Assembly: GCA_031425655.1 (NCBI GenBank)
Contig: JANPJS010000063.1
Location: 1-32,915 of the forward strand
Direction of reading: 5' to 3'
DNA: 32,915 bases
Source: Abditibacteriaceae bacterium
GTDB lineage: Bacteria; Armatimonadota; Abditibacteriia; Abditibacteriales; Abditibacteriaceae
Shown: piece after piece, positions 1 to 32,915 of the stretch
How the letters are laid out: each line of letters opens with the position of its first letter
How positions within the stretch are numbered: the first letter of the stretch is position 1
The notes under the pieces: generated by a model
Told to the model about the DNA's origin: nothing
The model's input: only the letters and a program-made list of their open reading frames with translations
Database searches by the model: none
Translations under genes and position numbers: made by a program

Positions 1-140
1 TTACAATGAAGAGCGTCCCCATTCGAGTTTGGGCTATCAAACACCCGCCGAGTTTCGGCAGGCCTTCCTAAACGCCCAAGCCGAGTCAGACAAAGAAAAA
101 GACTAACCTTAAAACTGGATCAGAATTTGGGGGCAGGTCA
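1..140 (+). mobile_element. Right end of an IS3-family insertion sequence (truncated by the window start)
   Basis: Transposase C-terminal tail followed by CTGGATCAGAATTTGGGGGCAGGTCA, which ends in the CA-3' typical of IS3-family right ends (position 140). Confidence 0.85.
2..106 (+). CDS. IS3-family transposase (OrfB) C-terminal fragment, 5' partial
   Basis: The frame from position 2 reads YNEERPHSSLGYQTPAEFRQAFLNAQAESDKEKD*. YN..RPHSSLGY.TP.EF is the IS3 integrase-core C-terminal signature. Not in the ORF track. Confidence 0.9.
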   Translation, partial: YNEERPHSSLGYQTPAEFRQAFLNAQAESDKEKD

Positions 141-496
141 AGGCAAATTCAAGAAGCGCTGTCATTCTGAGTCCTGCCCATGATTCGTAGGCTAATGGCT
201 GCACCTGTCATAACCCCACCGCGTATGATGAGTAATTTATCTCTGATCGTTGAACCTATCTCCAAAAAACTTTTCGGTATCAGAACGAAATCGCAGGGGC
301 ACCGTCTTTGCAGCCGCACGTCCAAATGCTGACTCCGACGTGCAACGCAAATTTTAGCAACTGTCATAATGACGTATTCGGTAAAGTGGCGAGCTTGTTG
401 AAAGAGCAAAAGTGCGGAATCTATGGGGCAGCGGTTGATGCTGGAATGAGAAATTTTCTACTGAAGCCGGTCCCTCCCGCGAAAGAGGTTGAGGCC

Positions 497-1255
497 ATGA
501 GCAAGGATTTGAACGCTGAGATTCTGCGCAACTGGGATTCTCAGCCGAATGAAGTCACGGTGCGCAAAATTCAAGGCTTGGACGGGCGCGAGATGGTTCA
601 AATGCGCCTCGATTTAGGCGTGTTGCAAATGGAAATGGCAGGCCGTCCCGACGGCAAGCGTCCTCACGGCTACGAATCGCTGCTCGATTACCATCAAGAG
701 TTACTGCGCCAGCACCGCGCGCTTCACGGCGAGACCGACAACAGCTACGAAATCAGCGAAGACGATTGTGACGAAATGCGCCGCGAGGCCATGCAGTTTT
801 ACTACCGTTATCTGTCGTTGTTTCACTTGGGCGATTATTACGAAGTGATCCGCGACACCAGTCATAACGTGCAGCTTTTCGATTTGGTGCGCGACCACGC
901 CGTCGAGGAAAGCGACCGCATCTCGATGGAGCAGTTCCGCGCCTACGTTCTGATGATGAACGCGCGTGCCCGCGCCTGCATCGCTTTGGAGCGTCAGGAT
1001 TTCGACCGCGCGCTGGAACTTATTGATATGGGCATCGAGCAAATTCAAGAGTTTCTGTGTTCGGTCGGGCGCGAGGAACTGATGGAAAGCTGCCGCGAAG
1101 TGCAGTTCCTCGAAGAATGGAAAGAGCGCATCGTGAGCAAGCGCCCGCTTAGCGAAGAAGAACAGCTTCGTCAGGAATTGCGCAGCGCCGTCGAGCAGGA
1201 AGACTACGAATTGGCCGCGCAACTACGCGACCGCCTCAAAGCAATGGCGCACTAA
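497..1255 (+). CDS. UvrB/UvrC (UVR) motif-containing protein
   Basis: C-terminal LRQELRSAVEQEDYELAAQLRDRLK is a UVR motif. Start moved from 308 to ATG 497 (GAGG upstream). No helicase motifs, so it is not UvrB itself. Confidence 0.85.
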   Translation: MSKDLNAEILRNWDSQPNEVTVRKIQGLDGREMVQMRLDLGVLQMEMAGRPDGKRPHGYESLLDYHQELLRQHRALHGETDNSYEISEDDCDEMRREAMQFYYRYLSLFHLGDYYEVIRDTSHNVQLFDLVRDHAVEESDRISMEQFRAYVLMMNARARACIALERQDFDRALELIDMGIEQIQEFLCSVGREELMESCREVQFLEEWKERIVSKRPLSEEEQLRQELRSAVEQEDYELAAQLRDRLKAMAH

Positions 1256-1262
1256 ATTCGGC

Positions 1263-1308
1263 AAAAAACAAAAGCGCAGCGTAAATTCACGCTGCGCTTT
1301 TGTTTTTT
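1263..1308. terminator. Bidirectional rho-independent terminator
   Basis: AAAAAACAAAAGCGCAGCGT-aaattc-ACGCTGCGCTTTTGTTTTTT between convergent genes. Confidence 0.85.
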
Positions 1309-1388
1309 AGCTCGTCCCACTTTTGCGCAAATGTGATCGAAGCGTAAAATGGACGTTGGCGGCGAGTAGAGCCAGACCGGTGAAGCGC

Positions 1389-4091
1389 TTATTCGGGCAA
1401 TACAACGGCGAAAGCGCTGTTATCGGTGCGCAGATATTTTTGCGCAACGCGGCGCACATCGTCAATTGAGATGGCGTTGATGCGTGCGGCGTATTCGGAG
1501 TTGTTGCGATAACCCAAACCGAAAAGCTCATCGCCGACAGCAGTTTTGGCCTGCGCAGTATTGCCCTGATTGGCAATCGCCGACGCCGAAATCGCCATGC
1601 TTTTGGCGCGCTCCAATTCCTCGGCGGAAATGTCGGCATCGCGCACTTTTTGCACTTCTTCTCCGATGATTTTCTTGACTTCTTCGGCTTTATCTTTGGT
1701 GGAGCCGGCGTAAATCACGAACATTCCAGAATTGAGGCCGGGGGAATCGTAGGCGTGAACGTAATAAACCAGTTGGTTGTCGCGCAGGCGCGCGTGCAAA
1801 CGTCCGCCCGGCAAATTGGCGCCGGAAAGCGCAGCGTCTAACACATCGATGGCGTAGCGGTCTTCGCCTTTCACGTCAATGCCGGGATAACCGTAAAAAA
1901 GCACCGCTTGCGCGAGTCCCGGTTTACGCACTTCCTGAGCGGTAAATTGCGTCAATTCACTGGCGGGCGACGGCGCTAAAAGCGGCTTGGTGCTACGATT
2001 AAAGTCCTTGAATTGCTCCTGCACAGCGCGCTTGACTTCCCCAGCGTTCACATCGCCGTAAACAGCTAAGACGACCGAGCGCGGCTGCGCGATGGAATCC
2101 CAGAACTTCGCCAAATCCTGCGCCTTGATAGTTTGAACCGACGACGAAGTGCCGAGCGGCGAGCGTCCGTAAGGATGATTTCCGAAAAATGTGCGCCGTA
2201 AAAGCAACGAACCCGCACTTTCCGGGTCGTCCGTTTGCTGTTGAATGCCCGCCAAAACCTGCTGTTTGACGCGCGTTAAATCATCGTCCTTAAACGCCGG
2301 CTGCATGATCGCTTCGGCCACGAGTTGCAGACCGGTTTTCCAATCTTTGGCCAGCCATTGCGAATCCACGCTCCACGAATTGTAGCCGCTGGAAGAGCCG
2401 AACGAGCCGCCCAACGAATCTACTAAGGTCGAGATTTCTTGATACGAGCGTTTGCGCGTGCCGCGTGAAAGCATTTCTCCGGCAAGGTTGGCAAGGCCCG
2501 GTTTGAAGCCGGGTTCCAGACGCGCGCCGCCCAAACCTTGCGCGACAATCGAAACCGCACGCGCCGCGTGATTTTCGCGGATGATCAAACGCAATCCGTT
2601 GGGCAATGTGACCAGTTCGGGTGCTTTGGCGGCGGCGCGCGGCGCGGCTTGAATGATGCTTTCGCCCTGCCCTTTCGGCACCACCAACGCCGTCGTCATG
2701 CCCTCGCGCGTGATGTAGCGCTTGGCTGCAGATTGCACTTGATCGGCGGTCACGGCTTTGATGCGCGCTACGTAAGAGCGCGAAAACGACGGGTCGCCGG
2801 TGCCAAGTTCGTCATAAGCGATTTGCTCGGCTTGCTCTTCAACGTCTTGATTACTGAAAATAAAGGCGGCTTCGATCTGGCGTTTGGCCGTAGAAAGCTC
2901 TTCAGGCGTGACCTTTTCCGTCCACAGTTTCGCGGCTTCCTTCCAGATTGCAGCGCCGGCTTTCGCCTGATTCTGCGGCGGCATTTCGGCGCGAACCGCG
3001 AAAACTCCGGCGTTGTAATTGGGCGTCGAAGACCACGCCGAAACGCTCGAAACCAAATTCTCTTTTTCGCGCAGGACGCGCACCAGACGGCTGCTGTCGC
3101 CGCCGCCGAAAATCTGTGCCAGCACGTCCAAAGCGTAAAGATCAGGATGCTGAAGAGGAATCGTATGCCAGCCCATCATCAGATAGCTCTGGCCAATCTC
3201 TTTCTCGATTACGGCGCGGCGCCGCGCGGTCTGGCGCGCTTCAGAAGAGATGGCTGGACGCTTTGGCACGCCGCGTTTCCAGCCGGCAAACAATTTTTCG
3301 GCGAGCATGACGGCCCGCATCGCGTCCACATCGCCGGCGATTGAAATCACCGTATTATTGGGCGTGTAGTGGGTTTTGTAGTAGTTAACGATGTCCTGCG
3401 GCGTCAATTTGTCGAAGGTTTCGCGGTAGCCGATGACCGGATAGCGAACCGGATGCTCCGTGAACGCGGTTTCGTAAAACGCTTTATAAAGCGTGCGATC
3501 CGGGTCGTCTTCGCCCATGTTCATTTCGTTGTGAATCACGCCCTGCTGCACACCGACTTCCTTTGCGGGAAAGGTCGCGTTTTGCAATTGATCGGAAAGT
3601 AGATCAAGCGCCCTCTCGAAATACTGGGACGCCGTCGTCATGTGATAGGCCGTCACATCGTAGGAAGTGTAAGCGTTCGACTGGCCGCCGATGGCTTGCA
3701 CTTCGTCGTCCATTTGCTGCTTGGAGCGCGTTTTGGTGCCTTCACCTAAAACGTGCTCGAAGAGGTGTGAAATCCCGGAGCCGAGGTGCTCGCCTTCGTA
3801 AATAGAGCCGGTTTTCACGTAAGCGCGCACCGCCACGACGGGCGCGGCGTGGTTTTCCAGCACTAAAAGGGTGAGTCCGTTGGGCAAAGTGCGTTTGACC
3901 GGGACGGGCACGGATTCTCTGACCGGGGCTACAAAAAGCGAGGTTTTGACTTGCGGCTTCGGCGCCGGACGCAGCGTTTTAATGTCGAGAGGCTTGACTA
4001 AATCCTGAGCCGGAGCGGGCACCGCCACAAACGAAGCGGCGACCACCGAGGTCGCCGCGAGCATCAATAAAGACGATGGGTTTTTCTGCAT
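1389..4091 (-). CDS. Secreted M16-family (pitrilysin/insulinase) zinc peptidase, single chain with two halves
   Basis: Inverted zinc motif HLFEH and NAYTS in the N-half. The second half repeats TLPNGL without the HxxEH. Signal-peptide-like N-terminus from MQKN (ATG 4091). Confidence 0.92.
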   Translation of the reverse strand: MQKNPSSLLMLAATSVVAASFVAVPAPAQDLVKPLDIKTLRPAPKPQVKTSLFVAPVRESVPVPVKRTLPNGLTLLVLENHAAPVVAVRAYVKTGSIYEGEHLGSGISHLFEHVLGEGTKTRSKQQMDDEVQAIGGQSNAYTSYDVTAYHMTTASQYFERALDLLSDQLQNATFPAKEVGVQQGVIHNEMNMGEDDPDRTLYKAFYETAFTEHPVRYPVIGYRETFDKLTPQDIVNYYKTHYTPNNTVISIAGDVDAMRAVMLAEKLFAGWKRGVPKRPAISSEARQTARRRAVIEKEIGQSYLMMGWHTIPLQHPDLYALDVLAQIFGGGDSSRLVRVLREKENLVSSVSAWSSTPNYNAGVFAVRAEMPPQNQAKAGAAIWKEAAKLWTEKVTPEELSTAKRQIEAAFIFSNQDVEEQAEQIAYDELGTGDPSFSRSYVARIKAVTADQVQSAAKRYITREGMTTALVVPKGQGESIIQAAPRAAAKAPELVTLPNGLRLIIRENHAARAVSIVAQGLGGARLEPGFKPGLANLAGEMLSRGTRKRSYQEISTLVDSLGGSFGSSSGYNSWSVDSQWLAKDWKTGLQLVAEAIMQPAFKDDDLTRVKQQVLAGIQQQTDDPESAGSLLLRRTFFGNHPYGRSPLGTSSSVQTIKAQDLAKFWDSIAQPRSVVLAVYGDVNAGEVKRAVQEQFKDFNRSTKPLLAPSPASELTQFTAQEVRKPGLAQAVLFYGYPGIDVKGEDRYAIDVLDAALSGANLPGGRLHARLRDNQLVYYVHAYDSPGLNSGMFVIYAGSTKDKAEEVKKIIGEEVQKVRDADISAEELERAKSMAISASAIANQGNTAQAKTAVGDELFGLGYRNNSEYAARINAISIDDVRRVAQKYLRTDNSAFAVVLPE

Positions 4092-4108
4092 GATGATGGA
4101 AGAACGCA

Positions 4109-5728
4109 CTATTTTCTGGCGCGCTTTAGCCACCACGCGCCGCCAACTCCGACGATAAAAGCGCTGATAAGTGCCGTCAAAATCAGCGTTGCCTGCCCGC
4201 TTTGGCCATTCGGCGCAGCGGTAGCCGAAGCATTTTCCCCAATCGCATCGAGAACCTTGAACTCAGCCTTTGGCTCGGCATACCAGAACGCCACCCAACG
4301 ATAAATTAAGTCATCCGAGTTATTAGATTTTCCATGCTCGAAGTCGAAGCGCAGCGACTTTTTGAACGGCACGGCATCGGGAATCATCAGGCGATAAGCC
4401 GACACGCCCGGTGGCATTTCGCTTTTGAAGGTCATGCCGTGATAGGGAAACGAAAACGGCTGCTTGGGAAAATACCACGCCGAGCTAAAAAAGTCTTCGG
4501 TTCCCGTGCCCTCGAACGCTTCGCCGTCGGCGGTAATCGTTTCGTTGCCTTCGAGATAAGCAAACGTGCGCCGCCGTGAATCCGGCGCCGGCACGATAGA
4601 CAAATTCAGCCCACAAAACGCGCCTTTGCCGGTCACATCCAGCATCCGCACCGGCGTTTTAAGCTGCGTTCGCGTTGCGCCATAAACGGCATGAAAACGA
4701 TAGGGCGGCGCTGTTTTCAATTGAAAACTACGGATTTTGCTCTCGAACGCAACCGGAGCGCTGCCAGTGTTGACGAAAGTAATTTTCGCGCCTTTCGAGA
4801 ACGGCATCGGCCATTTTAGCACGGCGATTTTTCCGTCGAAATCGAAGCCTGCGCTTTGCGCTTTTTTCCCGCCGTCGAACAAGCTAAGTAGCGCGGAAAC
4901 CGGCGCATCAATGGCGTTCGCCGCAGCGCCGTCCCACGCCGCGCGCATTCGCAGCGATTTCACGTCGTCGGGTTTTTGCAACGTCAATTCCAAAGTTTTA
5001 ATTTGCCCAACGCCTTTCAAATCAATGACTTTTTCGGCGCCGGGCGCCAGCAAGTTGCTTAACGATTCGCTCAGCGGCTTGGGTAAAGGCGCTGTCCATG
5101 CGGGAGGATTTGGACGAATTGTAATCTGGTAGAAGAATTTATTTTCGTCCTTGCTGACGTTGGTTACAGCCAATTGCGGCGAGTTGCCACTTAGCGTATC
5201 GGTGGGTGCGAACTGTCCGTGTTTGTATTCGCTTCGCTTCTCAATTTCTGCGGGGTCTTCCTCAGGCGGCAATAACAAAAAGGCCTTTTGGTGAATCGAG
5301 ATGTGATTGTAAACGAATGGGCCAACCGATTGTATTTTTCCGTTTCGGGCCAGCAGCCATGGGGTTCCCAAATCATCGCTCAACAAGCGGGTTTCTATCT
5401 TTTCCGGCTCCAACGCCGTCCACCAAAGTCGCTCCAAACGCCCCGATGCCAGCGGGATTTTGCGCGTTTCGCCCGGTTTCAGCAGCAGATAATCTTCGTT
5501 TTCATGCTTCGGGTCGGTCGAAGCGAACCATTTATACGGCGGCGCATCGGGCGCAGAAAGCAGCGATTCGTTGGCGGCGAAGGCTTGCTTGGCGACTAAA
5601 GTCGCGGCAACAACGCAGCAAAGCCTGCCTGCGCAGGCTGAATTTCGAGATTTAGTCGCCGAAGGGCGACTTCGCTGAGTTGTTGCCGCGACTTTAGTCG
5701 CCAGGCCGCACTTAATAAATGGTGCCAT
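4109..5728 (-). CDS. DUF2961 (GH172-like) domain protein with N-terminal signal and C-terminal membrane anchor
   Basis: EGNE...GTGTEDFFSSAWYF, SAYR...PFKKSLRFDFEHG and VAFWY motifs. C-terminal TM segment with a KRARK tail. GGAGG lies 8 nt before ATG 5728. Confidence 0.8.
   Translation of the reverse strand: MAPFIKCGLATKVAATTQRSRPSATKSRNSACAGRLCCVVAATLVAKQAFAANESLLSAPDAPPYKWFASTDPKHENEDYLLLKPGETRKIPLASGRLERLWWTALEPEKIETRLLSDDLGTPWLLARNGKIQSVGPFVYNHISIHQKAFLLLPPEEDPAEIEKRSEYKHGQFAPTDTLSGNSPQLAVTNVSKDENKFFYQITIRPNPPAWTAPLPKPLSESLSNLLAPGAEKVIDLKGVGQIKTLELTLQKPDDVKSLRMRAAWDGAAANAIDAPVSALLSLFDGGKKAQSAGFDFDGKIAVLKWPMPFSKGAKITFVNTGSAPVAFESKIRSFQLKTAPPYRFHAVYGATRTQLKTPVRMLDVTGKGAFCGLNLSIVPAPDSRRRTFAYLEGNETITADGEAFEGTGTEDFFSSAWYFPKQPFSFPYHGMTFKSEMPPGVSAYRLMIPDAVPFKKSLRFDFEHGKSNNSDDLIYRWVAFWYAEPKAEFKVLDAIGENASATAAPNGQSGQATLILTALISAFIVGVGGAWWLKRARK
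5590..5703. repeat. 114-bp palindromic element inside the 5' end of the DUF2961 ORF
   Basis: Perfect ~25-bp terminal inverted repeat TGGCGACTAAAGTCGCGGCAACAAC, with internal hairpins AGCCTGCCTGCGCAGGCT and AGTCGCCGAAGGGCGACT. Confidence 0.9.
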
Positions 5729-6086
5729 CGTCGCCGCCTCCGCTTAAGCCGCCCATCGCGTCGGCATCGCCGCGCGATTCGGCTTCGATCAGTTCTTCCA
5801 TTTCGTCGCTCATGTCTTCGCCCGTTTCAGCGCCCATTTCGCGGCCCATTTCGCGCGCGAAACGCCGAAGATCGCGCGGATCGTCCATATCGGCGTTTTC
5901 GAGGCGGTCGGCGAGAACATCCATGCGCTCGTCGTCGTTGCGACCGTGCGCCACGCGCGAAATCAGCTTTTTAAGCTGCGTCGAAGCGCAACGCGGGCAC
6001 GCCGGCGCGGAGTTTTCGGCAATCACGCCGGTTAAAAAGGTGAATCGTTTTCGGCAATCGAGGCAGCGAAATTCAAAAAGTGGCAT
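5712..6086 (-). CDS. FmdB-family zinc-ribbon protein
   Basis: MPLFEFRCLDC...CPRCAS..LKKLIS pattern with an acidic helical C-terminus. Confidence 0.88.
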   Translation of the reverse strand: MPLFEFRCLDCRKRFTFLTGVIAENSAPACPRCASTQLKKLISRVAHGRNDDERMDVLADRLENADMDDPRDLRRFAREMGREMGAETGEDMSDEMEELIEAESRGDADAMGGLSGGGDDGTIY

Positions 6087-6096
6087 TGATTTTATT

Positions 6097-6205
6097 TCTC
6101 TCGCAAAGACGCAAAGTCGCCAAGAAATTTCAGGTGATTTCGTGAGTCACACTTTGTCATCCTTAGAATCTTGTCTTCTTGGCGACTTTGCGTCTTTGCG
6201 AGAGA
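6097..6205. repeat. Intergenic inverted repeat (CGCAAAG-type family)
   Basis: Perfect 30-bp arms TCTCTCGCAAAGACGCAAAGTCGCCAAGAA at 6097-6126 and 6176-6205. Confidence 0.9.
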
Positions 6206-7264
6206 TCAAACTTTCCAAATAGTCTCGCGCTCGGTTTTGGTTTCCTCGAAAACATGGCGCAGAATCGCTTCCGATTCAGGACGCAAAACCGCATTGCGGC
6301 GCGCGAGCGTGGCGTAAACGGTTTTCAGGCAACTATCGAAACGATATTCCTGCCAACCTGCGGCACCGCCCCAACTGAAACTGGGAATATATTTGGGCGC
6401 CACGCCGCCGCCGAAGATGTTGCAACAGGCGCCGATGTGGCTGCCCGTGGTGAGATATTGGCCGATGCCGATTTTGGTGTGATCGCCGATGAGTGAACCC
6501 AAAAACTGCACGCCGGTTTCCACGAAGTTTTGTGAATCACGCTGAAAACGAATCGGGCCGTAAGTGTTTTTCAGATTGCTGGTCGTGGCGCCCGCGCCGA
6601 AATTCACCCAACGGCTGGCCCAGGTGTGGCCGACGAAACCGTCGTGCGCTTTATTGACGCGACTTTGAAAAATCGTCGCCGAAACCTCGCCGCCGACTTT
6701 GCAATACGGCCCCAGCGAAGTGCCGGGACGCAATCGTGCGCCGTCTATCACGCATCCGGCGCCGATGAAAACCGGCCCCTGAATTTGCGACCATTTGACT
6801 TGCGCGCCGGCGGCGATCATAATCGGGCCGCCGGTGACATCCAACACGCAGCCGGGCTGCACGCCGCCGCCCTGCCCGATGTGAATTTGGTGCGAATCGC
6901 CGACAATATGCACGCCGCGCAGCGAAAGCGCACCGCGAATATTACGATGCAAGCCGCGCCAAAATTCAAAATCCGATGCGATAAATTTATCGCTCTGACC
7001 GAGAATCTCCCACGGAGTCGCAGCGGGCAATCCCGGCATGGTTTCGCGCTCGTCCACGTCTTCGATGTCTTCGTTGACCTTTAAGCCGGTGCGAGCGCGC
7101 AAATACGGCGCGAGATGCGGTCGGCAGCGCAAAGCCACGTCCGGCGTGCGTAAAAGGGCGCGATCCAGCGGGCACAGCGCGCCGTAGCGCAACTCAAAGG
7201 TGGCGCGCGTGAGTGCCATCGGAAGAAAGTTTTCGACGTTCTCTTCAACGAGAAGCAATTTCAT
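6206..7264 (-). CDS. GlmU-related putative sugar nucleotidyl/acyltransferase with left-handed beta-helix
   Basis: N-terminal FLPMALTRATFELRYG, then hexapeptide repeats, NKAHDGFVGH, WVNFGAGATTSNLKNTYG and PKYIPSFSWG. Start set to ATG 7264; the upstream extension of the ORF is translated repeat DNA. Confidence 0.82.
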   Translation of the reverse strand: MKLLLVEENVENFLPMALTRATFELRYGALCPLDRALLRTPDVALRCRPHLAPYLRARTGLKVNEDIEDVDERETMPGLPAATPWEILGQSDKFIASDFEFWRGLHRNIRGALSLRGVHIVGDSHQIHIGQGGGVQPGCVLDVTGGPIMIAAGAQVKWSQIQGPVFIGAGCVIDGARLRPGTSLGPYCKVGGEVSATIFQSRVNKAHDGFVGHTWASRWVNFGAGATTSNLKNTYGPIRFQRDSQNFVETGVQFLGSLIGDHTKIGIGQYLTTGSHIGACCNIFGGGVAPKYIPSFSWGGAAGWQEYRFDSCLKTVYATLARRNAVLRPESEAILRHVFEETKTERETIWKV

Positions 7265-7269
7265 GGGAA

Positions 7270-7329
7270 TGACGAGTGACGAGTGACGAGTGACGAGTAT
7301 TCCACACTCGAAATTCGTCACTCGTCACT
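7270..7329. repeat. Heptamer (TGACGAG)n tandem repeat with an inverted partner
   Basis: TGACGAG x4 followed by TCGTCACTCGTCAC. Confidence 0.85.
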
Positions 7330-7978
7330 AATGAATGATGCGTGGGCCGCTCATCGGGCCGGGGCCGGACAATGGCGTGCCGGTGATGGACGTGAAATTT
7401 ACGCGCAGATCGTTGAGAACGCGCTCGAATTCGCGCGTCGAAGCCGGATCGAGCGAAGCGCGCACGACTTGCAACATAGCGCTGTAAGCGTCAATGGCGA
7501 GGCGGGCCTGCGCGTCGTTGCGCGCGATAAGGCGTGTGTAGGGATTGGGCATTAATCCCAGATGAACCGCGGCGCGGGCGCTGAGTTCGGCCATCAATTG
7601 CAAAAGCACCGGGCCGACTTCGAGCGAAGCTGCCGATTGCGCCTGACGCTCCATTTCGGCGCGCACTGTGTCTTTTTCCTGCGCCGTCAGCGGACGACCC
7701 ATGCGCCTCTCGATCTCGCCGAACTGCTCGCTTTCGAGTTCCTCACGAAGCTGTTCGGCTTCTTCTTCGGAGAGTTCGTCGTCCATGATTTCGTCATCCA
7801 TTTGTTCAATCGGCGCGTTGCTTTGCGACGGCGCCGGCTGGCCGCCGCCGATGATTTCCAACTTGGGCGGCGCGCTTTCCGGCTCTTTTGCCGGCGCGGT
7901 TCCGGCGCGGTCTTCGTCGCTGAGCATACGGCGGTCTACAATGCGGATTTTTGGTTCTTCGTCACGTTCGTCAGCCAT
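7328..7978 (-). CDS. DUF1844 domain protein
   Basis: N-terminal KIRIVDRR and C-terminal AAVHLGLMPNP...QARLAID...LNDLRVNF match DUF1844. Confidence 0.75.
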   Translation of the reverse strand: MADERDEEPKIRIVDRRMLSDEDRAGTAPAKEPESAPPKLEIIGGGQPAPSQSNAPIEQMDDEIMDDELSEEEAEQLREELESEQFGEIERRMGRPLTAQEKDTVRAEMERQAQSAASLEVGPVLLQLMAELSARAAVHLGLMPNPYTRLIARNDAQARLAIDAYSAMLQVVRASLDPASTREFERVLNDLRVNFTSITGTPLSGPGPMSGPRIIH

Positions 7979-8001
7979 AAAAATTTCCTTTTTACTTTCA
8001 A

Positions 8002-8245
8002 CTCATGTTACGCAGTAGGATGTGATAGGGCAGAAGAGCGGCTTTGCCGCTCGTGAAAACCCCCAACCCCCTTGGTAAGGGGGCTATGTTCTTACGCTTA
8101 TGAACAAGAATAACGTAATTCCAGTAAAAAAGCGTCTTCGTTTAGCCCCCTTACCAAGGGCGGGCGCCCTCTGGGCAGGTGGGGTTTTCACGAGCGGCAA
8201 AGCCGCTCTTTGCACCGCCTAACACTCCTCACTGCGTAAGGTGAA
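8002..8245. mobile_element. MITE-like long palindrome, copy 1
   Basis: Ends CTCATGTTACGCAGT and ACTGCGTAAGGTGAA. Inner arms AAGAGCGGCTTTGCCGCTCGTGAAAACCCC...CTTGGTAAGGGGGCTA. Homologous to 11678-11881. Confidence 0.75.
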
Positions 8246-8249
8246 TCAA

Positions 8250-8852
8250 CTAATTTTCCAGCACCCGCGCCAACTCATCGAGTTGGCGGGCGAAAGTTTC
8301 ATCGTCCAGCACCGGCGCGCTGTTTACCGGTAGCGGTTCCGGCAAGTCAATCCATGAGCGGCAGCCGAGAAATTCCGGGCGCATCGTCACCAAATTCGGC
8401 TTCTCGCAGCGAAACACGCGCAAGGCCACGACTAACAAAGGATGCTGCGGTTTGTAATCGAGGCGCAAATTCAGATAATCATCGCCGTAAATGTGCGGCG
8501 CGTGGCGCAGCTTGTCGAAATTTGTCGCGTCGCCGGACGGCAAGGCCCAGACACGCTCGGCTCGCGCATAAAGCTCCAACGCAATAAAATCGAGGTTTTC
8601 GCCGTCTAAACGCGATTCTTCAACTAAATTAAATAAATCGCGATGCTGTGGCTTGACGCGCTCTTCGCTTTGATGCTCGTAAGTAGGTTGCAGCCAAAAT
8701 GTCTGATGCTCCAAAGCGAAAACGCCATAATCGTCGGCGATGCCGCCTTTACGCAGTAGCAAAATCTGACGGCCTTCGCGCAAGGCGCGGCACGTCACCG
8801 CCCATTCTTTTAAAGCGGCGGCGCAATTTGTTTCTTTTTCCAGTGTGGACAT
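8250..8852 (-). CDS. DUF1802 family protein
   Basis: ALKEWAVTCRALREGRQILLLRKGGI, FWLQPTYEHQ and GCRSWIDL. Start at ATG 8852 with GAGG upstream. Confidence 0.88.
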   Translation of the reverse strand: MSTLEKETNCAAALKEWAVTCRALREGRQILLLRKGGIADDYGVFALEHQTFWLQPTYEHQSEERVKPQHRDLFNLVEESRLDGENLDFIALELYARAERVWALPSGDATNFDKLRHAPHIYGDDYLNLRLDYKPQHPLLVVALRVFRCEKPNLVTMRPEFLGCRSWIDLPEPLPVNSAPVLDDETFARQLDELARVLEN

Positions 8853-8894
8853 CGCCTCTGAGTTTGCGGGATGAGCCAGCGTGGGGCAAGCAGC

Positions 8895-8926
8895 GAAAAG
8901 GGCACGCCGCGCGGCGTGCCCTTTTC
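8895..8926. terminator. Perfect 32-bp palindrome, probable terminator or REP downstream of the VIT/vWA gene
   Basis: GAAAAGGGCACGCCGCGCGGCGTGCCCTTTTC is its own reverse complement. Confidence 0.7.
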
Positions 8927-8937
8927 TTGACCGATGC

Positions 8938-11541
8938 TCATCCGAAATTCGGCGGCTCGATGCGGCGCACAAAACTCAGTGCCGACAGCGCGTCAAGCTG
9001 TTTCACGCTGATCGTGCCGAGCAGCAGTTTTTTCGGCGTCAGCGTGGCCGCGAGGTCGAAGCCGAGCGCCTTGAGTTTCGCCAAACCGTCCGACGGCAGC
9101 GCGTTGAGCCAGATTTGAATCTCGATTTTGCCGTTTTTCACGCCCGGCAGCGGTGTTTTTTGCAGAGCGGGCGCCAGTTTGGCCTTTCGCAGTGCGGCGC
9201 GGCGCTCATCGGGCTTCATCGCGGCGAGCTTCTTTTGCGCGGCGGCAGTGCCGTCTATAACTTCGGAGTCGAACGCCAATTCGCTTTTCTTTTCGTCTGA
9301 ATCCAATAAGCTTTTCAGAGCAACTATGGCGTTTGGCTGCGGCGAATGAATGACAGGTGCGTTGAGTGCGGGTAATGGAGTGGTCGGCGGGGCCGGACGC
9401 GCCGCCGTCGCGCCTGCGGGCATAGGTAAACCAAGCGCGCCGCCCCCGCCGCCACTTCCAGCTATAATCGCTCCTCTGAGGCTTGGCATGGGCGATTTGG
9501 CTCTGGAAAATCTCGTAGTTACACCGCGCGAAAAATAGGCTGTCGCAGTTTCGTCTGCCTCGCCGAAAATGCCTTCGTAGGAAACGCCGTCCGGCATTTC
9601 GACCGGCACGTTGACGGTGCGCTGCTGACCGCCGACGTTGACCACGCGCTGCTCGACCGCCACGAACGAGGTATACGCGCTCATCAGGCGATATTCCAGC
9701 GCCAAGTCGGTGATTTGCGCGGCGGCGTTGCCCGCAGGATGCTGATAATTATCAATTTCGATGTCATCCATCTTCGAGCGTGCCCACAACGACGGCAAGG
9801 CTTCGCCGCTTTCCGAGGGCGTGTCCGGCAGATCAATCGGAATAATCTGTTGCCACGGCTTGCCACGCAGCAAACCTTTGAGCGTAACCGCGCCTTTCGT
9901 GGCGTATTTGTAGCGGCCCTTGAGAATAATGGGCTTTTCCGAAAACACGTCGGGGATGTATTTCGGCAGCACGTCCTGCACCGGCAGACCGCCCCAATCC
10001 ACGCTCACATCCAGCAAAAGCGGCTGCGCGATGCGGTTGTAGAAACGCTTCGCTATCGCTTTGCCGTCTTCATCTAAGGTGATGATGTCCGCTTCGCCGC
10101 GACCTTCACGCGCCATGCCTTCGATTAAGTAGCGATTCACGCTGTTGCCGGTGCCGAACGGGAAAATCCGCACCTCGCCGCGATTCTTGGCGATGTGCTG
10201 AATGATCTGCGCGTCGTTGCCAACGTAGCCATCGGTCATGTAGCAAATGATGCGAGGCCGCGCGCGGTCGCCGGGAATTTTGAGCGCGTAATCCATGCTT
10301 TTCAGGATGTCGGTGCCGCCGCTGCCTTCGATGGGCTTGAGCCATTCGAGCGCCTTAGCCACGTTGGCTGCGTTAGCCGGAACCGGCGCCGGGAAGCAGG
10401 GAAACACTTCGGTATTGAAGCCGATGAGCTGAAACGTGTCGTCCGCGTTCAAGTTTTGCAGCGCATAGCTGATAGTTTCTTTAGCTTTGGCGACCGGCGC
10501 GCCGCTTTGCGAGCCAGTCTGGTCAATCACGAAAACCATTTCTTTGGGCGCGACATCTTCGGCTGCGGGCGCCGCCGGTGGCTGCAAAACGATGGTGAAA
10601 AATCCGCCGTCGTTGCCGCTGGGCGCATAAGCGATAACGCCGCCCTGCACCTGCTCGCCCGCGACTTTGTAACGCAGGATGAAATCTTTGTTGGGCAGCG
10701 TGGCCATGTCGCGCAGTTGGATATTGGCGCGCGTGGCGCCGCGCTTTTGCACGTCAATCGGATGCAGCGGCGAGGTGATTTCGCGCAGCGGCAATCCGGC
10801 ATCCAGATTCACTTCGATGGCAATGTCGTGCCCGGCGCGCGTGCCTTTCGCGGTAATCGGCGGCGTGATTTTGCCCGGATTGGTGCCCGCCGAAGTGCCG
10901 CCGGTGTAGCGCGGGCCAACGACGGTTGGAAAAGCCCATTGGTAAACGCCGTCGTCGTATTTGAGCAGGTTTGTGAAGGAAATTTCAATCGTCACATCCT
11001 GCCCCGGCATCAGGTTGGCGACGGCTTGCGTGAAGATATTGGGGCGCTCCTGATCGAGCAGCGCCGCTGCTTGCCCGGCGCTTTTGGCGGCTTCGTAAAT
11101 CTGGCGCGCTTCCTCGCGCTTTTTAATCTGGCCGCGCACCACGCGCTTGCCGATGACCATTTTCATATCGTCCACGGCGGCATCGGCGGGCAACGGAAAA
11201 GTGTAAACCGCTTCGACCGGCGTTTTCGCGGTGTTTTGGAAGGTCTGGCGCACATGAACGCGTCCCACAAATCCGGCGATGTTGGCCTTGACATCGGTGT
11301 GCTTCAGCGGGCAGATTCCCACTTCTTTGCCGCTATTATCGCGCAACACCAGTTCACCGGGCGCCGTTTCGTAATTGGCTTTCGCCAGCATACTTTGAGG
11401 CGGCAGCGTCGCCAGCGCGGTTTTTGGTGCGCTCGGCTTTGAGATGGTCGGTTTCGACGGCGCGGCGGCTAATTGCCACGCGCCGCCTAATGCAACAGCA
11501 CCCACGAAGAATGCGGCGCCACGTGCGGATGAGTGAGACAT
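8938..11541 (-). CDS. Secreted VIT + von Willebrand A domain protein
   Basis: VIT domain (VRQTFQN...EAVYTFPLP...EEARQIYE), vWA domain (VFVIDQTGS, GGT, MTDG) and YTSFVAVE. Signal peptide. AAGGAG RBS before ATG 11541. Confidence 0.9.
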   Translation of the reverse strand: MSHSSARGAAFFVGAVALGGAWQLAAAPSKPTISKPSAPKTALATLPPQSMLAKANYETAPGELVLRDNSGKEVGICPLKHTDVKANIAGFVGRVHVRQTFQNTAKTPVEAVYTFPLPADAAVDDMKMVIGKRVVRGQIKKREEARQIYEAAKSAGQAAALLDQERPNIFTQAVANLMPGQDVTIEISFTNLLKYDDGVYQWAFPTVVGPRYTGGTSAGTNPGKITPPITAKGTRAGHDIAIEVNLDAGLPLREITSPLHPIDVQKRGATRANIQLRDMATLPNKDFILRYKVAGEQVQGGVIAYAPSGNDGGFFTIVLQPPAAPAAEDVAPKEMVFVIDQTGSQSGAPVAKAKETISYALQNLNADDTFQLIGFNTEVFPCFPAPVPANAANVAKALEWLKPIEGSGGTDILKSMDYALKIPGDRARPRIICYMTDGYVGNDAQIIQHIAKNRGEVRIFPFGTGNSVNRYLIEGMAREGRGEADIITLDEDGKAIAKRFYNRIAQPLLLDVSVDWGGLPVQDVLPKYIPDVFSEKPIILKGRYKYATKGAVTLKGLLRGKPWQQIIPIDLPDTPSESGEALPSLWARSKMDDIEIDNYQHPAGNAAAQITDLALEYRLMSAYTSFVAVEQRVVNVGGQQRTVNVPVEMPDGVSYEGIFGEADETATAYFSRGVTTRFSRAKSPMPSLRGAIIAGSGGGGGALGLPMPAGATAARPAPPTTPLPALNAPVIHSPQPNAIVALKSLLDSDEKKSELAFDSEVIDGTAAAQKKLAAMKPDERRAALRKAKLAPALQKTPLPGVKNGKIEIQIWLNALPSDGLAKLKALGFDLAATLTPKKLLLGTISVKQLDALSALSFVRRIEPPNFG

Positions 11542-11572
11542 GATTTCTCCTTCCAGCAAACGAATTGGCGCC

Positions 11573-11601
11573 ATTGACCCGGAGAATTCTGTTTTTGTTC
11601 C
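11573..11601 (-). promoter_or_regulatory. Putative ECF-sigma promoter for the VIT/vWA gene
   Basis: The bottom strand reads GGAACaa-N15-GGTCAAT, resembling the sigmaE-type GGAAC...GTCAA consensus, ~30 nt upstream of the start. Confidence 0.4.
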
Positions 11602-11643
11602 GCAAGCGTGGAAGAGCGACGAAGTTGCTCTTCACTCGCACAA

Positions 11644-11923
11644 AAAGCGGGGCTGACGCCTCCTTCCAATCAACAACTCACGTTACGCAATTGAGATTTA
11701 AGAGCGACTTTGTCGCTCATGGAAACCCCCAACCCCCTTGGTAAGGGGGCTATATTCTTACGCTTTGGGAGAAAATAAGCTGGATTTCTCCCTCCAAGTA
11801 ACGATTTAGCCCCCTTACCAAGGGGGTTGGGGGTTTCCATGAGCGACAAAGTCGCTCTTAAATCTCAACCGCATAACATCAATCAACAACATTCGGATTG
11901 GAAAAGGGCGTCAGCCCCGCTTT
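11644..11923. repeat. Outer REP-like hairpin interrupted by MITE copy 2
   Basis: Arms AAAGCGGGGCTGACGCCTCCTTCCAATC (11644-11671) and GATTGGAAAAGGGCGTCAGCCCCGCTTT (11896-11923). Confidence 0.85.
11678..11881. mobile_element. MITE-like long palindrome, copy 2, with target-site duplication
   Basis: Long inverted arms flanked by the direct repeat ATCAACAAC (11669-11677 and 11882-11890). Homologous to 8002-8245. Confidence 0.8.
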
Positions 11924-12043
11924 GCTAATTTCTATGAGCGTATCTAAAACGAACGTTTTCAGGACAGCCGTAAAGACGGCATTTTGACGATGGGCGGGAA
12001 GCTGCGGAGAGAGCTAATTGCCGGTCGAAGATTAGGCACCGCA

Positions 12044-12253
12044 TCACGGCTTGCGCGCATACGATTCCAGATAGCCGCAGTTGGCGCAGCAAAAAGTGAC
12101 GACATTCCAGACTTTGTCTTTGGACGGAATTTTATTTCCCGTCAGCCATGATGGCTCAGGTGCGCCTTCTGTCCATTGCACGGGTCGGATGCCTTGACCT
12201 TGTTCCGAAATCCAACCCTCTTTCATATCCGCGTTGCATTTGGGGCATTTCAT
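12044..12253 (-). CDS. Small zinc-ribbon protein (PF20097/DUF6487-like)
   Basis: MKCPKC..DMKEGWI...W.EG.P...CANCGYLESYA. Confidence 0.75.
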   Translation of the reverse strand: MKCPKCNADMKEGWISEQGQGIRPVQWTEGAPEPSWLTGNKIPSKDKVWNVVTFCCANCGYLESYARKP

Positions 12254-12394
12254 ATATCTCGCATTTTATCATCTTTGGCGCTCTCGCATTTCCTGACGAT
12301 GTTGGTCATGCTATCCATAACCGCGACCGACTAATGCGAACGAATCTGTTAGTAGGCGTATCGTAACAGGTTTAAACGGTTCCGCTACTCCCGT

Positions 12395-12468
12395 AAACGA
12401 ACCCAGAGCGTAAGCGACGGGCTTTTCGCTAAGGTGTTAAGCCCGTCGCTTACGCTCTGGGTTCGTTT
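12395..12468. repeat. REP-like inverted repeat
   Basis: Perfect 30-bp arms AAACGAACCCAGAGCGTAAGCGACGGGCTT with a 14-nt loop. Confidence 0.9.
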
Positions 12469-12484
12469 CGGTTCGTATGCGTTT

Positions 12485-13444
12485 TTACGGCGTGAGTTTT
12501 TTGGCGTCGGAGCCTTTTTCGTGGCCGTCGGTGGTGACGACGTAGACCTTGCCCCACACCGTCGAACCCGTCGGCAAATACTGCGCGCCGACCGTGAATT
12601 CTTGCACGTTAGGCGCTAAGTCGCCGATGGAAACTTCGCCGTCGCTTTTGTATTTCGGCCCGGCGCTGATGCGAAAGCTGTAACGCTCTAAATCGGGCGC
12701 CGTTGTGGCCGTCCATGTGGCGTGCGCGGTGTGATTGGCGGCGTCTACCGTCACGCTGAGCGCCACGGCTTCGGGCGTGGTGCCGGTGGCGCGCGGGTTG
12801 ACAGTCGGCAGGTTGAGCACGAAAGGGCTGTCGGCGGGATATTCGGCTAAAATGGCGCGGCGATATTCGGCAAAGATGTCTTTCACTTCGCGCGCTGCGT
12901 TGTCGCGCTGATCGTGGAGAATCGGCAGCGTGCCGTCTAAGGTGCCGATGGCCGTTACTTTGTCGCTGAGCGTCGAAACCAGCGTGTCGAAGGAGGCGCG
13001 CGTCCAGCCGTCGCGGGTGAGAAGCGGGTCGTCGCCGCGCGCCACATTGATGGCCTCCCAACGTGCCGAAACGCGGCCATAGACTGTCAACAGGTCGGCG
13101 TCGGCGGCTTTTTGTTGCGGGAGCGTCGGCAGGTCGGCGAGGAGCGAGTCGCCCTCCATTTGATAAAGCGCCGCTTTGCGCCACGCATCCATGCCATCGC
13201 GGGTTTGGGTGCGCAGTCCGTCGCGTTGTGCGGCTAAAACCACACGATTCTGGTCTTTGGCGTCGCTTTCGGCGATTCTGTCGTCCAAAACGGCGATTTT
13301 GGACTGGAAATCGAGCAAAGTCACGTCCGATTTGAGCACAAGGGCCGTTTTTCCGTTGGCGACGCGGTCGGCATTAACTGCCGTCCAACTGTTTACGAAC
13401 AGCGGCGCCCGCTCTTTGACCTGATTAGCCAGCACTCTTTCCAT
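12485..13444 (-). CDS. Hypothetical protein: two tandem helical repeats plus a C-terminal beta-rich (FN3-like) domain
   Basis: AAGGAG RBS, host-like codon usage and an internal duplication. C-terminal ATWTA..PDLERYS...VYVVTTDGHEKGS resembles an FN3-type beta sandwich. Confidence 0.75.
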   Translation of the reverse strand: MERVLANQVKERAPLFVNSWTAVNADRVANGKTALVLKSDVTLLDFQSKIAVLDDRIAESDAKDQNRVVLAAQRDGLRTQTRDGMDAWRKAALYQMEGDSLLADLPTLPQQKAADADLLTVYGRVSARWEAINVARGDDPLLTRDGWTRASFDTLVSTLSDKVTAIGTLDGTLPILHDQRDNAAREVKDIFAEYRRAILAEYPADSPFVLNLPTVNPRATGTTPEAVALSVTVDAANHTAHATWTATTAPDLERYSFRISAGPKYKSDGEVSIGDLAPNVQEFTVGAQYLPTGSTVWGKVYVVTTDGHEKGSDAKKLTP

Positions 13445-13546
13445 GACATTCTCCTTCCTAACGAGACAACAAAATGGTTCTTTAGCTTGACCTGTGTCTT
13501 TGATGGCTTAACGGGCTGCTACGATGGCTCAACATCACATTATTGT

Positions 13547-13714
13547 AATGATACTGGAATGTTTAGTCGCAATAATGCCATGTTGAGCGAGGATAATGGC
13601 AGGTTAAGCGACAGTAACACCCAGTTCAGCGAGGATAATAGCAAGTCAAGCGAGCGTAACGGCAAGTCAAGCGACAGTAACAGCAGGTCAAGCGACAAGA
13701 ATCGGAAGTTGAGC
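13547..13714. repeat. Degenerate 21-bp tandem array, 8 units
   Basis: Units such as GAGGATAATGGCAGGTTAAGC, GACAGTAACACCCAGTTCAGC, GAGCGTAACGGCAAGTCAAGC and GACAGTAACAGCAGGTCAAGC. Confidence 0.85.
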
Positions 13715-13748
13715 GACCACAGGGGCCGCCCCTACAGTTCGGCTGAGA

Positions 13749-13840
13749 CAATTGTAGCAAGCGGCGGCGGCGTTGTCAGCAAGTCGGTTTTAAGTAGCAC
13801 GCAATCGACCGCAATCCTTCCGCATAATTACGAGTTGGGC
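13749..13840 (+). repeat. Repeat A copy 1: promoter block plus attI-like simple site
   Basis: 52/57 identity (13749-13805 vs 15941-15997) and 25/28 identity (13809-13836 vs 16041-16068). Ends in GCATAAT-TACGA-GTTGGGC. Confidence 0.85.
13751..13779 (-). promoter_or_regulatory. Leftward sigma70-type promoter within repeat A1
   Basis: Bottom strand CTGACA-N17-TACAAT with a TGn extended -10. Confidence 0.65.
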
Positions 13841-13859
13841 CGGTGCGCGCAGTTTGGTT

Positions 13860-13959
13860 ACTACATCCGACCGCCGCCAGCTTGGTTCTTTGCGCGATGT
13901 TCCGGGTAAACTGTGTCCAAGTGGCGTCTGCGCGGCGGAGGGTGAGTCTGGCGTTGGGC
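13860..13959 (+). other. attC-like recombination site remnant (R'' box missing or degenerate)
   Basis: L''-like ACTACATC pairs with L'-like GGTGAGT (13941-13947), leaving one extrahelical base. Stems CCGCCGC/GCGGCGG and CTTGG/CCAAG. A 5-nt spacer then GTTGGGC (GTTRRRY) at 13953-13959. Confidence 0.6.
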
Positions 13960-14017
13960 AGTAGTAGGCCGACGGAACGGAGCAGTCACCAATTATTAAA
14001 AAGTAAAATAACCCCAC

Positions 14018-15001
14018 ATGGCTAACAAATCGCATTTCAATAGTGGCCACATAGCACTAAATCAATTGAAAAAGAATGGAGCTTCGCATAGTTCTACAAT
14101 CACTGGAATTTCAACGCCTCATACGGTTCATGGTGTCTTTATCCAAGATGCGGTTGAGTTTTTGAAGACATTGCCTGATTCATCAGTTCAGCTAATTCTA
14201 ATAGACCCGCCCTATAATCTTGATCTTGACAAGTGGGATACATTCAACAACTATCTCGATTGGGCAAAAGCATGGTTGGATGAAATTTACCGTGTGTTAT
14301 CTGATTCAGGTAACTGTGTCATTTTTGGCGGCTTCCAGTATCAGGATTTAAAGAAGGGAGACCTCCTTGAAATACTCCATTACACTCGCCATGAAACAGC
14401 TTTGCGATTTGTCAATCTTGTTATTTGGTATTACAAAAACGGTATGAGTGCGCATCGTTTTTTTGCCAACAGGCATGAAGAAGCAATTTGGCTCTCCAAA
14501 ACGAAGAAATACTATTTCGACTTGGACTCTGTTAGGGTGCCCTTTGATGAGGCGACAAAAGAGATTTACAAAAAAGATAAGCGTCTCAATCCTGAAAGCA
14601 TTGAAAAGGGGAAAAATCCTACAAATGTTTGGGAGATAGGAAGGCTAAACGGCAATTCGAGGGAGAGGGTTGGTCATTTAACGCAAAAGCCCGCCGAACT
14701 TATCCGGCGTTTTGTTAAGGCTCTGTCCTTTGAGGGTTCGATAGTCCTCGACTTTTTTGCCGGGTCTGGAACAACGGGACGTGTTTGCATAGAAGAGCGA
14801 CGGCATTCACTCTTAGTGGATTCAGATAATAAACTGCACGGTTATTTAGATGAACACATTAAGCAGATCAAATCGAATCTGTTCCTGCCTAAATACACTC
14901 TAATGACAGACTCCAACATTGATGCCGTGCTCGAAGAGATTGCTTTTGCGAATCAACAACTGCAAAAAAATCTGGTTGTAAAGGATTGTCCCAATGAGTA
15001 A
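14018..15001 (+). CDS. Beta-class N6-adenine DNA methyltransferase, M.RsrI-like
   Basis: DPPY precedes HLTQKP and LDFFAGSGTT (beta order). The N-terminus MANKSHFNSGH resembles M.RsrI as I recall it. Visibly AT-richer than the host genes. Confidence 0.9.
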   Translation: MANKSHFNSGHIALNQLKKNGASHSSTITGISTPHTVHGVFIQDAVEFLKTLPDSSVQLILIDPPYNLDLDKWDTFNNYLDWAKAWLDEIYRVLSDSGNCVIFGGFQYQDLKKGDLLEILHYTRHETALRFVNLVIWYYKNGMSAHRFFANRHEEAIWLSKTKKYYFDLDSVRVPFDEATKEIYKKDKRLNPESIEKGKNPTNVWEIGRLNGNSRERVGHLTQKPAELIRRFVKALSFEGSIVLDFFAGSGTTGRVCIEERRHSLLVDSDNKLHGYLDEHIKQIKSNLFLPKYTLMTDSNIDAVLEEIAFANQQLQKNLVVKDCPNE

Positions 15002-15797
15002 AAGACAAACAGGACGGCTAACCAACCAGCATATATCATCGGGAGGCGCTAGCGGTATCTTTGGCGCAGATGCTCAGGCGCATGACAAGTTTGTCGGTCG
15101 TGCAAGTTTGAACGTATTCGAGAAGCTTAAGCAACAATATCCGAGATACCAATTTAGATTTAGAACATCGCTCAGCAAACAGGAGATAAATGAAAAGCTA
15201 AACTCAATTGATAAGCGATTGGGAGAAACTCTTTTCGTAAAAATTTCAAGTATCAAACCTGATGGAGGAATTATCGAGGTTCAGGACAAAGATAATAAAT
15301 GGCGGGTAGTTTTAGTTAGCGAAGCAAAGTTTCAGGGGAAAGATATTGAAAACATTACAGCAGGGACACTTGTTGGGAAGAACAAAGATCAAGTGTTCAT
15401 GGCAGCGGGGAATGCAATCGAAAGAGTTTACAAAAACATTAATGAAATTAGGAATTTCATGCTGGACGAAAATCATTTCCCGTATGCAGTATTTTTGCAA
15501 GGCTCGAACTTTGCCACTGAAGTTGTTCAGGTGTTCAAACCCGACGGTTCTTTTGTGGAAATTAGACATGACTCAGGTTTATTGAACAGAATTGATAGAG
15601 TAACGGCGGCGAATTATTGCATGAAGATTAACAGCAATTACTGTAAAAATATGTTCATAGCTCACAGTAACTCGTCCATCATGCTTCAAGCAGCTTCCAT
15701 ATACGCAAGATGCGAACTTTGGAAAGAAGATGAAATGGAACAGATTATGATGGATATTGCAAATACATCCATAGGGATTTTAAATCAGTTGGGGTAA
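14994..15797 (+). CDS. EcoRI/RsrI-family type II restriction endonuclease (predicted target GAATTC)
   Basis: IKPDGGIIEV...VVLVSEAK (PD...EAK), MAAGNAIER and HFPYAVFLQGSNF match EcoRI. 8-bp overlap with the MTase gene. Confidence 0.93.
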   Translation: MSKRQTGRLTNQHISSGGASGIFGADAQAHDKFVGRASLNVFEKLKQQYPRYQFRFRTSLSKQEINEKLNSIDKRLGETLFVKISSIKPDGGIIEVQDKDNKWRVVLVSEAKFQGKDIENITAGTLVGKNKDQVFMAAGNAIERVYKNINEIRNFMLDENHFPYAVFLQGSNFATEVVQVFKPDGSFVEIRHDSGLLNRIDRVTAANYCMKINSNYCKNMFIAHSNSSIMLQAASIYARCELWKEDEMEQIMMDIANTSIGILNQLG

Positions 15798-15798
15798 C

Positions 15799-15836
15799 AC
15801 AAGAGATTCTTTTGGCAATGGGTAAAACGACCTCTT
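15799..15836 (+). repeat. Repeat B copy 1
   Basis: ACAAGAGATTCTTTTGGCAATGGGTAAAACGACCTCTT, 34/38 identical to 16700-16737. Both copies are followed by a T-run and GCCTCTCC. Confidence 0.85.
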
Positions 15837-15854
15837 TTTTGCCTCTCCTTTTAG

Positions 15855-15886
15855 GCGCGCTTCTCCGGCGAGAAGCGCGCTTTTTT
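15855..15886 (+). terminator. Rho-independent terminator after the R-M operon
   Basis: GCGCGCTTCTC-cggc-GAGAAGCGCGC-TTTTTT. Confidence 0.85.
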
Positions 15887-15940
15887 GTGTGTCGGATATG
15901 ACGCGGCGTTTTGACGATGAGCGTGCGCTGAAATTCACGC

Positions 15941-16072
15941 CAATCGTAGCAAGCGACGGCGGCGTTGTCAGCAAGGCGGTTCTCAGTAGCACGCAATTTT
16001 AGTGATCCAGATTCCATCATACAAGCGATCAAGCGATTATCCGCAATCCTTCCGCATAACTACTTGTTCTGT
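15941..16072 (+). repeat. Repeat A copy 2: promoter block plus attI-like simple site
   Basis: Same two blocks as A1, separated by an extra ~40 bp. Ends in GCATAAC-TACTT-GTTCTGT. Bottom strand CTGACA-N17-TACGAT. Confidence 0.85.
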
Positions 16073-16139
16073 CGATTGTGCGTGGCGCTTCTGAAATTGG
16101 AAGTGCAAAAAGATAAAATAGAAGGCGAAGAGGTGCGAT

Positions 16140-16355
16140 ATGCAAGCTCAAGAATTAATTATTTCTTCGCCAGATGTTTTGGGTGGCACGCCAGTTTTCA
16201 TTGGCACTCGCGTTCCGGTCAAGAATTTGACGGATTACATTGAGGCTGGAGATACACTGGATGAGTTTTTGGATGATTTTCCTTCGGTGTCGCGGGAACA
16301 AGCGGTCGAGTTTATAGAACAGGCGAAGGAGGCTTTGCTTGCTCAACTCGCCTAA
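16140..16355 (+). CDS. DUF433 antitoxin
   Basis: IISSPDVLGGTPVFIGTRVPV...GDTLDEFLDDFPSVSREQ. Confidence 0.92.
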   Translation: MQAQELIISSPDVLGGTPVFIGTRVPVKNLTDYIEAGDTLDEFLDDFPSVSREQAVEFIEQAKEALLAQLA

Positions 16356-16689
16356 TCCGCTTCGTGTTTTATTAGATGAGTGCCTGCCCAAGAAGCTCAA
16401 ACGTGAATTTACAAACTGCATGGTTTCCACCGTTGCTGAAATAGGCTGGGCAGGCAAGAAGAACGGTGAGTTGATGAAAGTCGCTCACGGCCACTTCGAT
16501 GTATTCGTCACGGCTGACCAGAATTTGCAATATCAGCAGAATTTGGCTTATGCGGACATTGGCGTTGTGGTTCTCGTCGCAATCAACAATCGTATTGAAA
16601 CGCTTGCGCCGCTCATGCCGCAGGTTAATGAAGCACTCAAAAGCATCGCAGCCGGTCAGGTTATCGAAATCGAGGCCGCAACCGATTAA
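16339..16689 (+). CDS. DUF5615 PIN-like toxin
   Basis: RVLLDECLP...GWAGKKNGEL...FDVFVTADQNLQYQQNL. TTG start with AAGGAGG 6 nt upstream, overlapping the antitoxin. Confidence 0.9.
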   Translation: MLNSPNPLRVLLDECLPKKLKREFTNCMVSTVAEIGWAGKKNGELMKVAHGHFDVFVTADQNLQYQQNLAYADIGVVVLVAINNRIETLAPLMPQVNEALKSIAAGQVIEIEAATD

Positions 16690-16699
16690 CAGCCACACA

Positions 16700-16737
16700 A
16701 CAAGAGACTCTGTTGACAAGGGGTAAAACGACCTCTT
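16700..16737 (+). repeat. Repeat B copy 2
   Basis: ACAAGAGACTCTGTTGACAAGGGGTAAAACGACCTCTT. ACAAGAG and CTCTTGT close a short hairpin. Confidence 0.85.
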
Positions 16738-16822
16738 GTCTTTTTTATTTTTCGCCTCTCCCTTCAGTCTGCTTCAAACTCCCAATCGGCCACTTGGCGG
16801 ACTCATTCTGCGCGCCGCATAG

Positions 16823-16831
16823 TGCTATAAT
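16823..16831 (+). promoter_or_regulatory. Extended -10 promoter element for the EF-G-like gene
   Basis: TGCTATAAT ~30 nt upstream of the start codon, with a GGAGG RBS between them. Confidence 0.55.
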
Positions 16832-16863
16832 GCCTTTTAATTCCCCGATTTTTGGAGGTTGAG

Positions 16864-18912
16864 ATGAAAGAATATGCTCCTGAAGCGATCAGGAACGTGG
16901 CTTTCGCCTCGCATAGCGGTTCCGGCAAGACCAGTCTTGCGGAAGCCTGCCTGTATCTTGCGGGAGCGACCGACCGGCTGGGCAAAGTGGACGACGGCAA
17001 CGCCGTCAGCGATTATCTGCCCGAAGAAATCAAGCGCCGCAGCTCGATTTGGACGGGTGTGATGGCCTTCGAGCACGAAAAGCTGAAAATCAACCTGCTC
17101 GACACGCCCGGATATGCCGACTTCTTCGGCGAGGTGGTGTCAGCGCTCAACGCCGTCGAAAATGTCGTGCTTGTGGCCAACGCCACGCATCCGGTTGAAT
17201 TTGGGTTGGAACACGCCGCGCAACACGCCATGTCTCACGGACTGGCGTGTTTTGTTTTTATCAACGAACTGGATAAAGAGCGCGCCAACTACGACGTAAC
17301 CTTCGACGCCCTGCACGACCGGATGCACCTGCCCGTCGTCGCGCTGACTTATCCACTGGGACAGGAAAGCAGTTTGCGCGGCTGGATTGATGTCATCGAG
17401 GGCAAAGCCTACGAAGACGCAGCGGGCAAACTCAGCGAAGTGCCGATTCCCGACGGATGCAGGGCGCGCGTTGAAGAATTGCACTCGCAGTTGGTCGAGG
17501 CCATCGTCGAAGTGGACGACGCCGCGATGGAAAAGTATCTCGATGGCGGCCAGCTTTCGCGCGACGAGATTATTCCGCTGATTCGCCAGTGCATCTCGTC
17601 GGGGCGCATCGCGCCCGTTCTGTGCGGCAGCGCCACGAAATTGCTTGGCGTGCGCCGATTGCTCGATCAACTCGTGCTGTGCGCGGTGCCGCCGCAAGCC
17701 AAACAAGACGTAGCGGCAGATGCCAACGCACCCTTCGCGGGCTTCGTGGTGAAAACTTTTTCCGACCCGCACACAGGCCGCGCGACGTTTCTTAAAATCG
17801 TGCGCGGCACGCTGGGGCGCGAGTCCGAGATTATCAATCTCAGCAACGGTTCGCACGAGAAAATCGCGCACCTTTACGCGCCGCTGGGCAAAAAAAGCGC
17901 TGAAGTGTCGCAAATGTGCGCGGGCGACATCGCTTTAGTTTTGAAATTGAAAAACACGCACACCAACGACAGTTTGGGCGCCTCGTCCGACAGTCCGCGC
18001 TTCGCCAAACCCGATTATCCTCAATCGCTTTACGCCCTCGCCTTAGATCCGGCCACGCGCGGCGATGACGACAAAATGAACGAGGCCTTAGCACGCTTGT
18101 TGGACGAAGACCCATCGTTCCACGTTGTTCGCAACGCGGAAACCCATCAAACGGTGGCTTACGGATTGGGCGATGTGCATTTGCAAACCCTGATTTCGCG
18201 TTTGCAGAGCGCGTTCGGTGTGAAAATCAACGTCAGCCAGCCGCGCATCGCGTATCACGAAACAATTCGCAAAGCCGTCAAAGTTGAAGGCAAATTGAAA
18301 AAGCAGTCGGGCGGGCACGGGCAATTTGCCGATGTGTGGCTGGAAGTCGAGCCGAACGCGCCGGGCGCTGGCTTTGAGTTCGTGGATAAAATCGTCGGCG
18401 GCGTCGTTCCGCGCGCTTTTATTCCCGCCGTCGAGGAAGGCGTGCGCGACGCATTAAAAGAAGGCCCGTTGGCCGGCTGTCCGCTCGTGGACGTGAAAGT
18501 GACGCTCTACGACGGCAAGTTTCACGATGTGGATTCGTCGTATCAGACCTTCAAGCAGGCGGGTTCCTATGGCTTACGCAGCGGCGCCAAGGAAGCCGCG
18601 CCGGTTTTGCTTGAACCCGTGATGAACGTCACGGTTGTTGCGCCCGAAGGCGGCGCGGGCGATGTTGTCGGCGATCTCAATGGCAGGCGCGGCCAGATTC
18701 TCGGTATGGAGCCAACCGGCGATGGCACCGTAAAAATCAACGCCTTAGTGCCCGACGCCTCGCTGATGCAATATCCGATCACGCTGCGTTCGCTCACACA
18801 CGGCGAAGGCCAATTCACCAAGCAATTCGCGCATTATGCGCCGGTTCCCGATCACGCGGCGAAACCATTGATTGAGGAATACCAAAAGCGCCGCGAAGCG
18901 AACGGGCACTGA
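16864..18912 (+). CDS. fusA2: Elongation factor G paralog (EF-G2/EF-G-like)
   Basis: IRNVA..SHSGSGKTSL, DTPGYADF, GLGDVHL, KKQSGGHGQFA, DGKFHDVDSS and LLEPVM. Stand-alone gene with degenerate G motifs relative to canonical FusA. Confidence 0.88.
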   Translation: MKEYAPEAIRNVAFASHSGSGKTSLAEACLYLAGATDRLGKVDDGNAVSDYLPEEIKRRSSIWTGVMAFEHEKLKINLLDTPGYADFFGEVVSALNAVENVVLVANATHPVEFGLEHAAQHAMSHGLACFVFINELDKERANYDVTFDALHDRMHLPVVALTYPLGQESSLRGWIDVIEGKAYEDAAGKLSEVPIPDGCRARVEELHSQLVEAIVEVDDAAMEKYLDGGQLSRDEIIPLIRQCISSGRIAPVLCGSATKLLGVRRLLDQLVLCAVPPQAKQDVAADANAPFAGFVVKTFSDPHTGRATFLKIVRGTLGRESEIINLSNGSHEKIAHLYAPLGKKSAEVSQMCAGDIALVLKLKNTHTNDSLGASSDSPRFAKPDYPQSLYALALDPATRGDDDKMNEALARLLDEDPSFHVVRNAETHQTVAYGLGDVHLQTLISRLQSAFGVKINVSQPRIAYHETIRKAVKVEGKLKKQSGGHGQFADVWLEVEPNAPGAGFEFVDKIVGGVVPRAFIPAVEEGVRDALKEGPLAGCPLVDVKVTLYDGKFHDVDSSYQTFKQAGSYGLRSGAKEAAPVLLEPVMNVTVVAPEGGAGDVVGDLNGRRGQILGMEPTGDGTVKINALVPDASLMQYPITLRSLTHGEGQFTKQFAHYAPVPDHAAKPLIEEYQKRREANGH

Positions 18913-19025
18913 AAGAAGGGATGAGGGCGGAGGGATGAAGGATGAAAAGTCGCGTTTCACGCCGTTGGTTTTCGCGCCGCAGGCGCTTTTCATCCTTCAT
19001 CCTTCCGCCCTCATCCCTTCTTTCA
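18910..19025. repeat. Inverted repeat built from GGATGAA/GGCGGAA heptamers
   Basis: 40-bp arms TGAAAGAAGGGATGAGGGCGGAGGGATGAAGGATGAAAAG with 1 mismatch. Confidence 0.9.
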
Positions 19026-19096
19026 ACGCAACCTATTTTTTCACAAGGCGTTAAGTTTCCCCGCGCGTGAACAAAAAACATGAGCGTGGAGAACGC

Positions 19097-19495
19097 ATGG
19101 AAGCCTCAAAACCCACAGTGAACAGCATTAAAGAAAGCCCGTGCGGCAACGTCAGCGGCCCGGACGCATTTATCACCGCGCACGAAGAAGTGGAAGACGC
19201 TTACGATGCGTTGTTGGCTTTGGAGCGCGAATTTCAGTGCGCGGCGGCGGGCCAGATTTCGCGGCGACGTTGCGGCGAAAGCAGATTATTGCAGTCGCTG
19301 AATATGGAATGCGTGAACTTTCTGGCGCGGCAAAACATGGCGACTTCACCCGAATGGCGCGCGGCTTGGGAACGCTTCGAGAGCGCTGCAACTGCTTACA
19401 GAAGCATCGTGCAGGAAATGCGCGGACAAATGGACGTGGTTGAAGTGACGCACGTCGAAGTGGAAATCGTCACCGTCACACGTGCTGTGGGCTGA
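19097..19495 (+). CDS. Hypothetical helical protein
   Basis: GGAG RBS before ATG 19097, fills the gap and is followed by a hairpin. No family recognised. Confidence 0.6.
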   Translation: MEASKPTVNSIKESPCGNVSGPDAFITAHEEVEDAYDALLALEREFQCAAAGQISRRRCGESRLLQSLNMECVNFLARQNMATSPEWRAAWERFESAATAYRSIVQEMRGQMDVVEVTHVEVEIVTVTRAVG

Positions 19496-19519
19496 GAGGC
19501 TTTTACGGTTACAAACGAA

Positions 19520-19553
19520 AAGAGCGCGGACTTCGATTGAAGTCCACGCTCTT
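19520..19553. terminator. Hairpin between convergent genes
   Basis: AAGAGCGCGGACTTC-gatt-GAAGTCCACGCTCTT. Confidence 0.7.
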
Positions 19554-19562
19554 GCTTGTTTC

Positions 19563-20759
19563 TCACACAGGCGTTATGCCTTCGGAGGCTTTGGCTTCTG
19601 CGACGTTGGTTTGCTGCACAATTTCCGTAACGTGTTCCTCGTGCGATTCATCACGATTCGATTTTTCATTTTCGGGCGGCGTTTCCGGCAAGGGCGTGGT
19701 CATCTGCGGAAACAAATAAATTAACAGAACACGCAGCGAAGCCACGACCGGGACAGCTAAAATCATGTAAATCGGGCTACCCATCGAGGCGCCGGCCAAC
19801 AAAGCGAAAATCACCAGCAGCGGATGCAATCCGATGCCCTTACCCAGCACGCGCGGCGCGATGACGTAATCAATAGCCAGATTGAAAACCACACACGAGC
19901 CGACAGCTAACGCCGCGCATAACCCCGGCTGCGACGAAGTTAGATAAGCCGTTAATCCCGCCGCCGAAACCACAGCCAGCACACCGACGTAAGGCACGAT
20001 GTAAATCACACCCGCGATGACACCCAAAATCAGTCCGTATTGCATTCCCAGCGTCAAACCAAGAATCCAAAAACTGATGGTGCAAAGCAAGCCGAACAAA
20101 CCGCACACGATCATCTGACCGCGCACGTAACGTCCCAGCAATCCGTTGATGCTGGCCGCGATTTCAACGACATCACGGCGATGCTCCGGCGGCACCAGCA
20201 TCAAAGCGCGTCCGCGAATAGCGTTCATTTCCAGCATGAAATTAAGCGTCAGAATCGGCAAAATTATCATGTTCACCATCAAAGCGCCCAGCGAGCCGAC
20301 GATGTTTTGCATCATGGAAACCGCGAATCCCTGACCCCACTCGGTGATTCTGGCCGAAAGCTGCGCGACCGTAGACAGCGCGCCGGTTTTCAGCGCACCC
20401 GGCAGGCGCATCCGCAGAATCATGGTGCGCAGATTTTCCTGCCAGTGCGACAGGGAATCGAGAAACGGCTTGGGATTGCCCTGAAGTTCCTGCGCCTGCT
20501 GCCAAGCCGCTATAAGCAGCGCGACGAGCAAGGCGAAAAGCAGTAAAAACACCAGAAACACGAAGCCTACGGCGCCCGAACGCGAATAGCCACGACGCTC
20601 AAGAAGCTGAAGAACCGGCTCCGAAGCATAGGCCAACAGCGCCGCTACGAAAAATATCGGCAGCGCGGAGCGCACCATATAAAGCAAATACGCGCCGCCT
20701 AAAAAGACCAGCGCGTATCCGACGTAGCGTAAAACAATGGCGTCAAGAGAGCGTTTCAT
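19563..20759 (-). CDS. AI-2E (PerM/UPF0118) family transporter
   Basis: Multi-TM protein with PIFFVAALLAY..EP, YVRGQ, IVPYVG, PRVLGKGIGLHP and ILAVPV. Start at ATG 20759. Confidence 0.92.
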   Translation of the reverse strand: MKRSLDAIVLRYVGYALVFLGGAYLLYMVRSALPIFFVAALLAYASEPVLQLLERRGYSRSGAVGFVFLVFLLLFALLVALLIAAWQQAQELQGNPKPFLDSLSHWQENLRTMILRMRLPGALKTGALSTVAQLSARITEWGQGFAVSMMQNIVGSLGALMVNMIILPILTLNFMLEMNAIRGRALMLVPPEHRRDVVEIAASINGLLGRYVRGQMIVCGLFGLLCTISFWILGLTLGMQYGLILGVIAGVIYIVPYVGVLAVVSAAGLTAYLTSSQPGLCAALAVGSCVVFNLAIDYVIAPRVLGKGIGLHPLLVIFALLAGASMGSPIYMILAVPVVASLRVLLIYLFPQMTTPLPETPPENEKSNRDESHEEHVTEIVQQTNVAEAKASEGITPV

Positions 20760-20762
20760 AAG

Positions 20763-20834
20763 AGTTTTGAGTTTTGAGTTTTGAGTTTTGAGTTGAGCTG
20801 TTAACTCATAATTCAAAACTTAAAACTCAAAACT
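20763..20834. repeat. Heptamer (TTTTGAG)n tandem repeat with an inverted partner
   Basis: AGTTTTG x4, then TCAAAAC-type units in inverted orientation. Confidence 0.88.
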
Positions 20835-21825
20835 ACCACCGTGCGTTCGGGCCGAAATCGGCTTGATAATAGGTTGCGACGTGAGTTCCGGGTTCGATCA
20901 GTTCGTCCACGCGCTTGTGGTCGGCGGCGCTGATTTCGACTTCCAGCGATTTAAGGTTACCTTCCAACTGCTCCATCGTGCGCGGGCCAATAATCGGGCT
21001 GGTCACAGCCGGATTGGCAGCGCACCACGCGAGGGCGAAGGCGTCCATGTCGCACGACTTTTCCTCAGCCAATTGGCGCACGCCTTCGATGACTTTCCAA
21101 GCCGCAGGGGGCACTGGTTCGCCGCTGCGAAACTTACCGCTTTCGTAGCGCGAGCCGCCCGGCCCTTTTTTGCCTTTGCGATATTTCCCGGTCAGCATTC
21201 CGCCGGCCAGAGGACTCCACGGAATCACGCCGATGCCGTAAGTTTGCGCCATCGGCAAAAGCTCGCGCTCGATACGCCGGTCGAGCAAATTATAGGGCGG
21301 CTGTTCGCTCACGAAGCGATTGAGTCCCAGTTTATCGCTGGCCCACAGGCTTTCCACCAACTGCCACGCGCCGAAGGTGCTGGTGCCGATGTAACGCACC
21401 TTGCCCTGCCGAATCAAGTCGTCGAGAGCGCGCAGCGTTTCATCAATGGGAGTCGCCGCCTGCGGGCGATGAATCTGATACAAGTCAATATGATCCACGT
21501 TCAGGCGCTTCAAACTGGCCTCGCAGCCCTGCATGATATGCAAACGCGAATTGCCCTGATCGTTTGGCCCTTCGCCCATTTTTCCATGCACTTTGCTGGC
21601 TAAAAATACGCCGTCGCGCCTGCCCTGAAGGGCGCGGCCCACGATGGTTTCGCTGGCGCCTTGGCCGTAAACATCGGCGGTATCGAGAAAATTGATGCCC
21701 GCATCCAGCGCGCGATGAATAATGGCGATAGATTCATCTTCTTCGGCGCCCCAGCCGAAATTCATGCAGCCCAAACAGAGCGGGCTGACTTTGGCCCCGG
21801 TTCGTCCCAGCGTTTTGTAATCCAT
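20833..21825 (-). CDS. Aldo/keto reductase
   Basis: LGRTGAKVSPLCLGCMNFG, DTADVYG, SLKRL..DHIDLYQIH, GKVRYIG and WSPLAGG. Confidence 0.95.
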   Translation of the reverse strand: MDYKTLGRTGAKVSPLCLGCMNFGWGAEEDESIAIIHRALDAGINFLDTADVYGQGASETIVGRALQGRRDGVFLASKVHGKMGEGPNDQGNSRLHIMQGCEASLKRLNVDHIDLYQIHRPQAATPIDETLRALDDLIRQGKVRYIGTSTFGAWQLVESLWASDKLGLNRFVSEQPPYNLLDRRIERELLPMAQTYGIGVIPWSPLAGGMLTGKYRKGKKGPGGSRYESGKFRSGEPVPPAAWKVIEGVRQLAEEKSCDMDAFALAWCAANPAVTSPIIGPRTMEQLEGNLKSLEVEISAADHKRVDELIEPGTHVATYYQADFGPNARW

Positions 21826-21843
21826 GTTTGCCTTTCTTCGGAT

Positions 21844-21960
21844 TTAAACACAAAGGACACAAAGCAGGCACAAAGGCTCACAAAGAAAGTTCAAGAAAAG
21901 GGGGCCGGTAATGAAAATCTTTGTGAGTCTTTGCGCTTGCTTTGTGTCCTTTGTGTTTAA
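21844..21960. repeat. Inverted repeat built from CACAAAG units
   Basis: 43-bp arms (21844-21886 and 21918-21960) with 3 mismatches. Confidence 0.9.
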
Positions 21961-21968
21961 TTGTTGTT

Positions 21969-23279
21969 GTGAGAATCTTAATGACCGCGTTCGGCTCGTT
22001 TGGTGACGTGCATCCCTATATGGCGCTCGCGCTCGAATTGCAAAGGCGCGGCCATGCGCCGGTTATCGCCACCAGCGAGCTTTACCGCCAGAAAATCCTC
22101 GAAGCCGGCCTCGAATTTTTCCCGGTGCGCCCGGATTTGCCCCCGCCCGACGAAGCCGGGCCGCTCATCGAGCGCGTCACTGCCGGAGCCAACGGCACGA
22201 AGTATCTTTTCAAAGATTTGCTGATGCCGAATCTGCGCGGCGCCTATGAAGATTTAACGCGCGCCGTGCAAGGTGCCGATTTAATGGTGGCCCATATCGT
22301 GCCGATGGCGGCGCCGATGGTCGCTGAAAAAACGGGAATCCCGTGGATTTCGACGGTTTTAGCGCCCGTTTCCTTCTTTTCGGCCTACGATCCCTCCGTT
22401 CCGCCCCTTAATTCGACGCTTTTCATGCTGCTGAGCCGTCTTGGCCCGCGCGTGATGAAGCCGATGAAGCGGCTTGGCGAGCGTGTCGTAGAGCCGTGGA
22501 TTCAACCGATTTACGATTTGCGCCGTGAGCTTGGACTGCCGCGCGGCGCGCATCCGATGTTCGGCGGGCAACATTCGCCGCAGCGCGTTTTAGCGCTGTT
22601 TTCGCCGCTTCTCGGCGCGCCGCAACCCGATTGGCCGCCTGAAACCATGCAGACCGGCTTCTGCTTTTACGATAAACGAGGCCGTGTGCCCGGCGCCAGC
22701 GACGAAGTTGGCGGCGATGCGCTGTCGCCCGCTCTCGAAGCGTTTTTGCAGGCCGGTGACGCGCCGATTGTCTTCACGCTCGGCTCGTCGGTGGTGCTGG
22801 CATCGGGCGACTTTTACGAGCAGAGCGCCCAAGCCGCAAAGCTCTTAAATCGTCGCGCGGTTTTGCTCGTTGGCGATGCGCGCGGGGCGCCGCAAAATCT
22901 GCCGGAGGGCGTGGCCGCCTTCGATTACGCGCCGTATTCGGAGATTTTTCCGCGCGCGGCTGCGATTGTGCATTCAGGCGGCGTCGGCACCACAGCGCAA
23001 GCGATGCGCGCTGGCAAACCGATGCTTATCATGCCGTTTTCCAACGACCAGCCCGACCACGCTTATCGCATGGCCCGGCTCGGCATCGGACGCGGCATCG
23101 CTCGATACCGCTATAACGCGACCAACGCCGCACGCGAATTGGATATTCTGCTCAGCGACGAAAATTACGCAGCGCGCGGCGCAGAAGTCGGAAGTCAGGT
23201 GCGCGCCGAAAACGGCGTGGCGCGGGCCTGCGACGAAATTGAGGGGTTTAGCGCAAAGTCAGCAAGCGCACGCGATTGA
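21969..23279 (+). CDS. Family 1 (UGT/RhlB-like) glycosyltransferase
   Basis: GSFGDVHP.MALA..L..RGH, FTLGS, HSGGVGTT and PFSNDQ. GTG start inferred. Confidence 0.92.
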   Translation: MRILMTAFGSFGDVHPYMALALELQRRGHAPVIATSELYRQKILEAGLEFFPVRPDLPPPDEAGPLIERVTAGANGTKYLFKDLLMPNLRGAYEDLTRAVQGADLMVAHIVPMAAPMVAEKTGIPWISTVLAPVSFFSAYDPSVPPLNSTLFMLLSRLGPRVMKPMKRLGERVVEPWIQPIYDLRRELGLPRGAHPMFGGQHSPQRVLALFSPLLGAPQPDWPPETMQTGFCFYDKRGRVPGASDEVGGDALSPALEAFLQAGDAPIVFTLGSSVVLASGDFYEQSAQAAKLLNRRAVLLVGDARGAPQNLPEGVAAFDYAPYSEIFPRAAAIVHSGGVGTTAQAMRAGKPMLIMPFSNDQPDHAYRMARLGIGRGIARYRYNATNAARELDILLSDENYAARGAEVGSQVRAENGVARACDEIEGFSAKSASARD

Positions 23280-24309
23280 ACGGGCCGCCAACTCCGCCGC
23301 CGCCATCGGCGATCACTAACGTGGCACCGTTGTTTCTCAGAGCGATGCCTTCCTGACCTTGAAAACGCGCCTGCGCGCCGGTGCCGTCGCGGAATCCGGC
23401 GGTGCCGTCGCCGGCGATGGTTTCCACTTGACCCGTCGGGCGGATGCGACGAATGCGATGGTTGGAATTGTCGCTGACGTAAATATTACCGGCGGCATCA
23501 ATGTCCACGTCCTGCGGCGCGTTGAAAAGCGCCTGCGAACGGTCGCCGTCGCGGAACCCGGCAGTGCCATTGCCTGCGAATGTCGTGACAACTCCGGCGG
23601 GCGTCACTAAACGCAGCGCATGGTTATTTTGATCGGCCAGCAAAATGTTGCCTTCGGGCGTAATCGCCGGGCCGTAAGGACGGCTGAAACGCGCCGCGAT
23701 GCCCTGCCCGTTGACAAAGCCAGCCGTGCCGCTCGAACCCGCCAGAGGCCGGACGACGCCCGTATTCACGTTAAGCAAACGCACGTCGCTGCGCGTGAGA
23801 TCGCACAGCACAAGCTGCGAGTTATTCAAAGCCACGATGCCGCGCGGGCGACCATTCAAATTGCGCGCGACGACCGTCGCGGTGCGCGCCGCGATGTCCA
23901 CGCGCCAGATCGTGCCCGTCGTGCCGTCGCGCGCTCCGGTGTCGTTGGCGTCGGTTTGCACGAAAAGACGCCCGTCGGGCATAAACGCGATGCCGAAAGG
24001 CGTGTTGAAATTCGCCTGATTGACGATGGTTTCCACCACGCCCGCCGTCGTAATGCGGCGCACGCGCCCGTTATCGAAATCGCAGACGTAAATGTTACCT
24101 GCCGCGTCGGTGGCCACGTTAACGGGGTTGTTGAAACTCGCGCTTGCCAACGGCCCGTCGGCGTTGCCCGCAGTCGCGCCGCCAGCCAACGTGCTGGCCG
24201 GATTTTGCGCGCCCGGCACATTGACATTGCTGCCGCCACAACCCGCAAGTGCCAGCGTCAGAGCGCCTCCAGCCATCCATTTTCCGGCCTGTCGAACGAT
24301 GCTTTTCAT
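23248..24309 (-). CDS. NHL-repeat beta-propeller lipoprotein
   Basis: Lipobox LAGC and repeated (A/G)G.G..GF.DG...A.F..P..(V/I)...GNIYV.D..N.RIR units. Confidence 0.9.
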   Translation of the reverse strand: MKSIVRQAGKWMAGGALTLALAGCGGSNVNVPGAQNPASTLAGGATAGNADGPLASASFNNPVNVATDAAGNIYVCDFDNGRVRRITTAGVVETIVNQANFNTPFGIAFMPDGRLFVQTDANDTGARDGTTGTIWRVDIAARTATVVARNLNGRPRGIVALNNSQLVLCDLTRSDVRLLNVNTGVVRPLAGSSGTAGFVNGQGIAARFSRPYGPAITPEGNILLADQNNHALRLVTPAGVVTTFAGNGTAGFRDGDRSQALFNAPQDVDIDAAGNIYVSDNSNHRIRRIRPTGQVETIAGDGTAGFRDGTGAQARFQGQEGIALRNNGATLVIADGGGGVGGPFNRVRLLTLR

Positions 24310-24492
24310 AATCCTCGCTCCTTTTCATTCCGTCCTGTGCTGCAACGCTGGGATGAATTATAACGCTGCTTTCCCGGACTTGTGCGAACGCCAAGCGCAA
24401 GAGATTTTCCAGCGTTGCGTTGAATTTTTCGGCTGATTGGAGGCGCGGAAAATGGCCGGAGTTTTGATAGATTTTCAGTCGCACATTCGGTA

Positions 24493-25596
24493 ATGTATCG
24501 CGCGGATGCTCGCCGTTTTGCAGAAGCGATGCGTCAAATTAACCATAACTATCGGCCTGATTTTTCGCCTCGGTTTTCAAATTACGCTAAAATTCGCAGG
24601 GTGCCTGCCGAAGAAGCCGTTATCAACGTCGCGCCGCAAGAGCGCGAAAAACCGTCGCCCGCCGGGTTTTGGGAATCGCCGTGGCCGTGGCTGGCGCTGC
24701 TTTTTGTGTTGCAATTGGGCGCTCCGTATCTTCCGATTCCCAATCGCACGGCGGCTCTGGCGGCGTTTCTGCTTTCGACCGCGCTTTACGTTTACGCGGT
24801 TGTGCAGGCCATCGCGCTGGGCACGCGCGGCAAGCTGCCGGCCTTCGTTTTAACCGCCGGATTGCTCGGCTGCGCGCTGCTGTGGTGGATTCTCGATAAA
24901 TGGGGCATTCCCCTTGCCGGCGGCGCATTGAGAGAAGCGTTTGAGGCGCGGCGCAGGCCTGCGGCATCGCAGATTTTCGTTTTTCAACTGGCGCAGACGG
25001 CTCAAAGCGCGGCTCTCATCGGCGCTTCGGTTTTTGGCGGGAGCTTGGTGGCACGCCTGATTACCGCGCCGAATATGCTCGGCCCGATTTGCGGCGTTAT
25101 CGCGCTGATTGACATTTGGGGCGTGTTGTTTTCCGGCCCAGTGGCCCAAATGCTGGAAAAAGTGCCGGAAATCGCGCAAAAAGCGATGCCCGCGCTGCCG
25201 GCTGCCGGCGCTTTGTCGAAGGGCGGCGCGAACTTCGCCATCCAGCCGTTGCAAATCGGCGCCGGCGATTATTTGTTTCTCGGACTGCTTTTCGCCGCTT
25301 TGCATCTGAACAACATGAATTGGCGCAGCGCCGCGAAATTGGCAACGCCCTTCATTTTCGTGCTGCTGATGGTGGTGTTTTTCACAGGCTGGGCGCTGCC
25401 GGGACTGCCCGCCATCGGGCTTGCCGTCGCGCTGCCGAATCTGAGGTATTTTCAGTTCACGCGCGAGGAAAATTTTGCCATGCTATGGGCCGGGCTGCTG
25501 GTCATCGTGCTGAGCATCGGCGCTTATTTCGCCGTGCAAAAAGTGCTGCCGGACAAAAAATCATCTCAACCGCCGATGAACACCGATAAACGCTGA
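24493..25596 (+). CDS. Polytopic membrane protein, putative GxGD (presenilin/SPP-like) aspartyl protease
   Basis: About 9 hydrophobic segments with ALIDIWGV...GP, IGAGDYLF and ALPGLP. Start uncertain (GTG 24601 is possible). Confidence 0.65.
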   Translation: MYRADARRFAEAMRQINHNYRPDFSPRFSNYAKIRRVPAEEAVINVAPQEREKPSPAGFWESPWPWLALLFVLQLGAPYLPIPNRTAALAAFLLSTALYVYAVVQAIALGTRGKLPAFVLTAGLLGCALLWWILDKWGIPLAGGALREAFEARRRPAASQIFVFQLAQTAQSAALIGASVFGGSLVARLITAPNMLGPICGVIALIDIWGVLFSGPVAQMLEKVPEIAQKAMPALPAAGALSKGGANFAIQPLQIGAGDYLFLGLLFAALHLNNMNWRSAAKLATPFIFVLLMVVFFTGWALPGLPAIGLAVALPNLRYFQFTREENFAMLWAGLLVIVLSIGAYFAVQKVLPDKKSSQPPMNTDKR

Positions 25597-25683
25597 TAAA
25601 TTCTGAAAAGTAAGCCTTGAATAAAATCAAGAAGCACTTCAAATCTATTTTTAATCCGCGTTAATCCGCGTTAATCCGTGGTT
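25568..25683. repeat. Imperfect inverted repeat with 10-bp periodic units
   Basis: AACCGCCGATGAACACCGATAAACGCTGATAAA versus (TTAATCCGCG)2 TTAATCCGTGGTT. Confidence 0.8.
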
Positions 25684-25699
25684 AAAAACCAATACCATC

Positions 25700-28372
25700 A
25701 TGAACGACATTGAAAAAACCGACCGCTATCAACCAGCGGACATTGAAACCAAATGGCAAACGCGCTGGGCGCAGCGAGACTTGTTTCGCACCAGCGACGA
25801 TCCGTCGAAGCCAAAATTCTATTACCTGGATATGTTCCCCTACCCGTCGGGCGATTTGCACGTCGGGCACGTTCGCAATTACGCTATCGGCGACGCTATC
25901 GCGCGCTATCGTGTCATGAATGGCTTCGCGGTGCTGCATCCGATGGGTTGGGACGCTTTCGGATTGCCCGCCGAAAACGCGGCGATTAAGAACCAAGTGC
26001 ATCCGCGCGACTGGACTTTGCGCTGCATCGAGCGAATGCACGAGCAATTCGCCAAATTGGGCATCGCCTTCGATTGGAATCACGAAGTCACGACCTGCCT
26101 GCCCGATTATTACAAGTGGACGCAGTGGCTTTTTCTGCAATTCTACAAGCGCGGATTGGCCGAACGGCGCGCGGCGAACGTCAACTGGTGCCCCAGTTGC
26201 GCGACGGTTTTGGCTAACGAACAAGTCAAAGACGGCGCCTGCGAACGCTGTAACTCAACCGTCGAACAAAAAACCTTGACGCAGTGGTTTTTCAAAACTA
26301 CCGCCTACGCACAGCGATTGTTGGACGATTTGGACGCATTAGAATGGCCCGAACGCGTGAAAACCATGCAGCGCCACTGGATTGGTCGCAGCGAAGGCGT
26401 GAGTTTTCACTTTCCGGTCCGGACCTCCCCTCCTGTGGGAGGGGTTGGGGGAGGGGAAGCCAAAACTATTGAAGTCTTTACGACGCGCGTGGACACGGTT
26501 TTCGGCGTCACTTACATGGTTTTGGCGCCCGATCATGCTTTAGTCGGCGATTTGGTGCGCGGCACGGAGTTCGAGACGCCCGCCGAAGAATTCAAAAACC
26601 ACGTCGCGCTGCAAAAAGACGAGCAGCGTGATCGCGGCGACGACATTCCCAAAGAGGGCATTTTCACCGGCGCTTATTGCATCAATCCGATGACTGGCGA
26701 AGACGTGCCGATTTGGCTCGGCAACTACGTGGTCAGCGATTACGGCAGCGGCGCCGTGATGGCCGTCCCAGCGCACGATCAGCGCGATTGGGAATTCGCT
26801 AAAGCACACGATTTGGCGATTAAAGTCGTGATTGGACCGCCCTCACCCCCGGCCCCTCTCCCAATCCGCTTCGCGGGAGAGGGGAGCAGGTTAGAACTTG
26901 GTAGCGTTTCGCTTTCTGATGTCGAGTCTGCATTCCCACTCCCCTCTCCCGCGAAGCGAATTGGGAGAGGGGCCGGGGGTGAGGGCGAACTCGGCGCCTA
27001 CGAGGAATATGGCGTTCTCATCAATTCCGGCGAATTTTCCGGCCTGTCATCGGCGGACGCTAAAACCAAAATCGCCGAATTCATGGAGGCGAACGGCATC
27101 GGTAAGCGCACCGTAAATTTCCGGTTACGCGATTGGTGTTTGTCGCGCCAGCGTTATTGGGGCTGCCCGATTCCCGTCATTTATTGCGAAGACGGCACGA
27201 TTGAAGCCGTGCCGGAAGACCAATTGCCGGTTTTGTTGCCGACCGATGTGAAATTCACCGGGCAGGGCGGCAATCCGCTTTTGACCAGCGATACCTTCCT
27301 CAACGCGACGGATTCGCAGGGCCGTCCGGCGCGGCGCGAAACCGATACGATGGATACCTTCGTGGATTCGTCGTGGTATTTTCTGCGCTATTGCTCGCCC
27401 GATTCCGCCGATGCGCCGTTTCGCGCCGAAGAAGTTGGGCGCTGGATGAACGTGGATCAATACGTCGGCGGCATCGAGCACGCTACGATGCACCTGATTT
27501 ACGCCCGTTTTTTCAACAAAGTGCTTTTCGATACGGGCATGGCGCCGACTTCAGAGCCGTTCGCGCGCTTGTTCACGCAAGGCATGGTCACGATGTATTC
27601 CGAAAAGGAAGACAAAGTGCTGAAAATGAGCAAAAGCAAAGGCAACGTGGTGGCGCTCGACCACGCCGTTTCGCGCTTTGGCGCCGACGCCACGCGCATG
27701 GCCACGCTTTATCTCGGCCCAGCGGAAATCGACGCCGAATGGGACAGAGACAGCGATAAAGTCTTCGTCGGCCCCTATCGTTTTCTGGAAAAAGTCTGGC
27801 GACTGGCTCTGGCGCGGCCTTTTACGGCCAACTGGCGCGAAATTATCGGAGAGGTTTCGCCCGCTGATGTGAAGCTGCGCCGCAAAACGCATCAAACGAT
27901 TCTCAAAGTCGGCGCCGACATCGAACGCTTTTCCTTGAATACAGCTTTAGCCGCATTGATGGAATTTTCCAACACGCTGCAAGAATGGCACAGCAAAAGG
28001 ATGAAGGATGAAGGCGGAAGTCTGAGCGAAAACGCCGTGTATTCCGAAGCGATTGAATCGCTTTTGGTGCTTTTAGCGCCGTTCGCGCCGCATCTTGCCG
28101 ATGAATTACTGGAACAACTCGGCTTCGCGTCGTCGGCTTACGAAATGGCGTGGCCAAAGGGCGACGCAGAACTGGCAAAGGAAGAAGAAATCGTGATGCC
28201 GGTGCAGATCAACGGCAAACTGCGCGCAAGGTTGACCGTTCCCGCTGATAGCGATGAGGAAACCGTGCGACAAGCCGCATTGGGCGACGCCGATGTGCAA
28301 GCGCAACTCGGCGGAGCCGCGCCCAAGCGCGTTATCATCGTGCCGGGCCGTTTAGTCAACATCGTCGCGTAA
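25700..28372 (+). CDS. leuS: Leucine--tRNA ligase carrying repeat-derived insertions
   Basis: MFPYPSG.LHVGH, WIGRSEG, TTRVDT, GAVMAVPAHDQRD, DWCLSRQRYWG, GGIEHA, KMSKS and RLVNIV. Confidence 0.98.
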   Translation: MNDIEKTDRYQPADIETKWQTRWAQRDLFRTSDDPSKPKFYYLDMFPYPSGDLHVGHVRNYAIGDAIARYRVMNGFAVLHPMGWDAFGLPAENAAIKNQVHPRDWTLRCIERMHEQFAKLGIAFDWNHEVTTCLPDYYKWTQWLFLQFYKRGLAERRAANVNWCPSCATVLANEQVKDGACERCNSTVEQKTLTQWFFKTTAYAQRLLDDLDALEWPERVKTMQRHWIGRSEGVSFHFPVRTSPPVGGVGGGEAKTIEVFTTRVDTVFGVTYMVLAPDHALVGDLVRGTEFETPAEEFKNHVALQKDEQRDRGDDIPKEGIFTGAYCINPMTGEDVPIWLGNYVVSDYGSGAVMAVPAHDQRDWEFAKAHDLAIKVVIGPPSPPAPLPIRFAGEGSRLELGSVSLSDVESAFPLPSPAKRIGRGAGGEGELGAYEEYGVLINSGEFSGLSSADAKTKIAEFMEANGIGKRTVNFRLRDWCLSRQRYWGCPIPVIYCEDGTIEAVPEDQLPVLLPTDVKFTGQGGNPLLTSDTFLNATDSQGRPARRETDTMDTFVDSSWYFLRYCSPDSADAPFRAEEVGRWMNVDQYVGGIEHATMHLIYARFFNKVLFDTGMAPTSEPFARLFTQGMVTMYSEKEDKVLKMSKSKGNVVALDHAVSRFGADATRMATLYLGPAEIDAEWDRDSDKVFVGPYRFLEKVWRLALARPFTANWREIIGEVSPADVKLRRKTHQTILKVGADIERFSLNTALAALMEFSNTLQEWHSKRMKDEGGSLSENAVYSEAIESLLVLLAPFAPHLADELLEQLGFASSAYEMAWPKGDAELAKEEEIVMPVQINGKLRARLTVPADSDEETVRQAALGDADVQAQLGGAAPKRVIIVPGRLVNIVA
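26424..26456. repeat. Half palindromic element in-frame in leuS
   Basis: CCTCCCCTCCTGTGGGAGGGGTTGGGGGAGGGG, encoding SPPVGGVGGG. Confidence 0.75.
26839..26986. repeat. 148-bp palindromic element in-frame in leuS
   Basis: 48-bp arms GCCCTCACCCCCGGCCCCTCTCCCAATCCGCTTCGCGGGAGAGGGGAG with 1 mismatch. Each arm is itself a hairpin. Confidence 0.95.
27997..28020 (+). repeat. GGATGAA heptamer tract in-frame in leuS
   Basis: AAGGATGAAGGATGAAGGCGGAAG (RMKDEGG), the same units as 18910-19025. Confidence 0.75.
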
Positions 28373-28392
28373 AAGTCGCATAAATCGGCAAA

Positions 28393-28428
28393 GAAAAAGG
28401 CCTACCCCAAACGGGGCAGGCCTTTTTC
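28393..28428. terminator. Bidirectional terminator
   Basis: GAAAAAGGCCTACCCC-aaac-GGGGCAGGCCTTTTTC between convergent genes. Confidence 0.85.
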
Positions 28429-28440
28429 GATTTCCAAGCT

Positions 28441-28959
28441 TTACATCGCGGAAAAACGTCCGCCGTGCTGCGCCAAAACCGAACGCACTTGGTCGGAGCT
28501 AACGGCGCTGCCCGTGGTGTCAACGGCCACCAAAACGCGGCCTTGCTCGACTTCGCCGCCGTAATAAGCCGCATCGCGCTCGTCGTAGCCAGCATGAGCT
28601 AATGCGCCGGCAATGGCGCCCGTCGTGCCGCCAACAACCGCACCGGCTACCGCGCCGCCGCCGACCGCGCCGAGAGCGGTCGTCAGCAAGGTGCCCGCCG
28701 TGATGAACGGCCCGACGCCGGGAATGAGCGCGGCGGCGATACCAAACAAAGCGCCGACTCCGGCGCCGGCGGCCAAACCTTTAGCCGCGTCCGAGCCGGC
28801 GTCCGTGGCGGCGTGCGCGCCATCTTCCATCGAAACGCCATCGCCGTGCTTCGATACGAAAGACAAATGCGCGTCGGCAACGCCCATGCCGCGCAATGCG
28901 GATACGGCCTGTTCGGCTTGCTGCTGGCTGTCAAAAACAGCGGTTACTCGGTTCATCAT
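28441..28959 (-). CDS. General stress protein (YflT-like with glycine zipper)
   Basis: VTAVFDSQQQAEQAVSAL..G, Gly/Ala-rich IPGVGPFITAG and Y...VEQGRVLVAV. GAGG RBS. Confidence 0.82.
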   Translation of the reverse strand: MMNRVTAVFDSQQQAEQAVSALRGMGVADAHLSFVSKHGDGVSMEDGAHAATDAGSDAAKGLAAGAGVGALFGIAAALIPGVGPFITAGTLLTTALGAVGGGAVAGAVVGGTTGAIAGALAHAGYDERDAAYYGGEVEQGRVLVAVDTTGSAVSSDQVRSVLAQHGGRFSAM

Positions 28960-29168
28960 TGTGTAATGTCACCTCAAAAAAGTCACTCATGCGTCGTTAA
29001 ACGCTGAGATGAGTGCGTTGTGTCCATAAGCAAGAACAATGCCCAGAGCTTTTATGAAGGTGTTAAATCTAACCGTTCGCCCAAATAACGCGGTCGCGCT
29101 TTGGGTTTGGCAACTCGACGCGCCCGCCGCCATCGCTATACTTTGGCGGAAGCACAAGGAGAAAATTC

Positions 29169-29918
29169 ATGTCAGGAAGACCACAAGGCGCACGACCGCA
29201 AAGCGCGCCGGCTCAAATCAAGCCCGATAGCGAGCGCATTGCGCGCCAGTTCATTTCGTTTTCGTATTACAAGCTCGACCCGGCGTGGCGCCATTTACCC
29301 GCCGAAGAACAAGCACGAGGCCGCGCCGAATGGCTCGAAGCCGTGCGCGAATTTGAAGGCAGCGGCACGGTTTTAGTGCCGTATTCGTGCGTCGGAATGC
29401 GCGCCGAACACGACATTATGCTGTGGCGCATTGATTACAAATTAGAGCGCTTGCAGCAGATGAGCGCGGCGATGAGCCACAGCGGATTGGGCAAATATCT
29501 GCTGCCCTCGCTGTCGTTTCTCTCGATGAGCAAACGCAGCCTTTACGTGGACAAAATCAACCCCGAACACGACGAGCTTCGCACCACGATCAAGCCGGGG
29601 CGCGGCAAATACATCTTCGTTTACCCGTTTGTGAAGTCGCGCGAATGGTATTTGCTGCACAAGCAAACGCGACAAGGCATCATGGACGAGCACATCGAAA
29701 TCGGCAACAAATACCCGTCCGTGAAGCTAAACACGACCTATTCGTTCGGCATTGACGATCAGGATTTCGTGGTCGCTTTCGAGGGTGATTATCCCGAAGA
29801 TTTCATTGACTTGGTAATGGAACTGCGCGAATCGGACGGCAGCAAATACACCGTCCGCGACACGCCGATTATCACGGGAATTAAAGGCACGCTCGAAGAA
29901 ATTCTCGACACGCTTTAA
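29169..29918 (+). CDS. Chlorite dismutase superfamily protein, probably coproheme decarboxylase (ChdC/HemQ)
   Basis: VYPFVKSREWYLL...MDEH..IG..YP.V...TTYSFGIDDQDFVVAFE and YTVRDTP. Two-domain length, no signal peptide. Confidence 0.8.
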   Translation: MSGRPQGARPQSAPAQIKPDSERIARQFISFSYYKLDPAWRHLPAEEQARGRAEWLEAVREFEGSGTVLVPYSCVGMRAEHDIMLWRIDYKLERLQQMSAAMSHSGLGKYLLPSLSFLSMSKRSLYVDKINPEHDELRTTIKPGRGKYIFVYPFVKSREWYLLHKQTRQGIMDEHIEIGNKYPSVKLNTTYSFGIDDQDFVVAFEGDYPEDFIDLVMELRESDGSKYTVRDTPIITGIKGTLEEILDTL

Positions 29919-29936
29919 GCACACAGAGGACAAAGG

Positions 29937-29971
29937 AAAGGGAGACACGAGATTTTCTCGTGTCTCCCTTT
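29937..29971. terminator. Terminator hairpin
   Basis: AAAGGGAGACACGAGA-ttt-TCTCGTGTCTCCCTTT followed by T. Confidence 0.8.
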
Positions 29972-30233
29972 TGCATCCGCTCACAAAACAAAGAGGTGGC
30001 GGTGGCGACTTTTTGTGCCCGCCGAAACTGCGCACGATGCGGGAGGCCATCCTTTGACGGTTCATGAATTCGTTCTTCATCGCGTGCCTCCTGTTGGGAT
30101 GAATCGTGTTTAATAAATAAATGGAAAGTGCGGCAACGGGAAAAGCATTAGTTACACTGCCCACACCCAAAACACCAAGATAGGACTACGATCTTCTGAG
30201 ATCGGCTAAGTCGAAAGGGATTGTTTTTAACCT

Positions 30234-32768
30234 ATGAAAGAAGCAACGGCACGCATCAAAATCAACAAGATGCTTGAAGAAGCAGGATGGCGTTTTTTTG
30301 CTGATGAGGGTGGCCCCGCGAATATCCGATTGGAGCCGGGCGTCACGCTAAAAAAGAACGAACTCGACGCATTAGGCGAAGATTTCGAGAAGGCGAGCAA
30401 GGGCTTTATTGATTTCCTGCTGCTTGATTCCAAAAACTTTCCGCTCATTGTGCTGGAAGCGAAAGCCGAAGATAAAAACCCGCTTAATGGAAAAGAACAA
30501 GCCCGCAAATATGCCAAGTCGCTTAATTGTCGCTTTGTGATTTTGTCCAACGGCAATCTGCACTACTTTTGGGACTTGGAGCGCGGCAACCCGAACATTA
30601 TCACGGCGTTTCCCACGCCCGAATCGGCAGGAGCTTATAAAAAGACAGAGCCAAATCCGCAAAAGTTGATTGAGGAGGAAGTCAACGACGACTATATCGT
30701 TCTCACGCAGCGGCCCGATTATCAAGCGGTGGCGGCGTGGAAAAACCAAGCGGAGCGGCCCGCCTACATTCAAGCCAACAAGTTGCGCTTTTTGCGGGAC
30801 TATCAGAAGAACGCCATCCGGCACTTGCAAAAGGCGGTTAAAGAACAGAAAGACCGTTTTTTGTTTGAAATGGCAACCGGAACCGGCAAAACGCTGACAT
30901 CGGCGGCGGTTATAAAATTGTTTCTGCGTTCGGGCAATGCCAAACGGGTGCTGTTTTTAGTGGATCGCCTCGAATTGGAAGACCAAGCCAAGAAAGCGTT
31001 TAGCGCGTTATTAGCCAACGATTACAAAACCGTCATCTTCAAAGAAAACCGCGACGACTGGCACCATGCGGAAATTGTTGTCACCACGGTGCAATCGCTG
31101 CTGTTCAACAATAAATATAAGTCGCTTTTTTCGCCAACGGATTTCGACCTTGTGATTTCCGACGAAGCGCATCGTTCGATTGGCGGCAACTCACGCGCGG
31201 TTTTCGAGTATTTCGTGGGCTATAAGTTGGGATTAACCGCTACGCCGCGCGATTATTTGAAACTCTTCGACAAAACCAGCCCGACTACCCGCGACCCGCG
31301 CGAATATGAGCGCCGGATGCTGCTCGATACCTACCGCACTTTCGGCTGCGAAGACGGAACGCCGACATTTCGCTATACGCTCCTTGATGGCGTCAAAGAT
31401 GGCTTTTTGATTAACCCGACCGTCGTGGATGCACGGACGGAAATCACCACCGAGTTACTTTCGGAAAAGGGTTACATTCGGGAATTTAAAGATGAGCAGG
31501 GCGAAGATCAAAAGCAGGTTTTCGAGCAGCGCGATTTTGAAAAGCGTTTCTTTTCGGAAGCCAGCAACGAGGTTTTTTGCGCGACCTTTCTCAACAAGGC
31601 AATGCGCGACCCGGTGAGCGGTGAAATCGGCAAGTCCATCGTCTTCGCCGTCAGTCAGAACCACGCTTCTAAGTTGGCGCAGATTTTCAACGTGATGGCC
31701 GACACGATGTTTCCCGGTAAATATCAATCGGACTTCGCGGTGCAGGTGACTTCGCAAATCGAAGGCGCGCAGCAGTTCACCATCAACTTCGCCAACAATA
31801 ATCTGCTCGGTTCGGCCAATTTTTTGGATGAATACAAAACCAGCAAGGCGCGCATTTGTGTGACTGTCGGCATGATGACGACGGGCTACGATTGCCCCGA
31901 TATTCTCAATCTTGGCTTGTTTCGCCCGATATTCTCGCCGACGGATTTCATTCAAATCAAAGGACGCGGCACTCGCAAGCACGATTTTCGCGAAGAACTG
32001 ACCGACGCGGAGATGAAGGAAAACGTCGCCGAGCCGGAGAAAACAGCGTTCAAACTCTTTGATTTCTTTGCCAACTGCGAATACTTCGACAAAGAATTCA
32101 AATACGACGAAGTGCTGGAACTGCCCGCGTTGAAAACGGGTGAAAGCAAAAGCGACCCGCCGGGCGGCGTGGTTGTGGTCGGCGGCGCTTATGAATATCA
32201 GGGCGGCGATATTCTCGCCACGCTGCAAGAGCAACCCATCGGCGCCGAGGGCATGAAGATTGACCGGATGCTTTTCGAGAAGTTTGAAGACCGCGTCAAA
32301 GCCGACAGTTTCATCGCCGACAGCGTGCAAAGCGGGCAATGGGAGCGCGCCATTGAATACATCAACCGCGAAGTGCTGAACCAGCCCAACGAATTCTACA
32401 CACTCGACAAGCTCCGCAAAGCCGCCGCTGTTGATCGGCGCCTTTCGATGCGCGAAATCGTCGAAAAAGTCTTCGGCTTGATTCCGCGCTTTAAATCGAA
32501 GGATGAACTGCTCGAAGAAGAATTTCAAAAGTTCCTCGCCGAACAAACGCCCGAAAACGTCGAAGATATTCCGGCGCTGCGTAATTTTTTCAAGGCTTAC
32601 GCTACCAGCAATCTCGTGCGCGAAAGCATTGATAGCAGGCAGTTCACCGACCTCGCTACCAACGCGGTTTTCTCGACCACCGACCTCAAAGCTGTGCCGA
32701 CTCCATACCGCACGGCGATTCCCGAATATATCAAGAATTATGTGCCGCTAAATCAGTTTGCGGGGTGA
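30234..32768 (+). CDS. hsdR: Type I restriction enzyme R subunit-like (nuclease + DEAH SF2 helicase)
   Basis: EATARIKINKMLEEAGW, IDFLL...LEAK...QA..YA, LSNG, LRDYQ, MATGTGKT, DEAHRS, GLTATP, MMTTGYD and QIKGRGTR. Confidence 0.88.
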   Translation: MKEATARIKINKMLEEAGWRFFADEGGPANIRLEPGVTLKKNELDALGEDFEKASKGFIDFLLLDSKNFPLIVLEAKAEDKNPLNGKEQARKYAKSLNCRFVILSNGNLHYFWDLERGNPNIITAFPTPESAGAYKKTEPNPQKLIEEEVNDDYIVLTQRPDYQAVAAWKNQAERPAYIQANKLRFLRDYQKNAIRHLQKAVKEQKDRFLFEMATGTGKTLTSAAVIKLFLRSGNAKRVLFLVDRLELEDQAKKAFSALLANDYKTVIFKENRDDWHHAEIVVTTVQSLLFNNKYKSLFSPTDFDLVISDEAHRSIGGNSRAVFEYFVGYKLGLTATPRDYLKLFDKTSPTTRDPREYERRMLLDTYRTFGCEDGTPTFRYTLLDGVKDGFLINPTVVDARTEITTELLSEKGYIREFKDEQGEDQKQVFEQRDFEKRFFSEASNEVFCATFLNKAMRDPVSGEIGKSIVFAVSQNHASKLAQIFNVMADTMFPGKYQSDFAVQVTSQIEGAQQFTINFANNNLLGSANFLDEYKTSKARICVTVGMMTTGYDCPDILNLGLFRPIFSPTDFIQIKGRGTRKHDFREELTDAEMKENVAEPEKTAFKLFDFFANCEYFDKEFKYDEVLELPALKTGESKSDPPGGVVVVGGAYEYQGGDILATLQEQPIGAEGMKIDRMLFEKFEDRVKADSFIADSVQSGQWERAIEYINREVLNQPNEFYTLDKLRKAAAVDRRLSMREIVEKVFGLIPRFKSKDELLEEEFQKFLAEQTPENVEDIPALRNFFKAYATSNLVRESIDSRQFTDLATNAVFSTTDLKAVPTPYRTAIPEYIKNYVPLNQFAG

Positions 32769-32791
32769 GAATAAGAACCCCATCAAGAGAA

Positions 32792-32915
32792 CCCCATCCC
32801 CGGCCCTTCCCCTTAAACGACAGGGGAAGGGAGGTCAGACCCTTTTGCTTCGGGAGAATTATTAGTTTTTCGGGGAATATGCGTGCTCTCCCTTCCCCTG
32901 TCGTTTAAGGGGAAG
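32792..32915. repeat. Palindromic element related to the large leuS insert (truncated by the window end)
   Basis: Left arm CCCCATCCCCGGCCCTTCCCCTTAAACGACAGGGGAAGGGAG. Bases 32888-32915 are the perfect reverse complement of 32806-32833. Confidence 0.88.

Follow-up and report, generated by a model that had tools for sequence, protein, structure and literature searches.

Gene cassettes between putative orphan attI sites and IS110 end remnants in an Abditibacteriaceae genome

Results

Gene content of the locus

The window analysed here, a stretch of 32,915 nucleotides from an Abditibacteriaceae bacterium (assembly GCA_031425655.1, contig JANPJS010000063.1, below C63), carries two unrelated gene pairs on the forward strand. 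The first consists of an RsrI-like N6-adenine methyltransferase (14018-15001) with DPPY and FxGSG motifs, classed as N6/N4 methylase and closest to M.RsrI (E 2e-101), and of a restriction endonuclease of the EcoRI/RsrI family (14994-15797; PF02963, E 9e-131; PADLOC REase_II). The second is a DUF433/DUF5615 (PIN) toxin-antitoxin (TA) pair (16140-16355 and 16339-16689), presumably VapB45/VapC45-like. Domain matches and the M.RsrI match agree with the naming of both cargoes in a preliminary description of this DNA, which had been made from the sequence without database searches. Both cargoes are also AT-richer than their surroundings, as had been estimated by eye: GC content is 40.8% for the restriction-modification (R-M) unit and 47.7% for the TA unit, against 60.8% and 58.3% for the flanking genes and 56.7% for the genome.

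Upstream lies a divergent gene of unknown function (12485-13444, reverse strand), followed by a degenerate 21-bp tandem repeat (13572-13716). Its 319-aa product has no match in Pfam, NCBIfam or PADLOC; in Atlas it is surrounded by hypothetical proteins, with one cluster at 23% fn3, and the recognition score is under the threshold of the tool. An orthologue with 55% identity is present in the related genome G001, where an attI with a different cassette lies upstream; of 11 other matches to the protein, this orthologue is the only one with a clear upstream attI. Metagenome scans for the divergent gene found nothing. In G001, G002 and G003, the region preceding the fusA orthologue showed neither of the two repeats described below.

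Repeat A resembles an integron attI site

Each cargo is bracketed by two non-coding repeats, A and B, whose previously reported identities could be reproduced. The copies of A agree in 52/57 positions (13749-13805 against 15941-15997) and in 25/28 positions (13809-13836 against 16041-16068; BLASTN E = 3e-16), the two parts being separated by 3 nt in the first copy and 43 nt in the second. As described before, the similarity stops at GTT, beyond which 6/24 nucleotides agree.

The distal part of A1 (13749-13805, reverse strand) holds a sigma70-like promoter facing away from the cassette (CTGACA-17-TACAAT with TG extension, 13779 to 13751), and the distal part of A2 (15941-15997, reverse strand) holds the second copy of this promoter-like site, likewise directed leftward (15971 to 15943). 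These are consensus matches only, with six sites against 5.4 expected in shuffles; both copies of A have one. The proximal part contains a putative attI core, assigned in A1 by profile and alignment: in A1 (13809-13836) GCATAAT at 13822-13828, a 5-nt spacer and a G|TT crossover at 13834/13835, in A2 (16041-16068) GCATAAC at 16054-16060, the same spacer and G|TT at 16066/16067. With an attI profile trained on seven intI-linked attI of relatives (other genomes), the A1 core ranks in the top 0.25% of 183,410 GTT sites and the A2 core only in the top 1.9%. The A2 core sits where a twin of the TA cassette on another contig (C314) has its attC.

Repeat A thus has the parts of a simple attI, namely left box, spacer of about 5 nt, G|TT and a cassette boundary at the crossover, more strongly in A1 than in A2, and from its sequence we take it to be an integron attI of the orphan kind that carries a putative divergent promoter. 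Its likeness to other attI is confined to about 17 nt. Since it has none of the inverted accessory boxes seen in attI of the type linked to the integrase gene of this genome (contig C103, see below), and since A2 scores weakly, it may escape recognition by the C103 enzyme. The expectation that both repeats recur in the genome held for B, of which four additional copies had been overlooked, and failed for A: BLASTN gave no third copy in the 5.98-Mb assembly, the DNA of 40 relatives gave two short G002 matches covering the attI core and cassette start, and no further copy was found in metagenome contigs.

The cargoes as gene cassettes

The R-M cassette (13835-15801) contains in its leader (13860-13959) a degenerate attC without R'', recognised by alignment and overlooked before. 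A contig from another sample (run X2) matches the window from 13832 and has a different attI-like site upstream, while a second contig (X10) matches 13844-14889. The 5' boundary of the cassette is accordingly kept behind another attI-like site, and the leader travels with the R-M unit; its reading as a separate, deleted cassette was rejected. The 3' end of the cassette is damaged, scores as background (37th percentile) and has no intact R'' or attC.

The TA cassette (16067-16702) ends in R'' (16695-16701), and its 3' end is in the top 0.02% of AAC sites. Its attC-bounded twin (C314:9069-9704; 83.9% identity over 596 nt, with the same two boundaries) has the TTRRRY-like start, R'' and full attC of a gene cassette, the attC of the window copy being cut after R''. 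Between the cargoes, beside the first copy of B, a degenerate copy of the TA cassette start opens at GTT (15908-15935, forward strand). It agrees in 25/33 columns, a score reached by 4/10,000 shuffles and by 16/20,000 random genomic 65-mers, the significance being computed post hoc.

By their sequence, we conclude, the R-M and TA cargoes are true integron cassettes starting at G|TT. The earlier view of A as an attI-type site that takes up cassettes at G|TT is borne out by the attI profile, the C314 twin and the boundary in the X2 contig.

Repeat B is the right end of an IS110 element

The copies of B (15799-15836 and 16700-16737; 34/38 identity) begin 2 and 11 nt past the stop codons at 15797 and 16689, where a start within about 10 nt had been stated. 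They belong to two stumps on the reverse strand, each comprising a core dinucleotide and an insertion sequence (IS) right end: B1 (15802-15907, right limit approximate; core 15802-15803) and B2 (16703-16754; core 16703-16704). B1 carries a forward-strand terminator hairpin (15853-15882) and is nearer to the hairpin-bearing variants of G002 and G003. B2, with a forward-strand terminator at 16715-16740, shows 54/56 identity to the end of a full element on contig C54 of the same genome. Both stumps have a variant-specific motif in common.

Full copies are found on C54 and in G003 (contig C29). The C54 copy is inserted in an attC, and its in silico removal restores a complete attC. The element has 1258 bp and is IS621/ISCro4-like (E 2e-61); its transposase combines the DEDD RuvC-like domain PF01548 with PF02371 and its conserved serine, the domain pair of the IS110 group. 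Its left end is a 190-nt non-coding region upstream of the transposase with predicted guides around a CT core, containing 9-nt matches to attC (18/5000 shuffles) and to B (12/5000 shuffles). The right target guide has 7-8 nt and the left-end guides are conserved in three variants; three of the four guides are clear, and the 4-nt right donor guide is at chance (4831/5000 shuffles). A plasmid search gave no match to the element, and neither the window nor the IS left end had an Rfam match at the gathering threshold.

Among the B-like ends of relatives, 27/29 are without most of the transposase and, likewise, 27/29 are preceded by a cassette-end signature. Two doubtful G021 matches and two G002 C277 matches are left out of these tallies, and one locus at a contig start (L027) out of the cassette-end scoring; the AAY before B, being an element of the search pattern, was not counted as evidence. 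We conclude that B represents the right end of an IS621-like IS110 element that targets attC and whose predicted bridge-RNA guides match it. B as attI half, attC half, REP or plain terminator repeat was ruled out, B being the end of a full IS110, and assignment to the IS1111-attC group failed, the guides lying upstream and not downstream of tnp. The proposed role of B as partner of A in a docking platform does not hold, for B is also seen behind main-array cassettes and behind cassettes at sites without A.

One integrase and many orphan attI sites

As had been noted, the window is without a recombinase gene: Pfam finds none among its 24 ORFs, and of six PF00589 matches in the genome none is on C63. 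The preliminary description had placed the integrase elsewhere, and a genome-wide profile search confirms one IntI, on C103 (321 aa; TIGR02249, 428 bits, cut-off 265), adjoined by an attI and five cassettes. There is one IntI per genome, though in an assembly of 327 contigs a further intI could be unassembled.

Of 29 automatically called array heads, 14 reach the top 1% of the attI profile and 11 its top 0.1%, the intI-linked head included; internal cassette starts have their median at the 39th percentile. The 15/29 heads that do not score as attI may be in part miscalled starts and in part insertions at secondary genomic sites (attG). A1 and 13 of the orphan heads have more than the attG motif alone (GWT), and A2 and 15 heads are weak or do not score. 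The genome thus has, to judge by these scores, about 15 putative orphan attI without adjacent intI, A1 and A2 among them. The relative G014 has one intI and at least seven orphan attI, each between an unrelated host gene and an attC-ended cassette; as the loose attI pattern used for relatives yields chance matches, only individually inspected sites were counted. Orthologous orphan loci with different cargo are found in two genome pairs, this genome (G000) with G001, whose locus has the same attI box, and G014 with G024 (upstream 88% over 303 nt), which points to loading in trans. Remnants of intI adjoin one further locus of this genome (C211) and 3/20 family loci examined (L207, L211, L212), so that some orphan sites are dead integrons.

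The idea of dispersed attI sites with different cargo is therefore upheld by many sites in the genome and its relatives; a defence-cassette system is not, the cargo across loci (ORF starts inspected by eye) being mixed and not mainly defence. About half of the earlier interpretation is right, and it is partly supported as a whole.

Discussion

A probable decayed satellite of the chromosomal integron

We consider it likely that the locus is a decayed satellite of the chromosomal integron system. By this account A1 and A2 are two of the orphan attI of the genome, and the C103 IntI or its ancestor, acting in trans, would have inserted cassette circles there at G|TT, which is consistent with the observed cassette boundaries. 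An attC-programmed, IS621-like IS110 would then have entered reversed just past R'' and split the attC, as it did in the full copies of G000 (C54) and G003 (C29) and presumably at B1 and B2; for B1, direct insertion needs a small deletion in addition, the R-M end not scoring as R''. The remaining IS, the remaining attC and any downstream cassettes have been lost, probably by deletion and perhaps under selection, and 50-110 bp of the right end with a terminator stay. With the attC lost, the usual recombination of attI with attC can no longer excise the cassettes. The tandem, the step of which we are least certain, may stem from duplication or additive recombination of the attI-cassette-stump unit, with no dedicated A-B recombinase.

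More tentatively, and as a possibility to which we give somewhat less than even credence, the system may be a distributed integron, in which a single integrase serves many attI scattered behind host genes, the attC-aimed IS110 acts as a terminator-donating lock and A-to-B brackets are possibly reloaded. If true, this would offer mobile cassettes a path to becoming permanent genes of the chromosome.

In a rival reading, A-B is a slot that IntI loads at A while an event between the new attC and the B junction drops the old cassette and so restores A-cargo-B with new cargo, either through the IS110 recombinase with B as half donor or through slippage at a common AACAAG. In G002 one attI platform occurs at least four times (85-97% identity), each time with another first cassette and with a B end; two of these copies also have about 130 nt after B in common. 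The same genome has 18 B-type matches against zero left-end matches; the motif common to B1 and B2 fits as well. We nevertheless regard such a slot as unlikely. Right-donor mismatches are, according to Durrant et al. (PMC11208160), generally poorly tolerated; in two G002 copies the sequence before B seems partly homologous, unlike a new cassette start, so that ordinary deletion fits; B follows main-array cassettes within full elements; and an empty A-B site, which the preliminary description led one to expect, was found neither in the genome nor in 40 relatives or metagenome contigs.

In another reading A is no dedicated attI: it would be an attG located at a promoter of the host, the -10-like box of that promoter being similar to the left box of attI. 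This appears very unlikely, even though, according to 10.1101/2022.09.11.507474, cassettes integrate widely at GWT and SALINs are common, and though A matches other attI over the short stretch given above, with a weak score for A2. The published consensus is just GWT, but the heads described here have a 14-nt box in common with intI-linked attI of other genomes, several orphans resemble longer intI-linked platforms, and the orthologous G001 locus has the same box. We give hardly any credence to the reading that every orphan site is the inert relic of a complete integron, loaded while its own intI was there, with no present action in trans. The intI remnants beside four loci and the heavy decay within the window would suit it, as would the palindrome GAATTC, which shows no avoidance genome-wide (rank 45/64 palindromes), so that the R-M pair has not long been a force in this genome. 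Against it, cassettes differ between orthologous intI-less loci in two genome pairs, and a further orphan array of this genome contains the twin of the TA cassette.

Significance and relation to known systems

By sequence, the R-M pair is an ordinary RsrI-type system and the TA pair an ordinary DUF433/DUF5615 member; only their cassette context is unusual. The literature already describes CALINs, a single CALIN with attI, and IS1111 elements that target attC. Our literature search, mostly open-access, found no genome-wide multi-attI system and, among the matches listed, no Armatimonadota integron; nor did it find an IS110-group attC targeter, though one might be listed in the ISfinder-wide supplementary tables that accompany PMC11187229 and PMC11208160. 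On the origin of CALINs and solitary cassettes and on the fixation of cassettes as genes, our results suggest that many intI-less arrays in Abditibacteriaceae begin at real attI copies missed by current tools, and that attC-guided IS110 stumps conceal a further class of cassettes without remaining attC.

The locus is not a complete integron, in which intI adjoins attI, since C63 has no IntI. Nor is it, judged by attC count, a CALIN by the IntegronFinder definition (at least two attC without intI), as it holds a single degenerate attC without R''. CALINs and SALINs likewise have attC-type cassettes without nearby intI, and their re-use by a remote integrase has been proposed (PMC4889954; 10.1101/2022.09.11.507474), in surveys which were unable to search for attI beyond classes 1-3. 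Many arrays described here differ in being headed by a recognisable attI, whereas the window locus has no intact attC and would probably be missed by an attC-based search. The published CALIN with attI likewise has an additional attI at the head of an array without intI; there it is one extra site in one prophage, here about 15 (G000) and at least seven (G014) at unrelated chromosomal loci. In Delta-attI-type cassettes of mobile integrons, attI-derived sites within arrays are recombinable by IntI and replace attC at the cassette end (PMC12901181), whereas the attI copies described here head separate units and bring upstream platform DNA.

The IS1111-attC group is reportedly the subject of papers by Tetu and Holmes in 2008 and by Post and Hall in 2009. 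Its members (ISKpn4, ISPst6, ISPa25) are described in PMC11187229 as attC-targeting and are likewise RNA-guided DEDD insertion sequences aimed at attC; they have a long non-coding region downstream of tnp and 11-13-bp subterminal inverted repeats. The element described here has its non-coding end upstream, a CT core and an IS621-like protein, which place it in the IS110 group, and it survives mostly as right-end stumps. With the IS621 bridge recombinase (PMC11208160; PDB 8WT6) it shares the domain pair, a left-end RNA (predicted for the element described here) with four guides, the CT core and a promoter-like junction upon circularisation; unlike those of IS621, its predicted guides match attC, so that it would be a natural IS621-like bridge recombinase with predicted attC programming. 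Taken together, the loci represent a known system of gene capture in an unusual form with multiple sites.

Integron integrase and repeat A

The source assembly (5.98 Mb, 327 contigs, the window being contig C63) encodes six tyrosine recombinases, one of them an integron integrase (C103:4880-5845; TIGR02249, 428 bits versus a cut-off of 265). The preliminary description had placed the recombinase outside the window, as is the case. The intI gene points away from an adjoining attI and five cassettes with family-typical attC. With attC from this array as query, 65 left and 65 right attC half-sites were found, scattered across many contigs (3 and 15 in the reversed-genome control). At C143:4717-5199, two attC-like ends on opposite strands face each other around a 365-bp segment.

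Re-checking the sequence reproduced both repeats, their identities and the low GC content of the cargo. Misassembly of the locus is unlikely, since window 12400-17400 is tiled without differences by contigs of one sequencing run, possibly the source run and hence not independent. The 3' part of repeat A (A1, 13749-13836; A2, 15941-16068) reads GCATAAY, five bases, GTT, the same arrangement as in the C103 attI. A 14-nt attI profile, trained on seven intI-linked attI from relatives only, was applied to all 183,410 GTT sites of the genome. Among 29 array heads called automatically by start/end complementarity, 14 rank in the top 1%, of which 11 reach the top 0.1% (intI-linked head counted), and internal cassette starts are unremarkable. 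A1 and A2, scored apart from these heads, lie in the top 0.25% and 1.9%, respectively. Judged by layout and profile rank, repeat A is an orphan attI, in line with its proposed role as an att-type docking site. Most array heads sit no more than a few hundred bases 3' of an ordinary host gene; three are near contig ends. The distal parts of A1 and A2 each contain a predicted leftward-facing sigma70-like promoter (consensus match only).

R-M and TA cassettes

Both cargoes had been proposed to be integron cassettes, and sequence comparison upholds this. The TA unit is 83.9% identical (596 nt compared) to a cassette of the C314 array. Homology begins at GTT, preceded by A2 in the window and by attC in C314, and stops at AACAAG, followed by B2 and attC, respectively; by these shared boundaries the TA unit is a true integron cassette. 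Its PIN-domain toxin gene (16339-16689) lacks an ATG at its 5' end (16339-16375), and the start codon is uncertain, as in the C314 twin. For the R-M unit, one contig of an unrelated sequencing run matches the window from 13832, behind a different attI-like sequence, and another contig matches 13844-14889. Because of both contigs, we place the start of this cassette at 13834/13835 and include in it a degenerate attC (13860-13959). The attC end box R'' at its 3' end is damaged. In the genome, GAATTC is not avoided (observed/expected 0.75); several other palindromes, CTCGAG and CCCGGG among them, are extremely avoided (about 0.01).

Repeat B and the IS110 element

Repeat B (B1, 15802 to about 15907; B2, 16703-16754) had been regarded as the docking-platform partner of A. 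It is instead the right end of an IS110 element, present in full on C54 (1258 bp, reverse orientation) within an attC; removing the element in silico restores a full attC. The transposase (PF01548, PF02371) is IS621/ISCro4-like. Within its 190-nt left end, one 9-nt stretch matches the attC target and another matches B (equalled by 18 and 12 of 5000 shuffles, respectively). The right target guide spans 7-8 nt, and the right donor guide, of 4 nt, is at chance level. All four guides are conserved across three element variants, and their predicted layout corresponds to the bridge-RNA layout outlined in PMC11208160.

Four further copies of B occur in the genome, each preceded by cassette-end AAC. 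Contigs C103 and C284 finish within the element and C143 and C283 begin within it, probably representing two additional full copies. At C193, B1 and B2 a right-end stump remains, and C172 holds a left-end remnant. B1 and B2 both retain a predicted terminator hairpin on the cassette strand. A small array at C41:16918 ends in a more diverged B-like hairpin, possibly of another IS variant.

Orphan attI sites and B-type ends in relatives

IntI is present in 12 of 40 relatives. In G001, the orthologue of the window's divergent gene (12485..13444, minus strand) adjoins an attI that is followed by another cassette, which ends in attC. G014 combines one intI with seven orphan units of attI plus cassette, and the stretches examined around these contain no remnant of intI; one of the seven loci is shared with G024 (88% over 303 nt), with differing cassettes. 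In G009 (three contigs), an orphan attI site lies 1.06 Mb from intI. Dispersed attI sites with varied cargo, as previously suggested, are thus evident from these orphan loci. Remnants of intI adjoin C211 of the source genome and 3 of 20 family loci examined. Divergent genes of 230-320 aa, with unassigned function and upstream 21-42-bp tandem repeats, repeatedly hold the intI position at orphan attI (window 12485-13716; L081, L083, L088, L089, L095 and L096, in the source genome, G001 and G002); their families show no mutual phmmer match and have many paralogues without attI.

Of 27 family genomes, 13 carry B-type ends. At least 600 nt follow 29 of 30 tallied matches; 27 of these 29 retain fewer than 80 codons of transposase and two are full elements. 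A cassette-end signature precedes 27 of 29 scored matches, and a terminator within 127 nt is kept in 18 of 29 versus 51 of 600 random stretches. The left end has almost always disappeared. G002 has 18 B-type and no left-end matches. One G002 locus mirrors the window: an attI with its cassette and B is followed by an attI of a second type, a HicB-containing cassette and another B. At L082:1496-1766, a B copy is interrupted by a short insert that has inverted repeats at its termini and is apparently flanked by a 7-bp target duplication. In L120:3180-3400, a second cassette begins at GTT immediately 3' of an IS right-end stump, which suggests that the stump served IntI as a secondary site.

Other features of the window

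Long intergenic inverted repeats of several REP- or MITE-like families lie at 5587-5706, 6097-6205, 8034-8210, 11644-11923, 12395-12468, 18910-19025, 20763-20834, 21844-21960, 26838-26987 and 32806-32915. A Type I/III restriction helicase-like gene (30234-32768) is located at the contig end.

Discussion

We propose that IntI inserts cassettes in trans into dispersed attI sites, that the IS110 element would then split their attC, and that later deletions would strip all sequence beyond the element right end. Intact orphan-site cassettes would remain excisable and locked ones would not, so that stumps may become enriched over time; the stump terminator may favour persistence. Because a degenerate copy of the TA cassette start sits between B1 and A2, the tandem is best explained as a product of duplication or additive recombination.

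The literature, as far as covered, yielded no description of genomes that combine many attI with a single intI, and none of an attC targeter of the IS110 group. The locus is real and its parts are known, and their combination and scale are apparently undescribed. CALINs, SALINs and mobilisation in trans have been described (PMC4889954; PMC9668308; PMC12444791; 10.1101/2022.09.11.507474), one CALIN bearing its own attI is on record (PMC9892861), as are Delta-attI cassettes (PMC12901181), and attC-targeting elements are known in the IS1111 group (PMC11187229).

Follow-up and report, generated by a model that had tools for sequence, protein, structure and literature searches.

A restriction-modification (R-M) gene pair in the window, i. 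e. the whole stretch of 32,915 nt that was analysed, stands behind the leftover of an integron recombination site. We consider it probable that this truncated attC and the RsrI/EcoRI-like methyltransferase (M) and endonuclease (R) genes form one fused cassette, which was likely captured by an integron integrase (IntI) at an attI-like site, A1; this degree of confidence applies to the scenario as a whole. It provides a boundary-exact worked example of an R-M system travelling as an integron cassette between very distant bacteria. Defence cassettes, toxin-antitoxin (TA) cassettes and insertion sequences (IS) that target attC are already known biology. The setting described here is decayed and has no integrase, yet its integron biology is ordinary; the RsrI/EcoRI-type cassette, with its spread across phyla, is a new instance of it.

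The features of the region are listed below with their positions in the window and their strand. L, C and G numbers are our handles for loci, contigs and genomes (G000 is the genome of the window), and a slash, as in G/TT, marks a cassette junction.

12485..13444, minus; ORF of 319 aa, where intI would be expected, but a flanking host gene and not an integrase, no Pfam family, 55%-identical homologue in the relative G001
13749..13833, plus; A1, attI-like head copy 1, direct repeat of 15941-16065, junction G/TT at 13834/13835
13834..13863, plus; putative start of a first, native-type cassette, remainder deleted; core GTTGGGC, then cassette-start motif CGGTGCGCGCAGTTTGG; shared with L122 from G/TT onward
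13864..13959, plus; 5'-truncated (dead) attC, by covariance model, nhmmer, fold and the same remnant in L122 and L124
13953..15806, plus; R-M cassette proper, homologous to L106 and L116 from 13953 as far as 15804-15806
14018..15001, plus; DNA methyltransferase, M.RsrI-like (N6_N4_Mtase); PF01555 6e-53, PDB M.RsrI 1eg2 2e-101
14994..15797, plus; restriction endonuclease, EcoRI family; PF02963 9e-131, PDB EcoRI 1ckq 1.9e-91
15799..15854, plus; B1, diverged terminal remnant of an attC-targeting IS110-family element; 89% to B2 over 38 nt, 17 nt identical to the IS
15853..15882, plus; between the modules, strong terminator-like hairpin with a 13-bp stem and a T run behind it
15941..16065, plus; A2, second copy of the attI-like head, exceeding A1 by about 40 nt, direct repeat, junction G/TT at 16066/16067
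16066..16704, plus; TA cassette; DUF433 at 16140-16355, DUF5615/PIN-like at 16339-16689 (Pfam), R'' ACACAAC at 16695-16701
16705..16754, plus; B2, first ~51 nt of an IS110-family element, hairpin and T run, 96% to IS nt 1-51
16715-16740; terminator-like site within B2
16852..18912, plus; EF-G-like GTPase gene (Pfam), right-hand host flank, 72-74% nucleotide identity in three relatives

The attC remnant and the attC family of the genome

The initial annotation had described a hairpin with a bulged base and a terminal GTTGGGC located 58 nt upstream of the methyltransferase ATG. Inspection of the sequence, folding and a covariance model bear this out. The R' box GTTGGGC occupies 13953-13959 and the methylase ATG is at 14018, with a gap of 58 nt; the hairpin is GC-rich and imperfect and spans approximately 13868-13945. 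A second GTTGGGC is present at 13834-13840, 24 nt before 13860. The R'' box (RYYYAAC), which had been reported as absent, is indeed missing: between 13834 and 13875 inspection revealed no RYYYAAC and not even an AAC.

Weak BLAST matches of the region, to sites that end in GGGTGAGCTTGGTCGTTRRRY, led to a large and homogeneous attC family of this genome. A strict regular expression recovered 27 full sites; an earlier, loose expression for the attC end was dropped with its more than 1000 chance matches. With an HMM of the regex sites and a limit of E<=10, nhmmer gave 82 matches spread over 40 contigs; a count of the table put 54 of these at E<=1e-5. Across the arrays of this genome, every R'' is the reverse complement of the R' before it, on C211 for example GTTCTGC and GCAGAAC, GTTAGGC and GCCTAAC, GTTGGGC and GCCCAAC, and thus the cassettes are real. 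In 23 of 34 attC-type regex sites R' is followed by a conserved motif, nnnnGCGCGC(A/G)GC(T/G)T, for example at C103:6724-6745. Since this motif is kept behind R', the conserved recombination site would extend into the next cassette by about 17 nt, a feature uncommon among attC descriptions.

A covariance model was built from 25 sites of this genome, with the window copy excluded from training, and run against the window with the filters off. It matched 13847-13959 on the plus strand (26.8 bits, E 2e-05), and no other significant attC match was found in the 33-kb window, where the runner-up had an E of 0.57. The suggested check by an attC model thus gave a score, with the model being that of the genome's own sites. 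The score lies below the range of intact attCs of the same genome (55.9-115.2 bits). The first ~17 positions of the model (the R'' AAC and AAGGCGCTGCAC) are unmatched in the remnant, which has unrelated sequence there, the AAC of the model being aligned to AGU. The R' of the model is aligned to GTTGGGC, so that the R' core GTTRRRY is present at the 3' end. The L''/L' stem with its extrahelical bases is present as well, with CCGACCGCC and GGCGGAGGG aligning to model pairs. With nhmmer the remnant matched at 13861-13954, corresponding to HMM positions 14-97 of 101; genome-wide this match was weak (15.2 bits, E 0.078).

The bottom strand was folded as well, another of the suggested checks. It keeps the L-box hairpin and offers R' no partner: a stem CCGCCGC/GCGGCGG with a bulge is formed and the R box GCCCAAC is unpaired. 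The folding energy of the remnant does not stand out from that of shuffled sequences (z -0.45), nor does that of an intact attC of the same genome (z -0.37), and for this reason folding energy does not discriminate here. No T run follows the hairpin, and no further copy of it was found in the genome. Taken as a sequence match, these results confirm 13864-13959 as an attC of the genome's own family without its 5' end. It resembles the attC sites of integrons, among them sedentary chromosomal integrons and CALIN/SALIN elements, in R' (GTTRRRY) and in the L-box stem with bulges; in contrast to them it has no R'', cannot form an R box and has no adjacent integrase. With just one partial attC, the window would not qualify as an attC cluster. 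Single partial attCs outside recognisable integrons can be read as footprints of cassette traffic.

The only integron integrase of the genome that scored over the cut-off is encoded on C103 (4883-5809; TIGR02249, 428 bits against a cut-off of 265). It has the domains Phage_integrase and SAM_4, and attI and four attCs stand behind the gene. A complete integron has intI adjoining attI and cassettes; here intI is on a contig other than that of the window. Neither Pfam nor tblastn with the genome's IntI (best E 0.16, at a place other than the 319-aa ORF) revealed a tyrosine recombinase or intI gene or remnant in the window, and capture at A1 hence needs either IntI acting in trans or an intI that has been lost. 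The 319-aa ORF was considered as a hidden integrase and rejected, as it has no Pfam match and no similarity to IntI and is unlike the ORF upstream of the attI-like head in the relative G002. Three relatives have one intact integron integrase each (G003:C8:1705667-1706601, which is L134; G002:C218; G001:C364) in addition to broken copies; in G003 the broken intI consists of three frame-shifted pieces. Integron platforms multiply and decay in this genus.

The R-M cassette and the fused unit in other genomes

Both genes of the R-M pair are full length, with alignments to solved relatives covering residues 2-264 of 267 for R and 1-281 of 327 for M. They overlap by 8 nt, and the pair is predicted to be specific for GAATTC. 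The R-M cassette has a GC content of 40.8%, compared with 56.7% for the genome, and a sample of 400 other genomes of the phylum yielded no R homologue of more than 42% identity; the GC contrast and the lack of a close R in this sample support a foreign origin of the pair. GAATTC has an observed/expected ratio (O/E) of 0.75 in the genome (2032 sites), other 6-bp palindromes range from 0.03 to 0.38. This pattern is consistent with a recent arrival of a GAATTC-type system and long exposure to others. The avoided palindromes include GTCGAC and GAGCTC (both O/E 0.03), TTCGAA (0.07) and CTGCAG (0.13).

A collection of species-representative genomes yielded 18 loci, belonging to many phyla, whose R is 60-92% identical at the amino acid level. 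In nucleotides, the R-M pair is 74-91% identical to that of MAGs labelled as Acidobacteriota, Nitrospirota, Nitrospinota, Chloroflexota, Bacteroidota, Ignavibacteriales, Bdellovibrionota, Verrucomicrobiota, Planctomycetota, Burkholderiales and Cyanobacteria. In blastn alignments with L106 and L116 the homology begins exactly at 13953, the G of GTTGGGC, and ends a few bases after the R stop. In eight of the 15 loci with enough flanking sequence, GTTGGGC precedes the M ATG by no more than 200 nt, and the other seven lack it; its offset is -65 or -66 in four of those eight loci and -65 in the window. GCCCAAC follows within 300 nt of the R stop in half of the loci (nine of 18; absent from nine), and five loci have both GTTGGGC upstream and GCCCAAC downstream. 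As seven loci do without GTTGGGC and nine without GCCCAAC, the R-M pair also occurs where cassette boundaries cannot be recognised.

The attC model, made for the family of the window genome, nonetheless matched downstream of R in L106, L112, L115 and L124. A search for the same pair in attC arrays of other genomes, which had been proposed as a further check, was successful: in L124 the pair is followed by an intact attC and then by the next cassette, and L106 has two attC matches. At the level of sequence this demonstrates that the RsrI/EcoRI-like pair is a genuine integron cassette in other genomes. The proposal that the R-M system of the window arrived as an integron cassette is thereby supported, the same pair being found within cassette boundaries elsewhere.

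R-M systems have been described as cassettes before. Section 9 of PMC10661359 mentions the XbaI system and an enrichment of R-M in cassette metagenomes, and a passage of bioRxiv 10.1101/2024.07.02.601686 reports that type II/IV R-M systems are prevalent in sedentary chromosomal integrons. Like these, the cassette of the window is a compact two-gene type II system between core sites. It differs from them in being an RsrI/EcoRI-type pair and in having lost its own attC. None of the literature searched, in a search that was not aimed at this enzyme type, showed an RsrI/EcoRI-type pair as a cassette.

Two further sequences include the remnant in front of the pair. L122, the chromosome of a cyanobacterial MAG (CP089922.1), shares window positions 13818-15475 at 91%, with the truncated attC and the preceding cassette start included. 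There, the unit (2839-4482) is located downstream of a superoxide-dismutase-like gene, behind an attI-like sequence ending in GTATAAATGCTAG/TTAGAC, and starts with GTT (GTTAGAC); no integrase was found in the 8.5 kb examined around it. In L122 an IS1-type element truncates R at residue ~159, so that the methylase there is an orphan. L124, a metagenome contig, was found by a pattern spanning the junction of remnant and R' and shares 13864-15801 at 91.7%. Its intact attC, about 110 nt after the R stop, scores 94.1 bits and is of the same family as the attCs of the window genome; it stands outside the training set. The R'' of the next cassette (AGCTAAC) matches the preceding R' (GTTAGCT). The remnant itself scores 21.9 bits in L124 and in L122 falls short of E 0.01.

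A five-way alignment has nested limits: all five sequences align from GTTGGGC onward, three from GACCGCCGCC and two from the first G/TT. The window, L122 and L124 have a common breakpoint, between AT(C/T)C and GACCGCCGCC, and the same 58-nt leader. This argues that remnant and R-M pair are one fused cassette, which formed once. Fused cassettes are known from class 1 integrons. When an attC is partly lost, two cassettes become joined as a single unit, and the remnant would be welded to the R-M cassette in this way. Upstream of the remnant L124 is unrelated to the window, and it is therefore L122 only that fixes where the fused unit starts at its 5' side (13834 or ~13864). The leftover carries the cassette-start motif of the genome's attC family (the motif found in 23 of 34 sites), and thus the fused unit is likely to have formed in a lineage using this family. 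The 3' UTR and attC of L124 (R'' GCACAAC) differ from the versions in other phyla; either version may have entered the window genome.

These comparisons modify one point of the initial annotation, in which the dead attC was explained by an almost complete deletion of a first cassette. The leftover at 13834-13863 and the truncated attC agree with that, while the same breakpoint in L122 and L124 speaks against a deletion at the window locus.

The attI-like heads, the IS tips and the lost downstream attC

The fused unit is preceded by A1, and the TA cassette by A2. The two heads are 91% identical over 57 nt and in addition share CCGCAATCCTTCCGCATAA; the sequences to their left are unrelated. The last ~20 nt of A1, CCGCATAATTACGAG/TTGGGC, resemble the attI beside intI on C103, GCGGTATAATTCAGAG/TTGGGC. 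Both heads end in CCGCATAA(T/C)TAC..G/TT, like the attI beside intI in the relative G002. This relative also has two copies of a 120-nt attI-like head with different cassettes after G/TT, and their ends resemble those of A1 and A2. Two different cassettes are joined to the repeat at the same G/TT, as would be expected of an attI. The likeness to the attI sites of C103 and G002 and the exact G/TT junctions support the earlier suggestion of an attI-like GTT shortly before the hairpin, and A1 and A2 as attI-like sites.

With the attI of integron platforms, A1 and A2 share the end ..CATAA(T/C)TAC..G/TT and the exact joining of cassettes. They differ in having no adjacent intI, in forming a tandem pair and in that their likeness to true attI does not go beyond ~20 nt. 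A simple integron would not have attI-like heads in tandem; plain candidates for their origin are a duplication or recombination between IS remnants. A reading of this repeat as a degenerate attC was rejected, as it has neither an inverted repeat nor an R''. Other attI-like heads without intI (C100:22330-22356 and C131:1308-1332, i. e. L075 and L076), ending in CATAATTCAGAG/TTGGGC, start cassette arrays elsewhere in the genome; they adjoin a histidine kinase gene and a TPR gene.

The boundaries of the TA cassette are given by a second copy on C314, which stands between two intact attCs. The homology extends exactly from GTTCTGTCG (GTTCTGT) to ACACAACAAG, that is from cassette start to R''. The mean column identity is 83% over the whole alignment with its unrelated flanks included, and approximately 88-90% by eye within the cassette. 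B2 cuts the attC of this cassette after AACAAG, which is the usual position of the IS.

The element in question is 1259 bp long and has the domains DEDD_Tnp_IS110 (PF01548) and Transposase_20 (PF02371); a full copy is present on C54. On C54, C283/C143 and C103/C284 it is inserted in attCs between AACAAG and GCGCTGCAC. Repeat B was also considered as a second, short type of attC. This was rejected, as the attCs on C54 and C283 are split exactly around B and the transposase gene. According to PMC11187229, IS1111-family elements such as ISKpn4 and ISPst6 insert at one end of attCs as their target. The IS of the window genome is like this IS1111-attC group in having a DEDD transposase and one fixed spot near the R'' end of attC. 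It differs in the longer non-coding region being upstream of tnp (~175 nt, against ~60 nt downstream), an arrangement that PMC11187229 associates with the IS110 type rather than with IS1111. The copy in L071 (2378-3636; G000 C54:37877-39135) thus has an IS110-type layout, yet the target habit of the IS1111-attC group.

A complete IS has a transposase and both ends; of this, B1 and B2 represent the tip only, 40-51 nt, twice. The window was searched for a further part or a second end of the IS with regard to a composite mobilisable unit, and none was found. Truncated copies are common in the genome (C193, C172), and a solo IS tip also ends an array in G002.

For the R-M cassette, the initial annotation had noted that a downstream attC cannot be recognised. 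The search with the attC model, filters off, agrees with this: there is no attC downstream of the pair anywhere in the window. The GCCCAAC expected after R from the cassette start is absent from the window too, and for this reason the 3' boundary of the R-M cassette is taken from other genomes. Instead, the cassette gives way at its 3' end to B1, the ~40-55 terminal nt of an IS110-family element, which stands where the attC of the cassette would be expected. In other genomes this place is taken by ~20-55 nt followed by GCCCAAC and attC. The junction lies inside ACAAGAGA (15799-15806), which is also native to the 3' UTR of the cassette elsewhere (L108). It could have arisen either by landing of the IS or by a deletion from the UTR into an IS-interrupted attC. 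In both cases the loss of the 3' attC appears tied to an attC-homing IS.

History of the locus, rival readings and flanks

The scenario that we favour would proceed as follows. From an older native cassette the body and the 5' part of the attC were deleted, by which its leftover was welded to an incoming R-M cassette; this would have happened in a lineage using the attC family of the window genome. The fused unit could then move by means of the R-M cassette's own 3' attC. IntI acting in trans, from the only intI on C103, would have inserted it at A1 with the junction 13834/13835. Later the 3' attC would have been lost, either by insertion of the attC-targeting IS and a deletion, or by a deletion ending in an IS copy, leaving the tip B1. 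As the attC before the R-M cassette is dead and none follows it, excision by IntI should no longer be possible. The cassette is now probably stuck, its own downstream site being gone. As an addictive module the R-M system would resist loss, as would the neighbouring TA cassette. If so, the locus illustrates a route to cassette fixation, in which fusion removes one attC and an attC-homing IS destroys the other.

The strongest competitor concerns the assembly of the locus. The module consisting of A1, fused cassette, B1 and spacer could have been set beside the module of A2, TA cassette and B2 by ordinary rearrangement rather than by IntI. Possible routes are a tandem duplication of head, cassette and IS tip with exchange of the cassette, a single crossover of a circular fragment in A, or recombination between IS copies. 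The arrangement invites such a reading, as A1/A2 (91%) and B1/B2 (89%) bracket both modules in the same order. Truncated IS copies as on C193 and C172, the broken intI copies of the relatives, which suggest that platforms decay and duplicate in the genus, and the two 120-nt heads of G002 point in the same direction. However, both junctions are exactly G/TT with unrelated cassettes, which is what site-specific capture gives and duplication alone does not. Moreover, the window has no second IS end, and the sequences to the left of A1 and A2 are unrelated. We regard assembly by rearrangement as unlikely, yet as an explanation to be reckoned with. A more far-reaching reading is that attI-like head, one cassette and IS110-family tip are no debris and form a repeatable module, with an RNA-guided attC-homing IS110 recombinase making or moving integrase-less mini-platforms. 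It would explain the tandem modules here as well as the extra heads without intI in the genome and in the relative; we offer it as speculation with a small chance of being correct.

The two other readings concern the remnant, and we find them still less plausible than assembly by rearrangement. If the first cassette had been deleted in place, in the window genome and after the array had formed, a local origin would be conceivable, as both the cassette-start motif and the attC type of the remnant are native to this genome. Yet the same breakpoint and 58-nt leader occur in a cyanobacterial chromosome and in a metagenome contig, and independent identical deletions are unlikely, so that we consider this course of events very improbable. 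The copies in L122 and L124 could also descend from the window lineage, in which case this reading and that of a fused cassette would merge. We give hardly any credence to the idea that the hairpin has nothing to do with integrons, but is a terminator, a REP-like element or a regulatory element of the R-M operon, and that the R-M pair came otherwise. Such a hairpin would be in keeping with a folding energy no better than that of shuffles, with a genome rich in palindromic repeats and, of little weight, with the lack of an Rfam match. It would leave unexplained why the site matches the genome's attC model specifically, as the sole one in 33 kb, and ends in GTTGGGC exactly where the cross-phylum R-M homology begins; a T run behind the hairpin or another copy in the genome is also missing. 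As to Rfam, a search of the whole window at gathering thresholds gave no match; since this includes the lack of any attC match in the window, the result says little.

In three relatives of the same genus the upstream neighbours of the EF-G gene differ from those in the window, so that they provide no empty site for comparison with the fused cassette at A1. A promoter scan gave 6 sites, no excess over shuffled sequences with 5.6; a leftward promoter-like site in both copies of A is thus of little weight.

Between the 319-aa ORF and A1, at 13551-13718, there are six to eight tandem units of 21 nt (consensus approximately GCAAGTCAAGCGACAGTAACA), located inside a probably spurious ORF of 140 aa. 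No copies of this repeat were found elsewhere in the genome or in 40 relatives; candidate readings are binding sites or a decayed coding repeat. Two palindromic elements are located further to the left, at 11682-11877 (93-nt arms, 88%) and at 12395-12468 (30-nt perfect arms). Dozens of dispersed copies of these elements occur in all three genomes of the same genus, and they look MITE- or REP-like.

Follow-up and report, generated by a model that had tools for sequence, protein, structure and literature searches.

A leuS gene carrying three in-frame insertions, all derived from repeats, is found in the genome of an Abditibacteriaceae bacterium, within a window (the whole stretch of DNA analysed) of 32,915 nucleotides. 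The gene (25700-28372, plus strand) is an open frame that encodes a leucine-tRNA ligase (LeuRS) of 890 residues and scores above the NCBIfam leuS_bact cut-off, and its frame is kept by all three insertions, as an earlier note on this DNA had claimed. The inserts are probably tolerated, likely neutral repeat copies that survive in permissive loops of an intact leuS. In the alignment with close relatives that the earlier note had proposed, the orthologs of two genomes of the same genus lack all three.

Anatomy of the three insertions

Insert 1 (residues 242-252; 26424-26458, plus strand), located by ortholog alignment and by a relaxed repeat detector, is a single G-rich arm similar to those of the BoxC/triplex-motif repeats, in which a 7-bp stem and a 3-nt loop are followed by a third G-rich strand, for a total of 35 nt. 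This lone arm is what had been described as a half-palindrome at approximately residues 242-252. It lies in the CP1 editing domain, immediately ahead of the FTTR motif, where the distance between the two anchors is 37 residues versus 27-28 in 27 of 29 other LeuRS, the exceptions having 45 and 34 residues. It is identical at 27 of 30 positions to copies on contig C92 of the same genome, and at 29 of 31 to an arm that precedes a DUF559 gene in genome G005 (locus L120).

Insert 2 (residues 380-429; 26838-26987, plus strand), in a late CP1 loop, was defined from its inverted repeats, its fold and the relaxed detector as an inverted pair of BoxC/triplex-motif-like arms. Its 150 bp consist of two 49-nt arms (26838-26886 and 26939-26987), 98% complementary to each other, and a 52-nt spacer. 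Thus, of the full 148-bp palindrome reported previously the inverted pair of arms stands, but the element is not palindromic throughout, with the spacer pairing weakly. The calculated RNA fold has an energy of −126.7 kcal/mol (z = −13.2), and none of 200 shuffled sequences was as stable. Site 2 spans 85 residues, versus 47 and 70 in the two same-genus orthologs, within a range of 40-93 among the 28 of 29 orthologs that could be read. Five other contigs (C263, C279, C239, C1 and C301) contain copies that match the arms at 98-100% over 45-49 nt, which suggests a recent arrival, or conversion, of this insert. A further match (44 of 45 positions) is in the same-genus genome G001, to an arm located upstream of a DUF559 gene (locus L132).

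Insert 3 (residues 766-773; 27999-28019, plus strand) is formed by three phased heptamer units of the GGATGA/GGCGGA family, for a total of 21 nt or seven codons, in the loop that joins two helices of the anticodon-binding domain. The GGATGAA tract noticed earlier at approximately these residues was recovered both by a scan for phased heptamers, which returned no tract when the codon order of all called genes was shuffled 20 times, and by DNA comparison, in which 25 nt that include the insert are shared exactly with a copy on contig C48 (E 1.6e-7). In length, site 3 does not exceed that of the longest orthologs of the family, so that insert 3 is evident from the DNA and not from length.

At each of the three sites the net gain in length is smaller than the repeat itself (9 residues for about 11 codons at site 1, 38 or 15 residues for 50 codons at site 2, 6 residues for seven codons at site 3), which indicates that some host codons have been replaced. 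That the sites are loops, as also claimed in the earlier note, agrees with an AlphaFold model of this LeuRS calculated from 24 sequences: pLDDT values are below 50 at residues 245-251 and 384-430, so that inserts 1 and 2 are the sole long low-confidence stretches besides the first residues, and site 3 sits between two helices. The model superimposes on solved LeuRS structures with TM-scores up to 0.84, and with respect to the first PDB match (1h3n) the inserts are plain gaps. The three sites are likely to be tolerant surface loops.

Identity of the repeats

As judged from their sequence, inserts 1 and 2 are variants of the Escherichia coli BoxC/PIT/'triplex motif' repeat, and probably not Rickettsia palindromic elements (RPEs). 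They are classified as variants because they depart from the strict TM_ECO consensus, given in the accessible text of PMC4666352 as a 9-nt stem, a 3-6-nt loop, a second 9-nt stem, a 3-nt loop and a 9-nt strand: the stem of insert 1 is of 7 bp, and insert 2 has a first loop of 12 nt and stems of 10 nt. Strict TM_ECO matches are found eight times elsewhere in the genome. Both inserts possess the pyrimidine stem, the complementary purine stem and the third G-rich strand of the broad G/C-rich class II triplex motif, and they belong to a dispersed, multicopy set, as expected for the broad BoxC/PIT-like class, with 57 single elements and 45 with two or more arms. When insert 2 was compared by blastn with 5,426 E. 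coli genomes, a single match at chance level (E = 6) was obtained, and an Rfam search of the window gave none at the gathering score.

Two intergenic features of the window had been regarded as relatives of the inserts. An inverted pair of GGATGA heptamer arrays (18910-19025, unstranded), which starts at the stop codon of a gene of the EF-G family, does belong to the same heptamer family as insert 3. The other (32790-32915, unstranded), which had been read as 32792-32915 and as a relative of insert 2, is a BoxC/triplex-motif-like pair of a different subfamily, which has in common with insert 2 only 17 of 21 leader bases; it ends at the contig end, which cuts the pair.

Genome-wide distribution and host genes

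The scan of genes for the repeat families that had been proposed revealed in-frame copies beyond leuS. The census was carried out on the whole genome with a relaxed detector and a simple gene caller of our own, the relaxed detector replacing an initial strict pattern that recovered 31 arms. It identified 102 triplex-motif-like elements (152 arms, versus 0, 0 and 1 in three shuffles), of which 86 are intergenic, nine are inside genes and seven are at gene ends or edges. Among 248 period-7 tracts, 150 are intergenic and 32 are inside genes, and a single shuffle of the coding sequences contains none. A loose scan for hairpins returned 328, versus 40 in shuffled sequence. The densities (89 versus 2.1 per Mb for the triplex-motif-like elements, 155 versus 7.6 per Mb for the period-7 tracts) correspond to depletions from coding DNA of approximately 40- and 20-fold, respectively, values that are inflated by the gene caller, which counts frame-breaking insertions as intergenic. 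The frame alone (361 of 534 frames are stop-free, and one length in three is in frame) would explain merely a 4- to 5-fold loss. The remaining depletion therefore points to a protein-level filter or to a preference for intergenic sites, with the frame-breaking copies pooled among the latter.

Besides leuS, in-frame copies are carried by ileS, alaS, proS, uvrA, mfd, recG, mutS, mutS2, mutL, priA and ruvC. Thus, with respect to the earlier proposal that several repeat types donate peptide sequence to a core enzyme, three subfamilies do contribute in-frame sequence, but this is not special to leuS. The host list comprises 44 proteins, namely the internal hosts of the census with the addition of alaS, proS and an oligopeptide permease from a looser scan, with cases at gene ends and a weak frame on contig C215 left out. 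Genes for tRNA synthetases and repair proteins make up 12 of the 44 hosts and five of 100 length-weighted control genes (p = 3.5e-4), a comparison in which hosts were scanned at E 1e-20 and controls at 1e-45, and in which two of the controls (ruvC and mutS2) are also hosts. Named core genes, counted as matches better than 1e-45, are 22 of 44 and 17 of 100, respectively. Since the excess of synthetase and repair genes within the named core genes is not significant (12 of 22 versus 5 of 17, p = 0.19), the long residence of core genes is a sufficient explanation for the host bias.

The same loops are filled again, by other repeats, in relatives. Three of 29 leuS orthologs carry other repeats at site 1 or site 2: L016 has heptamers at site 1, and site 2 is occupied by a BoxC-like pair in L006 and by heptamers of the GGATGA family in L013, both of these site-2 motifs recurring in the respective genomes. 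A phylum-wide search matched 237 of 251 genomes, among which the top loci and 20 loci picked for long loops or frames were read, a selection that yields no frequency; among the latter 20, site 1 was judged by eye to contain BoxC-like pieces in two (L179 and L187), and site 3 heptamers in two others (L185 and L188). One loop of ileS contains a BoxC-like pair in the genome under study, heptamer tracts in three of five relatives and nothing in two. In mutS of G001 the GGATGA family occurs where our genome has another heptamer, and alaS of G001 has another BoxC-like subfamily. Several relatives also have, at site 2, long inserts of no visible repeat origin. Because unrelated repeat families occupy one position, a tolerance filter fits better than one site-specific enzyme.

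By taking into account these data, the following sequence of events is proposed. The repeats would arrive genome-wide, likely through the repair of a nuclease cut on a template that carries a repeat, as suggested by the replacement of host codons along with the lack of target-site duplication. Selection would then purge the copies that break the frame or the structure, and the survivors would collect in tolerant loops of long-resident core genes, where the insert peptides, likely neutral, would be translated as disordered surface loops. The GC-rich pieces are predicted to be the ends, lacking the gene, of a small cassette whose movement is assisted by a DUF559 (Vsr-like) nuclease.

DUF559 nucleases and the GC-rich arms

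The main lead of this work, absent from the earlier note, is that the GC-rich arms are associated with DUF559 genes. Both strong DUF559 genes of the genome are preceded by BoxC-like pairs, and across the family arms are found within 300 nt of 17 of 30 DUF559 genes, with 38 arms in the 16.5 kb around these genes versus one in 44.8 kb further off. For most of the family's DUF559 genes the arms are confined to the 5' side (both sides in 4 of 30), so that 'cassette ends' is not the usual layout in this family. In E. coli, a strict TM_ECO motif lies 168 nt away from ycjD. Among long proteins containing a DUF559 domain, 33 of 54 are LeuRS that carry it at site 1, between the two anchors of insert 1; the others, according to Pfam lists, are mostly UvrD-type helicases and HsdR subunits, with one RecG. 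This position is likewise occupied by DUF559 in 28 of 79 readable Bacteroidota leuS loci of a query-biased set (see below), 21 of which also have repeat arms. DUF559 is put forward as the predicted mobiliser of the GC-rich arms from these sequence associations, a prediction that falls just short of being probable; it could instead be a passenger preferring repeat-rich sites. We found no report linking BoxC-type repeats to DUF559 in a search outside which most subscription papers lie (the supplements of PMC4666352 may bear on this), and none of DUF559 in tRNA synthetases in the same literature; the accessible parts of PMC3424549, PMC12308824 and PMC13114784 contain no link of DUF559 to these repeats.

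A wider proposal, which we hold as tentative and on the doubtful side, is that BoxC/triplex-motif repeats are the ends and the gene-less offspring of a minimal selfish element driven by DUF559, which would enter essential genes in frame, with no splicing, and be translated as a passenger domain. Site 1 of leuS would then be a cross-phylum landing site with full, decayed and gene-less states visible, and the heptamer arrays a parallel system swapping into the same loops.

It is rather unlikely that a repeat-DUF559-repeat cassette homes specifically to site 1 of leuS, in a manner similar to intein endonucleases but without splicing, and that insert 1 is the scar of its right-hand end left after a deletion. 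Such homing is consistent with the placement of DUF559 in one group with Vsr and with a homing endonuclease of a group I intron, as described in the accessible text of PMC3424549, and with the occurrence of complete cassettes at this leuS position in Bacteroidota. The Bacteroidota set was retrieved with a DUF559-bearing query, of whose 622 confirmed stretches the best 80 were taken. Being biased by the query, it gives no estimate of frequency; 79 of the loci were readable, and site 1 is empty in 36, contains short inserts in 15 and DUF559 in 28. At least one arm and the EVDG..H motif, which we take to be the catalytic stretch of DUF559, are retained in 21 of these 28 (from the best 80 of 622), and seven have lost both. 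Intact and decayed copies thus coexist, as expected for homing. The seven decayed copies seem to go back to roughly two events, and the coupling of arm and motif should therefore not be read as 28 independent cases. The presence of DUF559 at site 1 is also very patchy on the host tree, with at least 18 changes among the 79 rows of this best-80-of-622 set (17-28 in shuffles, with 4 of 500 at or below 18, on a quick tree), but the change counts do not tell gain from loss. Against homing, one target-specific nuclease cannot explain unrelated repeat families in the same loops, and insert 1 matches the dispersed subfamily of its own genome. Furthermore, and in this case also against DUF559 as the mobiliser, a lone BoxC-type arm, the intermediate that would be expected, was seen by eye in none of the 15 short site-1 inserts among the best 80 of 622 Bacteroidota stretches, and the loci read in the phylum of our genome contain no cassette or DUF559-sized insert at site 1. 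Tolerated in-frame copies, selected for compatibility with the loops, remain the preferred explanation.

Heptamer tracts and a possible role of the RNA

For the heptamer tracts, cassettes encoding four-helix-bundle proteins (PF05635, the 23S-IVS protein family) are the lead candidate mover, a tentative assignment that is less clear than the case of DUF559. Period-7 arrays flank 18 of 30 such genes versus 2 of 58 control windows, and the GGATGA family itself flanks none of the 30 four-helix-bundle genes examined. The association with 23S-IVS protein family genes is also compatible with a role at the level of RNA, in which the 150-nt hairpin would be cut within the mRNA or removed from it, like an rRNA intervening sequence, or would tune the expression of tRNA synthetase and DNA repair genes. 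The high stability of the hairpin and the enrichment of hosts in precisely these gene classes are in favour of such a role, which we nevertheless consider improbable. All three inserts are in frame and in predicted loops, as expected if they are translated; they are lineage-specific and replaced by unrelated sequence in sister genomes; and the enrichment is not significant among named core genes. In E. coli, moreover, the accessible text of PMC4666352 reports neither promoter nor terminator activity for PIT/TM elements.

Integrity of the host gene and assembly support

LeuS is very likely the working enzyme, as judged from two features of its sequence. Of 325 columns invariant among other family members, the protein differs in one and keeps 324, and the differences from the two same-genus orthologs are mostly at third codon positions (0.41-0.44, versus 0.12-0.13 at second positions), a bias that shows purifying selection on the gene. 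The assembly is of metagenome type, in 327 contigs. Contigs of sequencing run X1 match 25600-26869 and 26958-28450 without any difference, thus extending across insert 1, insert 3 and the two outer junctions of insert 2, but this agreement is not independent support because X1 may be the source data; the listed X1 contigs break within insert 2, and 26870-26957 is bridged by none. Runs X2-X4 yielded short pieces of other organisms only, with neither a close-strain empty allele nor an exact junction. An artefact, with repeat arms mis-joined into leuS or the copy being unused, finds a foothold in the type of assembly and in this break, but is very improbable by taking into account the identity of the X1 contigs at all other insert borders, the frame open throughout, the retained conserved columns, the finding of a single leuS match (E<=1e-50) in a genome that is 97% complete, and the same pattern in separately assembled relatives.

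Significance

In-frame repeats in housekeeping genes are a known phenomenon, so that the locus alone would be a good but ordinary example. Its interest lies in tying BoxC/PIT repeats, without a mover since the 1990s, to a named and purifiable candidate nuclease. Site 1 of leuS also provides an exact, conserved test site, for which empty, full and decayed alleles are available in cultured Flavobacteriaceae. Furthermore, the data map repeatedly filled loops of LeuRS, IleRS, AlaRS and MutS, which would offer natural sites for the insertion of tags if the inserts prove harmless.

Comparison with known repeats and mobile elements

Cyanobacterial heptamer repeats (STRR) and small dispersed repeats consist of seven-base units in short tandem tracts, with many families per genome, and in these properties STRR resemble the heptamers described here. 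Unlike STRR, the latter are usually arranged as inverted pairs, often flank four-helix-bundle (PF05635) genes and recur at the same protein loops.

Two further classes were considered and rejected. For miniature inverted-repeat elements (MITE), target-site duplications in 31 paired elements did not exceed a mismatched-pair control, with 2 nt at insert 2. For REP/REPIN with RAYT, none of the six Y1 (PF01797) transposase genes of the genome has an element within 400 nt.

Vsr-like homing endonucleases (the I-Bth0305I group), according to the accessible text of PMC3424549, are of the same nuclease group as DUF559 and, like it, occur patchily at a single conserved position in an essential gene, with some copies decayed. 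They differ in that no intron or intein was seen around the LeuRS-borne DUF559, a predicted nuclease, and in that the leuS described here carries no nuclease.

BoxC/PIT/TM_ECO elements, as described in the accessible portion of Holder et al. 2015 (PMC4666352), share with inserts 1 and 2 the C-rich stem, the G-rich stem and the third G-rich strand, the occurrence as single arms and inverted pairs, the many dispersed copies and the lack of a known mover. The second loop of insert 2 is CCG, as in type B of TM_ECO, while that of insert 1 is TTG versus TTA in type A. Besides the departure of stems and loops from the strict consensus, differences from what is reported there are that the 23 copies of E. 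coli K-12 are always intergenic whereas those described here are in frame in essential genes, and that TM_ECO had no link to mobile elements whereas here arms lie beside or around DUF559 genes (PMC4666352, accessible portion).

The comparison with RPEs made in the earlier note holds as an analogy only, with two of the pieces being BoxC/PIT/triplex-motif-like and one a heptamer array. The feature that RPEs would lead one to expect, a palindrome of approximately 105-150 bp in frame in unrelated genes, is seen in insert 2 but not in inserts 1 and 3 (35 and 21 nt). As far as the accessible texts of PMC10969869 and PMC3184786 go, RPEs and other coding repeats (BRE, RUP and BOX) are also similar in that palindromes of approximately 150 bp lie in frame in unrelated housekeeping genes, with predicted compatibility with the fold and an unknown mover. 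With respect to RPEs, likened here by their description, the present repeats belong to another phylum and have a GC-rich build of nested arms, and several unrelated families are found in one gene, leuS, along with a candidate partner nuclease.

Inverted-repeat elements and a possible restriction cassette in the window

At least seven further intergenic inverted-repeat elements, which belong to other families, are present in the window (5587-5706, 6097-6205, 8034-8210, 11644-11923, 12395-12468, 20763-20834 and 21844-21960). By visual comparison, the arm type of the elements at 8034 and 11682 is that of the pairs flanking a DUF559 gene on contig C244. In the region immediately upstream of leuS, two arrays of a 9-base unit in inverted orientation (25570-25690) provide the final residues and the stop codon of the preceding gene, and arms similar to these, again as judged by eye, flank GxxExxY (PF13366) genes on contigs C298 and C126. 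On contig C198 of the same genome (locus L060), the spacer of a BoxC-like pair is enlarged to 1.3 kb by a 356-residue frame (372-1442) that, on inspection by eye, looks like an IS transposase.

The window segment 13749-15997 contains a DNA methylase gene and an EcoRI-family endonuclease gene bracketed by two 57-nt direct repeats (13749-13805 and 15941-15997, 91% identity), and is adjoined by a 21-nt tandem array (13551-13718). It has the appearance of an added restriction cassette with one end duplicated.

LeuRS insertions in relatives and the DUF559 domain

At site 2 of LeuRS, the late CP1 loop, long inserts of up to approximately 50 residues are found at nine loci (L002, L003, L004, L005, L007, L008, L014, L020 and L155), in none of which a repeat origin of the insert is visible; those of L002 and L014, which come from different genera, are alike. 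The leuS match in G003, a genome of the same genus (contig C24, 51705-54228), is split into overlapping pieces with several TGA stops, and reflects either a frameshifted assembly or a broken gene.

Two Bacteroidota LeuRS (P0002 and P0003) carry a second copy of the Vsr-like nuclease domain DUF559 at a different site, near residue 700. LeuRS-borne DUF559 domains lacking both arms and the EVDG..H motif, but still in frame (L266, L272, L279, L283, L285, L292 and L298), occur in several genera, and represent either decay or domestication. In E. coli K-12, a strict TM_ECO motif (L115, 3206-3240) lies between fabI and ycjD, with 168 nt separating it from the 3' end of ycjD, itself a DUF559 gene, which makes this locus a test case in a laboratory strain.
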